Below, piece by piece: positions 1-64,000 of a DNA stretch of 64,000 nucleotides. Below the pieces are notes generated by a model. The model searched no databases. It was not told the DNA's origin and saw only the letters and a program-made list of their open reading frames with translations. Each line of letters opens with the position of its first letter. The stretch's first letter is position 1. The DNA comes from Prorocentrum cordatum (taxonomy: Eukaryota). The position numbers and the translations under genes were made by a program. The stretch lies in assembly GCA_963575745.1 (NCBI GenBank), contig CAUYUJ010000336.1, positions 1-64,000 of the forward strand, in the 5' to 3' direction.

Positions 1-404
1 AAAAGGCCCCAAAGCCCGCCCAGGAGGCCCCCAAAACGGCCTTAGGGAGGCCCAAGAGGGCCTCGTTCGAAATCATGTTCCAGAAGCTTCTCCGGGAACG
101 TGATTTCCGGGTTCCCAGGACGCCCAAGAGGGCCCCAGGACGGCCCCAAAAGGGCCTAAAATGACATTCAAAAATTCCCAGAGGGCCACACTTCGCTGAT
201 TTTCGCGAAATGTTGTTGAATCTCTTCCGCGCGGAGGAGACGGAGACGGCGAAGGAGGAGGAGGAGGAGGAGGAGGGGGAGGAGGAAGAGGAAAAGGAGA
301 AGGACGAGGCGGGGGGGAGGAGTGGAGGGGAGGAGGGGGGGAGAGAGGAGGAGGAGGCTCGAGGGCGATCGACGATCGGAGACGACGACCGGCGACGGTG
401 ATTC

Positions 405-436
<32 letters not shown>

Positions 437-1219
437 CACGACGACGACCGATGACGATCGACGACGATGACAACAGTCGACGCCGCCGATCGATGATCGA
501 CGGCGACGACGACGACGGCCACGCCGACGGCGGCGACGCTGTCCGACAGCCTCAGCGAGGCCCAAGGGGGCCCCAAGACGTCCAAGAACGCCTCAAGAGG
601 GCCCGAGATGGCTTGAAGCTGGCCGAAGAGGGCCTTCAAAAGATACAAATCTGCCCATTCCCGTTGTACAACGTACGTTTTCAGCATATTTGCTTGCTTG
701 GTCCTCATAGTGCCCCAGACGCCCCCGAGCCCCAAGACAGCCCAAGAGAGACCCAAGAGGGCCCAAGACGGCCCAAAAGGGTCGTCCTGTGAAGCTCACG
801 GAACCCCCAAGACGGCCCAAGAGGCCCCAAAGTTGGCCCAGGAGGCTCCCAACACGGCCTCAGGGAGGCCCAGGAGGGCCTCTTTCGAAATCATGTTCCC
901 AGAAGCCTCTCCGGGAACATGATTTCCTGGTTCCCACGACGCCCAAGAGGGCCCTAACACGGCCCCAAAAGGCCCCAAATGGACGCTCAAAAAGGCCCGG
1001 AGGGCCATAGCTCGTTGATTTGCGCGAGATGTCGTTGGATTTCTTCCGCGCGGAGGAAACGGAGAAGGCGAAGGAGGAGGAGGAGGAGGAGGAGGAGGAG
1101 GAAAAGGAAGCGGAGAAGGAGGAGGAGGCGGGGAGGAGGAGTGGAGGGGAGGAGGGGGGGAGAGAGGAGGAGGCTCGAGGGCGATCGACGATCGGCGACC
1201 ACGACCGGCGACGGTGATT

Positions 1220-1251
<32 letters not shown>

Positions 1252-2170
1252 TGACGACGGTCGACGACCGACGACGACGACGATAGACGACGATGACAAC
1301 AGTCGACGTCGCCGATCGACGATCGACGGCGACGACGACGACGGCCACGCCGACGGCGGCGACGCTGTCCGCGTGCGCAGAGCCACCCTGGACCCAGTCT
1401 TTTCTGCATCGTTCGAAATCCTGTCCCCAGAAGCGTCTCCGGGAACATGATTTCAGGAGGAGGAGGAGGAACAGGAAGAGGAGGCAGATTAGGACGAGGA
1501 GGAGGAGGAATAGGAGGAGGAGGAGGAGGAGGAGGAGGAGAGGAGGAGGAGGAGTGGGCGGGAGGGCTCGGGGCCGATCGACGATCGGCGACGGTGATCG
1601 GCGACGGTGATTGACGATGACGACGACGGTCGTCGACGGCGACGACCGACGACGACGACGACGACGATGGACGACGATTACAACAGTTGACGCCGCCGAT
1701 CGGCGAACGGCGACGACGACGACGTCTTCACAGTGCCACCCCGAGGAGCCCCAAGGCGGCCCAAGAGGGACCAGAGAGTACCCATGAGAGCTACAAGCCA
1801 GCCCAAGAGAGCCCCAAAAGGCACCCAACATAACCACAACGGGGGCAAGCAGAGCTGCCTATAGAGATTATCGGGAGGCCTCTTCCGCAGCGTCCGAAAT
1901 GATTTGCGGGTTCCCAGGGCGCCCAATGGGGGCCCTAAGACGGCCCCGACAAGTCCTAAAAGGACGCCCGAAAAACTCCTGGAGGGGCACAGTTCGTTGA
2001 TGTCCGCGACACGTTGTTGGATTTCTTGCACGCGGAGGAGGTGGGGGAGGAGGAAGAGGAAGAGGAAAGGAGGAAGAGGAGATGGACGAGGAGGAGGAGG
2101 AGGAGGAGGAGCAGGAGGAGGAGCATGAGGAAAGGGAAAACGAGGGGGGCGAGCGAGCGAGCTGGCGGCG
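1..2170. repeat. Composite interspersed/tandem repeat: CCCCAAGA-type tracts, an AAATCATGTTCCC hairpin, (GGA)n and (GAC)n microsatellites
   Basis: About 20-545 is repeated at about 840-1375, with partial further copies to about 2170. The ORFs here are homopolymeric. Confidence 0.8.
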
Positions 2171-2316
2171 GTGCGGGCGGATCGCTGGCATCGTGCCCAT
2201 CAGAAGAACATGGAGTGGCGATCGCAGCTGGCGAACACCGTGTGGGGGGAGGTGGGGAGGGGCGGCGGTCCTGCAACGCAATGCGGCGAGACCCCCTACC
2301 GTCCCCCACCCAGGAG

Positions 2317-3060
2317 TTTTCTGGTTCTTCTGGTTCTTCTGGTTTTCAGGTGCCGACAAACAGGAGGTGGGGGAGCGGTGGGGCGAGGCCGCGGCGAGCA
2401 TTTCAGCTCCAGAAGCCAGAAAAACCAGAACAACCTGTGATACGCAGTGTTTCGTTGGTTCCCAGACCAGAAAAACAAGAACAACCTGTGATACACAGTG
2501 TTTCGTGGCCTCGGCCGAAACCGATATGCTTGCGCGCACGGTGCCCGTGACGGATGGGCCGAGCGGATGAGTTCGTCAGCCTGGATGGCAGGCCAAAGTT
2601 GAGTTTTGTATTCGTGCTTTGGGCGCTCTGGGGTAGTCCCCGAAGAGTACACAGTGTTTTCTTGCTCGGAGGCCACGAAACACTGTGTATCACATGTTTG
2701 TCTGGTTTTTCTGGTCTGGGAACCAACGAAACATTGTATATCACATGTTTTTCTGGTTTTTCTGGTTTTCAGGTGCCGACAAACAGGAGGTGGGGGAGCG
2801 GTGGGGCGAGGCCGCGGCGAGCATTTCAGCTCCAGAAGCCAGAAAAACCAGAAAAACTTGTGATACGCAGTGTTTCGTTGGTTCCCAGACCAGAAAAACC
2901 AGAAAAACCTGTGATACACAGTGTTTCGTGGCCTCGGCCGAAACCGATATGCTTGCGCGCGCGGTGCCCGTGACGGATGGGCCGAGCGGATGAGTTCGTC
3001 AGCCTGGATGGCAGGCCAAAGTTGAGTTGTGTATTCGTGCTTTGGGCGCTCTGGGGGGTC
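2317..3060. repeat. Foldback/MITE-like repeat with direct and inverted copies
   Basis: About 2337-2633 is duplicated at about 2760-3056 (offset 423). About 2670-2766 is the reverse complement of about 2416-2512 and about 2839-2934. Confidence 0.8.
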
Positions 3061-4539
3061 GCTGGGGGGGGGGATCGACCATATATGTATAGCACAATCA
3101 CGGCATGACACATCGCAGTTCAGCACGGCGTAACACAGCACAGCCTTCGGCACAGTACATCGAAATCGATACATTCAGTATTGCATTTGCCCGTCGCCCA
3201 ATCAGGTGTTTTGAAACGTTGCCATGCCTTTCATGTCTATATTCCTTTCTGGGTTCGTGGGTCGATCATGTTTCAGGGACAACTCCTGAATAAAACCATC
3301 AAAACACACGTTTCGGTTAGATTGCGAAGGCCTTACGGCCGGTACCGCCGACCCTGTAGACGACGCAGTTGAAAGGGAGGGGGGGGAGGTGCAGCGGGAG
3401 AAGGAGGAGTGGCAGGAGGAGGAGGAGGAAGGATTGCAGGAGGTGGATGAGGAGGAGGGGTGAGGAGGAGGAGGAGGAGGAGGAGGAGGAGGAGGAGGGG
3501 AGGAGCCTCTTGGAGCCTTGGTGGGGGTGTTGTTGGAGAGCTCCTGGGACGTCTAGGAGGCTTGTTGGACCGTCTTGGGGCCATCTTGGCCGTGCTGGGC
3601 CGATCTTTGAGCGACACGGGGCTCTTGTGGGCAATCTTGGGAGCCATCTTCATTGAGGCTGTTCGATATGTGAGGGCCGCCCGAGGAAAACGAATCTGGG
3701 TGGCGACCCCCCCGGGACCCCTCCCCGGGATCACTCCCTGGGACCCCCCCCCGCGGAGAAGGGATCAAAGGAAAGGGACTTCCCTTCGACTACAAAACGA
3801 CGTTGTACAATTTCACCTGGGATGGCACGCTTGAGGAGCAGGGGACAGGGGACAGGGACGACGGATACGGCGAGGAGGCGATCGTGAAGACGACGAAGAC
3901 GAGGAGACGACGGAGACGACAACTCGAACGGAGAAGCCCCTCGCACACGCCGACAGGGTCGGCGGATTTGAAAGACAAGGGAAAACCATGCAGATCCCAG
4001 GAAAACAACAGGAAAACCAAAAAACATAAAAAAGAGCACCGAAAGACATCAAAGACACCAGTTGTTTTCCAAGGACAATCCCTGAGCAAAACAATCAGAA
4101 TACAGATTTTTGTTCGTTTTTTTTGATTTTCTGTTGAATAATCGTTTCTATGGGTTGTATGTTTTTTGTTTCTCTGATTGTTCTGCTTCCCCCCCTCTGA
4201 TTTTCGGTTTTGTATTCGACTGCTACCCAACAGCACGAATTCAATTCACATTGCCACGGACCACTACAGCAAAAACCGCAAAAACACCGCACAGCACAAT
4301 CTCTGCACAGCATCGAATCGAAATCGCACAGCACATTCAAGTGCTTTGACGCCTACCACGTTTACCACCCTATTCCCCCTACTTCCAATCGCCCACTGAT
4401 CGCCGATAGTGCCTGATGGCCCCAACCTGCACAGGAAGGTGCGGTTTCACCATCGGGGGCCTGTCGCCCATCTAGCGGCGATGTATCGCCGATTCCATGT
4501 CGATGCATTCCCCCCTCTGCCAGTGTCCCCCTATCGTTG

Positions 4540-4915
4540 TCCCTCAGGTCTGGGACGCGGCGTCCGGCGCGGACCTCTGCGTTGCGGTGGGCGGCCCGAG
4601 CAGGGAGGTCAGGGACAAGCACGGCCATGTGCTACGCCTTGTGAGGGGCTACGGTGGCGATGTCCGGGCGGTGGCGGCTCGGCGCCAGTGGCGACTGCTT
4701 CGTCACCGGGAGCTTCGACCAGACGGCCCGGGGGTGGGAGGCGGCGTCTGGCGCAGACTTCTGCGTCGCGAGGGGCCGCGGCGGCCCCGTCGTGGCGGTT
4801 GCGGCCCTCGGCGCCGGTGGCGACCGCTTCGTCACCGGGAGCTGGGACGGGACGGTGCGGATCTGGGACGCTGCCACGGGGGTGCTGATCTTCAACGTCT
4901 CCAAGCACGGCGCTC
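4540..4915 (+). pseudogene. WD40-repeat protein fragment, frameshifted
   Basis: Peptides VWDAASG, FVTGSFDQTARGWEAASG and FVTGSWDGTVRIWDAATG are WD40 repeats, but they lie in different frames. Confidence 0.8.
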
Positions 4916-5159
4916 TGGACTCTGGATTTGTATGGGCATCGTCGAGGCTGCCGCGGGCCTCTCGCAAGCGGTCGGGCTCGCTTTTGACGATGCCGTCAAG
5001 TGGAATCGCAAGGCCATCGCCCCGATCGCCGCTTCCGTTGAAAGAAGCCTGCTTGATTTCACCCCCCTATGGTGTTTCACCGGAGCTTCAATTTTACCCA
5101 GCTGCCTGCGGCAAGTCCCGCCGCCGTGCCTGCCCATCATGCTTGGCGGCTCTCTTTCG

Positions 5160-5922
5160 AGGGGACACCGGAGGGGCGTAGTGGATGTTCGTTGGTATCT
5201 CGTGGGGGCCTCTTGGGGCCTTTTGGAGGTAGTTTTGAGGCCTTTGGGAGGCCTCTTGGGGGCCTCTTGGGGCCTCTTGGGGGCCTCTTGGGGGCCTCTT
5301 GGGGCGTGCGCCTCTTCGGGCCTCCTGGGGGGCCCCCCCTTGGGGCGGAAAGCTCGGATTGTCAGTTCGTGTTCCCTCACTGGGGCTCCTTTTGGGGCCG
5401 TCTTGGGGCCGACTTGGGCGCCTCTTGGGCTGTCGCGTGGCGCTCCCAGGCCGTCCTGGGGCTCTCTTGGAGGCCTCTGGGGCCGTTTTGGCATGACCTC
5501 GGGGTCCTCTTGGGCCTTCTTGGAACGTCGGAAAACCTAAGAGGCGAGAACGCCAACATCATTCAAAAACGCAAGCAAGGACAATCAATGATTTTTGTCT
5601 TTGGGCGCCCTTTTGGGGAGACTTTTTGGAGGTCTCTTGGGGCGCCTTGGAAGCCTCTTGCGTCATCTTGGGGCCATCTTGGGCGTCTCTGAGCGATATT
5701 TCGGCGACTCGGGGCGGACTGTTTTGGGGGTCTCCTTGGCCGTCATGGAAGCCTCGGAGGGCCCCGGGGAGGCGCCGTGGCCGCCCAGAGATCCCCCGGG
5801 AGCATGGGTGATGCGCGCAGCACGACGCGACCCAGAGGGGGGGGGGGGGGGGCGATTCGAATATTACAAAAGCCTTCAGCAATCTAGCGCGCCCCAACGT
5901 GCCAGGGGGCACGGTGGCGGAT
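5160..5922. repeat. TCTTGGGGCC-rich interspersed repeat (reverse orientation of the CCCCAAGA family)
   Basis: Tandem GGGGCCTCTT units. It lies between the WD40 fragment and the downstream hydrophobic coding remnant. Confidence 0.7.
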
Positions 5923-6215
5923 TGCAAGGCGTGTTGCGCTTTGTCAGCAGCGTTCGCGTATGTTCTTTTGGCAAAATATCGCAAGCTAGTATTCGTAGTG
6001 AAGATTTGTAGTGGGGCTTATGTGTGGCCCCACTGGTCGAGCAGTTGGCTTCGGTGGTGAATTGCCACGTCGTAAAGAGGCACCGTGTGGTCGACGTGGC
6101 TCCAGCTATTACTTGCTACACCGGGTTTCATCTGTACTTCTCCGTCCTTGCCGTAATCCTAGGGTTTTTGTTTGCCATGATCCTTCAATTGACCGGCGCG
6201 GTACGGGGAACCCTC
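5923..6215 (+). pseudogene. Multi-pass membrane protein fragment, possibly the continuation of the WD40 gene
   Basis: The frame reads ...AFAYVLLAKYRKLVFVVKICSGAYVAPLVEQLASVVNCH...DVAPAITCYTGFHLYFSVLAVILGFLFAMILQL, i.e. hydrophobic helices around a CY-x-G-x-H loop. Confidence 0.45.
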
Positions 6216-7439
6216 TGCCGTCCGTCGGCTTGGCTCCCTTCATGTACATGTGAGGTGGCGCGCCAGAGTATGCAAAGTAACAGCTGCACAGTGCCTCGGA
6301 GGTCTTCTTTGGGCCAAAGAAGTGCGAGGGAAACCTGCGCGGCTTTCCGGAAGGAGGTTGGGGAGGGAGGGAAGGAGTGCGGGAGGGAGGGAGGAGGCAC
6401 AGACGGAGAACACATTCACATGAATGAGTGTGTATTGATCGACTAATGCTTCCCACCGTGGGGGTTACGGGGTGGAACCCTCGAACTCTGGCCCTGGTCA
6501 CGGGCGGGATGCCGCCAGAACCCCGCAGAATCCGCAGGAACCCTGCAGGAGCGCGGCAGCGCGCGGCTTCAGGCGACGCGGACGGCCTCAGGAGGCCTCA
6601 AGATGCCCGAGGTCGGTCCGATACAGGCCCGAGGGGACGCCTCCGAGTGGGCTAAGATGGCCTCATGGTGGGTCCAAGGTGGCCCAAGACGGCCTGGGAG
6701 CAGCCCACGGGGGCCCCAAGTCGCCCCCCGACACAAATTGTTAGCCCTCGAGGCTTCAGTCATAAACGGATCTGGGGTGAAGAGCTTCGCTGGATGGACC
6801 CCGAGAGAGGTTTCCGGGATCAATTTTGAGCGGATCTGCTCTTATCCGGGGCCCAGTCAGTTCAGCCCCCTTCTCTGCCTCTAGCCCGACCCCTGAACCA
6901 GGGGTAAAATCACAGTCTTGCTTACCAGATCCACCTCTGACGGGCCCGCGGCGACCACGAGGCCAAGATCGCGGAAGAGCCGCTGGTCGACAAAACCAGA
7001 TATCACCACCGCCGATTGACGAAACCACGTCGCCATTGCCATCGCCAGGCATCGGGCCCACGAGGCCGAGCTCGAGGAAAAACCGAGCGCTGACCAGAGC
7101 ACATCGCCGGAGGTCCGGTCACCCGCTTGGTGCGGCCACAAGCCAGATCTGCGCGCCGCCCTGGCCGTCCGCGGCCGCCGAGGACGTGAAGGCGAAGTAA
7201 CGCGGGAGGTCGATGCACCGGTTGCCCTCGATGCGGCTCTCTTGGACGCCCGCGAGCTGGATGCCGCGCGCATAGAAGAAATCATCCATGAAGATGTTGC
7301 GGGCCGAGTGCGCCTGCCCCACTCGGTGCAGCTGCCAGGATTCATGCGGATCCAGTGTCTGGACATTCGCTGGCGATCTTGAAGTTCTCGACGTTCGTCT
7401 GGCCAGCTCGCTGTCGATGATAGTGCCACCGCTCGCGAT

Positions 7440-8336
7440 TTAGCCGGCGTCGTGGTCGTTGCCCTCGCGAGAAGTTACCGCTGATTTGGAGCGGATCGGG
7501 CCGTGGCTCGGGGGTGCGCTCTCCTCGCGAGGGGCTGGCCCGGTCGACCGCCCCCTCGAGGTCGGGTATGGCTGGCTGTCCCCCGAGGCCCGGAAGTACT
7601 TCAGCAGGGACGCTTGGTAGGTCGGCATGGTCTGCTTGCCCTGCAGCCGCCACGGGGGGTCCCGAGGAGCGTCCTCCCCCAGGACGGGCGGCCCCTCGCT
7701 CGAGTGTCGGTGCCTGGGGCCCTCCGCCCGGAGGAGATTGGGCCGCTTCTGCGCCTCCTGCATGGTGGCCTCGAAGCGCTTGAGGAGAATGTCGCCCTGC
7801 TTCGTGGCCTCCTCGGGAACGGATGCGTCCACGCCGACGAGCTGCTGAAGCTGGTGGACGGCCGCTTGCATTGACTCATGGAGGGCCTCGATCGGGGCCT
7901 TCAGCCTGCAGTCCGTCTCCTTGTCCTTTGCCGTAGCCACCAGGGCCTCCAGGTCGGCAAGCTCCGCGGTCAGTTGCTTCACCTCTTTCTCCGCCGCGGA
8001 GACGGCCTTGGCGGCCAGCTCCTGAGCCACCTTGGCCTGCGCTAGCTGCCGCTGCCCCCGGGTCAGCGCGTCCTTGCAGCCGTCGTACCTCTGGCCGAGG
8101 GGCTTGTCCGCGCGAATGATTTTGCGGTGCTCCCGTATCTGCTGCTGGATCCCTTGCTTTACGACGTCGTGCTCGGCGCCCACCAGCGCGGCCGCTGCTG
8201 CCTCCATCTGGGAGATCATGATCTGCCTCTGCGCAGTGGTGTAGTCCGCGGCGGAACTCGAGGCTCCCGACGTCGTCGTGGCCTCGGGGGGGGGTGGCAG
8301 GCTCTCGGGAGCCGCTGCATGTAGCATCGCCGCCAC
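7440..8336 (-). CDS. Coiled-coil ORF1-like protein of the LINE fragment, probably defective
   Basis: 298-aa frame with an Ala/Gln/Glu/Lys-rich helical segment (KPLGQRYDGCKDALTRGQRQLAQAK...), directly upstream of the endonuclease-like fragment. Confidence 0.5.
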   Translation of the reverse strand: MAAMLHAAAPESLPPPPEATTTSGASSSAADYTTAQRQIMISQMEAAAAALVGAEHDVVKQGIQQQIREHRKIIRADKPLGQRYDGCKDALTRGQRQLAQAKVAQELAAKAVSAAEKEVKQLTAELADLEALVATAKDKETDCRLKAPIEALHESMQAAVHQLQQLVGVDASVPEEATKQGDILLKRFEATMQEAQKRPNLLRAEGPRHRHSSEGPPVLGEDAPRDPPWRLQGKQTMPTYQASLLKYFRASGDSQPYPTSRGRSTGPAPREESAPPSHGPIRSKSAVTSREGNDHDAG

Positions 8337-8776
8337 GGTCTGAACTTGCGCTGTAACGCCGCCAGTCCCCTTGCGGGGGGGCAGCAGCCGTCGTCGAAGA
8401 ACTCGGATTGAAGTTTTTTTCGCTCCACAGTGGGAGCACTTGGTCTTGGGCGTCCAACGTTGTGTACCGATGACCTTTCAGTTCCATGGTTTGGCACCCC
8501 ACGAGGCTGCACCTCCGCTCCAGGTCTGGCCGTTCTTGGTCCAGCTGCCATCGACTTGCTGCACCCAGCCTTGGTTGCGCCACTGATTCTGATCCCAGGT
8601 CATCCTGAAGCTGGTAGGACACGGCCTGGACGCGAAGAGCAGCGCTGATGCCCGCGCTCAGCACCGGGAGGGCAAGAAACATGAAAGACCCACAGGTCGA
8701 GTTATGGAAAGAATCGCCAGCGATCGTGGACCGGGTGTAGATTGAGGTGTCTCGGCCGCAGCTTGCTTGGCTGAAG

Positions 8777-8798
8777 CTTGAGCCAACATGGATACGGA
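8777..8798 (-). other. Dinoflagellate spliced-leader relic
   Basis: Minus strand reads TCCGTATCCATGTTGGCTCAAG, a 20/22 match to DinoSL TCCGTAGCCATTTTGGCTCAAG. Confidence 0.85.
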
Positions 8799-9056
8799 TG
8801 ATGAGGAGCATTATGCTGCTGATGATGATGATGATGATGGTGCTGATGCTAATGCTGCTGATGCTGATGCTGATGCTGATGCTGCTGCTGATGATGATGA
8901 TGATGATGATGATGATGACGATGATGATGCTGATGATAGTGATGGTGCTGGTGCTGGTGCTGATGATGCTGATGCTGATGCTGATGCTGATGATGCTGAT
9001 GCTGATGATGATGATGGTGATGGTGATGATGATGGTGCTGATGCTGATGATGATGG

Positions 9057-9098
<42 letters not shown>

Positions 9099-9179
9099 CG
9101 CTGATGATGATGATGATGATCTGGATGACGATTATGGTGATGATGATGATGCTGATGCTGATGCTGATGATGATGATGG

Positions 9180-9229
<50 letters not shown>

Positions 9230-10320
9230 GTGATTGTGATGATGATGAGGAGGAGGAGGATGCTGAGGGTGAGGAGGATGATGATGATGAAGATGATGAG
9301 GATTGGAAGGAGGAAGCAGAGGAGGGTGGGGATGAGGATGAGGATAGGGCTGAGGGCGAAGGCAAGGGCAACGACGATATCGAGGAGGAGGAGGAGGAAC
9401 CTTGGTAGGAGGCAGGAGGATGAGGAGCAGGAGGAGGCAGAAGGAGGTGATGGTGGTGGATGTGGTTGAGTAGGCGAGCGAGGAAGCAGGAGGAACATGC
9501 AGAAGGAGGAGCCGACAGGAAGAGAGGTGGGAGGAGACGGAGCCGGCAGGAAGGGAGGCGACGACGACAGGGGATGACTGTGATGTTGAAGAAGCTGGAA
9601 GTAGTTATTGCGAAGGCCTTACGGACGGTGCCGCCGACCCTGAAGACAGCGACGACGAGGATGTTGAGGAGCAGGTGGCGGAGGACGCTCGGGAGCAGGA
9701 GGGGTGAGGGAAAGGAGGAAGAGGTGCGAGGGGGGAGGAGGAGGACGAGGAGGGGGGCGAGAGGGACGGGGTGGGGAAGACGAGGAGGGGGGGAGAGCAG
9801 GGGGGAGAGCGAGGCGATCAGGGACGTATTTGCAGGGGAAGGGCGGCTGACAAGGAGGAGGGGCAGCGGTGGGTAGAGCGTGGCGAGCATGAGCAGCAGG
9901 AGACGGAGGAGGAAAGTAATGGCGATAATGTTGATGATGATGATGATGACGCGGATGATGTCGGTGATGATGACGATGATGATGTCGTTGAGGGAGGGGG
10001 GGTGTAAAGCCAGCGGCAGGAGAAGTCGGAGGAGGAGGAGGAGTAGGAACGTCAGGATGATGGTAATGAGTGGGAAGAGGAAGGAGACGAAGCATAGGGG
10101 CTGAGGCCGAGGAGGAGTAGGCGTAGGAGGCGGAGGAGGAGGAGGAGGAGGAGGAGGAGGGCGAGCATGGGGAGGCTCACGAGGTTGAGGAACACAAGGG
10201 TGAGGGTGCACACATACTCTTGTGCGGAGTGGTTCCCCGGAAAGGCAGATGGGGGACACGGACGACGTGATGACGACCACGACGACGACGATGACGACTA
10301 CGACGCTTACGACGACGATT
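8799..10320. repeat. (GAT/GCT/GGT)n and (GGA)n trinucleotide microsatellite field
   Basis: Direct reading. It generates the spurious poly-M, poly-D and poly-I ORFs. Confidence 0.95.
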
Positions 10321-13300
10321 GACAACCAACTGTTTTTTTGGCAGCGCGTCCGTGGCCGAAAGAGGAAACGGAGGGTCAGGAGAGGGAGAGAAACGGGAGT
10401 GGTGGACGTCCCCAGAACATAGGAAGCGAGCCCTCGGGGTGCCTCCGAACCGATGTCCAGGAGAGTTGGGACAGTCAGGGAACTGTAGGAGCAAGAAAGG
10501 GGCAGCCGTTATCTGTCGACTGAGGAGGAGGATGGAGCAGGAAATGGAGGAGGAGGGATAATGAGAAGGAAGAGGCTGAGGAGAAGGAGGAGGAGGAGGA
10601 GAGCCAGCAGAAGGCCCGAAGCTTTTGACTGCCTCTCGGAGTCTCTTGGGATGTCTCTTGGTGGATTTCTTGGCAACCCATGGCCGAAGACGGCGAGCTG
10701 ACGGCCCCAGAGGTCCCCGATGAAGCTTCCGAAAGGCCAAAAGCATCAAGCACGCATGGCTTTCTCAACACTGTTATCATTTACGTTATGTTGCTTTCGC
10801 AGCAGCCAAGACCGCCTCTGTGGCCCCCAATATTGTCCAGAGACGGTCCAGGAGGCCTCCAAGAGCATCACCACAGCCCAAGGCGGCGCCAAGATGGCCC
10901 AAGAGGCCCCCAAGACGAGCCCAGGAGGCCCGTGAGACGTCCCAAAGACGCCCAAGAAACGCCCAAAGACTTTCGACAGAGGGCTCCAAGAGGGCCTCCG
11001 AGGGCGTCTGTCGGACCGCGAGCGCTCTAAGGCAGCCCAAGGGGCCACCCAGAGACCCCAACAGGTTTTCAAAAGGCTCCAAAAAGACCCCAAGAGGCTA
11101 CCAAGAGGCCCCCAAAAGCTCCCCCAGAGGGTCCAAATAGGTTCCAACGAGACCCGCCCCCAAACCATACCAATTGGACGAGATGAGAGCTTGAAGACGG
11201 CCCGAGAAAGCCACATAACTGCTTAAGAAGCCGTTCGGATAGTTCAGGAGGCCCTCATGATGCTTGCATTGTTTCGCATTGAGGCGTATGGGTGTATCCT
11301 TACATTTAATGTGTGCCTGTTGGGTCCGCAGTCTTGCTACTTATTCGCGGCAACAGTGGGTAACCACTGGAGTGCAGTTGTGAGTTGGCCACGGACTGGG
11401 CCTTGCTGGAACCCAAGCGCGCACGAGGCGCGCGCGTGGTTCTGGTCCACATGTGTTTTGCCAAGACCTTGAATTATCACAGCACGTCGGACCAACATGT
11501 ATCCCCCCTTCTCCCAAATTCAAGGTTGACGGGTTTAGGCGGTAGGCTGAAAGCCAGGGACAAAATGTGGACACTTCAACTTTGGGTTTCGGGGGGAGGG
11601 GTGCGAAGCAGGGGCATTTCGCAGTTGTGGCTGTTATCATGTTGCGTTGCCTTACCGCCATGGGTGTGGACATTGTTTGTCTGGGCGCCGGCGGCCCCAA
11701 ATCGCTTTCGAGAGATGTCAGACAGCCGTTCAGGCGGCCCTGGACGGCCCCAAGTCACCCCCAAGGCGGCCTCCAAGGGTTTCAGAGGCTGCAGACGCCT
11801 CAAGAGACGACGCTCAAGACAGCCCCGACGGCCCCAGGAAGCACTCCAGGACGCCTCCGGGAAGGCCAAAACCTTCAAATCCAATGGCCAATGCGAGATC
11901 TATGATTTTGCCTTCTCGCCTTGTCGCTTCCGATGGTCTGCTGAGTTCGCAAGTCCGCCCCCAAGGCGCCCCCGCAAAGCTCTGTGGCCATTTCAGCTCA
12001 AGTCCTCTCCTTGTTTGACCGCGTGTTCCCAGTCCTGCGACGGCAAGTCCGCTACGCGCGATGTCGCTGCAGCACAACATGGCCCGCCTTCGCAGCGCCG
12101 AACAGTCTGCGAGTCGTCCTTCACGTTCTCCGTCATCGACCTCAAGCAGAGCACTCAGTCTCGCCCTCCTCTCACGGAGGAGGAGCTCACCGCCTTCAGG
12201 CCGCCCCCTCGGTGCCCCGCAAACGGCAGTACCGCCGAGCTTCAGACGGCGGCGGACGAGCCGATACGCTGGGCGGGGGCGGCGGTCTTGGCGCTCCGCA
12301 GGAACCCCAGGTCCACAGAGTCTCAGGAGTCGGAGAGGGGAGAAGCGACGCCAACACCACCCAGGGGGCCACCTCCAGCGTGTAGGCTGGGGACTGCTCG
12401 AGCGAGAGGAATGACCGCACCGCCAGGGGGGCCCCTTTGCTCCTCGCATCTCCTCGTCCTGGTGGTGTTGGCGTCGCCTCCCAGAGATCCGACGTCGTGG
12501 TATTTTTCAACGCGGGGTCCCTGGAAGTTTCGACCCATTCCCCAGGACCGGCTTTTCATTTTGAGTCGTTTTTAGACGCTCCCGAGGCCCGGCGAGGTCT
12601 TCTAGAGACCGAAAGCGGCGAACAACTCCCGTCTAGGCGTTTTCAACACGTTGGATCTCTGGGCCCCCTCGCTCCCGCAGAAGCGCGCCGCCGCGGAGGC
12701 CACGGGGCCCACAGTGCCCGTCAGGGGGGCAGCGCTCGCGGGCGCCTCGCTCCGGCCGGGGGCCCGGGCGTGCAGCTCGCTTTCCGGGGGCGCGCCGCCG
12801 AGCTCGTAGGGCGGAGGCGGGGGCGCGCCGCTCGCAGGGCGCAGGGGCGGTCCAGCGCGGCCTGCTGGCGCACAGATCGCGTTTCGGCGTCCATGCACGT
12901 AAACTTTGGCGCTCCGCGCAGATTTCTTGGATCCGCGCTTGGGCCCCCCCTGCGGCGCCTCAGGCGCCGCCCTGGCGCGCTCCGCGCGCCAGGGAGGGCT
13001 CCGCGCGCCAGGGGGGGGTCCAGCCCGGATCCAAGAAATCTGCGCGGAGCGCCACAAGTTAATGTTTATGCCGTTCGTTCTTCTTCTAGTGTCAGCAGGC
13101 AGTCGTCGAAGAGGCGGGGCTTCTGTGATGCGAGGGGGCCATTGGCTGGCCTCGCCGTCCTTTCCCGGCTGAGAGCCGCGCGCTGACAGACCGAGACACC
13201 TCGACCAGCCTCGACCCACGCGAGCAGGTATGTTCGCCTGGTGTCGGGTATGCAGTTACGGCTCCCTCAAGGTTTTATTTCAGAGTTTGGATCATGCGGC

Positions 13301-13391
13301 CTGCAGACATGGAGTCTGCCGTCCCCCGAGGGTTCTGACTCTTGGCGGGCTTGAGAGTTCATCTTTACTACTTGATATCAATACTTTGTTA

Positions 13392-13411
13392 TCTCTCTCG
13401 CTCAGGCTCTG

Positions 13412-13462
<51 letters not shown>

Positions 13463-13491
13463 GTCTTTCCCTCTTTCACTCGCTGCCTCTC

Positions 13492-13539
<48 letters not shown>

Positions 13540-13540
13540 C
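13392..13540. repeat. (CT)n microsatellite
   Basis: Direct reading. A second (CT)n tract lies at about 13846-13878. Confidence 0.95.
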
Positions 13541-13844
13541 CCCCCTCCCTGCGGCACTAGTCCAGCTGATAGCCAGGCGAGTTGCCTTGACCAGGGAAGC
13601 GCTGGGGCAGGCATGGGAGGTTGACGCTGACATGCGCTTCCAGTTTTCGCGTTGTCACCGCCCGTGGCCGCAGAAGTCTGCCCCTTGCGGTGGCATGCGT
13701 TCCTGGATTCCCAGATGCTCTTAGGCTTTTCGTGGAAGCGAGCCACGCGATGCCATGTAGGCCCAATGCGTGCTAGTTCGCCCCGTCCGTGCAGGGCGCT
13801 GGCCAAAACGCCAGCAGTAGCCATCCCAATGTACGGAGAATCTG

Positions 13845-13881
<37 letters not shown>

Positions 13882-14079
13882 TTGGGAGTCCGTACCAACA
13901 TGGGGACCTGAGTTTCACCGCGTTGCTTCCTGTTTCTCCTCGAGCTGTCGGCGCCGCGGACAGTCAGCGAGCTGACAGACCGCAGTTAGCAGCGAGCTCG
14001 GCGGGGTTCGGTGTTTCGCGAAGGCCTTACGGCCGGTGCCGCCGACCTTGAAGACGCCGAGGAAAAGGCTTCCGCGGGT

Positions 14080-14500
14080 TAGGAGTGCCGAGGGCAGGAG
14101 GGAAACCAGGAGGGGGGCGCGGGTCGGTTCTGGGTGCAAAAGTGCGGTTCAGAAAGGCCTGGCGGACAGAGCTTCCGTGGGTGTGGGGTGCCGAGGCCAG
14201 GAGGGGCGCCAGGACGGGGGCGCGGGTCGGTTTTGGGCGCGGAACTGCGGGGTGGGGGTTCGCAAGCACAGTTCAGTGCGTTGGGGGTGCCGAGGCCAAG
14301 GGGGGGGCCAGGAGGGGGCGCGGGTCGGTTCTGCAGGGCGGGGGGTCCCAAAACAGAGTTTCTGTGGGTTGGGGGTGCCGAGGCCAATGGGGGGGGGGCC
14401 AGGAGGGGGGCGCGGGTCGGTTTCGAGCGCGAAATTGCAGGGTGGGGGGTCAACAAAAACACAGCTGCCGTGGGTTGGGAGCGCCGGGGCCAGGAGTGGG
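14080..14500. repeat. G-rich minisatellite, about 90-100 bp unit, 4-5 copies
   Basis: Recurring GTGCCGAGG...CCAGGAGGGGGCGCGGGTCGGTT at about 14085, 14188, 14287 and 14375. Confidence 0.8.
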
Positions 14501-15242
14501 GCCGCGGAGGAGACCGAGAAGGAGAGCGTTGGTGGTGGATGTTGGAAGTTGGCCATAGTTGTGTCAATTGAGTCGCGCACACGCCTCTGGGGTCGGCGGA
14601 CTAAGGACCAGTGATGAACCCCTTTCCGAAGGGGAAGAAGGGTTTGTGGAAGGGGGAAGAAACACATCGTTAGGCCGCATGTCGCCCAAAGGGCTGGCGG
14701 GATTCGGACCCCCCCCCCCCCCGGGATTATCAGCACCCCCTCGGGGTGTGCAGTTTACATACGATTCCGCCCCGTCGCTCATTCGACACTTGAAGTCATA
14801 TGATCCTAGCCAAGCCGGGTTCCCCCCCGGCCAACCATCTTCTGCAATAACATACCATGCGGACATACTCCTTCATCTTCACATGTTTCCCATAATCGCG
14901 ATCATAAGAAAACGAGACGAAGTGCACACCCGCGCGTCGTCGCGCGCGCAGCCTGAAATCCAAAAACCTCCGTATTCGTAAGGAATTCAACGCCGAGTGT
15001 CTCGAAACCATATGCAGCAACAGCTGGCCACATACTATTCCCGAAGCCAAACACCATTTTGCTAATTTTAAAGATAACCATTGACATGTCTATCAAATGC
15101 GACGAAGCGCGCCCCTCGCGTGCGCATGTCGTAAACCTTTGAACGCCTTTGCGCGCGTGCTGTCGCAAGAGTCCCTTGCTAACAACGGGACGGAGTGCAC
15201 GCGCGCGTCGTCGCGCGCGCAAGCCGAAAGTCTTCAGAGACT

Positions 15243-16970
15243 TTATGCGGATCATGTCATTCCGCTGGGCCCGCCAGCAACCCACGAAGGTGGCGACAGT
15301 TTTGCACTTCGCAGCCCCCTAGGGCCGGCGAGGCCTCATTCTGGTTCGCGTATCACGCCACCCCGCTGGATCCGCCAGCAGCCATCGAAAGTGGCGACCG
15401 TCTCGCTGCTCGCAGCCCCCAGGGACAGCAAGGTCTCATTCTGATATGTCGTAGGAGCCATCGGAATCGGGAACAATTTCGCAGCTCGCACTTCGCAGCC
15501 CCCAGCGGCGGCCAGGCCTCATTCTGATTCGCGTAGGACGTGACGCCGTTGGGCCCCCAGGAGCCCACGAAGGTGACGACAGCTCCGCTGTTCGCAGCCC
15601 CCAGGGACGGCGAGGTTTCATTCTGATCCGCAGAGATCGTCACGCCGCTGGGCCCGCCAGAAGCCCACGAAAGCACCGGCAGCATCATGGCTCGCAAGCC
15701 TCAGGGGCGGCGAGGTCTCATTCTGATCCGCGTAGGACGTCACGCCGCTGGGCCACCCAGAAGCCAAGGAGAGCGGCGACACTTTCGCATTTCGCAGCCC
15801 CCCAGGGGACGTCGAGGTTTCATTATGATATGCGTGTGTCGTCAATTCGCTGGACCTCCCAGGACCTCCCAAACGTGACGTCAGTTTCGCAGTTCGCAGC
15901 CCGCAGGGACGGCGAGATCTCATTCGGATCTGCGTGTGGTACCACTCCAGTGGACCTCCCAGGAGCCCCTGAAAGTGGCGACAGCTTCGCAGCTGCAGGC
16001 CCCAATCCCAGCGAGGCCTCAGTTTAACCCGCGTCGGACGTCACGCCGCTGGGCCATTCAGAAGCTCACGAGAGTGGCGACATATTCGCATGTCGCAGTC
16101 CCCAGGGATAGCGAGGACTCATTCTGATCTGCGTATGACGTCACTCCGCTGGACCTCCCAGAGGCACACGAACGTGGCGACTGTTTCGCCGTTCGCGGCC
16201 ACTTCAGGGACGGCGAGGCCTCATTCTGATCTGGGCGTGGCATCACCCCGCTGGGTTCCCAGGAACCCACGAAAGTGGCGACAGCTGGCGAGGCCTCATG
16301 ACGATATGCGAATGGCACCACTCAGCTGGACCCACCGGGGGCCCACGAAAGTGGCGACGGTTTCGCAGCTCGCGGCCTCCAGGGACGGCGATGCCTCATT
16401 CTGATCTGTTTGTGGCACCGTTTCGCTGAGCCTCCGAGGAGCCACCGAAACCAGCGACAGTTTCGCAGTTCGTATCCACCAGGGGCGGGGAGGTTTCTTT
16501 CTGGCCTGCATGTGGCACCACTCCGCTGGGCCTCCCAAGAGCCCCTGGAAGTGGCAACAGGTTCGCTGTTCGCAGCCCCCAGGGACGACGACGCCTCATT
16601 CTGATCTGCGGATCATGTCACTGCGCTGAGCCCGCCAGCAGCCCACGAAGGTGGCGACAGTTTTGCACTTTGCAGCCCCCCAGCGCCGGCGAGGCCTCAT
16701 TCTGGTTCGCGTATCGCGCCACCCCGCTGGATTTCCCAGGGCCTACGAGCGTGGCGCAATTTCGCAGTTCACGGCCCTCAGGGACGGCCAGGCTTCATTC
16801 GAATTTGCGTATGAAGTCACTCCGTTGGGCTTCCCCGGAGTCCACCAAGGTAGCGACATTTTCGCAGTTCGCAGCCCCCACGGACGGCGAGGCCTCATTT
16901 TTTGTCTGCGTATGAGACCACTTCGTTGGGCCTCCCAGGAGCCCACGAACGTGGCAACAGTTTCGCTGGG
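15243..16970. repeat. Diverged about 100-bp satellite, about 17 copies
   Basis: The motif GGCGAGGCCTCATTCTGATC...GTCACGCCGCTGGGCC...CACGAA...GGCGACAGTTTCGCAGTTCGCAGCCCCCAGGGAC recurs about every 100 bp (e.g. CATTCTG at about 15337, 15437, 15619, 15719, 16120, 16397, 16597). Confidence 0.9.
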
Positions 16971-17054
16971 CCCTCTTGGCCTGTCGTGGCCCGTTTGGGA
17001 GCGGGCCGCGGCAGTCTCGGGAGCCTTGGGACACCCCCGAAGCCTGGTGATGTC

Positions 17055-17240
17055 TGTGGAATCATATGGCTCCCTCTCGTCCTGACTATCCGTGCTTTTC
17101 TGTGTTTGTGTCTGTTGTATGCTTGCTTGTGCACAGCGCCGTGACTGACGCTTTGGCTCAAGCCATTCTGTGTGCGTTGAGTGCAAAGGCATCCCTTTCA
17201 GTACATTTTGCGATGGCCGCCTGAACCCGTCGTGCCCACA
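17055..17240 (+). repeat. 5' LTR (186 bp)
   Basis: TGTGGAATC...GTGCCCACA. It matches 25833-26018 except for two transitions (GCAAAGG/GCGAAGG and CATTTTG/CATCTTG). Confidence 0.98.
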
Positions 17241-17241
17241 G

Positions 17242-17259
17242 TGGTAGCGGAGCGTGGTT
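17242..17259 (+). promoter_or_regulatory. Primer-binding site, probably for initiator tRNA-Met
   Basis: TGGTAGCGGAGCGTGGTT begins 1 nt after the LTR. It starts with TGG (complement of CCA) and resembles the complement of eukaryotic iMet tRNA 3' ends (TGGTAGCAGAG...GGTT). Confidence 0.85.
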
Positions 17260-17373
17260 CACCGAACGACTTCCGGAAGCGAGGCCCAGGGCGGGTGCGC
17301 AGCTGGAGGACGGTTCACAGATCTACGGCAGGGCGAGGGCGACCTACGAGGGTGCAAGTACTGAAGACGGGTG

Positions 17374-18795
17374 ATGAGTCATTCGAGCGCAGCTGCCTCA
17401 GCTAGCAGAGGTGCTCTTGTTAGCCCTCGAGGCGGCAGGGAAGGGCTGACAGACGCAGACATCGACAAGATTGCAGGCAGAGTGGCCCAGATGATACGGC
17501 TGGGCACAGGGGCTGCGCCGGCCTCGGCGCCACCTGAGGGCGCACCTAACCTCCAGGGGCTCGCCGGTCAAGATCAGAGCGCGGCTCCATCTCACGAAGC
17601 AGGCTGGAGCGTGGTCGACGACCCCTGGACGGAACACGATCCGTGGCGAGAAGAGTGGAGAGCGAAGGATGCGCGGGCAGAAGAGGACAAGCTAACACCA
17701 CCATCCATGATGGCATCAGACACCTGGAAGGAGTGGAGAGACAGACCCGGGCGCCAACAGACCTGGGATCAAGACTACTCGTGGCAGAGCTGGGGTAGTC
17801 AAGGCAGCACGTGGCAGCACGACCGCGGCTGGTGGCAGGGCCAGTGGACCCAACCCAGGCCAGCACCATCCTGGCCAGGCTGGGAGAGATTCAGGCTGCG
17901 GAAGCAGTACGTGCAGCGCTGGAAGAACGGCCTGAACTTGAGCGAGGCTCAGGCAGCAGACAGACTGCTAGAGATCCTGCCCTGGGAGATCCGGGCGACC
18001 CTCGAGGACGTCCCGGATAGCGAGCTGACGGTCGAGCTCATACTGAAGAGGATGGGCCTCAAGTCCGGTGAGCGCGAGGACGACGACCTCTACCGGACGG
18101 GCAGCGAGGCCATGCAGGACACGGAGAGGAAGAAGGATGAGGACCTGCACACCTTCGCAGAGCGACGCCGACGCCAATTTGACAAGGCGAAGAGCATCGG
18201 GATGGAGATCCCACAGAAGATCCAGGGCATGCTGCTGATGCAAGGAGCTCGTCTCAACGAGCAGGGCAGACAGAACCTCAAGAGCCTGACGAAGGGCTCG
18301 ATGCTAGGCGAGGACATCCTCTGGGCGCTGCCCAAGCTGGACACCGGAGGAAAGATCTGGAGCGACGGCAAGCAATCATCACTATTGAGTATGGGACTGG
18401 AGGAGGCACTGCCAACTCCCGAGGTCCAGCGGGCAGAGACCGGGCCGGTCGAGGAGCCGATCTACGAGTGGTCGTACTGGGCCGACGAGCTGGACTCGGA
18501 GGACGAGGCCATGGTTCTCGTCGAGCTCTCCGAGAAGGGCCTCGCGGAGCCAGAGGTGGTCGAGACCTTGGCACAGATCGGCAAGACCAAGAAGACGTGG
18601 AAGGAGAACCAGCAGCTGAAGACTGCGCTCAAGCGGGATCGGGGCTTCTGGAAGAAGAAGCGCCGGCTCACCCCAACACAGCTGAAGTTGATCACGAAGT
18701 GCGGCAACTGTGGAGAAGTAGGGCACTGGCACAAAGAGTGCAAGAATCCTCATCGTCCCAGAGAGCGAGATGGCAAGGGCAAATCTCGGTCTTGA
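17374..18795 (+). CDS. gag: Gag polyprotein with C-terminal CCHC zinc knuckle
   Basis: First ATG at 17374. CGNCGEVGHWHKEC (CX2CX4HX4C) at 18700-18741. Ends at TGA 18793-18795. Confidence 0.93.
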   Translation: MSHSSAAASASRGALVSPRGGREGLTDADIDKIAGRVAQMIRLGTGAAPASAPPEGAPNLQGLAGQDQSAAPSHEAGWSVVDDPWTEHDPWREEWRAKDARAEEDKLTPPSMMASDTWKEWRDRPGRQQTWDQDYSWQSWGSQGSTWQHDRGWWQGQWTQPRPAPSWPGWERFRLRKQYVQRWKNGLNLSEAQAADRLLEILPWEIRATLEDVPDSELTVELILKRMGLKSGEREDDDLYRTGSEAMQDTERKKDEDLHTFAERRRRQFDKAKSIGMEIPQKIQGMLLMQGARLNEQGRQNLKSLTKGSMLGEDILWALPKLDTGGKIWSDGKQSSLLSMGLEEALPTPEVQRAETGPVEEPIYEWSYWADELDSEDEAMVLVELSEKGLAEPEVVETLAQIGKTKKTWKENQQLKTALKRDRGFWKKKRRLTPTQLKLITKCGNCGEVGHWHKECKNPHRPRERDGKGKSRS

Positions 18796-21700
18796 GGGGC
18801 CGAGATCGAGGCCTTCACGTTCACAGCGATCGGCGCGGGCGACGACCAGGACTTCAACATCGACGGCATCACGGTCCTGGGCAGGGAGGTGCTGGCGACC
18901 CTCAGGGAGATCGTCAGCTCGGAGACTACGGAGCTCTCGCTGCTGATTCTCGAGGGCGGCCTGATCATCGTGGACAGCGGTGCCTCCCAGGCTATCATAG
19001 GCCGCCGGGCTTTGAAGGAGCTCGAGGGAGATCTGCAGCAACGAGGCCTGCGGATCAACTGGATCGAGAAGAGCGTCCAGACACCTCGGGGTATCGGCGG
19101 ATCGGCCACGCTGGTCGGAGTCGCCGTGGTGCCCATCTCCATCGGTGGCAAGAGCGGGACCATCGAGTTCGTGGTGACGAAGGAGGACCTGCCGCCACTC
19201 TTACCAGGCGGGTTTCTCGAGCAGTTCGGCGCAGTGCTGGACTACGAGAAGGAACTTCTCATTTTGAAGAAGTTGGACTGTGAGACTGAGCTCCACCGGA
19301 TCGGGAAGAACCATCGGGGGATCTACATCAACGACTGGCGCGGGACGGAGAGCAGCTTCTCTCCCAGCTCGCGTGCCTTGCCAGCTGGACTCAGCTCGGA
19401 CGCCTTCCGAGCCCCGACTGAAAAAGAAGACGTACTCTCTTGGAAGGATCCCTCCAGGCCTCAGAAGGAGAGAAACGACCCCACAGGAGCCCCCGCACCT
19501 CAGAGAGATCCCGGGAGCCTGCATACCGACTACAGCAGTTCGAAACCAGTGATGCCTTCCTCCAACCACGACTCCCGCCACATCTCCAACCCTGTAGCTG
19601 ATCTGGCTCAAACATCGAGCCAGGCACAACCACCAAGCTCACCGCGAGATCCGCCTCAAGTCGATGCGGGACCGCCCAGACTTGGACATCTCAGAGAGGG
19701 TCAAGATCCAGTGGATCAGGCTGCTGCATGCCGGACTGATGTGGACACAGACCCTCATGGACAAGTTCTTTGCTCTGAACAGGCGCGGGAGACTCTTCCC
19801 GGGAAAGGAGCTCCGTCGGAGGATGGTGGAGGACCCCAGGCTGGTGAACGACCTCTACGAGTACCGGGTTCCGATGACGGCTCCCTTGGCGGACGGGTCG
19901 GTGCCTTGGACGCTCTGTGTGCACCGCCCCAGGTGGTTCGTGACCTCCCACAACCAGTACGGGAACTGGGAGCAGTGCAACAAGTGCAAGGTGAGGACGT
20001 CCTATCGAGAGATCGGGTACCGCGGGGGCGGCCACCGACAGATGACGGCACCGGAGATGAGGAAGCTCAAGCAGCAGCTCCCGCGCGACGTCAGGCCCCT
20101 GAGCTCGGCAGGCTCGGCGATGCGGGAGGGCGCAGCTCCGGCTCCGAGTCGACGCGTGGCGTCGGCGCCGAACGACGAGAACACCTGGTCGAGCTTCAAC
20201 CAGGAGCCCCCGCCACCGTGGGCATCAGAGATGGTGCGAGGCCTGTCGGCAGCAGTGGCCGAGGCGATGGCGGCATCCACGGGGCCGATGACAGCAGCGA
20301 TACGCGAGCAGTCCGTGACGCTCTCGCACATGGTGGCCACGATGCAGCAGATGGCGTCAGAGTCTCCAGCAGCAGGCGGAAGTGCGGACTCCAGCTCGCC
20401 GACACCGCCAACCGGTCCGCCACCGACGACCACCGGGGCATTGCCAAACCTCGGGTTCACCATGGTGGAGGAGGTCCCGGCGGACACCGACATGAGGGGC
20501 AACTGAGAGAGAGCGGCGTGCTGCGGCTACTTGGCGACAAGTCTCGACAGGAGTGCTGGCTTCGAATCCCTACCTCTCGCAGTTTACACAGAGAGGCCAG
20601 CGCTGTTCTGGAGCAGGCCAGGGCCAACGGCCGGTGCTACCGGATCGATCAGGAGGCTTTGGAGAAAAGCGAAGGCCCTCTATCTTCTCCCTCATCCCGT
20701 CTCAATCTCCCCTCTGTTCCTGCCTGGCAGTGTGAGTCCGACGACGGGCGATACCGACTCTGGGTCAGCACCTACACATCCACCTATCAGGGTAGACCCA
20801 ACTCTACCGAAGGCGGGTCTGCGGGTGCGGGGTTCTACTACGTTGTCCCTCTCCAGAGCTACCTGTCTATCACGACGCTACGCGGCTCCGAGCTACATCA
20901 CGACTCCGACGACACGCTAGCTAATCTAACGGGCCTGGACAACTACACTCACCAGTTCAAGGTTGACCAGAGGAGTAAGCGTCGTCTTCGTCAGAGTCTC
21001 CGAGGTCTTGGAAGAGTATCGGGATCCGACTCCTGGGGATTCGAGTTTGTTGAAGTTTTCTCACCTCCTCGCACGGCAAAGGTCTCCTCTCAGCTGGGCT
21101 CCAGGGGCTCACCGACTGGTGGCAGCTTAGACTTAACCACGGGCTGGGATTTCCGACGTACGGATCACCGGGAGCTAGGAAAGCGGTTGATCAAGAAGTG
21201 GCGTCCATGGTTGGCATTTCTCAGTCCTCCCTGCACTGAATTCGCCGCCATCAACGCAGTCAACGATGAGCGGCGAGATCCGATCGAGATGGCCCGAGCG
21301 CGTGGAGAAGCATTGGACCTGTGGGCGTACGCGATGGAGATAATCGAGCTTCAGATCTCGGGCGGTCGCAAGTTCGCTCTGGAACAACCTACTACTGCGA
21401 CCTCTTGGGCTCTTCCCAGTACTCAGAGGCTTCTGGAGCTCCCGGGCGCATCCAGGATCACGTTTGACATGTGCAGGTTTGGGCTCTCGGTCAGGCCTGG
21501 CACGATTTCCAAGAAGCCAACCACTGTGGTCTCCAACGACTGTGAAGTTTACAGGGCTCTCTTGGGAAAACGGTGTGCCGGGGACCACCGACATTTGGTG
21601 CTGGAGGGAGGCGGTCTGCCACGACGCGCGGCATGCTATCCTACTAAGTTCTGCAAGACCATAGCCCACGCGGTTCACCGATCCGCAGAGCTTCAGCAGC

Positions 21701-24700
21701 TGGGAACCGACGAGAGCTTTCCGAGCGGGGTGCTGGCGACTCGTCGACAGGAACGACCGACCCAGTCTCAGGTGGAGGGCCACGAGCAGGACAACTCTGA
21801 GGACGAGGAGGAGGAGGATGAGCAGCAGCAGCAGCAGGACTGCCCGTTGACTCAGGAGCAGATTCGGCAGGTGGAGAAGGCACATATTAATCTTGGTCAT
21901 CCCACCAAGAGAGACCTGCTTCGTATCCTTCGGTGTGCTCACGCTCGGCCAGAGATACTGCGCTACGTTCAGCATCACTTTGTGTGCCAGTCATGCGAGA
22001 GTGCCGGCAAGTCGATTCCTCAGCGAAAGGCAACAGTTGCTCGGACATTCTCATTCAACAAGCTGATTGGAGTAGACCTGTTCTTTGTGACATATCAGCA
22101 CCGGGAGTACACGTTTCTGAATGCCGTATGCCTGGGGACCTCGCTACAGTGGGTAGGGATTGTGGGACCCGGGAGATGTTCGCAGCCAGCAGCAGTGTGG
22201 AAAGCCTTCTCACGGGGGTGGATCCGACATTACGGACCTCCAGAGGTCCTTATATCCGACGGCGGGAAGGAATTCGAGGCTGAGTTTAGCAGACACTTGG
22301 AGCAACAAGGGGTGTTCCAGCACACCACCGACGCAGACAGCCCTTGGCAGAACGGGAAGACAGAGCGGGCGGGTCAATGGTTGAAGGAGCGGCTCCAGCG
22401 GTTCGTGGACGATACCATCCTGGAGGGACCCGACGACCTAGAGCTGGCGGCCTGCGAATTGGCTGCCTGGCGGAATCGTTTCCTGAATCGAGGCGGGTAT
22501 TCACCACTACAGCTAGTATTTGGGCAAACCCCCAGGGTACCACAGGAGTTGCTCAGCGAGGACCCGTTAGACCACATAGGACTTCACGATCTCGAGGAAC
22601 CGAGCGCCGACCTCGACAGTGCGGCGGCAGCTTTCCGACATCAACACGAGATCCGGTCTCGTGCCCGACAGCTTGCGATGGAAGGAGATGCGCGTAGGAA
22701 GTTGCAGCATGCGTTGGGATCAGCGCGGCACAGGGACAGGACCTACCGACCAGGGGATTGGGTATACATCTGGAGGCGAGCGCCCAAGACAGGGCGCAAA
22801 CCATACGGTTTGCAACGGGATCGGTGGGTTGGGCCAGGTGCAGTGATATTTCATCATGGAACAACAGTGTGGGTGTGTGTGCGCAGTCGTTTGTGGAAAT
22901 GCAGTTGTGAACAGATACGACCTGCTACGCAGTCAGAGTCCCTCGGGGCCGAGCTCATCCAGACCACGTGCTATCGGGACGTCTTGGACGAGCAGCTTGC
23001 TAAGGGGATCTCGGGAGGGGCTCTAGACGTTGCTCAAGAGGGACCACCACCACCAGAGGCCACCATGACTCCCATCAGCTCCGAGGGTAACGCGTCTCCT
23101 GTGACCATAGCACCAGCAGGCTCCAACGAGGTTCCAGGCCACCAAGGGGGCTCTCGGGACTCCAACATGGGCTCCAACAACATCGAGGCTCCAGAGGTCC
23201 CTACTCCAGCTCCCGACTCCAGCTCCCACCCCACTCCAGCTCCGACTCCGGCTGTCGCAGGTATTGTGGCTCAAGCAGTTGCTGAGCCTCCTGCACCGCC
23301 ACCGGGACTGCGACCTCCGACCCAGGCTGCCGGCGTGAGACCTAGACCGCGACTCGTCTGGGCTCCCGGTCCAGTGACTCGTCTGATACCTGTGCCAGAA
23401 CACGAGGAGTCAGATCCTGCTCCAGCGGACCCTGCAGGAGCTCTCGGACAGGGCGGTGCTGTCTCAGCCGCAGCCGGACCTCAGAGGGAGCCAGCCGCCG
23501 AGCCAACACCTCCTGTGTCTCAGACTGGCTCGACACCTGCCGGATCGGAGACAGGCTCACAGGCGGTGGCCACAGCTGGCGGCTCGCGGGCTTCGTCGAG
23601 ACGACCTTCTCTGTCCGAGGACGACCTGGAGATCAAGCGAGCCAGGCTGGATCCTGACACACTCCGGTCCGCGACCGGAGGGGCTCCTACCGACGAACAG
23701 CTCAGGGGTTCTGGCCTACCGACACCCATGGAGCTCTTGCCAAGGGCCGAGGGTCGGGTTCGCACCCAAATCCAGGAGTTCGAGAACTGGCGGTCTCAGC
23801 AGAGCAGCGCTGCAGCCTTTTCTCAGGCCGGGCCCCTGGAGACGGGGTCGGAGACCCCGATGGACGAGACCGGCTTCAGCGCTCTCGAGGGCTACTGCCA
23901 GGTGCTGGACTCTTGGTTCGAGGACTCCGGCTGGAGCGGGGACGTCGAGACCTACATGAACGGCCGGAAGGATCTGATCTTCGAGTGCTCAGAGGACAGC
24001 GCCGGGCAGTGGTCTCTGCTCTCCTCACGCGGTGGGGAGGTCAAGCTCAAGGATCTCTCGGCACAGGAGCTCGAGGATTTCCGACGATCGGACGAGGCCG
24101 AGTGGGGCGTACTCAACAAGCCTAACGTGCTGCGGATCCTCAGCAAGGAGGAGTCCACTCATGTGCTTCGCACCCGGCCAGAGCGGGTGCTATCGTCCAG
24201 GATGGTACGACGATGGAAGGCCCAGGAGGGTACGTTTAGTGCCCCAAAGGCCAAGAGCAGATGGTGCGTGCACGGTTTTGCAGATCCTGACACTGAGCAT
24301 CTAGTGACGTATTCTCCGACGCCTCAGTCCGAGGCCATGATGCTTTTCGGGCTGGTACTCTTGGGCCATGGCATGGACCAGAGTATAGTGGACTGCAAGA
24401 ACGCATTCAGTCAGTCGAGGCGACTCCGCAGGGCTGGTGGACCCATCTACGTGGCTCCCTGTGAGGGGCTCACTGGCATTCACGTTCCCGACGGGTGCCT
24501 TATTGAGCTACATGTCGCCGTCTATGGTCTAGACGACGCCCCTTGGGAATGGCACGCCACGATCACCTCCTACCTACGCGACCTTGGCTTCAAGAAGTTG
24601 CTGATGGAGCCATGCTACTGGACTCTCCGGGAGCAGGGCGCCCTGAAGGCTCAGGTCCTGATGGAGGTGGACGACCTTTGGCTGGGTACAGTTGCCTCCC

Positions 24701-25821
24701 ACACGAGGTGGTTGGCCGACTCTCTCAAGGCCAGGTTCACCTTCGGCAAGTGGAGAGGCGACGAGGCCGAGTTTGCAGGACGCCGCATCAGGAAGGAGGC
24801 TCACCGCATTCGCCTGGACCAGGAGAAGTACATATTGGAGGATATTCATCCGATTGTCTTGGAGAAGGGCCGCCGCTCCAAGAGACAAGAGCCTCTGAGC
24901 CGCTCAGAGTTCGAGCAGCTCCGATCCGGCATCTACCGGATCAACTGGGCGGCGAAGGAGACCCGTCCCGAGGTGGCGGGCACGGCTTCCATACTCGCCA
25001 GCAAGCTGGAGCAGGCGGTGGTGGAGGACATCGTTGTTTTCAATCGGGCCGTCCAGATGCTGCGTGACACCGCCTCGCAGTACCTGACCATCTGGCGCCA
25101 CGACCTATCGCAGGTGGTGAGTTTTACTTTGAGCGACGCGGCGGGGATTGGCACGGACTCACCCATACAGTGTGCCTGGGCTGTGGGAGTGGCTGACCCT
25201 CAGCTGGCCGCCGGACTGACCAGCAAGGTGACGATGCTTTCCTGGAGATCCTCCAAGATGCGTCGAGCTGCCAACTCATCCCTGGCCGGTGAGGCCAACT
25301 CTCTCTGCCAGTCTCTTGGAGAAGCCGACTGGATCCAGCTGCTACTTCGTGACGCTTGCTTTGGGGACGTTCCTACTGCCGACTGGCGACAGCACGCAGG
25401 CCCCTACGTGTCGGTGTTACGTGACAACTGCGAGTTGCACCGACCCTTGCCTGGAGTTCATGCCACGGACGCCAAGTCCATCTTCGACTGTCTCTCCAAG
25501 AACTGTGCTGGCCGGAAGGAGGACCGCAGGACTTCCGTGGACCTCGCAATTGCTCGTGACTCTTTCTCCCAGCGGGGCTCGTGCGTGAAGTGGTTTCCTC
25601 ACCTGCTCAATCCCACTGATGTGATGACCAAGGCTGATGTGTCCAAGGGGTCCGATGCCATGGGTCACATGATTCGCCGTGGGACTTTGACGTTGAGTGA
25701 TGCTGAGTCGGAGAGGGCTCACCTCTTGGCCGGTGGTGAGAAGGGCCGGCGCAGTCGAGAGGCCAGCCGCCGCTATCTACAGGATCGCGAGCGCCGCCTC
25801 GAGGAGTCAGGCCGACAGTAA
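18796..25821 (+). CDS. pol: Pol polyprotein: aspartic protease, C5-MTase-like domain, integrase, RT, RNase H; probably expressed by UGA readthrough from gag
   Basis: Open in the gag frame from 18796 to TAA 25821. Protease IVDSGAS (18973). MTase-like EVFSPPR/LSPPC/LEQP. Integrase HINLGH..CQSC, GVDLF, ISDGGKEF, QNGKTER. RT KSRWCVHGF, DCKNAF, VYGLDDAP, EVDD. RNase H SDAA..E..TDAKS..NPTDVMTK. Confidence 0.95.
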   Translation, partial: GAEIEAFTFTAIGAGDDQDFNIDGITVLGREVLATLREIVSSETTELSLLILEGGLIIVDSGASQAIIGRRALKELEGDLQQRGLRINWIEKSVQTPRGIGGSATLVGVAVVPISIGGKSGTIEFVVTKEDLPPLLPGGFLEQFGAVLDYEKELLILKKLDCETELHRIGKNHRGIYINDWRGTESSFSPSSRALPAGLSSDAFRAPTEKEDVLSWKDPSRPQKERNDPTGAPAPQRDPGSLHTDYSSSKPVMPSSNHDSRHISNPVADLAQTSSQAQPPSSPRDPPQVDAGPPRLGHLREGQDPVDQAAACRTDVDTDPHGQVLCSEQARETLPGKGAPSEDGGGPQAGERPLRVPGSDDGSLGGRVGALDALCAPPQVVRDLPQPVRELGAVQQVQGEDVLSRDRVPRGRPPTDDGTGDEEAQAAAPARRQAPELGRLGDAGGRSSGSESTRGVGAERREHLVELQPGAPATVGIRDGARPVGSSGRGDGGIHGADDSSDTRAVRDALAHGGHDAADGVRVSSSRRKCGLQLADTANRSATDDHRGIAKPRVHHGGGGPGGHRHEGQLRESGVLRLLGDKSRQECWLRIPTSRSLHREASAVLEQARANGRCYRIDQEALEKSEGPLSSPSSRLNLPSVPAWQCESDDGRYRLWVSTYTSTYQGRPNSTEGGSAGAGFYYVVPLQSYLSITTLRGSELHHDSDDTLANLTGLDNYTHQFKVDQRSKRRLRQSLRGLGRVSGSDSWGFEFVEVFSPPRTAKVSSQLGSRGSPTGGSLDLTTGWDFRRTDHRELGKRLIKKWRPWLAFLSPPCTEFAAINAVNDERRDPIEMARARGEALDLWAYAMEIIELQISGGRKFALEQPTTATSWALPSTQRLLELPGASRITFDMCRFGLSVRPGTISKKPTTVVSNDCEVYRALLGKRCAGDHRHLVLEGGGLPRRAACYPTKFCKTIAHAVHRSAELQQLGTDESFPSGVLATRRQERPTQSQVEGHEQDNSEDEEEEDEQQQQQDCPLTQEQIRQVEKAHINLGHPTKRDLLRILRCAHARPEILRYVQHHFVCQSCESAGKSIPQRKATVARTFSFNKLIGVDLFFVTYQHREYTFLNAVCLGTSLQWVGIVGPGRCSQPAAVWKAFSRGWIRHYGPPEVLISDGGKEFEAEFSRHLEQQGVFQHTTDADSPWQNGKTERAGQWLKERLQRFVDDTILEGPDDLELAACELAAWRNRFLNRGGYSPLQLVFGQTPRVPQELLSEDPLDHIGLHDLEEPSADLDSAAAAFRHQHEIRSRARQLAMEGDARRKLQHALGSARHRDRTYRPGDWVYIWRRAPKTGRKPYGLQRDRWVGPGAVIFHHGTTVWVCVRSRLWKCSCEQIRPATQSESLGAELIQTTCYRDVLDEQLAKGISGGALDVAQEGPPPPEATMTPISSEGNASPVTIAPAGSNEVPGHQGGSRDSNMGSNNIEAPEVPTPAPDSSSHPTPAPTPAVAGIVAQAVAEPPAPPPGLRPPTQAAGVRPRPRLVWAPGPVTRLIPVPEHEESDPAPADPAGALGQGGAVSAAAGPQREPAAEPTPPVSQTGSTPAGSETGSQAVATAGGSRASSRRPSLSEDDLEIKRARLDPDTLRSATGGAPTDEQLRGSGLPTPMELLPRAEGRVRTQIQEFENWRSQQSSAAAFSQAGPLETGSETPMDETGFSALEGYCQVLDSWFEDSGWSGDVETYMNGRKDLIFECSEDSAGQWSLLSSRGGEVKLKDLSAQELEDFRRSDEAEWGVLNKPNVLRILSKEESTHVLRTRPERVLSSRMVRRWKAQEGTFSAPKAKSRWCVHGFADPDTEHLVTYSPTPQSEAMMLFGLVLLGHGMDQSIVDCKNAFSQSRRLRRAGGPIYVAPCEGLTGIHVPDGCLIELHVAVYGLDDAPWEWHATITSYLRDLGFKKLLMEPCYWTLREQGALKAQVLMEVDDLWLGTVASHTRWLADSLKARFTFGKWRGDEAEFAGRRIRKEAHRIRLDQEKYILEDIHPIVLEKGRRSKRQEPLSRSEFEQLRSGIYRINWAAKETRPEVAGTASILASKLEQAVVEDIVVFNRAVQMLRDTASQYLTIWRHDLSQVVSFTLSDAAGIGTDSPIQCAWAVGVADPQLAAGLTSKVTMLSWRSSKMRRAANSSLAGEANSLCQSLGEADWIQLLLRDACFGDVPTADWRQHAGPYVSVLRDNCELHRPLPGVHATDAKSIFDCLSKNCAGRKEDRRTSVDLAIARDSFSQRGSCVKWFPHLLNPTDVMTKADVSKGSDAMGHMIRRGTLTLSDAESERAHLLAGGEKGRRSREASRRYLQDRERRLEESGRQ
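19664..20506 (+). CDS. Overprinted +1-frame ORF inside pol, 280 aa, with a putative zinc-binding motif
   Basis: Protein-like composition with C-x-H...NQYGNWEQCNKC, while the overlapping pol frame is G/R/D/A-rich and disordered. The frame is open from about 19598. Confidence 0.65.
   Translation: MRDRPDLDISERVKIQWIRLLHAGLMWTQTLMDKFFALNRRGRLFPGKELRRRMVEDPRLVNDLYEYRVPMTAPLADGSVPWTLCVHRPRWFVTSHNQYGNWEQCNKCKVRTSYREIGYRGGGHRQMTAPEMRKLKQQLPRDVRPLSSAGSAMREGAAPAPSRRVASAPNDENTWSSFNQEPPPPWASEMVRGLSAAVAEAMAASTGPMTAAIREQSVTLSHMVATMQQMASESPAAGGSADSSSPTPPTGPPPTTTGALPNLGFTMVEEVPADTDMRGN
21040..21680 (+). other. Cytosine-C5 DNA methyltransferase-like domain within pol
   Basis: FVEVFSPPR (divergent motif I), DLTTGWD, SPPC (motif IV, 21223-21234), FALEQP (motif VI-like, 21382), DMCRFG, KKPT, AACYP. 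Confidence 0.8.
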
Positions 25822-25832
25822 GTGGGGGGAGC
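25820..25832 (+). promoter_or_regulatory. Polypurine tract
   Basis: AAGTGGGGGGAGC immediately precedes the 3' LTR and overlaps the pol stop codon. Confidence 0.9.
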
Positions 25833-26018
25833 TGTGGAATCATATGGCTCCCTCTCGTCCTGACTATCCGTGCTTTTCTGTGTTTGTGTCTGTTGTATGC
25901 TTGCTTGTGCACAGCGCCGTGACTGACGCTTTGGCTCAAGCCATTCTGTGTGCGTTGAGTGCGAAGGCATCCCTTTCAGTACATCTTGCGATGGCCGCCT
26001 GAACCCGTCGTGCCCACA
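25833..26018 (+). repeat. 3' LTR (186 bp)
   Basis: Direct repeat of 17055-17240, followed by TSD ATGTC. Confidence 0.98.
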
Positions 26019-26235
26019 ATGTCTCTCCCGCTCCTTTCGTGGGGCCGGCTGGGACACAGGAGGGACCTCAGCGAATCCAGTGTGGGGCTTACTTCTGGGC
26101 GCTCTGAAGATGGTGTAGCGCTAAAACAACCACATGCATAGACCAGAATGGTTGACAAAAACATGTTGGTGAGTTTTTTTTCAGAACCAGAAAAGATGGC
26201 GTTCGCAGTTTTTTGGTTTTGAGACATGACAATTG

Positions 26236-26395
26236 TAGCCCCTTCCGATTTTCAAAATAGAGCGTGTTAGCCCATTCTGATTTTCAAAAAAAGAGCGCGT
26301 TTGCCCATTCTGATTTTCAAAAAAGAGCGCGTTAGCCCAGTCCGATTTTCAAAGAAGAGCGCGTTAGGTCCTTTCGATTTGCAAAAAAAGTGGTT
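26236..26395. repeat. About 32-bp tandem repeat, 5 copies, inside an AT-rich island (about 26100-26720)
   Basis: Consensus TAGCCCATTCYGATTTTCAAAAAAGAGCGCGT. Confidence 0.85.
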
Positions 26396-27679
26396 TTACG
26401 ATTTCAGGTTGTCAAAAAAGAGCGGTTGAACGATTTCTTCTGTTCAGAAAGTATGTTTTTGTTTTCCGAAGCGTGTGTTCCAGGATCTTTCGGATTTCGC
26501 AAAAGTGTGATACAGAGCTTTTTGAGTTTCAAAAGTGAGTCGTTCTGGAAAAAAATCATTACGGTTCAGACTTTCTCGGCCTTCAAAAGGGAGTTGCATA
26601 GACAAAATTGCGTTACGCATGTCTGTTTGTGGAGCTTTCGATTGTCAAACCATTGTGGTGTTAGGCCCTAGGGGTTGCAGGTTTGCAGGTTTGCAGGGTT
26701 CGAAAAGGAGCTTTGTATGTTTGTAGGGCTGTAGGGGAGTCCCATCTCCTCCCCCCCTCCTTCTCGTACTCCCTCCTCCCTCCTCCCTCCTCCCTCCTCC
26801 CTCCTCCCTCCTCCCTCCTCCTCCTGCTTCTCCTCCTCCTCCTCCTCCTCCTCCTCCACCTCCCCGTCCTCCCCCTCCCCATCCTCCACAATCCCACAAT
26901 TATTCAATATGAATACTACTCTCGCTACTCTCCTCTCTCCCTCAAAACGGAATGACAGGCGCACTCCATGCATTGTCCTTCTTCCTCGCCCTTTCTTCTC
27001 TTCTGTCCTTCTCTCCTGCGCACTCGCGCGAGTAAGAAATGCTCGCTAGTTTGCGTCGAAGGCGTCAGCAAGTCTGTGGGTTTTTTACATGCGGCGACCT
27101 TGTAGCTAAGGTCTGCCCCGCAACGGGCTCTGGAAGGAGCCAGCAAAAAGCTTGCAAAACATCGATGGACCGTGGCCGAAATGACGACTGGCCAACGAAA
27201 AAAAACTGAGGTCTTCACGATGACCACGAGGACAGGGGAGAGCAGGGGAGAGGGGAAGAGGGAGGAGGACAAACTAGGCGCGCGCATCTGATCTGACGTT
27301 GTGATGTCCTACCCCCCCAGCAGCTCAGGAGCTCAGGAGCTCCCATCCTTACCATTGCGTAGATGTCCTCTTTAGGCCGCCTAGGCTCTTGGGCTCTTAG
27401 GTTCTTGGGGTTCTTAGGGCTCTTAGGTTCTTAGGTTCTTGGGTTCTTGGGGTTCTTAGGGTGACGCAACGCTGTGCCGTCAAGCGCTGCGGCTAAACGC
27501 ATGGCGCCGCACGTCGCACTGCAATGCAGCATGGCATTGCATTGCATTGCATTGCAGGCAGTGGCATGGCATTGGAAATGTGGCCAGCGCCGCAGTAGGA
27601 ACGCGATGCGGAACCCGATGGCCCGAGAGGCCCGAGAGGCCAGGCCAAGTTCCGTTGCTGTTCGAGGCTCGAGCACGCA

Positions 27680-30600
27680 ATGGATCGAGGGCTCAGCCGC
27701 CTCGTCATCTCGCTCTCCCCTCGCTGCACGTGGTGCCGAGATGGATTGTACATTGCGCGGCCTGCGTTGACGGCGTGGTTGGCTGATCTCGGGCTCAGGA
27801 AGCCGAGTCGGTTTCTGAACGATTGTTTCGCAGATTCGAGAGTTGCAGATTTGCAGTGCCCGTCGGACCCGAGCTTATACGGCGTGGAAGCCGCTGGCGT
27901 TCTGGCTGAATTCTGCGGGTATGCCGTGGGTGCTGCAGATTGGCAATTGGTGAAGCAAGAGACCGAGAGGGCCTTCCATGCGCAGCAGCTGCAGCAACAG
28001 CAGCAGCAAGTGGTCGCCGCGGGCGCCCCCGCCGCCCTTGCTGCCCCCGCCCCCGGGGCCCCCGACCAGGTCGTGGCGGCCGCGGCTGCCGCTCCAGCTC
28101 CAGCAGCGCCAGCCGCTCCAGCGGCGGGGCAGATTGTTGTCTTTGACAGGGATGCGTTGGAGGCGATGTCCCACGATGAGTTGGTGGAAGTCGCGGCCTC
28201 GCAATCCAGAACGATTCAGAGTCTGCAAAACAAGGTGGCAAGCGTGAGGGGTTTGAAAGATAACTGGAGAAAACGAAGCAACAGACATAAGGGACAGGTT
28301 GCAAAGGCGAAAAGAAAGCTGGAGCGTGAACAACCGAAAGTCAAGGAATTAGAGTTTACAGTGTTTAGAGGCGCTGCGAAACGTTATTTGACGTTGGAGG
28401 GCGGCATGTCCCTCGCACTCCGGAGAACCCTATGCGGCGTTGGCGCCAACCGCCTGGGCCTTGTACTTATGGAAGATTTGGGGCGGAGGGCGATAACGAG
28501 CGCTGAGATTCGAGTGCGGGCAAGTTTGGTTGCTTACGCGCAGAATTTCAACAGGCATCGAGCTTGTCGCCTTGCGGTTGAAGACGATTTCATCCCAGAT
28601 CCGATTGTAGATGTGCCTGCCAATATTGATGCCCGCCTTGGTGCCATGCCGTGTTGGCGTTTCAGCGCGTATACTATCCGCGGGGACGCCGCGAACTCGC
28701 AGGTGTGGCAGAGGCGGAAATTAAGGCCCCAGGGAGTTCAAAACCCCAAGGAACAGGAGGAGAGGAGGAGGAAGAGAAGGAGGACGAAACAGAGGACGAG
28801 AGGACGAGGAGGAGGAGGAGGAGGAGGAGGAGGAGAAGGAGGAGGAGGAGAAGGAGTCAAGGAGGAGGAGGAGGAGGAGGAGGAGGGAGGGGGGTCATTC
28901 CCTTCTTTTCCCGATGCCACAGAAACTGTCGTTTTCCGCATCACCAGCGTGGCGGCCAATGCGTAGCGATAAATGAAACACCGCGCGAGGACCTCGCGTC
29001 GGTCCTCTGGGGACGACCGTGCGGCCCTACGGGCCCTTCGGCCACGATGAGGAGGAGATGAGACAAGATAAGATACCCGCGGGGGCCCTGGGTTTCTTTT
29101 GAAACGAGGGGGTCGCGAGAATTCCTCCTGGGCCCTTGGGCCCCATGAAACCCTAAAACCTTGGCGCCTTGGCGGCGCCACTGGGCTCCTCGGCGGGGCG
29201 CTGAGAGAAGATGAGATGGGTGGGAGGGGGTGAACAAAAGGAACAAAAGGGGAGCTCCTCCCCATCGCCCCCCTCCCCTCCTTATCCCACCTTCTCTCCC
29301 GCCTCCTTCTCCTTCGGATTCGGATGCTGGCGCGGGGGGCCAGAACTCGGGGCCTCGTCGCCTTGCCGCCACCGCTGGGCGCAGCTCATGAACTTGCACG
29401 CCGTTTTCGGCGGAGTCACCTCCTTCCCTCCTCCCCCCCCCCTCCTTGTCCGAACCCTCCCGCACAGATGCCAAGAGTACCATTCCTATTTTGGTTGCGA
29501 GGACATTTGCCCGTGGGTGAACAGCATTATCAAGGACAGTCTTGGGCTCCTCGCAAAATCAAATCGTCTGCCTTCTCCTCTTGACACCTCCTTCTCCATC
29601 CTTCCCCCTCCTCCTCCTCCTCCTCCTCCTCCTCCTCCTTCCTGTCCTCCCTCCCTCCCTCCTCAACGCAGGCAGGCACGGCTGCTCGCCCGCTCCCTCG
29701 CGCGGCCATCACCTCGCTCCCTCATTTCTCACCTTCTCACCGTCTCGCCCGGGGAGGGAGCGCGAGGAGGGCGAGGCGGTGGGGGAGGGGGGGAGGGAGG
29801 GCGGACTGGGGAGGGGCGGCGAGGCGACGAGGAGGCGGAGGAGGTGGAGGAGTCCAGGAGGAACGGGAAAGCCTCAATGGAAGAGGAGGAGTACTTCTCC
29901 TCCACCTCCTTCTTCTCCTCCTCCTCCTCCTCCTCCCCTGCAGCCGCCCGCCCCCCTCCCCCCGCCGCTCCACCAGGAAACCGTGCGCAAGAACCCTGCT
30001 ATACGCATGCCGCTCCTCGACGCGAGGGTGGGGAACGTCGAGGCCTTGAACTTCGGCGGGCACGCGGGGGCTGTGAAATGGAGTGGGGTGGCAGATAACT
30101 TCCGTTTCTCATTTGACTGCGCTGTTTACTCGGCTGGCCAAGTCGACCGCGTGTTGTCCGACGTGCACAGGTTTGTAGCGCCGTCCCCCATCCAGGACGT
30201 TGCTCCGATTCCTGGCGATCGCGGGGCTGCGTGAAATCAGGGGCGGGTGGGCGCGGCTCGGAAAACAAGCTGGAAGTGTTGGCGCGAATCCTTGAGGCCC
30301 TTGAGGGGCCGATCGCCCCTCGCCACGCTGGGCGCAGCTAGGGGAACTTGGGGGCGACGTTGACGCTTCGCGTCAGCTTTGGTGCGGATTTGGGATTTGT
30401 CGCGAAATCTGGCGCCCTGGGGGCAAGCGCCCATCATCCCACCGTCGCCTCGTCGTCGCGCTGGACGTGGATCTGAAAACTGGCGGCCCAGTACCATGGA
30501 ATCCTGGCAGCGTTTGGGGCAGGTGAGATATTTGATGGTCGCCACTGCCCCGCTGCATCTCTGGAATGGGCAAAGTTGTGCAGCTTGAAACTACTGAGGG

Positions 30601-33025
30601 CCATCAGGGTTGCCCGATCTGAAAAGCCCGTAGGCTCGATCTTTGTGCAGACGCCAGCGCCTGGGGATCCATCCGGGGCGCGAGCTACGTACGTTGTTTC
30701 GAAGATCTATGGGTACGTTGTGTTCTTGAATGAAGTGAAACCCGTTGTCTTCAGGGGGTTTGTCAGCGAATCGAGCGACGGCGGCGTGTCATCAAACATT
30801 GCGCTTGACGTATTTTGTTGTTTGGACGCCCGTGCCCTCGATACTTCGCCCGCTGAGAACCCAGTGTGCTTATTTTTCGGGGATTACAGGCTTGGTAAAC
30901 TCGACGACAACCCATGCGACACCCTGCTGTTAGATTCTGCAATTGCGATCCCGAAGAAGAAGCCCAAGCCGAAAGCGCTTCCAGGGCCAGTTGAGCCCGA
31001 CCCAGGTATTCTACAAGGTCCCACGGGCCTATGAAGCTTATCGGCTTATGGGGAGGTGGAGGGGTGTCCGTTTAGAATCTTACTCCAGCGTCGCCGCGGC
31101 TGGGCGTAGCTCGCATCTGCTTCCCCACTTCCAGGGTTGCCAGGCCAGGGGGGTAGGGGGGGCAACGGCAAGGGCCTTGAGACCCTGTGGCCCTGAGGGG
31201 CCTGAAGGGCTCAGGGGAGGTGGTGATGGCGACCTCGACTGCGAGCGAGATGATTTTCTTGCAACAGAATTGGAGCGCCTCCTGGACTCGGCAGACGCGG
31301 GCGAGGCGGCCGTGCTGGGCGAGATGGTTGCAGAGGGGGGGATCAAGCCTGCGGAGGCGCAGAGGGCAGAGGACGTCGAAAACAAAAGAGGTGAGGCGGC
31401 GATGCAAGGCAGGCGAAAGAAAACGAAGTGCAACTTCCCCGACTCATCTTTCACAGATGCAATTGCTAAGCTGTTTGGACCTGAGGCAGCGCCGCCGCGT
31501 GATGATGGCGGGCTGCATCGTGATCATGATGGCGAAGGGGACATGGGGGCCACGGGGTCAGACGGAGCAGGACCAGGGCCCGCTGTTGCTGTCGTGGATA
31601 TGTTGGTGGGTTCTGCGGCTGCAGATTTGCACGTTGCAGAGGCTCTCGCAGCCGCCGCTCCTGCTGCCGTTCCAGCTCCGGGAGATGCTTCCCATCATCG
31701 CGAGCCTGGTGGCAGTGACGAATCCAGGAATGGCTGGGCCTCGGGGGGAAGGGGGGGGGCACCCTTGGGCCCCTGGGCTCTTTGGATCTTCGGGCTCTGG
31801 GGCCCTTTGGTGATGAACGCGGAATGTTTCTCGCGTCTCTTGACGCGTCGCGGGGCGTTCAAGGCCTCAGTGCCTCAGAACCCCGAGGCGTTTGGGGGCA
31901 CTTGAGGCTTTCTTTCTGTAGACCTTGAGCTAATGAGAATCGAAACTCGAAACCAGCTAAAGTTCCTCGTCCTAGCTCAGCCCAGCTCCCTTCCTTGAGT
32001 CTACTCGCACGGCTGCTTGGGGGGAGATTGAAAGCCACCTGCCGCCGCCCCCCTGGGTCCCTGGCCCCCAAGGGCAACGAGGACTTGCCGAGCAACCCAG
32101 GGGGGGGGGTCGGCTTACTTGCTGTAAAAAGAGCCCGCCCTCAGCCCTCACCTCCAATCTCCCCATCTCATTCCTTTCATTCTCCCCCATCATACCCCCC
32201 TCCTACCCGCTTCCCGCTCGCCCCCGCATCCTCCTTCTCCTCTCTATGTTTCTCTTCTGTGCTCTGCCCCCCCCCTCCCCCCGCCTCGCCCCCCCGAGGA
32301 TATCGAAGACACTGGCAGCGTGGAGAGCCTCTGCGGAATTGTCGCAGAGGGCCCTGACAAAATTGGCGGACTCACGAGCCCGAGAAGTCCAGCTGCTCCG
32401 GGGGGCCGCGGACACCTCGCACATGTCATTGGTTGAAGATTCAGAGGGGCAAGTTCACTATGTAGCATGGCGCGCTTCAATTGGGGATGCCAAGAAAGGT
32501 TTGTATGTTGAGATACGTCGCAAAAAGCCGATATTCATGCCAGAACCATCAATCAAATCGCAAGGGTTAGAGAAAGACCTCACGGATGCAACCATCATAC
32601 ATGCATGTACTTCGCTCTACACAAAGCTCAAAGTTGACAGAGAGGATGTGTTCGACTGGGCAGAACGGCTTAGACGCATGTGGGAAATATGCGTGGTGGT
32701 CCGAAGTGGCGGTGTCAGGCAAGGTTTCCATTGTTTTGCGTGCGAAGAAGAGATTACTGTGCTGGCTCAACCATCGGATGACGAGGATATCATCGAATGT
32801 GCCCACTGCATGCTTGCATTTCACTCGCAATGTGCCGACGCACTCGTACCTCATGTGCGTGCTCCTGCTGCTGCCCCCGCGGCGGCGGCCGCCGCGCCTG
32901 TCGCGGCCGAGCCCGTCGCAGCTGCAGTTCCGCCGCGCTTGGAGGCGCCAGCGCCGCCGCCTGCGGGGATCGGGCGGGAAGCGTGGCTGTCGAGTTTATG
33001 CCGTCTGTGCCGCGCCTGTCTGTAA
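27680..33025 (+). CDS. Multi-exon gene: coiled coil, transposase-like segment and C-terminal PHD-type finger (exon structure approximate)
   Basis: Protein-like blocks at about 27680-28725, 29975-30230, 30490-31020, 31215-31730 and 32298-33025 are separated by GGA/CCT-rich intron-like tracts. It contains YTIRGDAANSQVW and a C4HC3 pattern CFAC..CAHC-x4-H-x2-C..W..CRLC. Confidence 0.6.
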
Positions 33026-33026
33026 C

Positions 33027-33330
33027 TCAAGTTCGGGGTTTATCAATCCAGGAGTCTAGGAATTGATCGACTACTGCGGGGACTGGGGGCGCTACTGGGA
33101 CTGCCACATCCAGGAGTGGGTCGCGCGCGGCTGTTATTTGGGCGCCCTGGAGATCCAGGAGTGGATCGCGATCGAGTTCGGCGGGGGTTCGGACATCTTC
33201 CTGGGGCGCATCCTCACGAGCGGCTAGAATCACAGATACTGGGGCATCCAGGAGCGGATCGAGCACAGTGCCAGGGACTGAGTCACAGACGAGGCCCTGG
33301 TCGAGACATTGAGTGCGTCCACCAGACGCG
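33027..33330 (-). CDS. Possible terminal exon of a convergent minus-strand gene with repeated DPLLD motifs
   Basis: Acidic protein-like frame (DPLLDAP..DPLLDLQ..DPLLDVA..DQFLDSW) ending at a TGA 1 bp from the stop of the plus-strand gene. Confidence 0.35.
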
Positions 33331-33659
33331 CGCGGAGAGAAAACGCGCTCCGAGGCCCCCTGGGCCCCTGGGCTCGTGATGTATGTTGTGTTGGGTAGAG
33401 TTCGTTTCTCTAGCCCCTGGCTCCTGGGGATCCCAGGAGATGTAGTGGTTGCGGCTGGGCGCAGCTCGAAAAGCTGGCGCGTCTGGCACCCAGGAAGGGG
33501 TCGGATGTGGGGGGCTTGCAAAAGGCGATGTATGTGTGCTCACATAGAATCAGGTCCCGCCCCTGCCAACCCTTACCTACCCCCTACGACGATCGCGACG
33601 ATCACGATCTCACGATGACGACGACCACGACGACTGGAGGGCGGAGATGATGCGTGGAG

Positions 33660-33704
33660 TGGGAGGGAGAGAGAGATAGAGAGAGAGAGAGAGAGAAAGA
33701 TAGC

Positions 33705-33772
<68 letters not shown>

Positions 33773-33797
33773 GACAGAGAGAGAGAGAGAGGGAGAG

Positions 33798-33828
<31 letters not shown>

Positions 33829-33830
33829 GG
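33660..33830. repeat. (AG)n microsatellite
   Basis: Direct reading. Confidence 0.95.
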
Positions 33831-36800
33831 CGGGGCGAACCAAACAGCGGGCCATGGCCTCGGGCCTCTGGGCACTCTCCAGGGACTCCAAGGATTCAAG
33901 AACCTATGCGCCTATTGCGTCATTGCTCCTTTGGCGCATCCAGTGGGGCACCCAATGAAGTTCGGCTCGGGCGGCGGCGCAACCTATAACGCAACCGTCA
34001 GTACGTCTGCTGTCTAGCCGTCCAAATGACAGAGGCGTGAGGGTTCAAGTCCTGTGTGGCTGCGCCGTGGGGCCTTGCTTCGGTCGGGCGCACGGGCAAT
34101 GGATTCGTCTTCGTTTACAGTTATTCCCCCGACGCCTCAGTACGCGCTGGATGGGGCAATCCCGAAGACCCCAGAGGCCCAGAGGACGTGCTGTTGAATA
34201 AGGTGTTGAATCGAATGGATCAGGTTGACGGGCCGGGGCTGGAGGGGAGGAGGAAGGGAGGAAGGGGGCAAGAGGGGGCAGAAATGAAAGGGGGGGCGCC
34301 CCCGAGGGGCAGGTGCTTCGGGAGCTTGACAACCTACAGAAACGCGTGGCTGAATTGGAGACGAAACTTGCCGAGGCTGAGTCGACGGCAACGCGCCCTG
34401 GCGCATCGCCGCGTCGTTGAATTCACGAAGTGGCGAGGCGGGGGGGGGGGGCGAGTGCTGAGAAGCGTCGCGGCTGGTGTAGAAGGGGGCGCAGACGCGC
34501 CGCCCCGCGACCCGGAGACTCATGATAGCATGATTGGACACGTGCTTGGGCTGCGCGTAAACCCTGCCTCGCTATTCACTCACCCCCTCTTGTCCTTCAT
34601 GGACTCCATGGAGGGTGAGAGGGCGATGAGGGAGAGGATAGGCGGTTGAGAAGGATCGGGCGGAGGAGGAGGAGGAGGAGGGCAGGAAGTGGAGTTATTG
34701 AGGCGAGAGGAGGGGGAGAGGGAGAGCAGGAGGAGGAGCAGGAGGAAAGACAACCGAGGGACCACGCAGCGTCGGCGCTACATGCGTTCCAGGGGAGGTC
34801 AGGTCCAGCCGCCCAGGGGCCCAGGAGTCCAGGAGCTGGGGCCCGGGTGGCCCAGTGGCGCAGTGCCCCAGGTGCGCAGGAGTCCAAGAGGAATGCCCCA
34901 GTGAGAATTCCAAGGGTCCAGGGGATCCAGGGAGTAATGTCCTCGTGCCGCCGCTCGACCGTCGCTGCCGTTGCGCCCGTTGTGCTCTGGACCTCTAGCC
35001 TTTAGCGGCCCTTGTCTTGCCGCTGCCGCCCCTCTCGTCCTCTCTGGAGCCCGCGGCGACCCGCAACGGCTACGACAAGTGCGACATCGACCGCGACGCA
35101 GGCGGGCGGCCGCGGCCGCCTTTCTGCTCACTTTCAGGAAGGGGGTCTCACTCGATCTTATTGCGGTACTGTGCTACTCAGTGTACTTATTCATTCACTC
35201 AACCTGTAAGCGCCAGAACACCGCCAAAGCCAATCGAGTCCCAGTCGAGGCCCAGGAAGCACCCTCAGCAAGTCAGGCAAGGGCCCAGGTGGGCCTTCTA
35301 GGTGATTCCTGTCAAGCCTGTCAGGCATTCCTCTGCATGGTAGGGAAGGATGAGGAAGGATGGGAACGTGCGTGTGGTGCCAGACGAAACAAGCGTCTCG
35401 CTCGAGAAATCTCAAGATGCTACCATATGCTACATCCGCAATCGCCGCAACCACAATATGCTACCACATATACGCATATGCTACCACAATGGACGAAACA
35501 AGCGTCTCGCTCGAGAAGTGTGACGGTGCTACATTATGCTAACCCGCTGTAGCACCAGATGCTACCGCAATAGCAGCAAGGTGAACTCCTCATCGCATTT
35601 GTTTTGCCAAGGCTGAACGGGAAGCCTTACGGCGAATCACATCCAAATTCGCGAAGGTCGTGCGGACACCCACATGCACGAAGCAACTACGCACGCACGA
35701 CCAGGCATGCACGTGCATATCCTGCAAAGTAGGCGCCGCCGCTCTGCGAACTCGGCGCCGCCACTTTGCATTCGGGCACATCAAGCGACCAGAACCACAA
35801 CGAAGTTGATGTTTCTGAAGGGCCCATCGGGGGTTGTGGTCGATATGACCGTCCTGGACGCCAATATCGACCACAACCAGTACTCAGCTGGTTCGGTGGT
35901 TCGGCGTCCTGAAGCCCAATGGCATGTCTATGGGGTCTAGGGTATGCCCCAGGATGTGCCCTCGACACGGTTGTGGTCGCTTGCTGTCCCCAGATTGCAT
36001 CTAGACGGGCGTCGCGTCTAGGCGCCGCCCAGTTGGCAAGATCACAAGCCGCGGAAAATGGTGCCGCATGGCGTCCTCGGCCCGCTGATCCAGCACGAAT
36101 GGCAGAACCAACGGGCCCCCGCGCACTGCACCATGTTCCCTAAGAGCTCACGGTGCGTGCATCCCCGTCGCACCGCAACGGGGCGTTCTCTAGGCGCGTC
36201 GCCCTCGCCAAGTCGCGGCGCCAAAGGGAGTCGTTCAGCTTGGCCCCTTCCGAAGGCGGGGCCCCGTCCGAAGCCAGGACCGAGGCAAAGGTGATCGCGT
36301 TGTGGGTGCGGTGGTCGGGCATGTTCGGCACGGTCGGCGTGCGCGGCGTGTGCGGCACCAATTGCGGGTACGGCGTCGGGCGGGCGATGATGCAACTGCG
36401 AGTGCGACGCGCGATCCGCCTTTTCTCGTCGTCGGTGTTGGCGTCAGCGTCGGCGTTCGTGCTGGCGGCGGCGCTGGCTGCGACACCTGTATCGGCACTG
36501 GCCGCGGTGCTGTCGTCGGCGTTGGCGTCGGGGTCCTTGATGCCGTTGATGCCCATGGCGCCGGCGTCGGCGATGGGGATGGCCGCGGTGCTGGCGTCGA
36601 CGTCGTTGATGCCCATGGCGTCGGCGTCGTCGGCGTCGGCGATGGGGATGGCGTCGTCGGGTCGTCGGCGTCGTCGACGTCGACGGCGTTGGCCTTTGGC
36701 GGCGAGCAAAGATTGGGGACGGGCGCCAGGGCATGTACGGAATGGCCGCGGCGACTGGTTCTGGTACGCCGCGCGCTCTCGTGCGTAGGCCACGGGCTCG

Positions 36801-37539
36801 GGCGTTGAGGAACGTTTGGGTTCGTCTGTCCCGAGTACGGCCCAAACATATTCCGCAGCGCGCGGGCGGTCGCGCTAAGCTCGGCCCAAGGTGGGTCCGA
36901 GTGCGCCTCCTAAACGGCATGCGCCATGCTGCATGTGAAGGTGTGAAGGCGCGGCGCGCGATGGGGCGAAGGGCCTGGTGCCCGCTTCCACCGCCATGAG
37001 TTGGTGTTCTTAGTTCCTGGAAGGGGGGGCCTCCTCCTCCTCCTCCTCCTCCTTCTCCTCTTCCTCCTCCTCCTCCTTGTCCCCCTGAGGCCTCCTCCTT
37101 CCTCCTTTCCTCCCCGTGCTACCCCTCCTCCTCTGCCTCCTCCTCCTCTTCCTCCACCTCCTCGTCCTTCTCTCCTCTCCTCCTCCTCACGGTCCTTCTC
37201 TCCTTTTCCCTCCTCCCCATCTCCCCCTTCCTGCTGCATCTCCCCCCTCCTCCTCTTCGAGGGTGCCCGCGGCCTGTGGACTTGAAGAACTGCAGAAAAG
37301 GACCAAGCTGATCCGAGGGGGGCCGCGACCTGTGGAACTGTGGAACTGTCGAAAGTAGAAAAGGGCCAAGCTAAAACAACATAGGGTGACAACGGCAAAC
37401 ATCACATGTGGTAATGTAGTGATGTCGTAGCGTAGCAGTGTAGTCATGTAGTCATGAACATACATCAATCATGTGCGCCACTGTAAGATCCCTAGGCCCT
37501 CTAGGCCCTAAGCCCCTGATAATACCTCTACGCCATCCA

Positions 37540-39356
37540 GGGCCTCCTCGGCGAACTTCGCCGAGGTCATCCCTAAGTCCTCTTGGGCCTCAGCGAACTT
37601 CGCTGAGCTGTCCTCAGGCCCTTGTAGGGCCTCGGCGAACTTCGCTGAGGGTCCCTCTGGCCCTCTGCGGGCCTCGGCGAACTTCGCTGAGACGTTCTCA
37701 GGCCCTTGTAGGGCCTCGGTGACCTTCGCTGAGATGGCCTCCACTCTGATGCCTCGGCGAAACTCGCTGAGGCCTGCCTGAGGCCCTCTGGGGCCTCGGC
37801 GAACTTCGCTGAGCTGTCCTCCAGCCCTTGTAGGGCCTCGGCGAACTTCGCTGAGGGCCCCTCTGGCCCTCTGCAGGCCTCGGCGCACTTCGCTGAGGGC
37901 CCCTCAGGCCCTTGTGGGGCCTCGGCGAACTTCGCTGAGGTGACCCCACGGCTTCCAGGTGCCTCGGCGAACTTCGCTGAGGCTGCCCCTGCGCTCTCTG
38001 GGGCCTCGGCGAACTTCGCTGAGGCAGCCTCGGGCCCTCATGGGCCTCGGCGAACTTCGCTGAGCCCCCCCCCCCCTGGTCCCCTGAAGGCCTCGCCCTT
38101 GTCTGATGCCGCCCCTGCGCTCTCTGGGGCCTCGGCGAACTTCGCTGAGGCAGCCTCGGGCCCTCATGGGCCTCGGCGAACTTCGCTGAGCCCCCCCCCC
38201 CCCTGGTCCCCTGAAGGCCTCGCCCTTGTCTGAGGCCCTCTGGGGGCTCGGCGAACTTCGCTGAGCTGTCCTCCGGCCCTTGTATGGCCTCGGCGAACTT
38301 CGCTGAGGGCCCCTCTGGCCCTCTGCAGGCCTCGGCGAACTTCGCTGAGGGCCCCTCCGGCCCTTGCTGGGGGCCTCGGCGAACTTCGCTGAGACATCCT
38401 CATGTCCGTGTAGGGCCTCGGCGAACTTCGCTGAGGGCCCCTCTGGTCCCCTGAATGCCTCGGCGAACTTCGCTGAGGTGACCTCAGGCCCTTGTAGGGC
38501 CTCGGCGAACTTCGCTGAGACATCCTCAGGCCCTTGTAGGGCCTCGGCGAACTTCGCTGAGGGCCCCTCTGGCCCTCTGAGGGCCTCAGCGTACTTCGCT
38601 GAGGTGACCTCAGGCCCCTGTGGGGCCTCGGCGAACTTCGCTGAGACATCCTCAGGCCCTTGTAGGGCCTCGGCGAACTTCGCTGAGGTCGCCTCTGGCC
38701 CTCTGTAGGCCTCGGCGAACTTCGCTGAGGTGGCCTCAGGCCCGTGCAGGGCCTCAGCGAACTTCGCTGAGACCATCCCTGCGTCGTCTTGGGCCTCGGC
38801 GAACTTCGCTGAGCTGTCCTCGGGCCCTTGTGGGGCCTCGGCGAACTTCGCTGAGACATCCTCAGGCCCTTGCAGGGCCCCGGCGAACTTCGCTGAGGTC
38901 GCCTCTGGCCCTCTGTAGGCCTCGGCGAACTTCGCTGAGGTGACCTCGGGCCCGTGCACGGCCTCGGCGAACTTCGCTGAGCTCATCCCTAAGTCGTCTT
39001 GGGCCTCGGCGAACTTCGCTGAGCTGTCCTCAGGCCATTGTAGGGCCTCAGCGAACTTCGCTGAGGGCCCCCTCTGACCCTCTGCATGCCTCGGCGAACT
39101 TCGCTGAGGGCCCCTCAGGCCCTTGTGGGGCCTCGGCGATATTCGCTGAGAGCGTCCCTGATCTCTCTGGGGCCTCGGTGAACTTCGCTGAGGCACCTCC
39201 TAGGCCCTCTGGGGCCTCGGCGAACTTCGCTGAGGGCCCCTCTGGCCCTCTGCGGGCCTCGGCGACCTTCGCTGAGATGACATCATGTGCTCTTAGGGCC
39301 TCAGCGAACTTCGCTGAGGTGATCTTGTGTCATCTGGGGCCTCGGCGAACTGCACT
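37540..39356. repeat. 42-bp tandem array, about 42 units: 22-bp palindromic core plus 20-bp variable segment
   Basis: Core GGCCTCGGCGAACTTCGCTGAG. Ten units span exactly 420 bp (38461 to 38881). Variable segments recur in 3- and 5-unit higher-order patterns. Confidence 0.95.
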
Positions 39357-40367
39357 GCGCTGTGACCATCCCTAAGCTACCCCTAAGACCTCTGGAGCCT
39401 CCACGGCCTTCGTAGTGCCTTGACAACATTCGCTGGTGAATCATTATCATGTATAAACATTAACGAACGTTGGTAGACCTCATGGCCTCATCGGTGCTCA
39501 GCGAACGTCTCTGATGTATTTGTTTGTTATCATTCGCGTCATACGTTCATTGTCGTTGTGCTTCTGATGGGTCAATTGAGATCTCTTCGGCTGACATCGG
39601 CGGGTTTGGGCCCTCATGGGCTCAGCTGGTCGCGTGTGTTTTTCGTGCAACATCGGTATGTGATAATAATATGGTGTGGCACAACCCTTGGTTCATATCG
39701 TCAACAATGTAACAATGAATGCCGTGCTGCGCTGGCGTGTTGGATGATTGCACTTTCGCTCACGTTGGATGCGGCTGGCATATAGTCTGTCCGGGCCGCC
39801 TGGGCTGGGGGGAAGGGGGGGACGGGTGAATGAGGGTGAGGGTGGCAGGTGCAGTGGGGGTGGGGCGGGGGCTCCCTGGACGCGTTGGTGGGCATTCTTT
39901 GATGTGTGCAGAATATGCGCAATCCTCTGGGGCTCTTGGAGAAATGCCATGCCGCGCGAACGCTGTTCCGAAGGCTTGGGGACCTCGAGTTCTTTTGGGC
40001 CTCTCCTTGCGAAGATGCGCTTCGAACTTAACCAATTTAGAATACCAGGCAATTCGCTTCCAAGGCTCTCATCTAGTCCTCTGGGATGTCTGTCTGGCGC
40101 CTCCGCCCACCGCCCCCCCTGCGCCATCCTCGGGCTTCAAGCCGCCGCAACCCCAGAGCCCCAGGGCAGGTTTGAGGGTCGGGGGGGGGGGGCCCGCGTG
40201 GCCCATGGGCGGCCCACAGTCCTAAAGCTCGAGGTGCTTTACATGCAAGGCACGGGCAAGGGCCGAGGGTGCAGAGGGGAGGGGGCAGAGCGAGAACACA
40301 TCGTCAGAACATCATACATCCATCAATCTACATTTCCTTAGCCCTTTGTTTGGCTGGAGCGGTGAGC

Positions 40368-42044
40368 ATGGCAAGCATGCCGAGCGCACCGCAAGTGCCA
40401 CGCACACCGCGGTGCCATCCCGTCGTTGGCGATCTGGCAACGGCTAACAAATGGGCAGAACATAATTTGGAGCGGGCGTTGGCGTATATCCAGGAGTGCA
40501 AGTGCGGCGTCGGCGTCGACGATATCGCTCACGAAGCCGAACGTCTTTCTTTATCGACATCGTTCAGCGGCACGGGCGGGGCAGAGATCGCACGTCATGG
40601 CGGGGCCCTTTGTCTCGGGCACATGCGTGGCCGACTTCTTCGATGCAGGACGTTGTGGGCGTGCGATAGCGACGATGAGTGCAGGTTCGAGCTGCGAGTG
40701 TTGCCAGAACCACCTGAATGCGTGCTGAACAACGTCATCGCGTGCATCCGCCCTGACGTTCGGAGCGATCTCATTCAGCATGCGCCCAATATGAGGTACG
40801 ACAGGCTCCATGAGATCGCGAAGAATAGAAACTTGCTCCTTGACAGGTGGCCCAGAGGCTGCTGCGCTATGCACCCCGATCAAGACTGTGCTCTGCAGAA
40901 AGCCGACATTCATGCGGCGGGCACAGAGTGCCCCACGTGGTCGGAACAAGGGACGAAGGACGGGTGTTCTGGCACGAGAGTTCTAGCGTGGATAAGTTGG
41001 GTTGCGTTGAGGAGGAAAATCCAAGAACCAATCATTTATCATGAAAATGTACCAGAGTTTCCGCTGAGCCTCTTGGAATCAGAGCTTGGGGATCTTTATC
41101 TGGTGATGCCGCAATTCAGCCACGTCGTCTGCCCCAGCAAGTACGGGCAGCCGTGCGAGCGGCCGAGGCGTCTCACGCTTCTATGGCACAGGGGCCTGAT
41201 AAAACACAGCCCCGACAAAGAGGCGCTGCTCACCCAGAGGTCGTGGCAGGAGTACGCGGCCATGGCCGAGCGCACTTACACAATTACGTGGGAGGCTTAT
41301 TTCGTGGCCGACGACGATGACGAAGAGGTGAGGCGAGAGCTTGCTTGGTCGCTCCAGCGCCCAGGCTTGAAGCAGGATATGCAGAAAGCGCCTTCGAGTC
41401 GACCAGATCGGGCGGCGTGGGAGCAATCGGCCTTCGACAAGTCGCTGAACGATTGGGAGGTCCGCAACATCATCAAGTACGAGGTTCTCAACGATCACAG
41501 GCCGATGATCTGCGCCGTGGGGCAGAGTGCAGACAAGCACGCTACGCACAGCAAGGGCAAGCCTACCATGATGACAATCATCAGGAAAAACGACATGTAC
41601 TACAGCAGCAAGCACCGCAGGTGGCTCACGCCCAGCGAACTGCGCACAGTGCACAACTACGTTGGCGACTCGCTGTGCCAGTGGGGGCTGCAAACGTCTT
41701 TCAGTTTCAAGAGGGAGGACTTCGGCTTCCCCCCTCGCCGTCGGGTCGCAACGCTCCACCAGATCGGGAACGGCATGGCGTTGTGCACGGAGTCCCTCGG
41801 CTTCTACTTCATATGGGCAGTGATGGCCGCCTTGCGCGAACCTGGCGCAGGTTCAGCGAGCGTGGACATGACCGACAGCTCCAGCCACTCAGCCAGCTCC
41901 AGCAGCGGCATCGCCCAAGCGCTCGCGGCCGCTCGCCAGCAGGGCGCGCCCAAGAGGAGGAGGCTGCGCAAGGGCACGCCATCTGATGTGGAGAGAGCTG
42001 CTTCGGTCCTCAGTGAATTGATGCGCCCTGGAGGCCAGGCATAG
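40368..42044 (+). CDS. Stand-alone cytosine-C5 DNA methyltransferase, intronless
   Basis: Motifs in canonical order: FSGTGG (I, 40563), WACD (II), AGTECPTWS (IV, Cys 40929), HENV (VI, 41043), GQPCERPR (VIII), RWLTPSE (IX), QIGNGM (X). C-terminal NLS-like PKRRRLRK. First ATG at 40368. Confidence 0.9.
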   Translation: MASMPSAPQVPRTPRCHPVVGDLATANKWAEHNLERALAYIQECKCGVGVDDIAHEAERLSLSTSFSGTGGAEIARHGGALCLGHMRGRLLRCRTLWACDSDDECRFELRVLPEPPECVLNNVIACIRPDVRSDLIQHAPNMRYDRLHEIAKNRNLLLDRWPRGCCAMHPDQDCALQKADIHAAGTECPTWSEQGTKDGCSGTRVLAWISWVALRRKIQEPIIYHENVPEFPLSLLESELGDLYLVMPQFSHVVCPSKYGQPCERPRRLTLLWHRGLIKHSPDKEALLTQRSWQEYAAMAERTYTITWEAYFVADDDDEEVRRELAWSLQRPGLKQDMQKAPSSRPDRAAWEQSAFDKSLNDWEVRNIIKYEVLNDHRPMICAVGQSADKHATHSKGKPTMMTIIRKNDMYYSSKHRRWLTPSELRTVHNYVGDSLCQWGLQTSFSFKREDFGFPPRRRVATLHQIGNGMALCTESLGFYFIWAVMAALREPGAGSASVDMTDSSSHSASSSSGIAQALAAARQQGAPKRRRLRKGTPSDVERAASVLSELMRPGGQA

Positions 42045-43995
42045 GCGCGCCGAAAACGCGTTTTCTCGGGGCGCGTCGCGCTTGCAGGTCTATTCCTTTT
42101 CACTTTCTCTCTCGCTCGCCCTATCTCACCATCTCACCCTACATATCTTTCTCTCTTGCTCAGCTCGTTCGTGCAGGCCCGTGCTTGGCAGTGTAGGTTG
42201 CCCAAGGCTTTTCAGCTGTGGTCAGACGTTGGTAAGCAGCGGTATGCCGCGTCGCTGGGATGTTGGGAAACAAAGCAAAGGGAGCGATTGCACGTTGGAC
42301 CGTGCAGTTTGGCCTTGGCCGCCGAACGCGGGCCTGGCACTGCCATCGGTTCATCGTTGCGTCACCGACATCGAACTGAGGAAGGGGGGAAGGGGGGATA
42401 GGAGAGGTGCGCGGGGAGGGCGAGGACGGACGGACATCTGAGCGAGAAGGAGGGTAGGGGGTAGGGGATCGGGGGACAAGGGGATAGGGGGGCAGGGGGA
42501 TCCGCGCGGCAATGAATGCAATACTCGTCAATTGAGCAGCCTGAGGACTTGATGCCCTGGGCCCTGGGGCCCTTGACCTTTGAGGCTTTGAGGGGTCTGA
42601 AGGTTTAGCGGTCTCCAAGTCTACAAAGTTCAAGGCCTTTTGGATCTTAGCATGAGCGCCCCCAGTTCCCAAGGTCCCAAGGCAAATAAGTAAAGGTCAC
42701 TAACTTGCTTGGTTGGTCCGTCTCCTCCTCCTCCTCCTCTTCCTCCCCTCCCCTCCTCCTCCTCCTCCTCTTCCTCCTCCTCCTCCTCCTCTCCCTCCTC
42801 CTCCTCCTCCTCCTCCTCCTCCTCGCCTCCTCCTGAGTCCTCGGGGGCTCGGGGGCATGCGCCGGCGAACCAACGACTTCGACGCGGCCATGGGCCAAAG
42901 CCTTCGGGCCCAAACCTCTCCCGGGGCCACGCGCGCCAGAGTTGCGGCGTTGAGAGCCGCGTCCAGCCGCGGCGGCGAGGATTGACCCCGACGGCCGAAA
43001 TCGCCGAAATCATGCCTCGAGAGCTCGAGAGATCGAGAGTAGCTGTTCGCTGGCGCGCCTTCTCCCCTTCTCCCCCCTCCACCATCCACCCTTGGTGTCT
43101 CGGCCTTCGCGCTTGCTGTCCCCCTTATTATTTCTCTCACCCTCCCCTGGGCGCTCGGCCCCTGCCTGTTGGATGGTGGCCGCGCAGTGTCGCGAACCGT
43201 CGTTTAATGTTTGTATGCGCGTCCTGGTACATCGAGCGTCAGAGTGTCAGGATCGGGTTCGGGTCCTCGGAGGTTCGAAGGCGGCCATTTACCCATCCAT
43301 GTTCTACCACTACCAGGGGGCTGAACCACCGTGCTGGCGTTGTGGTGTCAAGCTGTCAAGCTTATCGTGCCTGCTTGCTGCCGCGATCGTTGCCGCCAGC
43401 CAGCGATCCGTTTCAACCAGAAGAACCCGAAACATGCGAGCACATCTGGGCATTCGAAAGCATCGGCGATCGCAGAATCTTTGACTCTCGACAAGGAGAG
43501 TGAGAGCGATGATCGTCGTCTGTGTTGCTGAGCTTGAGAATCATGTGTTGAACACGGCCAACAACAAACATGCCCTCTTGATCCGCGTAAGCGTAAGAAT
43601 GTGCGCAGCGCCGAGGCGAGAGAGGCGAGAACCGTGTCAGATTTTGCTTCCATAGCCGCCCCTCCTGTCTTTTTTTGCCATCCCTAGCACCCTAGCAGCC
43701 CCTCCTCTCACTTCCTCTCCACCCTTCCTCCCTCTCCTCCTCGCTCCTCTTTCGGCTCTTTCTGTCGTCTTGGGATTCCTTCTTCTGATCCCTTCCCTTG
43801 CGTGCCTCCTCCACTCCTCTACTCCTCCACTCCTCCACCGTCCTGGCCCCCCTCCCCTTCTATTTCTCCTCTTCCCTATGACCCTACATCCTCTTCCCGA
43901 TATCCTCCTCCTCCTCCTCCGTCCATCCTTCTCTGCTTTTCTGCCCCCCTGTCGCGCGGCCTCGCGCAGCCTGTCCTCGCCCCGCCCCGGAGGCG

Positions 43996-46900
43996 ATGGC
44001 AGCCGCCGCCGCGGCGGGCCACTCGGCCCACTCGGCGGCCTCGGAGGGCGCGGCGAGCGCGGCGGTCACAGCCGCGCTCATCGAGAAATACGGGGAGGAG
44101 GAGTACAACAAGTTCTTCAGGCCCCTGCAGGATAACATGACGATTGAGGACGCGCGCGGCAGGGGGAGGGGGAGGGAGGAAGGGAGGGCAGGGGGGAGGT
44201 CTGAGAAGGGAGGATCGAGCATAGGGACGATCATGGAGGCTCCCAAGGAGCTCCAAGAGGGCGCAGGAGGGCCCTCAGGGCCTTCGGGCCCTCTCGAGGT
44301 CTTATTGGGCCCCCCAAGGGGGTATATAACAAAGGGGGTGCGTTACATATGCACCCGCGGCCATCTTGGGGCCGTCTTGTGGTCTTGGGGCCCGCTCGGG
44401 GCCCTCTTGGGGGCGGCCCCAAGGGGCCATCTTGGGGATCCTTGGGGGCCCAAGACAGGTACATAACGAAGGGAGTGTGTTATATACTCAGCCGTTGCCC
44501 TCTTGGAACCGTCTTGAAGGCCGTCTTGGGGCTCGCTCGGGGCCCTCTTGGATTCTTGGGGGCCCCCATGGAGCTCCAAGAGCTCCAAGGGAGAGGGCCC
44601 CTCAGGCCCTCTTGGGGCCCATTTGGGCCCCGAAGAGGGGTATATGACGAAGGGGGCGTGCTATGCACCTCCAGCGGCCCTCTTGGCGCCGCCTTGGGGT
44701 CCTCTGAGGAGGCGAGAGCGGGGGGGGGGGGGGGCAGGAAGAGCAGGAGGAAGAAGTGAAGCAGGAAGAGTAGCAGGAAGAGTAGGAGCAATAACAGAGA
44801 GAAGAGAGAAGAGAGGGAGAGAGGAAGAGGAGAATGAAGATGATGGGAGGTAGGAGCTGCTCGCGCCCGCCCTCTGCCGCAGGATCGCATGCCCGACCAC
44901 CAGGGGTCGCGGAGGCGGTCGCTGCGCCTGGAGAAGTATGCGAAGCCCGAGAGAGCCACGCTGCAGTACTACAAGAAGGCTGCTTGCAAACGAATCGCCC
45001 ATCCTCCTCCTCCTCCTCCTCCTCCCCCTCCTCCTCTGTCTCCGCTGTTGCCCTCTCCGCCTTCTCCATTCTCTCCTCCGCCTCCTCCGCGTCCTCCCTC
45101 TTTCCTCTTTACCCCTCCCCGCCGCCTCCCCTCCGCCCCTCCAGTCCTCCTCTCATCCTCTCTCCTCCTCCTCGTCATCCTCCTCTTCCTCCTCCTCCTC
45201 GACCTCCTACTCATTCTACTCCTCCTCTTCCCCTCCCTTCCTCTTCTCCTCTTCTGATCTCTCCTCCTTCTTCCCTCTTCCTCTTCCTCTCTTCGCCCTC
45301 TTCCCGTCCTTGCCGCCGCCCCCCCTTCTCCGCGGGCCCTGTGACTGTGACCTCGTGCCCCCCTGAGGCCCTGAGGCCAATTGGTCGGATCCTTGGAGAC
45401 CGCTGTCGAAACTTCCTTTTCTCCCCAGACCCCCAGACCAGACCCCGTGGGCCGCGCGACAGCGACGCCAACGATGTCAACGATGCAGACTATCAGTGGC
45501 GTTCGGGCTTTCGGCGCGGCCGTTCTTTTCTGACCTGTCTAGGCCATTGGCCGTCGCCGCGGCCGGGCGCAGCTCGGGAAGCTCTCCCCGGGCGGGGGCC
45601 CCAGGACCCCAGGGCCCTAAGCCTGGGGGGCTAGGAGGAAGCCATATGGCCCGCGTTTCGGTTCGTTGCGCGCGATCCGAATAGGACGGCATCAAGAGCG
45701 TGGTGCGTTCGAAGTTCAACGACCGTCGGGAGGCCCAGACGGTTCGCTCGTACGCGAAGGGGGTGCTGGAGTTCGGGGCGAACTGGATCGGACGTTCATG
45801 CGCGATGGCCGTCGAGGACATCTGGGCTGAACCTCGCTGCCGCCCCTTCGGCTCCATTGCTCTATCGCCCCATCTCGATGGCTGAGGCCTCGGCCTCGCG
45901 GCCAGCGCCGCCGACCCAGACGGCCGCAGCTCTCGAGGATGGCAGGATGGATGAGGATAGATTCGCGCTAGGAGGAGGAGGAGGAGGAGGAGGAGGAGGA
46001 GGAGGGAGAGGATGAGGATGAGGAGGAGGAGGAGGAGGAGGAGGAGGAGGAGGATGAGGAGGAGGAGGAGGAGGAGGAGGAGGAGGGGAAGGTAGCGATC
46101 GCCTTATCTCGATTCCCTGCCAGCCCCATGCACGGCGCTGCCTGGGCGCCGCCGGGTGCCTGGGCGTAGCCCCATGCATGGCGCTGCAGGCCGCCATGCC
46201 GCCATGGGCGGCGAGGCGTCGGCCTTGGGGGCTTGGGCGCGCGTCGAGGCGTCGAGCTCTCTCGCTTCTCAGTCTTTCACTGACACTACCCTCCTTCTTG
46301 GCCTCTTGGACTCTTGGACTACTCTTGGGCTCTGGGGCTCTTGAAACGTCACTTGCCGATCCGTCCGCCCGCTGCCTCCAACTACAATTTGCGCCGTCCC
46401 ACCGCCCAACCACCCCGCCACCCCGCCGCCGCCTCCTCGCCTCCTCCCCTCCTCCTTCCGCCCCTCCCGTCGGCTGCGAGCGACGTTGCGAGCCTGCCAG
46501 AGGACTCCAACGGCGTCTATCACATGATCGCAGGCGCGACGCTGGCCGAGGCAGTCTTCGTCGCGGAGGAGCTGGGCCCCAACAACGACTACGTGAAGGA
46601 AGCGATGCGGAATGGTATCCCAGGCGCCATCGTCATCAAGTGCGAGGCGCCAGACGACGCTGTGATCTGGCTCAGGCACAGCCACAACTTCTACAACACG
46701 CTGGGAGGTTCCTCGGCGTCATGGCTGGAAATCATGGAGAACTGCAGGAAGGTGGAGGAGTCGTGGCGCGAGGAGTGCCGCATCAAGGCCATCACTACAG
46801 AGAACTGCCCGAAGAGCGGTCCGTATCGGTACGAAAAGTTGCATGCGCAGCACGTGCAGAAGAAGTTCAAGGGATGGTTCTTAAACTGGGACCATTTTCA

Positions 46901-49900
46901 AGCATCGAAGGCCGCATTCGGCAAGGCAGGCAGTTTCGACGCGGATGCCTCTGTGTATGCTGAGTGGAAGGCTCGGGCAGAAAGTCACTGCAATTTCCTG
47001 GACTCAACGGTGAGGAACAGCACACTGGCCGACATCCACAACGCGGTGCTCGTGGCGGCCGAGTGGTTCAAAGACAACGGCGCAGGGCCAGCTTGGCTTC
47101 TCCGGGAGGCCGTCTTGATCATGCTGAAGTTCGCGACGCCCACCGTGGAAGTTGACGATGCGAAGAAGTTCTGCGGAGGTTTGAATATCCATCACGCCGT
47201 GAGGGCGAGGAGGCAGCTCTCAGCTCTGAAGTGCCCTATGGGCGGCAGCGTCACCTACAAGAGGACCAGCTCCAAGCGCAAGAAGGGCGGCGATGGCGAC
47301 AACGCAGATGATGAGGGAGAAGCAAAAGCACCTGCTGTGGCCGACGAGGCTGCAACCGCGCCTCAGGCAAAGGGGAAAGCCAGAGCTAAGGGCAAGGCGA
47401 AGGCAAACGCTGCGAAGTTCAAGATCGAGGAGAAGCTGGTGGACACGGTCACGACGGTCACCTCAGCAACGGGTTCGAGGGGCAAGCTCTGGCTCGACGA
47501 CCTCTTCGCCGCGGTGCTGGCGCCGTTGCAGTCGATTCACGAGCGCAACTACGATAAGAAGGCGATGTCTGACATCCTCTGTGACGGCTTGAAGTTCGCT
47601 ACCAACGGGGAAATCTCGTTGAACGGCAAGGCGTTGAAGTCTGCGGGGAGGGGGCTGCCCCCCCGCCATCTCCCACCGCCCGAACTTCAGTTACGTGGCC
47701 CAGGGGTGAAGGGGGTAAGGGGGAGGTGACGCGGTCACAATGGCCGACGGTCCCAGGTCCTACGGCCCTACGGCGGCCTCTAGGGGCCTTCGGGCGGCCC
47801 CAGGGCATGGCGGCCCCCAGAGGGCCCGCGAGCCAGGGGGGAAGCACAGTTTCCAGGGCCTCATGGCCTCATGGGGCCCGCCCTCCTCGGAGCTTCAACG
47901 CCTCAGAGGTCGTGGAGCAAGGTTCGTAAAGTGCTGCAGGAGGATTGCGTGAAGGCCCACGTCGCCGCCCTGACGGCCGTGACTGAAGTGCAGGCGGCGA
48001 TTCAGCCGACAGCGGACGGCGCAGCCCCCAGCGCCGATGAGGTCGCGTCGAACGTGCTTGCCATCCTCGGATCTGGCGACTCACCCCTCATGGTGGACGA
48101 CTTTGAGGCACCGCAAGAGTTTCACGCGGAGCTGAAGGACTTCCTGGAGGATTCTTCGTTCGTCTTGCAGTTCATGGCCGTCCACGGGGGCAAGAAGATC
48201 GACGCTCCAGTCGCGTTGCAGCCAGCTGTGATCAACATGAGCGCTACCATCGGCACAGAACTACCATGTCTCCAAGATCGCTATGGGCAGGGCAGCAAGG
48301 GCCGCGTAGACTTGTTGTTGCTATTGCAGACCATTGGGCCCCACGTCGACAGCGTGTACAACGAGCGTTGGGCAGACTTCGGCAGCAAGCTCACCAATAT
48401 ATGCGCTGCTGAGACTGCGGGCTCGTCGAACAACGATGAAAATCGAAAGACCATCGATTTGATGTCGGCTGGCATCTTCTCAGAGTGGTCCGACATCGAC
48501 AAGGTTTTCAAGCGCCGCAGCGACGTCGTCATGGGCTTCATCCAGAAGCTGATGTGCGGCGACGACAGGATCACCAAGACCGGCTGCGCTCGCAGCTACC
48601 AGGCGTTGGTGGCCTCCTCGGACACGCTTGTGTCGTGCGAGCTAAAAGTGCCGCTGACTGCTTTCGCAAGGTTCTGGGAGGTCTTGTTGATGTCTGAGCC
48701 CTCTAGCATGAAGCAAGTTCTGATTCAAGCTGTGAATTCTGCAGCGTCGCCGATGAAGGGCGATGGCGTGGCCGCGAGCGCGCCCCCGGCAGCCGCTGCA
48801 GCCTCTGCACCGTCCCCCCCGCAGTTGGCGCTGACGGACAGCACGACTTCCCGAATGGTGGCGCCGATGTTGTTTTCAGCGAATTCGGCCGAGGAACTTG
48901 TTTGGCGGTTTCAATGGCCATGCAACCTTTGCGGCATTGAAGCTTCCACATTGGCCTGACTTCGCTGAAGCGGCATCCGCCTGCAATGGTAGTCGCGCTG
49001 TCCCAGGACGCCCCCCAACCCGAGAAGGAGAAGGAGGCGGACGCAGCAGCCGCTGCGGGCCAGGGGGCCGAGGCGGATGTTCCTCACCTTCCCACCCGCC
49101 TCGCTTCCCCTACTCGCCGACTCCCACTCGTCTCAACTCCTCGGCCTTTCTCCGCTCCCGAGGCTGAGAACGCTGACAACGCGAAGGGCAAGGGCGAGGG
49201 TAAGGGCAAGGTTGCGGACCAGGGCAAGCAGGAGAACAAGGGCAAGGCCAAGGAGGAGGGCAAGGGCAAGGAAGATAAGGGAGATAAGAAAGAGCCCAGG
49301 CTCGCGTTGGTCTCGGAGTTGCGTAATGAGTGGTCGACCTTGGTTGGCATCGCTGCGGGGGGGCCAGTCCTGGACATCTTCACGACGAGGCTCAAGGCAT
49401 TCGTGCTGGAGAATACATTGCAGGCGAATGGTAAGTCAGCCAGGCTGCCTGGGCCCGATCGCGGATTCGGCAAACTCAAGATCCAGGAGACCCCTGGCAA
49501 CAAGGATGGCGAGTTCACCTACTCTGTGTTCTACGATAAGGTCGACATGGAGCCCCCTGCCCCGATGAACGCAAACTTCTATGGTGAGATTACGACGCTC
49601 CCGAAAGTTGGCCACATCAAGGCATGCGATGCCTTCAACACTTCGTTCTACTTGTCCCCGCAGGGGTACGACGACCCGAAGAAGTCCGACGCGTTCTGCG
49701 TTGCCTGGCTCACTAAGGATACAAGTGCGTTGGGAACGGGAGTCATTGGAGTCATTGGAGCCCTTGGCGCATCATTTGTTTCAAAGGCCAGGGGCCCTAG
49801 GGGCCTCGGGGCCCCATGGCCCCAGGATGATCATCTTGCGTTGGCTACCGCAACATTTCAACATAACATCATCCTCCTTTATCCTTTCCTCCTTCCTGCC

Positions 49901-50889
49901 TCCTTCGCTCCTTCCTCCTTCGCTCGCGCCGTCTTCCCCTTCCCCCCTCCTCTCCCCCTTCTGCTCGCCTCCTCCCGTCCCCGCTACAATGCCGACGTGG
50001 TGTCGTGGAGGGCGAATGGCCAGAGCAACACGCTGCTCAATAAGGCCACGCTGAACTTCGAATTTACGCACCCTGGGGTCGATGGCGACGAGTGCACCAT
50101 CACCGTCCCGGTCGAGAGGGCGAACCCTCGCCAATTCACCTTCACCTCTCGCCCTCTGATCCGCCGCCCCCCCAAAGGCACCGCGGCCCCAAGGCCCCGA
50201 GGCCCCGGATGGGGCCAGAGGGGATGTGCGAGGGGGAAATGGGGAGCAGGAAGAAGAGGAGGAAGAGGAGGAGGAGGCCGAGGAGCCGAGGAACCGAGGA
50301 GGAGGAGATGGAGGAGGAGGCTGAGGCTGAGGCTGAGAGGCTGAGGAGGTGAAGAGGAGGAGAGGTGGAGATGAGGAGATGAGGAGGACGTGGAGAGGCT
50401 GATGATGAGGTGGAGTGGAGAGGCTGAGAGGAGGCTGAGGAGGTGGAAAGGACGAGAAGGAGGCTGCGGAGGTGGAGAGGATGATGCTGCTGATGATGAT
50501 GATGATGACGGTGATGAGGAGGGGGCTAAGAGGCTGAGAGGGCGAGGAGCTGAGGAGGCGATCGAGGAGAGGAGGAGGAGGAGGGATATGAGGAGGGGGG
50601 GGGAGGGAGGCGAGGAGGAGAGGGAGGGGAGAGGAGGAAAAAGGGGAGGGGGGAGGGAGGAGGGAAACGGGACGTAGTATAAACTTTGCCAGCCCAGGTG
50701 GCGTTCTACTCCCTGAGCCTGGACGCGGAGGCGGTGGCGGTGGATGTCCGGGGTTGCTTCGAGCTCCGCCGCCCCGTGGTCGAGGCGATGCTCGTGCAGG
50801 GTAGCATGCCGAGCGCGCCGAAGACCAGGGCGGCCAAGGAGAGCAACGTCCCTGCCGAGTGGGCGTTTGCGAAGCACCTGCTGAAGTAG
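43996..50889 (+). CDS. Large multi-exon gene with a ParB/Srx-like N-terminal region; function unknown, possible frameshifts near 48900-48990
   Basis: Inferred exons about 43996-44148, 44904-44978, 45685-45816, 46503-47640, 47907-48960, 48986-49720, 49985-50110 and 50698-50889, with AG|G acceptors and GA/GC/GT donors. The spliced text reads TVRSYAKGVLEFG..AMAVE|DSNGVYHMIAGATLAEA. Ends KHLLK*. Confidence 0.6.
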
Positions 50890-51836
50890 CCGTGGCAGTA
50901 GGCAAAGGAGGAGGAGGAGGAGGAGGAGGAGGAGGAGGAGGAACAGAAAGAGGAGGAGGAGGAGAGGGGGGGGATGAGGGGGGGGGGGATGAGATCGGAG
51001 GAGAGGGGGCGGAAGATGAGAGGGAGAGAGGAGGAGGGGCGGTTGGGGGGAGGAGGAAGAGGAGGAGAGGAGGACTAATATTCTTAGATGAGGTGATGGA
51101 AGGGCGAGGGCGAGGGATGGTCAGTGAGGACGCTGCGCTGGTCGGGGGGACAGGATCGAGAAGGAGGAGGGGGAGGGGGAGGGGGAGGAGAGGAGGAGGA
51201 GGAGGAGGAGGAGGAGGAGGAGGAGGAGGAGGAGGAGAGGAGGGATAGGAGGAAGATGATGAGAAGGGGAAGGAGAGGAGAAGGAGAGGAGGAGAAGGAC
51301 AAGGAGTGAGGAGGAGGACAAGGAGAGGAGGAGGAGGAGGAGGAGGAGGAGGAGGAGGAGGGAGGGAGGGAGGAGGAGGAGAAGGAGGAGGAGGAGGAAG
51401 CGTCTTCTTCGCATGCCATTGTCTTCGCCCGTTGCCCCCGCTCATCCTGCGTGCCTGCGTGGCCCTGCAGTGGCGGCACTGTGCGAACAGTGCGCAGCCT
51501 CGCAGTCAGGGGAAGGCATCTTGGGGCGACGCGACGGGCCAGCAATTCTTTTGGCCGCTCGAGGCCGCCGATCGCTTTGATTTGACGATGAGTTGTTTCA
51601 TTCCCCCAGGTGGCCTCAAGGGGCTCCAGGTTTCCAGAGTTCAACAGGGTTTCCAATGTTTCGGCGATGGTCGGCTCGGAGCGGATAGCATCCGCGGTGA
51701 CGCATTGGCGCGAGGGCGCCAGAGAGGCCATTGAACCTTAAAGGTCTGGATGGGGGAGCAGAGGAGTAGAGGAGCAGAGGAGGTGAGTGAGGGCGATGGG
51801 GGATGGGGGGGGGAGGTTGAGGGGTGGAGGAGGGGA

Positions 51837-51867
<31 letters not shown>

Positions 51868-54429
51868 GAGGAGGAGGAGGAGGAGGAGGAGGAGAGGGAA
51901 GATGGGGGAGGGGTAGAAGGGGGGGCAGTGGGAGGAGGGGGGAGAGGATCGGACGATAGGCCGATAAGCTAACAAACAGAATCAAAGGGATATGGCCTCT
52001 GCGTCGCCGCTCCGAGGTTTACTTTTCTTTCGTACGGCTACCTATGCCGCCACTCTCCTCTTCTCTGCTGCTCCGCGGCGCTCGCGCTCGCGGGGAGGGG
52101 CGGCCTCCTGCGCGCGCAGCCGCGCAGCCCGGGAGCCCAGGGAGGGCCAATTGCTCTGGGCCAGCAATACGAGCCCGACTGCTGCTGGCGTGCCGTGAGA
52201 AAACAGAGGGGACACATCAAACGGGGTTTGCCAATGCCAGGACTTCGTTTCGGTGCGAACCCAGCGGCGGCGACGTAGGCACTGTAGGCACCAAACCGAG
52301 GCCCAACGGGCCCATGGTGAAGGGGAAAACGAGGAGGCCAACAAACTAACAACGAAACAATCCCAGGGCGCCAGCCCAAGGTTCTTCCAAGTTCTGCAAA
52401 GGAAAACAAAATTCGAAAGCGTAGTCGACTTGTCCACCTCTGTTAGTCTCGTCATTCTCGTCTTCATTTCTCATGCCACCCCTCCTCCACTCCTCAACTT
52501 CTGCCACTCCTATCCTCCTATCCTCCACCTCTTCCTCCCTCCTCCCCTCTTCCTCCTCCTCCTTCTCCACCTTTCCTCCTCCTGCTCTGCTCTCCTTACC
52601 GTCGTCCTAGTCACCTAGTCACCTCCTCCACCCCCCTTCCCCTCCTCCCCTCCTCCCTCGTCCTCTCCTCCTCCTCGTCTCCTCGTCTTCCCCTCCTCCT
52701 CGTCCGCTTCATTCTCTCCCCCTCCTCCTCCTCCTCCTCCTCCTCCTCCTCCTCCTCCTCCTCCTCCTCCCCCTCTCCCCCCCCGTCCTCCTCCTCTTCC
52801 TCTCTGACTCCCCCCTCTCCCCCTCTCCTCCTCCCTTCCTCCCTCCACCCAGTCCCAGTCCCCTACGCCATCCTCTCATCCTCTTTACACCCGTCCTACT
52901 CCTCTCCTCCTCTCTCCCTCTTCCTCTCCTCCCTCCTCCCTTGCCCCTTACGTCAGCTCGGGCGCTCTCCGAATCTGGAGGCGTGGTCTTCAACCCTTTA
53001 GCCACGGCGCCGTTTGAAACACTGCTTTGCGTGAACAGGGGGTGATGGGGTCAAGGGTCAATGTAGGGGCCCAGTGTAGGGGAGAAGAGGTGGGCGGGAT
53101 GGGGCCTTGGGCCCCTCATTCGACCTTGGGATCTTAGGGTCTCGGTCTCAGGGTCCTGAGACCCCTGCGGGCCCCGCAGCGCGTCCTGTGGCCGCGGCAC
53201 ATCCGCGTGGCCAAGGATGTGCGTGACGCAGTGGTCGTTTACTGCATCCTCGCGCCCACTCGAACCGAAAATTGAAAGTTGGCCCACGCCCTCACGCGGC
53301 TCGTGCCCCTGCTGATGTCAGCGCGCATGCCAGTGAATTTGGTGTGTTGCGCGGTTTGCGCGAAATTGCGATATTATGTCGCGTCCACTCGTGTCTGAGA
53401 TATCCTTGCCTTCCAGAGCGCTGTCTGGGATACAAGTAATAAGGGTATCATCGGGCGCCCTTCAGATCTCTTCCGAGAGGGGAAAATAGAGAGGAACATG
53501 AGATCAGGAGAAGAGGGAGACACCAACAATTGCGTGAGACCCTCGCCCTGGACCCTTCCTGCCCTGAGGGAGAAACCAACAATTGCGTGGGACCCTGCCC
53601 TGGTTGAAGACCATTGCAAATTGCAAAAAACAGTTGCCACCGACTGGACGCTGCTCGAAAACTGCATCCTTGAGCCCTGCGCGCACAACGCCAACGTTAA
53701 TTCGGCAGCGGGATGGATGACGACGCTCGTCCACCCCGTCCTCACCGTCCTCCTCCTCGTCTCCTCCTCCTTCTCCTCCTACCTCTGCTCCTCCTTCTTC
53801 CTTTTCCCCCCTGTCCTCCTCTTCTTCGTCCTCCCCACCCTCCATAGTCTTACTCCTCCGTTTTCCTTGTCTGGGGCTGATTTCGCTGAGGCCTCAACCT
53901 GGCCTCCCGTGACCCCAGAACGGGTTGGGGAGGAACATCCCCACCCGAAGCCCCCGGGGGTCCCCCATGAAGCGGCCCAAGAGGCTTCCAAGATGTCCCT
54001 GGACGGCCTAAGAGTCCCTCACGAGGACCACAAGACGGCCCAATAGGGCCCCAAACTGGAAATTTTCTGGAGAGGCTGCAACTAGCTTCCTGGGCCCGCG
54101 GGCTCGCGAGGGCCAGGGCTGCGCCGCGTCCAGCGCGGCCGTCTGGATTTGGAGCGCTGATGTTGTTATATTGTAAAATATGCATATGTTGGTTAATGAG
54201 TAGGTATTCGTTGTATACATTCAGAATGCATGCCCAGAGGGTTCCGCAAGGGTCCCGCAGGAGAGTCCGATAACGAAATCCCCTGATGGTCCCTCATCAT
54301 ATATCTCAAGTAATTATTTGCAGTAAATGCAGCACAGGGTCCCGCAAGTGTCCCGCAGGAGGGTCAGATAATTCGATTCCCTGATACTCTTTGAGTTACA
54401 ATGAATAGGGAGGGTCCCGCAAGGGTCCC

Positions 54430-54720
54430 GCACACACACACACACAAACACAAACACAAAACACAAACACAAACACAAACACAAACACAAACACAAACAC
54501 AAACACAAAAACAAACACAACCACAAACACAAACACAAACACAAACACAAACACAAACACACACAACACAAACACAAACACAAACACACAACACAAACAC
54601 AAACACAAACACACAAACACAAACACAAACACAAACACAAACACAAACACAAACACAAACACAAACACAAACACAAACACAAACACAAACACAAACACAA
54701 ACACAAACACAACACAAACA

Positions 54721-54788
<68 letters not shown>

Positions 54789-55048
54789 CATTCACACACA
54801 CACATTCACACATTCACACACCCACACTCTCACACACACACACACCCACACCCACACCCACACGCACACGCACACGCACACGCACACCCACACGCACACG
54901 CACACGCACACGCACACGCACACGCACACGCACACAGACACGCACACGCACACGCACACGCACACGCACACGCACACGCACACGCACACGCACACACACA
55001 CACACCCACCTACACACACCCACACACACATATGTATGCAGATCTATT

Positions 55049-55092
<44 letters not shown>
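54430..55092. repeat. Compound microsatellite: (ACACAA)n, (GCAC)n, (ACACGC)n, (CA)n, (TA)n
   Basis: Direct reading. Confidence 0.97.
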
Positions 55093-55093
<1 letters not shown>

Positions 55094-55129
55094 CGATATT
55101 TACGATGATTTCGGGAAGACCCCCGCCCG

Positions 55130-56460
55130 CTGGAAATAACCGTCGCGGGGTCCAAGGGGCCCTCATCGGGCCCCCATGGGCCCATTTTGGCCCTCGAAGG
55201 CCTCCTCGGCGGGGGCCCCCATGGGCATCCTCTCTCCTTGCTCCTTGGAGGGCGTTTGGCTTTAAATTGGGCCCGCAAGAGGCCCCGAAGACGCCCAAGA
55301 TGGCCTCAAGACGGCCGACGACGCCGCCAAAACGCCCCAAGAAGGCCTCAAAAGGTTCCCAGAAATGGCCCCAGAAACACAATCATATATTCCCCGCCGT
55401 TGGTTTTTGAAGGATTTGTGCGTTCCCACATGTTCCGCTTCCCCGCGGTCCCGGACGCCGTGAGAGGCCCTTCAGATCGCTCCAAAACGGCCGAAAAAGG
55501 CTCCCAAAAGGGCCCCGAGACGGCCCATGAGGCTCCCCAGACAACCCAAGAGGGCCCCAAGAGCGCCCCAACAAGGCCCCAAGAGCAACCCAAGAGGGCC
55601 CCAAGAACGCGATATTTCAAGGTCTCCGTCGCGCGCGCGCGCCTTAGAGGCCCCCAGGCAGGCCCCGGAGGCCATCAAGAGGCTCCCAAAGAGCCCCGTG
55701 AGGCTCCCAAGAGGCCCCCGGAAGCCCCAATAGGCCCCCAAGGAGCCCCAGGGGAAGGCCCCAGCGGGCCTCCAAGGCCCCAGTGGGTCCCCAGATGCGC
55801 CCCCTGAGGCCCCCGAGACAGCCCAACAAATCATGTTCCTGGAGAGCTTCCCGGGAATATGATTTATCGGGTTGCCGCCCTCCGCTCAAACTATGTTCCC
55901 TCGCCTGCCAGGAAACACCCTCCGAGAGTCCCAAACAGCGCTAGCTGCCGCCACGCTCGCAAACGCGTGAGGCCCCGAAACCCCCGGAGGCCCCCAAAGA
56001 CGCCCCAACAAATCATGTTTCCAGGAAGCCTCCAGGGAACATGATTCCTCAGTCTTCCGCCCCCGGCCCCAACCATGTACCATGTGCCCCAAAATGTTTG
56101 CCGGGCAGCCCCCCAATGGGCCCTCATATACGCGCCCAGAGGCCCCCCAAGACAGCCCAACAAATCATGTTCCCAGAAAGCTTTCCGGGAACATGATTCC
56201 TCAGGCTTCCGCTCCCCGCCCACACCATCTGTCCCCCAAATGCCTGCCAAGCAGGACCAGAATGGGCCCTCAGGTCTGTTCCTAGAGGCCCCACAATATG
56301 GCCTAACAAATCATGTTCCCAGAAATCTTTCCCGGAACATGACTGCGCTAGCCGCCGCTCCCCGCCCAAACCATGATTCCTAAACGCCTGCCAGGAACCA
56401 CCCTCCGAGAGTCCCACGTACTGCTACCTGCCGCCACGCTCGGAAAAGCCTCTTCGGTGG
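55130..56460. repeat. CCCCAAGA-family repeat with four copies of the AAATCATGTT...AACATGATT hairpin
   Basis: Hairpin copies at about 55828, 56009, 56162 and 56308. The same motif occurs at 70, 888 and 1416. Confidence 0.8.
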
Positions 56461-56464
56461 CCCA

Positions 56465-56817
<353 letters not shown>

Positions 56818-57889
56818 CCTCGACGTCAGGGCCAATATCTGATATCAAAATATGGTATATACTGAAACCAAACTTGAGAGATCCGTCGCAGAGAGCCGAC
56901 TGTCTCGTGTTGCCCCGCTTGGGCCAGACTGCCAGGGTGCTGCTCGGAGGGGCCTCCTGCGCAGCGCATGCCTAGCAGCGTCGAAATGCTAGCTGAATAA
57001 TATTGGCCGCTTCGTCTTCGGCATTGAACTCGGGTGGGGTGGGGCATCCACCTCACGCAGCTCCTCTGCATGTGCTGGCACGGCAGGGGGGGGGGGGGGG
57101 AGGCACGACGGAGGAGGGCGGGATGTGACCGTGACCGTGCTGCTACTGGCAGGGAGGCTTTAGCCTCGAACAAAAATTGACACGGCGTGGACTCGCCTCC
57201 TCTGCGCTGTGGCCTGCGTTGTGGCGTGCAGGCTCGCTCTGGCAGAAAGACAGGCTCGCTCTGGCAAAAAGGCGGGTTCACTGCTCGAGCGTCTCTAGCC
57301 AGTGGCCTACCTCCTCCTCGGGCCAGCCCACTGGGGCCACGCCTCGGTGGTGGACCGCCTGGCCCTCCCACATGGGCGCGCCGATCACCAGCTTCTGCTT
57401 GGTGTCATCGTAGCGGTGCCCGAGCCCTTCGAGCCCTGGGAGGGGCCCAGTGGGAGTCGCCACGTCGCTCTCCGCTTGGCCGTCGTCCCCCTGTCCAGGG
57501 AGAGTAGGCGTAGAGGAAACATTAGCCACTCGGATCGCCCGCGTGGGCGCTACATATACTGCTGCTGGGCGCCGTGCTGCTTGTAGCCGTCGAAGTGGTC
57601 GATGTTTAGGTATGCTGCGTAGGTCGCTGCCCGCGATGTGTTCCACCGACTGGCAGTTGGACGCGCTTACATCATGGGTGTCCTCGATGGCGGGCGAGGG
57701 ACGGCATCTGGATGGCGCAGGGCGCGGCGGGGGAGCACTTGGAGTGGCCGAGCGCGTGGTAATCCGTTTCTGGCACGACCTGATGTTGCACTCGAAGGTG
57801 GGGTTTGTCTCGTCGTCGGTGTCCGTCCCGTCGTGCGTTGTCGCCGAGAGGAGGGAAGAGTTGCTCACGCTGGCCTCGGGGGGAGCCCA

Positions 57890-59810
57890 CTGATCCATCT
57901 TGACAACTCGGAGGGCCTCCTTGTCTTTGCTAATCTCGGCGTAGGCATCGTTGAAAGAAGACGCACGGTGGGCGCCCGTCTGGAGCCCAGCAGCAAGTAG
58001 GCCATAGTCCCAGCGGGTGTTGTTGCTCGTGATGTTGGCGCCGCTGACAGGCATCTTGATCTGCATAATCATGGGGATGTGGTCGGCAACATGTAGTAGG
58101 CTACTTAGCTTGGTGTGGGTCTTCCAATTCAGCTTCACGTGCTTCACGATTTCCATGAAGTTGTCGCGGCCGATGAAGTAGTTGATGCTTGATCTGGCTT
58201 TGTTGTGCCCGTAGTAGGTATTGCCGACGTCGATGTGCATGTTGATGGCTGTCAGCTGATGCGTCAGGAACTTGTCGTGAATCAAGCGTCCGAGCTCGGT
58301 CTCGTCGCTGGGTTGGTAGTTGCCGATTGCGTTGTCGGTGCGGCGCTGTCGTGATCGTCGTCCTGGCCCTTGGTTGAGGTCCGTGAACAGGATGGGCATG
58401 ACGCGAATAGGGATGTCGGCATGTGCCTGCGGTACCCAGCTCCATGGTCGGCGGCATCCTGCTTTCCAGTGTTGGTAATGAACTGCTCCGTTCGGCCGCG
58501 GTGGGGAATACGCAGCAGTGAGTCGAGAGCGGAGCTGGCCTCGATGAAGCTCGACGGCGCCCGCGCCCCGTAGGTCAGATTGCGGGGGGTGCCGTACCTT
58601 GTCGATGTCTATCTTGCGGCTTTGGCGCTTGGATACTGCGATGCTGCGACATACTGAGCTGCCCGTGTGTGCCCCGCGACCCCCTCCGAAATGGACCCAT
58701 GTATGATAGCGGCGGTCCTCGAAATGACGCGGGGCGTCGGTAGTGCACTGGCGGATCTTAATGCCTGCGTACATCATAGTCTGATGTGCACGGCATGTGT
58801 CGGAGATGTGGTCGAGATGCCCTGGGACATCCAGTAGTCCTTCGCGAGCTGGGTGTGGATGTAGTGGTCCAGGTGGCAAGTCACGTTCGGCGTGCAATTC
58901 TTCCACTGGTAGTAATTCAGGAGTCGCGTGGTGTGATCCTGCATTTGCTGGCCCTCTGTGTTCTGCCTCGATGTCCTCGGTCTCCGCTCGGTGCAGCCGG
59001 TTCCGAATGGCACCTTCCATGGAGCCGCCCACGTCACACTTGTGCAGTCCTTCCAAGATCGCCAGCGCGAAGGGGGGGCGCTGGCGACCCTATCTCCTGC
59101 AGGCGTTTCTTGTCCTCTGGGGTGTCGCTCTTCCTGAGGGGGGAGTCCAGGGTGTACTTGTAGCCTTCGGTCTCCTGCGTGATGGCTATGATCCCTGTGA
59201 GCTCTTTCCTCATCGTGTAGGTGCCCGTATTGCTGCTGCCATTCAGCCTGGTCTTGTGCGTCGTCTGAAGCAGCATGTGGCAAGTCACGTTCAGCGTGCA
59301 ATCGTTCCACTGGTGGCAATTCAGGGGCCGCGTGGTGCAGTTCTGCATGTGTTGGCCCTCTGTGTTCGTGAGGGTGTTGAAATTGAAGCTCAGCGTCCTG
59401 TAGTTCGGGGTCAGCGTGTCGTAGTCCTGTCTGTGCTGGCCCTCTGTGTTTGTGAAGATGTTGAACTTGAAGCTCAGCGTCCAGTCCTGCACGTACTGGC
59501 CCTCTGTGTTCGTGAGGATGTTGAATTTGAAGTTCAGCGTCCAGTCGTTCAGGGTCAGCGTGTTGTAATCCTGCATGTGCTGGCCCTCTATGTTCGTGAT
59601 GATGTTGGAGTTGATTTTCAGTGTCCAGTAGTCCTTCGCAATCAGGGTGGGGTAGTCCATCTGGCCAGTCACGTTCAGCGTGCAATTGTTCCACTTGTGG
59701 CAATTCATGGACCGCGTGGTGTGCCTGTGCTGGCCCTCTGTGTTCGTGATGATGTTGAAGTTGAAGCTCAGCGTCCAGTAGTTCAGGGTCAGCGTAGCGA
59801 GTCCTGCGCT
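57890..59810 (-). mobile_element. Decayed LINE-like fragment: internally repetitive upstream ORF plus AP-endonuclease remnant
   Basis: PILFTDLN...GNTYYG...SSINYFI...ADHIP (about 58400-58070) matches the GDxN, IDY and SDH motifs of AP endonucleases in degenerate form. The upstream frame 59034-59849 repeats WTLxFxFNIxTNTEGQH. Confidence 0.6.
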
Positions 59811-60600
59811 CAGCAGGTGCGCGGCGCCCGCGCTCCGGAGCACGGCCACGGCGGCGCGGCGGTGTGCGGGGCGTCGTCAAGCGGCCCCCTGCCTTGTGGG
59901 CATGGCAAGGGGGCGGTGACTGGAGGCCGCTGCTCCATCAATGGCCTGAGCGCGCGGCGGCCTTTGATAATGATGAAGATGATGAAGATGATGATGATGA
60001 TGGTGGACATGATGCTGATGATGATGGTGATGATGGTGATGGTGCTGGTGATGGTGATGGTGTTGATGGTGCGGACGACGATGGCGACGACCACGATGAT
60101 GATGCTAATGATAATGATTGTGCTGTTGATGATGAGGATGATGGTGCTGCTTCTGCTGATGATGATGATGATGATAATGGTGCTGATGCTGATGCTCATG
60201 CTGATTATGCTTCTGATGATGGTGTTGATGATGATGACGGCGGTGACATTGACGATGACGATGATGACGATGAGGATGAGCCCCCCAGGAAGTCCCAGGA
60301 GGCCCCCAAGGGTCCCCCAAGGGAAGCCATCATATGCCCCCTGAAAGACATCCCAACACATCATTTCCCCAAAAAGCTTTTTGGGAACATGATTTCTGAT
60401 GCTTCCACCCCCCAGACCACCGGGAGGACGAGGGCGACGACGAGGGCGAGGTCGAGGAAGAGGAAGGCAAGGAATAAGAGGATGAGGAGGCGGAGGAGGA
60501 GGGAGGCGACAGGCGCTGCCCGCCGCGCGCGCCGCGGCGCCCCCCGAGGGAAACGGGCGGGGAGACGGAATCGGACGGGAGGGAGGAAGAGGGAGAGGAG

Positions 60601-60633
<33 letters not shown>

Positions 60634-60732
60634 GGAGGAGGAGGAGGAGGAAAACGAGGAGGAGGAGGAGGGGGGGGAGGAGGAGGATGAGGGGGAGGAG
60701 GTGGAGGAGGAGGAGGAGGAGGAGGCTCCTTG

Positions 60733-60770
60733 GCCATTTTGGCTCAAGTCCGTAGCCATTTTGGCTCAAG
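60733..60770 (+). other. Tandem dinoflagellate spliced-leader copies
   Basis: GCCATTTTGGCTCAAG (60733-60748) is followed by a perfect TCCGTAGCCATTTTGGCTCAAG (60749-60770). Confidence 0.97.
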
Positions 60771-63740
60771 TATACCATTTCTCGAGGTGGCTTACAAAGA
60801 AAGCTAAGTGTTCTCGCGCTCATTCAATCCCTGGTTGCGCCTGGTGGCATGCAGTTCTCGTTTGGTGGAGGTTGGCGCCAAGGTGGCGCGCCCAGGTGCG
60901 ACAAGTCCAAGGTGCTGTGCCCTTCCTGCTGGTGTAAGAAGAACTCGTTCGGCACCTCCCATTGCTACCACTGCGCTGCTCCTCTCCCTGCTCTTGGCTT
61001 TTCTGGCCCGAGCCGTCCTGCTGGCGCGTGGTCCCAGTGCCCTCCAGGCGTCTTCCACGCATCCCAGCTCTCTGCTGGCGGCCTCATGCAGTCTGGCGGG
61101 GGGGGGGGGGGCAAGGGCCGGGTTGGCGGTTGGGGCGGGGGATGCATCGGCGGCAAGGGTGTGTCGGGTGGCGGCGGCGTGCGGGAGGGAGGTCCCGCAG
61201 GCGGTGGCTCGCAGAGCGTTGCCAAAGGGCGCTGGTCGTTGCGGGGGCACGCCACCACTGCCCTCGAGACCTGAACCCGCCATTTCAGCCGAGGAAGCAG
61301 AACAGCTCGCGGCCATGACGGCCAAGGCAGGGGGCTCCACGACGGCCCAGAGGTGCACAGATGATGCCAAGCACCCCAGGCTGCCCAGCGCGCCCCCGCA
61401 GAGCAGCCTCTGCACCATCTAGTCAATGTTGCTCGCGGCACGGTCAAGCGTCTGAGAAGAAGATGGAGGTCGACCTCGGTCGCGTTCTACGTCTACGTCG
61501 GGAATTGGCTGAACATGAAGACAAGCTTCGTGATGCTGGAGAGTCTTTGGTGCAGGCTTGGCGGAGTACAAGTCCCTGGTGGTCAAGCTCAACCAGGAGG
61601 CATCCAGCGGCCCCTCGGAGTCGTTCCAGCCCGTTCCTGTGTTCAAGCTCATCGCCCTCGCCGGCCTCGTCGAGGGCCAGGTGGATTTCCCCTCTCCCAT
61701 CTCGCGCGACCTCCTGGAGTTCAGCAATTCGTCTGATGATTGGGGACCCATCTCGGAGGACCAGCGAGACATTGGCAAGCGCAAGAAGGAGCTTACTTAC
61801 GGGGCCCAGTCACTGGCTCACAAGCTGTTCAAGCAAGTTGTGGATGGATCACGCTCGGACGCAGAAGCAAGCTCGCACTACTACCTCACGTGCGCGGGCA
61901 AGAGGAAGCGTCGCGCGGAGGCGGGTGCTGCTGCTGGAGGCGGGGTCGAGGTTCCAGGGGCTGCGGCGGCAGGTGACGGCGGCGAATTGGCGTCCGCAGG
62001 TGATTCGGGGTCCAGGGCAGCGGGCACTGAGCCTTCGGCGGCCGCTCCCAGCGATGAAAAGCCTGCGCAGGATGTGCGAGACAAAGTTGATGCAGCGTTG
62101 TCCTGCGCCCCCCCCCCCCCCCCCCCCTCTGCCCCCCCCCTCCCCTCTCGCGCGGGGAGGGGGGGGGGGGGCATCACCACATTGGCGCGGCTGTGCTGGG
62201 GTTTTCTCAGAGTCTGCGATTTCGTGCTTTGCGTTTTTTTGTTTGCGGATAGGCGGTCGAGCATGGACTCCCTGTCCAGGCTTGCTGGCATCCGTTTGTT
62301 CAAACGTCGGAGGGCTGAGTTTCCTGGTGGGGCCCTGTCTGGGTGCCAGGCTCACCCTGCCACAATGGCGCCGCAACAGTCAGGGCTTCCAGGCACGGCC
62401 CACGATGCCGCCCCCCCCCCCCCCCCCTCCATTCCACCCTCCCTACTGCTGCTCCGGCTGTTGAGCCGCCGGGAAGTTTCGAGCTTTTCTTCGAGGGGGT
62501 CTCGATCACTATGGCTAGCTGCAATGTTCGGGGCGCTCTGAAGGGGCACTTGGAGGCTTCAACTGCGATGGTCATTTTGGGCTCGGAGCTTCGGTTGATG
62601 GAGCTAGCTGGCTTCGGCGGGGCGTCAGCCTCGACTCGTGAGCTTGGTTGGAAGAGTGCATGGTGCCCTTGTATCTCTGGCCCTGGAGGAGGGGTCTGCT
62701 CTGGCACTATGTTTTTTGTCCGCGACGCGTGCGGCGGCTTCGAAGTCTCCCAGGCGGTGCTCTTCCTTGGCCGCGCTGTTGCCAGCATGGTTCACGCACT
62801 TGGTTGCGAGGCCTTCTGCGTCGTCTCGCTGTGTCTGGTCCGCACTGAAGGCTTGTCGGAGGGTAATCTTGAAATTGCGATGGAAGTTGGAGCGTTCTTG
62901 TCCTCCAATTGGTTTGAGTTTGTGGTTTGTGGGGACTGGAACCTCGCTCCCGAGGTCTTACAGGATTCGGATTTCGACAAGGAGCTCTCGTGCCAGATCG
63001 TAGCCCTTGGGATGGACACGTGTTTTCCCTCATCGCCCCCCCCCCGTTTTTGTTGTGCATCTACTGGTCTGCCCTAGGGGGACGAACGAGTCGAAGTGGA
63101 TGCGAAGGCCTCGACCTCGCCTCACTTTCCCGCCACCCTGAGCTTTTACCCATCCCTGTTGGACCTCAAGTCTCTCGCTTTCCGCGCCCCCCCCCCGCTC
63201 CCTGCGGGCCCCCCTCGGAATTGGAGCGCGGTGTTGGGGGGTGGCCCAGAAGGGCGCCGACGCTGTTTCTGGGTGGATTTTGAGAGAGCTGTTTTCGTGT
63301 TGGACTCAGGTTACAGGTTACAGCCTTTGGGCCAACACGGCGGAGTCTGAGTTGGGTTCTGTCATGGGCGTCGAGGCGCCAGGTGCAGGTGCGCGCGGCA
63401 AGAGGCCGCAGATGCACTGGCGGTCGGTGCCCGAGCCCTCTGGCCGCTTTGGGGACGCCAAGCAGCGCCCCATCTTCTGGCTGCGCTCGCAGATGCGCGC
63501 GCTGCAGTGTTACCTGAGCGACTGGGAGATCAGTTCGGCGTCTGTTTCCCTGGACCCTGGGCCTCCTGTTCGACAGGTCCTTCTCCGTCTCAGGTCCCCT
63601 GACCCCTCGGTCTCGCCCCATGTTGATGACGACTATCTCCCAGTCTTTCGCTGCCGCCAGCTTAGCTTTGCGCGGGTTGGCGCTCGGCCAGGATGGCCGT
63701 CATCTGTTCTTTTTGGAGTTAAGGGAGCTTATCGATGAGG
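60749..63740 (+). mobile_element. Decayed SL-headed LINE-like retrotransposon: ORF1 with C2-C2 finger, then AP-endonuclease remnant
   Basis: CPSCWCKKNSFGTSHCYHC followed by a Gly-rich tract (60849-61274). Helical ORF1 remnants to about 62100. Endonuclease-like SCNV...LGSELR...VVCGDWN (about 62510-63030). Multiple stops and frameshifts; no RT within the window. Confidence 0.7.
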
Positions 63741-64000
63741 TGAGGGATCTGTCTTCTAAGGCGCGTGCTGCTGCATAGCTTGGTCCGAGCCTCTTGGAAT
63801 GACTGGCTGGAAGTCGGTCTGGGCAACGCGGGCCGTAGGGTCCACGCCGCGTTGAGCGATCCCGAGCGTTGGTCCCCCATTACCACTCTGTCCTCCAGGG
63901 GTTCTGTCGTCGCGGATCCGAAGTCTTCATTGAAAGCTGAGGGGGTGAGTTTCATCGGATTGTTTTGTTTGGGGGGGTGGGGGTGGCGATGGGCCGCGGG

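Follow-up and report, generated by a model that had tools for sequence, protein, structure and literature searches.

The window analysed here is the whole stretch of 64,000 nt of Prorocentrum cordatum DNA, in which a complete Ty1/copia-type LTR retrotransposon carries, inside its pol frame, a second frame that stays open on the same strand. The question raised by this locus is which of the two frames is the gene, and by what route each of them could be read. A previous reading made from the letters (hereafter, the sequence-only reading) had claimed two frames open together for about 900 bp, and this is what we found: a +1 frame ORF of 302 codons, from stop to stop (19598..20506, + strand), is nested in a pol frame of 2341 open codons (18796..25821, +). 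The translation of the former contains the quoted peptide LCVHRPRWFVTSHNQYGNWEQCNKC. As the proposed CDS, which we call X, we considered the 280 aa plus TGA (20504-20506) at 19664..20506 (+), a choice based on composition, on relatives and on ATG 19664 being the first ATG after a spliced leader (SL)-like site; the +1 frame has 22 further open codons upstream of this ATG.

The element is bounded by a 5′ LTR of 186 bp with TG..CA ends (17055..17240, +) and by a 3′ LTR at 25833-26018, and a 5-bp target-site duplication, ATGTC (unstranded; 17050..17054, other copy 26019-26023), directly adjoins the TG..CA ends of both LTRs. The repeat was found as a 190-bp repeat with 98.4% identity; the LTR proper has 2 mismatches and is 98.9% identical between its two copies, and because of this we considered the element copy as young. 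A primer-binding-like site starting with TGG follows the 5′ LTR and a purine run precedes the 3′ LTR. The gag ORF (17374..18795, +; 473 aa from ATG 17374) has a visible CCHC knuckle, with motif CGNCGEVGHWHKEC (zf-CCHC E 0.01, 16.3 bits versus a cutoff of 20.8), and is ended by a TGA (18793-18795) in frame with pol. At the position of this TGA the gene models P0007 and P0009 have Gly; judging by its gag/pol TGA, the copy at 17055-26018 may itself be defective. The pol frame comprises, in order, the protease (PR), a spacer over X, an unassigned domain, the integrase (INT), a linker, the reverse transcriptase (RT) and an RNase H region. Precisely, the protease active-site motif IIVDSGAS, with its D-S-G, is at 18964..18987 (+; Asp_protease_2 E 0.071, below cutoff), the integrase region with H-H-C-C and D,D,E-like motifs is at 21883..22374 (+; rve_3 E 0.07, below cutoff), and RVT_2 (Pfam) matched pol aa 1806-2014, that is 24211-24837, with E 3.1e-11. 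The assignment to Ty1/copia is based on the TG..CA LTRs with their 5-bp duplication and on the PR - INT - RT order with RVT_2. Within the 64-kb window, blastn and tblastn found no further copies of the element.

To decide which frame is native, we considered composition and codon usage. Over 19640-20360 the GC content at codon positions 1/2/3 of the +1 frame was about 0.55 / 0.43 / 0.83-0.93, the same pattern as in gag/PR (0.63 / 0.42 / 0.86), and the third-position GC of the pol frame was 0.40-0.47; in this copy codon-position GC, which the sequence-only reading had proposed to check across copies, favours the +1 frame. A codon-usage log-odds score trained on gag/PR/RT gave, over 19550-20150, values of +0.09 to +0.26 for the +1 frame and of -0.20 to -0.26 for pol. 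Codon usage thus marks the +1 frame as native over 19598-20506 and the pol reading as secondary, and the direction of the overprinting, which had been described as a gene overprinted within pol, has to be reversed. A +1 ORF of at least 302 codons arose in 0.6% of 2000 pol-codon shuffles.

The pol frame lacks a coding signature over 19459..20598 (+) by composition and codon usage, and reads there as a spacer rich in G/A/P/S/R/D/E with no aromatics. In fact, its translation across X has 0 F/W/Y in 281 residues, with 15% hydrophobic residues and 69% G/A/P/S/R/D/E, whereas X is non-repetitive, and aromatic residues make up 6.4% of it and 10% of its first half, comparable to gag, PR and RT. The earlier description of an aromatic-containing +1 frame facing a disordered linker in pol thus holds. 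Residues 1-165 of X are basic (pI 10.7) and residues 166-280 are acidic (pI 4.05). The motif C85-x-H87-x17-C105-x2-C108 (19916..19987, +) holds all three Cys of X. From this basic C-H-C-C half and the acidic tail we take X to be a putative zinc- and nucleic-acid-binding helper of the element. The profile search proposed for the Cys/His motif matched no described zinc-finger family (Pfam, NCBIfam), the best PDB profile match being the I-TevI DNA-binding domain with E 0.8; likewise X had no Pfam or NCBIfam match and the ESM Atlas gave no usable result. A structure model of X from 4 sequences had a pLDDT of 38.3, too poor for a fold search.

Searches for relatives of X returned 3 matches among 1.84 billion representatives and 1 more among longer proteins: P0004 with 99% identity, P0009 with 87% and P0005 with 61% over about 250 aa, plus a 79-aa fragment. 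All the named relatives come from the gene models of P. cordatum. Both P0009 and P0005, whose proteins diverge by 12.5% and 38%, respectively, keep the X frame intact, the sole gap with respect to P0005 being of 19 codons, a multiple of 3. Stops in the +1 frame or loss of the Cys/His residues in relatives would have spoken against a gene; P0005 is open over the span, and C85, H87, C105 and C108 are kept in all three relatives covering them (P0004, P0009 and P0005). Three gene models (P0004, P0007 and P0009) run PR into X, and each of them requires a frame change; because all three share it, the offset between X and pol does not stem from a mutation private to the copy studied here.

We compared the amino acid replacements in X with random non-synonymous changes. 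The mean BLOSUM62 score of the replacements was 0.08 versus P0005 (n=96) and 0.25 versus P0009 (n=32), with a random expectation of -0.53 +/-0.15 and -0.52 +/-0.27, respectively; out of 5000 simulations, none reached the observed value for P0005 and 0.2% did for P0009. Replacements in gag were likewise conservative (0.16 vs -0.48 random). Conservation along X versus P0005 was uneven, ranging from 40% to 85% per 30 aa. Identity to P0009 was 87.5% for X, 91.8% for gag and 94.5% for PR, and the replacements fell at codon positions 1:2 in ratios of 19:16 and 47:33 for X and of 23.5:6.5 for gag; the faster change of X than of gag/PR and the near-equal use of positions 1 and 2 would fit a weaker constraint. 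The support for purifying selection on the X frame is thus at the protein level, and it has to be read with one condition: if P0005 were a host paralogue, the 61% comparison would reflect selection on a host gene, and the P0009 comparison (87%) would be the one informative about selection inside the element. On the basis of its coding composition, of the relatives at 87% and 61% and of the invariant C-H-C-C, X is probably a genuine, selected and conserved accessory gene of this P. cordatum copia-type family, as the proposal of an accessory retroelement gene had it.

We also searched for the DNA of X relatives. Metagenome contigs gave 154 pattern matches, of which 0 were confirmed, and 0 were confirmed in viral contigs. 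The sole locus on a prokaryote contig, in a Gemmatimonadetes MAG (L001), was rejected as a chance match, its translation having a stop and Arg-rich off-frame text. In contigs of sequencing runs, among the 40 of 1576 differences listed, one was inside X (20380). Nine supplementary files of the P. cordatum proteome paper contained neither the single X peptide that was looked for nor any of the terms 'copia', 'retrotransposon' and 'Pol polyprotein'.

Regarding the route by which X could be read, the new element here is a degenerate full-length copy of the dinoflagellate SL (DinoSL), CCTGTAGCTGATCTGGCTCAAA, at the 5′ edge of X (19591..19612, +), which suggests a route to a separate X message. The DinoSL consensus that we used is confirmed by PMC7245778 and by a perfect copy at 60749 in the window. 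The site agrees with it at 15/21 scored positions, and its TAG (19595-19597) is the stop bounding the +1 ORF; it has 6 mismatches, a longest exact run of 8 nt, and was found after the fact. Published relic screens, as described in parts of 10.1101/783902 and PMC7245778, need a 9-nt word or at most 1 mismatch, and this site would fail them. A pyrimidine-rich tract (19556..19595, +; 72% C+T, 99.1th percentile of the 40-nt windows of the element) lies directly before AG 19596-19597. As in relic retrogenes, this AG is in an acceptor-like context and the next ATG, the one of X, opens 280 codons, 51 nt downstream from the site. In the window there are three clear DinoSL relics elsewhere (60727/60749, 11981, and 8798 on the minus strand), with the first ATG at 58, 78 and 94 nt. 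ATG 19552 and ATG 19664 are separated by a gap of 112 nt, and the SL-like site falls within it; this gap makes up 1.3% of the element.

Two other places in the element resemble the SL. A sequence in the LTR (17141..17162, +, the same at 25919-25940) has as its last 11 bases the DinoSL 3′ end, and the 40 nt upstream, ending at CAG, are 68% pyrimidine (97.9th percentile of the element). A second internal SL-like 22-mer with 16/21 matches (23254..23275, +) is at the start of the INT-RT linker, with 70% pyrimidine before its AG (98.6th percentile). The element has 2 matches of at least 15/21, where 0.057 would be expected, and none of 300 dinucleotide shuffles reached 2. Two further tests were discarded: a first ATG opening a long ORF is found for 39% of element positions, so that of this argument we retained just the narrower one on the 112-nt interval, and the ATG-free leader of 452 nt after the 23254 site was not significant (P(0) 0.095 on shuffles).

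Our main reading, to which we assign a probability of roughly 0.45, is that X is a real accessory gene whose ORF formerly came first on an SL-capped mRNA, that its expression probably goes through a trans-spliced subgenomic RNA, and that pol crosses it as an off-frame spacer. The SL relic at the 5′ edge of the ORF would be the mark of this former mRNA, whose cDNA would have become part of the element; the mRNA could have been captured from the host, or it could have been a trans-spliced subgenomic RNA of the element itself that was copied back in reverse transcription. Unprocessed genomic RNA would be translated as Gag-PR-spacer-Pol, the pol frame acting as a disordered spacer that joins the protease to the downstream pol domains. 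SL trans-splicing at the relic AG (19596-19597), behind the pyrimidine tract, would instead give a subgenomic mRNA in which the ATG of X is the first start codon. We infer from the DNA alone the cDNA origin, the trans-splicing, the translation of both frames and the function of X; a relic of this type shows, if genuine, that an SL-capped RNA existed in the past, not that the site is used at present. Among the routes proposed by the sequence-only reading, trans-splicing thus gains support at the DNA level (the degenerate DinoSL 51 nt before the first ATG), whereas for a -1 frameshift near the X end we found no XXXYYYZ slippery heptamer in 20300-20520. A wider picture, which we regard as tentative, is that this copia family built DinoSL trans-splicing into its own genome, with SL copies in acceptor-like contexts ahead of gag (in the LTR), of X and of RT-RNase H, so as to produce a genomic RNA and SL-capped subgenomic mRNAs, X being an orphan zinc-binding accessory protein encoded out of frame in a pol spacer that must stay open.

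The claim that pol is kept open across X agrees with the 0 stops and the disordered-looking spacer, and we evaluated it by fixing the X protein and redrawing synonymous codons. Out of 1000 draws, which had 4.44 stops on average, 0.7% left the pol frame without any stop, and over all null draws the fraction was 0.7-1.4%. The same null over-predicted stops by ~1.6-fold in control genes (observed vs expected: gag 5 vs 8.15, PR 3 vs 5.36, RT-RH 17 vs 27.24), and because of this we corrected the P from 0.007 to about 0.07. The openness of pol fits a need to read through and is marginal after this calibration. Replacements resulting from position-3 changes were 1/116 in X vs 5/46 in gag+PR (Fisher P 0.007), which we considered as a hint only. 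Pol-frame identity to the P0005 copy across X was at most 72.5%. Used as a protein query, the pol-frame spacer had no match among 8000 candidates of 1287-4097 aa; the tail of P0006, considered as pol frame, was rejected (E 0.22, not significant).

The published gene models reach X through cis-introns, without a separate start. In a different explanation, X would be translated at the C-terminus of Gag-PR following a change of frame, obtained either by removal of a 3n+1 cis-intron or by +1 ribosomal frameshifting, so that Gag-PR-X (end 20504) and Gag-PR-spacer-Pol come from one DNA; this would be a variant of the alternative splicing that copia elements have near the protease. In P0004 and P0009 ...KDPSR is followed by (H/R)N..HREIRLKS through one and the same junction, AG|GC ... 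AG|G, with a GC..AG intron of 166 nt at 19458-19623; this donor/acceptor type is permitted in a dinoflagellate annotation pipeline (part of PMC10666404). Frame-shifting alternative splicing centred on the protease is documented in Arabidopsis Ty1/copia and in Drosophila copia (part of PMC5580714), and the 22 open codons before the ATG of X are also in favour of this explanation. However, the third model, P0007, has a different junction, and 137 G[TCA]..AG introns of 3n+1 length join PR to X stop-free, in 27 cases with the acceptor followed by G; because they are equally possible, the modelled 166-nt intron is not special. This intron would also excise the SL-like site and leave it unexplained, and by eye, in an informal check, we recognised no Ty1-like shift site. 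On balance, we consider this extension unlikely. Contigs of four sequencing runs (kind 'DNA?' or '?') had no joint matching 19458-19623; a single-contig joint from 19622 to 19786 (depth 2.9, side 20) was seen in them, which is uninformative.

X could also be a fossil, either the cDNA of a captured SL-mRNA or a former polyprotein domain shifted by the insertion of a 22-nt SL, silent today, its DNA being read just as the pol-frame spacer; the +1 frame would still be open because the family is young and GC-rich. A 22-nt (3n+1) insertion shifts the downstream frame by +1, the exact offset of X, and after the SL-like site at 23254 the GC phase shifts in a similar way, but the +1 frame has 3 stops there, which indicates that such stretches can decay; in addition, the conservation of X is lower than that of gag and PR, and the copy is young by its LTRs. 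Against a silent X are the frame intact through 12.5% and 38% divergence with a gap that is a multiple of 3, replacements far more conservative than random, the uneven conservation along its length and the 4.4 stops that a local codon shuffle leads one to expect per 302 codons. A fossil appears to us quite improbable. The idea that the +1 ORF is open just by chance, with gene models in it as annotation artefacts, is already disfavoured and hardly credible: the DNA is GC-rich (0.53-0.65 in the window) with numerous frames open around X, the +1 frame with the pol protein fixed has 1 stop vs 3.4 expected (P 0.13) and gene predictors change frame in the INT-RT linker too, a stretch with stops in its +1 frame, but codon-position GC and codon usage match those of the real genes of the element, the sequence is non-repetitive with aromatic residues, and over this stretch a 61%-identical relative is likewise open, its replacements being conservative.

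Additional ORFs and captured host sequences occur in LTR retrotransposons and retroviruses, as accessory genes overlapping pol or env and as transduced cellular genes, and X, read as an accessory gene, resembles them in being an extra gene besides gag and pol, possibly acquired as cDNA via template switching. Such ORFs usually follow pol, ahead of the 3′ LTR, or precede gag, or are antisense; we know of no sense accessory ORF in the middle of pol with pol open across ~900 nt.

With relic DinoSL retrogenes (parts of PMC7245778 and PMC3229502) the locus shares a 22-nt SL copy tens of bases before the first ATG, with an AG at SL positions 6-7 reusable for trans-splicing, but here the ORF is inside the pol of an LTR element, out of frame, and the relic is far more worn (15/21). 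The Arabidopsis EVD shGAG RNA and the Drosophila copia 2-kb RNA (part of PMC5580714) are similar in that a single-ORF element makes a shorter second message, processed beside the protease, which alters downstream translation. According to the same part of that source, translation of the processed RNA ends soon and gives Gag only, whereas here the alternative frame is a conserved 280-aa protein; moreover, EVD and copia use cis-splicing, whereas the DNA evidence at X points to trans-splicing. In one preprint (part of 10.1101/783902) retroposition and retrotransposition are treated as independent processes, and a literature search (titles, abstract openings) found no description of SL relics inside LTR elements.

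Dinoflagellate genomes are huge, retrocopy-rich and regulated mainly post-transcription, and the expression of their abundant LTR elements in SL-using cells is essentially undescribed. SL copies heading ORFs, together with a conserved orphan gene out of frame in pol, offer a testable model of subgenomic trans-splicing. If true, this would be, as far as the literature search shows, the first LTR retrotransposon reported to use SL trans-splicing for subgenomic expression, it would link mRNA retroposition and retrotransposition, which have been handled separately so far, and it would represent a natural case of a pol linker overprinted onto an older gene. It is also a warning for annotation: public gene models stitch the X frame to pol by invented-looking introns, and the native frame is recognisable from composition alone.

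On its 5′ side X does follow the protease (D-S-G at 18964), as the sequence-only reading had placed it; the 'methyltransferase' said to be on its 3′ side has no database support. This pol domain (21034..21700, +) is unassigned, with no Pfam, NCBIfam or PDB-sequence match, and for PF00145 (C5 cytosine methyltransferase) there was no match at E up to 10 in Pfam or PDB sequences and none in NCBIfam. A fold model from the single sequence was unusable (pLDDT 34.0). In the ESM Atlas the nearest cluster with a family was PF00145 at 0.87, with 165 shared features, a value below the usual range and hence a lead only. SymbioLINE-Dnmt and SymbioDIRS-Dnmt3 (part of PMC5890265) are dinoflagellate retroelements with a host-derived domain in the coding region, as might be the case here; however, they are LINE and DIRS elements, whereas the present one is copia-type and its downstream domain is without a PF00145 match, and the Symbiodinium Copia elements are described in the same source as being without any DNMT domain.

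X, the 280-aa product proposed in the +1 frame (ATG 19664 to TGA 20504-20506), is encoded by a conserved orphan gene that lies within a copia pol, out of frame with it, and is apparently tagged by a worn spliced leader (SL). The X and pol ORFs are parts of one complete LTR retrotransposon, whose ORFs are flanked by a 190-bp direct repeat (98.4% identity). After refinement to TG..CA ends, the 5′ LTR was placed at 17055-17240 and the 3′ LTR at 25833-26018, with two mismatches between them; the 5-bp duplication ATGTC borders the element on either side, a site starting with TGG follows the 5′ LTR and a purine run precedes the 3′ LTR. The gag gene (ATG 17374, with a CCHC motif) ends at a TGA (18793-18795) in frame with pol, which is open for 2341 codons (18796-25821) and includes a D-S-G protease (PR) motif (18964), integrase (INT) motifs (21883-22374) and a copia-type reverse transcriptase (RVT_2, E 3.1e-11). 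Given this PR-INT-RT order, we considered the element as Ty1/copia-like. The sources of proteins that match its parts at 99-100% identity name them as Prorocentrum cordatum. In P0007 and P0009, relatives from two other copies, a Gly stands at the position of the gag-pol TGA, which makes a single ORF probable for the family; the copy studied here would then carry a nonsense change or depend on readthrough.

The sequence-only reading had two frames open together for about 900 bp, and the +1 ORF (19598-20506, 302 codons) does lie within the pol frame and contains the quoted peptide. Its contrast between a disordered pol linker and an aromatic +1 product was also found: across X, none of the 281 pol-frame residues is aromatic and 69% are G/A/P/S/R/D/E, whereas X has 6.4% aromatics (10% in its first half), similar to gag, PR and RT-RNase H (RT-RH). 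As for the GC at codon positions 1/2/3 in this copy, gag and PR have about 0.63/0.42/0.86, and over X it is the +1 frame that has a matching pattern (about 0.55/0.43/0.83-0.93 in ~19640-20360), the third-position GC of the pol frame being just 0.40-0.47 in the same region. Similarly, with gag, PR and RT-RH as the training set, the codon log-odds score was +0.09 to +0.26 for the +1 frame and -0.20 to -0.26 for pol in 19550-20150, while elsewhere it favours pol, apart from the INT-RT linker and the ends. In overlapping genes the frame with typical coding composition is usually taken as the native one; hence, over X, the +1 frame is native and the pol reading secondary.

The joint openness of the two frames is unusual, not overwhelming. 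A +1 ORF of at least 302 codons arose in 0.6% of pol-codon shuffles (n = 2000), local codon shuffling gives 4.4 expected stops in the +1 ORF, and the pol frame was stop-free in 0.7% of 1000 synonymous redraws that held the X protein constant. This last null overstates stops about 1.6-fold (seen versus predicted: gag 5 versus 8.15, PR 3 versus 5.36, RT-RH 17 versus 27.24), so a realistic figure is ~0.07. The case for X rests on composition and relatives.

We scanned for SL-like sites with the DinoSL consensus DCCGTAGCCATTTTGGCTCAAG, as reported in the available text of PMC7245778. A perfect copy at 60749 adjoins a 19/21 copy (the pair within 60727-60770), and further relics were found at 11981-12002 (17/21) and, on the minus strand, at 8777-8798 (19/21); all of these likely mark retrogenes, and these clear relics, outside the element, precede ORFs of 117-268 codons. 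The element has two hits, at 19591-19612 (15/21, at the 5′ edge of the +1 ORF) and 23254-23275 (16/21, where the Pro/Ala-rich INT-RT linker begins), against a mean of 0.057 in dinucleotide shuffles, with two reached in 0/300. Moreover, both LTRs carry the exact last 11 SL bases (17152-17162 and 25930-25940), and the window has 8 occurrences of the 8-mer TGGCTCAA versus 2.6 expected, 4 of them within the element and 3 in clear relics. The stop bounding the +1 ORF is supplied by the TAG in the 19591 copy; pyrimidines make up 72% of the 40 nt preceding the AG of this copy, which ranks at the 99.1th percentile within the element (70% at 23254 and 68% at the LTR). The first ATG past this copy, 51 nt away, is that of X; for the clear relics the distances are 58, 78 and 94 nt. 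The interval that makes this ATG the first one is 112 nt, 1.3% of the element, and the copy falls inside it. By analogy, the copy and the ATG of X would have the architecture of a retrocopied SL-capped mRNA, as described in the available text of PMC7245778 and PMC3229502.

The LTR SL-like stretches span 17141-17162 and 25919-25940; just upstream there is a CAG behind the pyrimidine tract, then CCATT, a truncated relic start, and the gag ATG is the second one after the stretch, past a 3-codon uORF. This arrangement suggests that trans-splicing also acts on the genomic RNA itself and that the LTR has taken up the SL. Past the site at 23254, the GC phase again shifts (23240-23700) to the +1 frame, which holds 3 stops there; the next ATG in any frame, 23728, belongs to the pol frame and is the start of the 697-codon RT-RH part. 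The 452-nt ATG-free run after this site was not significant on shuffles (P 0.095).

To the mechanism as a whole we give a probability of roughly 45%. An SL-capped RNA, with X as its first ORF, would have given rise to a cDNA that now lies within the element; the genomic RNA would be translated straight through in the pol frame as Gag-PR-spacer-Pol, and trans-splicing at the AG of the relic would give a subgenomic mRNA for X. The source RNA could be a host message or a processed RNA of the element, and we lean to the latter since gag, X and RT-RH, all major ORFs, are each preceded by one of three SL-like sites. We infer the expression of X from these DNA features. Of the routes proposed in the sequence-only reading (alternative trans-splicing, internal initiation or frameshifting), trans-splicing gains from the SL-like copy and its pyrimidine tract, while no slippery heptamer was found near the end of X. 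Known kinds akin to this arrangement are relic-SL retrocopies, additional ORFs of LTR elements and copia RNA processing.

When 1.84 billion representatives were searched exhaustively without a profile, three proteins matched X, and word-based searches gave one more. Gag-PR is followed by a jump into the X frame in three gene models, P0004 (793 aa, 99%), P0007 (1802 aa, in the same cluster) and P0009 (978 aa, 87%); none of the models that cross from PR into X (0/3) does so without changing frame, and the offset thus belongs to the family as a whole. X as part of a Gag-PR-X protein, through a cis-intron or a +1 frameshift, is an unlikely explanation: gene models join PR to X via GC..AG at 19458-19623, and protease-centred splicing of copia elements, in the available text of PMC5580714, is analogous, but 137 other 3n+1 introns would serve equally and P0007 is joined at a different junction. 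P0005 (256 aa, 61% over ~250 aa) covers X alone, with a sole gap of 19 codons. P0006, a fragment of 79 aa, is 53% identical to X and comes from a transcriptome-derived set labelled Pyramimonas sp., a green alga, where it could be contamination or a related element; its tail did not match significantly as a pol-frame continuation (E 0.22).

Selection on X was judged at protein level. Identity to P0009 is 94.5% for PR, 91.8% for gag and 87.5% for X, and along X it is uneven (40-85% per 30 residues). The mean BLOSUM62 of X replacements was 0.08 versus P0005 (n = 96; random non-synonymous -0.53 ± 0.15) and 0.25 versus P0009 (n = 32; random -0.52 ± 0.27); gag replacements are likewise more conservative than random. 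The X replacements imply a difference from the P0005 copy at 27.5% or more of the pol-frame residues; as a protein, then, the spacer is not conserved. Replacements requiring the third position are 1/116 in X versus 5/46 in gag and PR (P 0.007), a scarcity that weakly hints at added constraint from the pol frame. X replacements fall about equally on codon positions 1 and 2, unlike those of gag, and X evolves faster, which would fit a weaker constraint. That X is an unexpressed fossil, favoured by the 3n+1 length of the SL (22 nt) and the decayed +1 frame after 23254, we consider slightly less probable still than a Gag-PR-X protein; against it speak the open frame of the relatives, the conservative replacements and C85, H87, C105 and C108 (counted from ATG 19664), invariant in the relatives covering the site. 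A pure-chance ORF is highly improbable; the finding is real and of more interest than that.

The accessory retroelement gene of the sequence-only reading holds as a conserved orphan ORF with gag/PR-like composition and relatives at 87% and 61%. The four residues of its possible C-H-C-C zinc site are invariant; X had no match in family (Pfam, NCBIfam), PDB profile or ESM Atlas searches. The basic part of X, residues 1-165 (pI 10.7), contains the only three Cys as well as the conserved His87, and the remainder (166-280) is acidic (pI 4.05). As a low-confidence guess, X could assist the element by binding zinc and nucleic acid. X was also placed between protease and methyltransferase: it is downstream of the PR motif, but the pol domain between X and integrase (~21034-21700), called a methyltransferase, had no Pfam, NCBIfam or PDB-sequence match. 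In the ESM Atlas its 30 nearest clusters are unnamed (0.96), the nearest named one being DNA_methylase PF00145 (0.87). In the available text of PMC5890265, the dinoflagellate elements that bear a DNMT are of the LINE or DIRS type, and Copia elements of Symbiodinium reportedly have no DNMT domain. The pol domain at ~21034-21700 may be a family-specific acquisition.

ATGs are scarce in the element (87 in 8968 nt; mean spacing in the window 60 nt). Of the ATG-free gaps in the window, the two longest fall within it, 782 nt (18770-19552) and 715 nt (20492-21207), as does the sixth-longest, 561 nt (23167-23728); the protease region has no Met. About 110 bp separate the element from upstream tandem arrays of 100-bp units (15482-16943, 69-70% matches, with about 8 and 6 copies), and some 220 bp separate the 3′ LTR from a downstream 32-bp tandem repeat (26236-26388, 4.8 copies, 85% matches). 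Within pol, a GAG/CAG-rich simple repeat (21799-21839) encodes an acidic/Gln run and matches several other sites of the window; its summed contig depth, up to 6513, was very high in 4/4 runs, as for a common low-complexity repeat.
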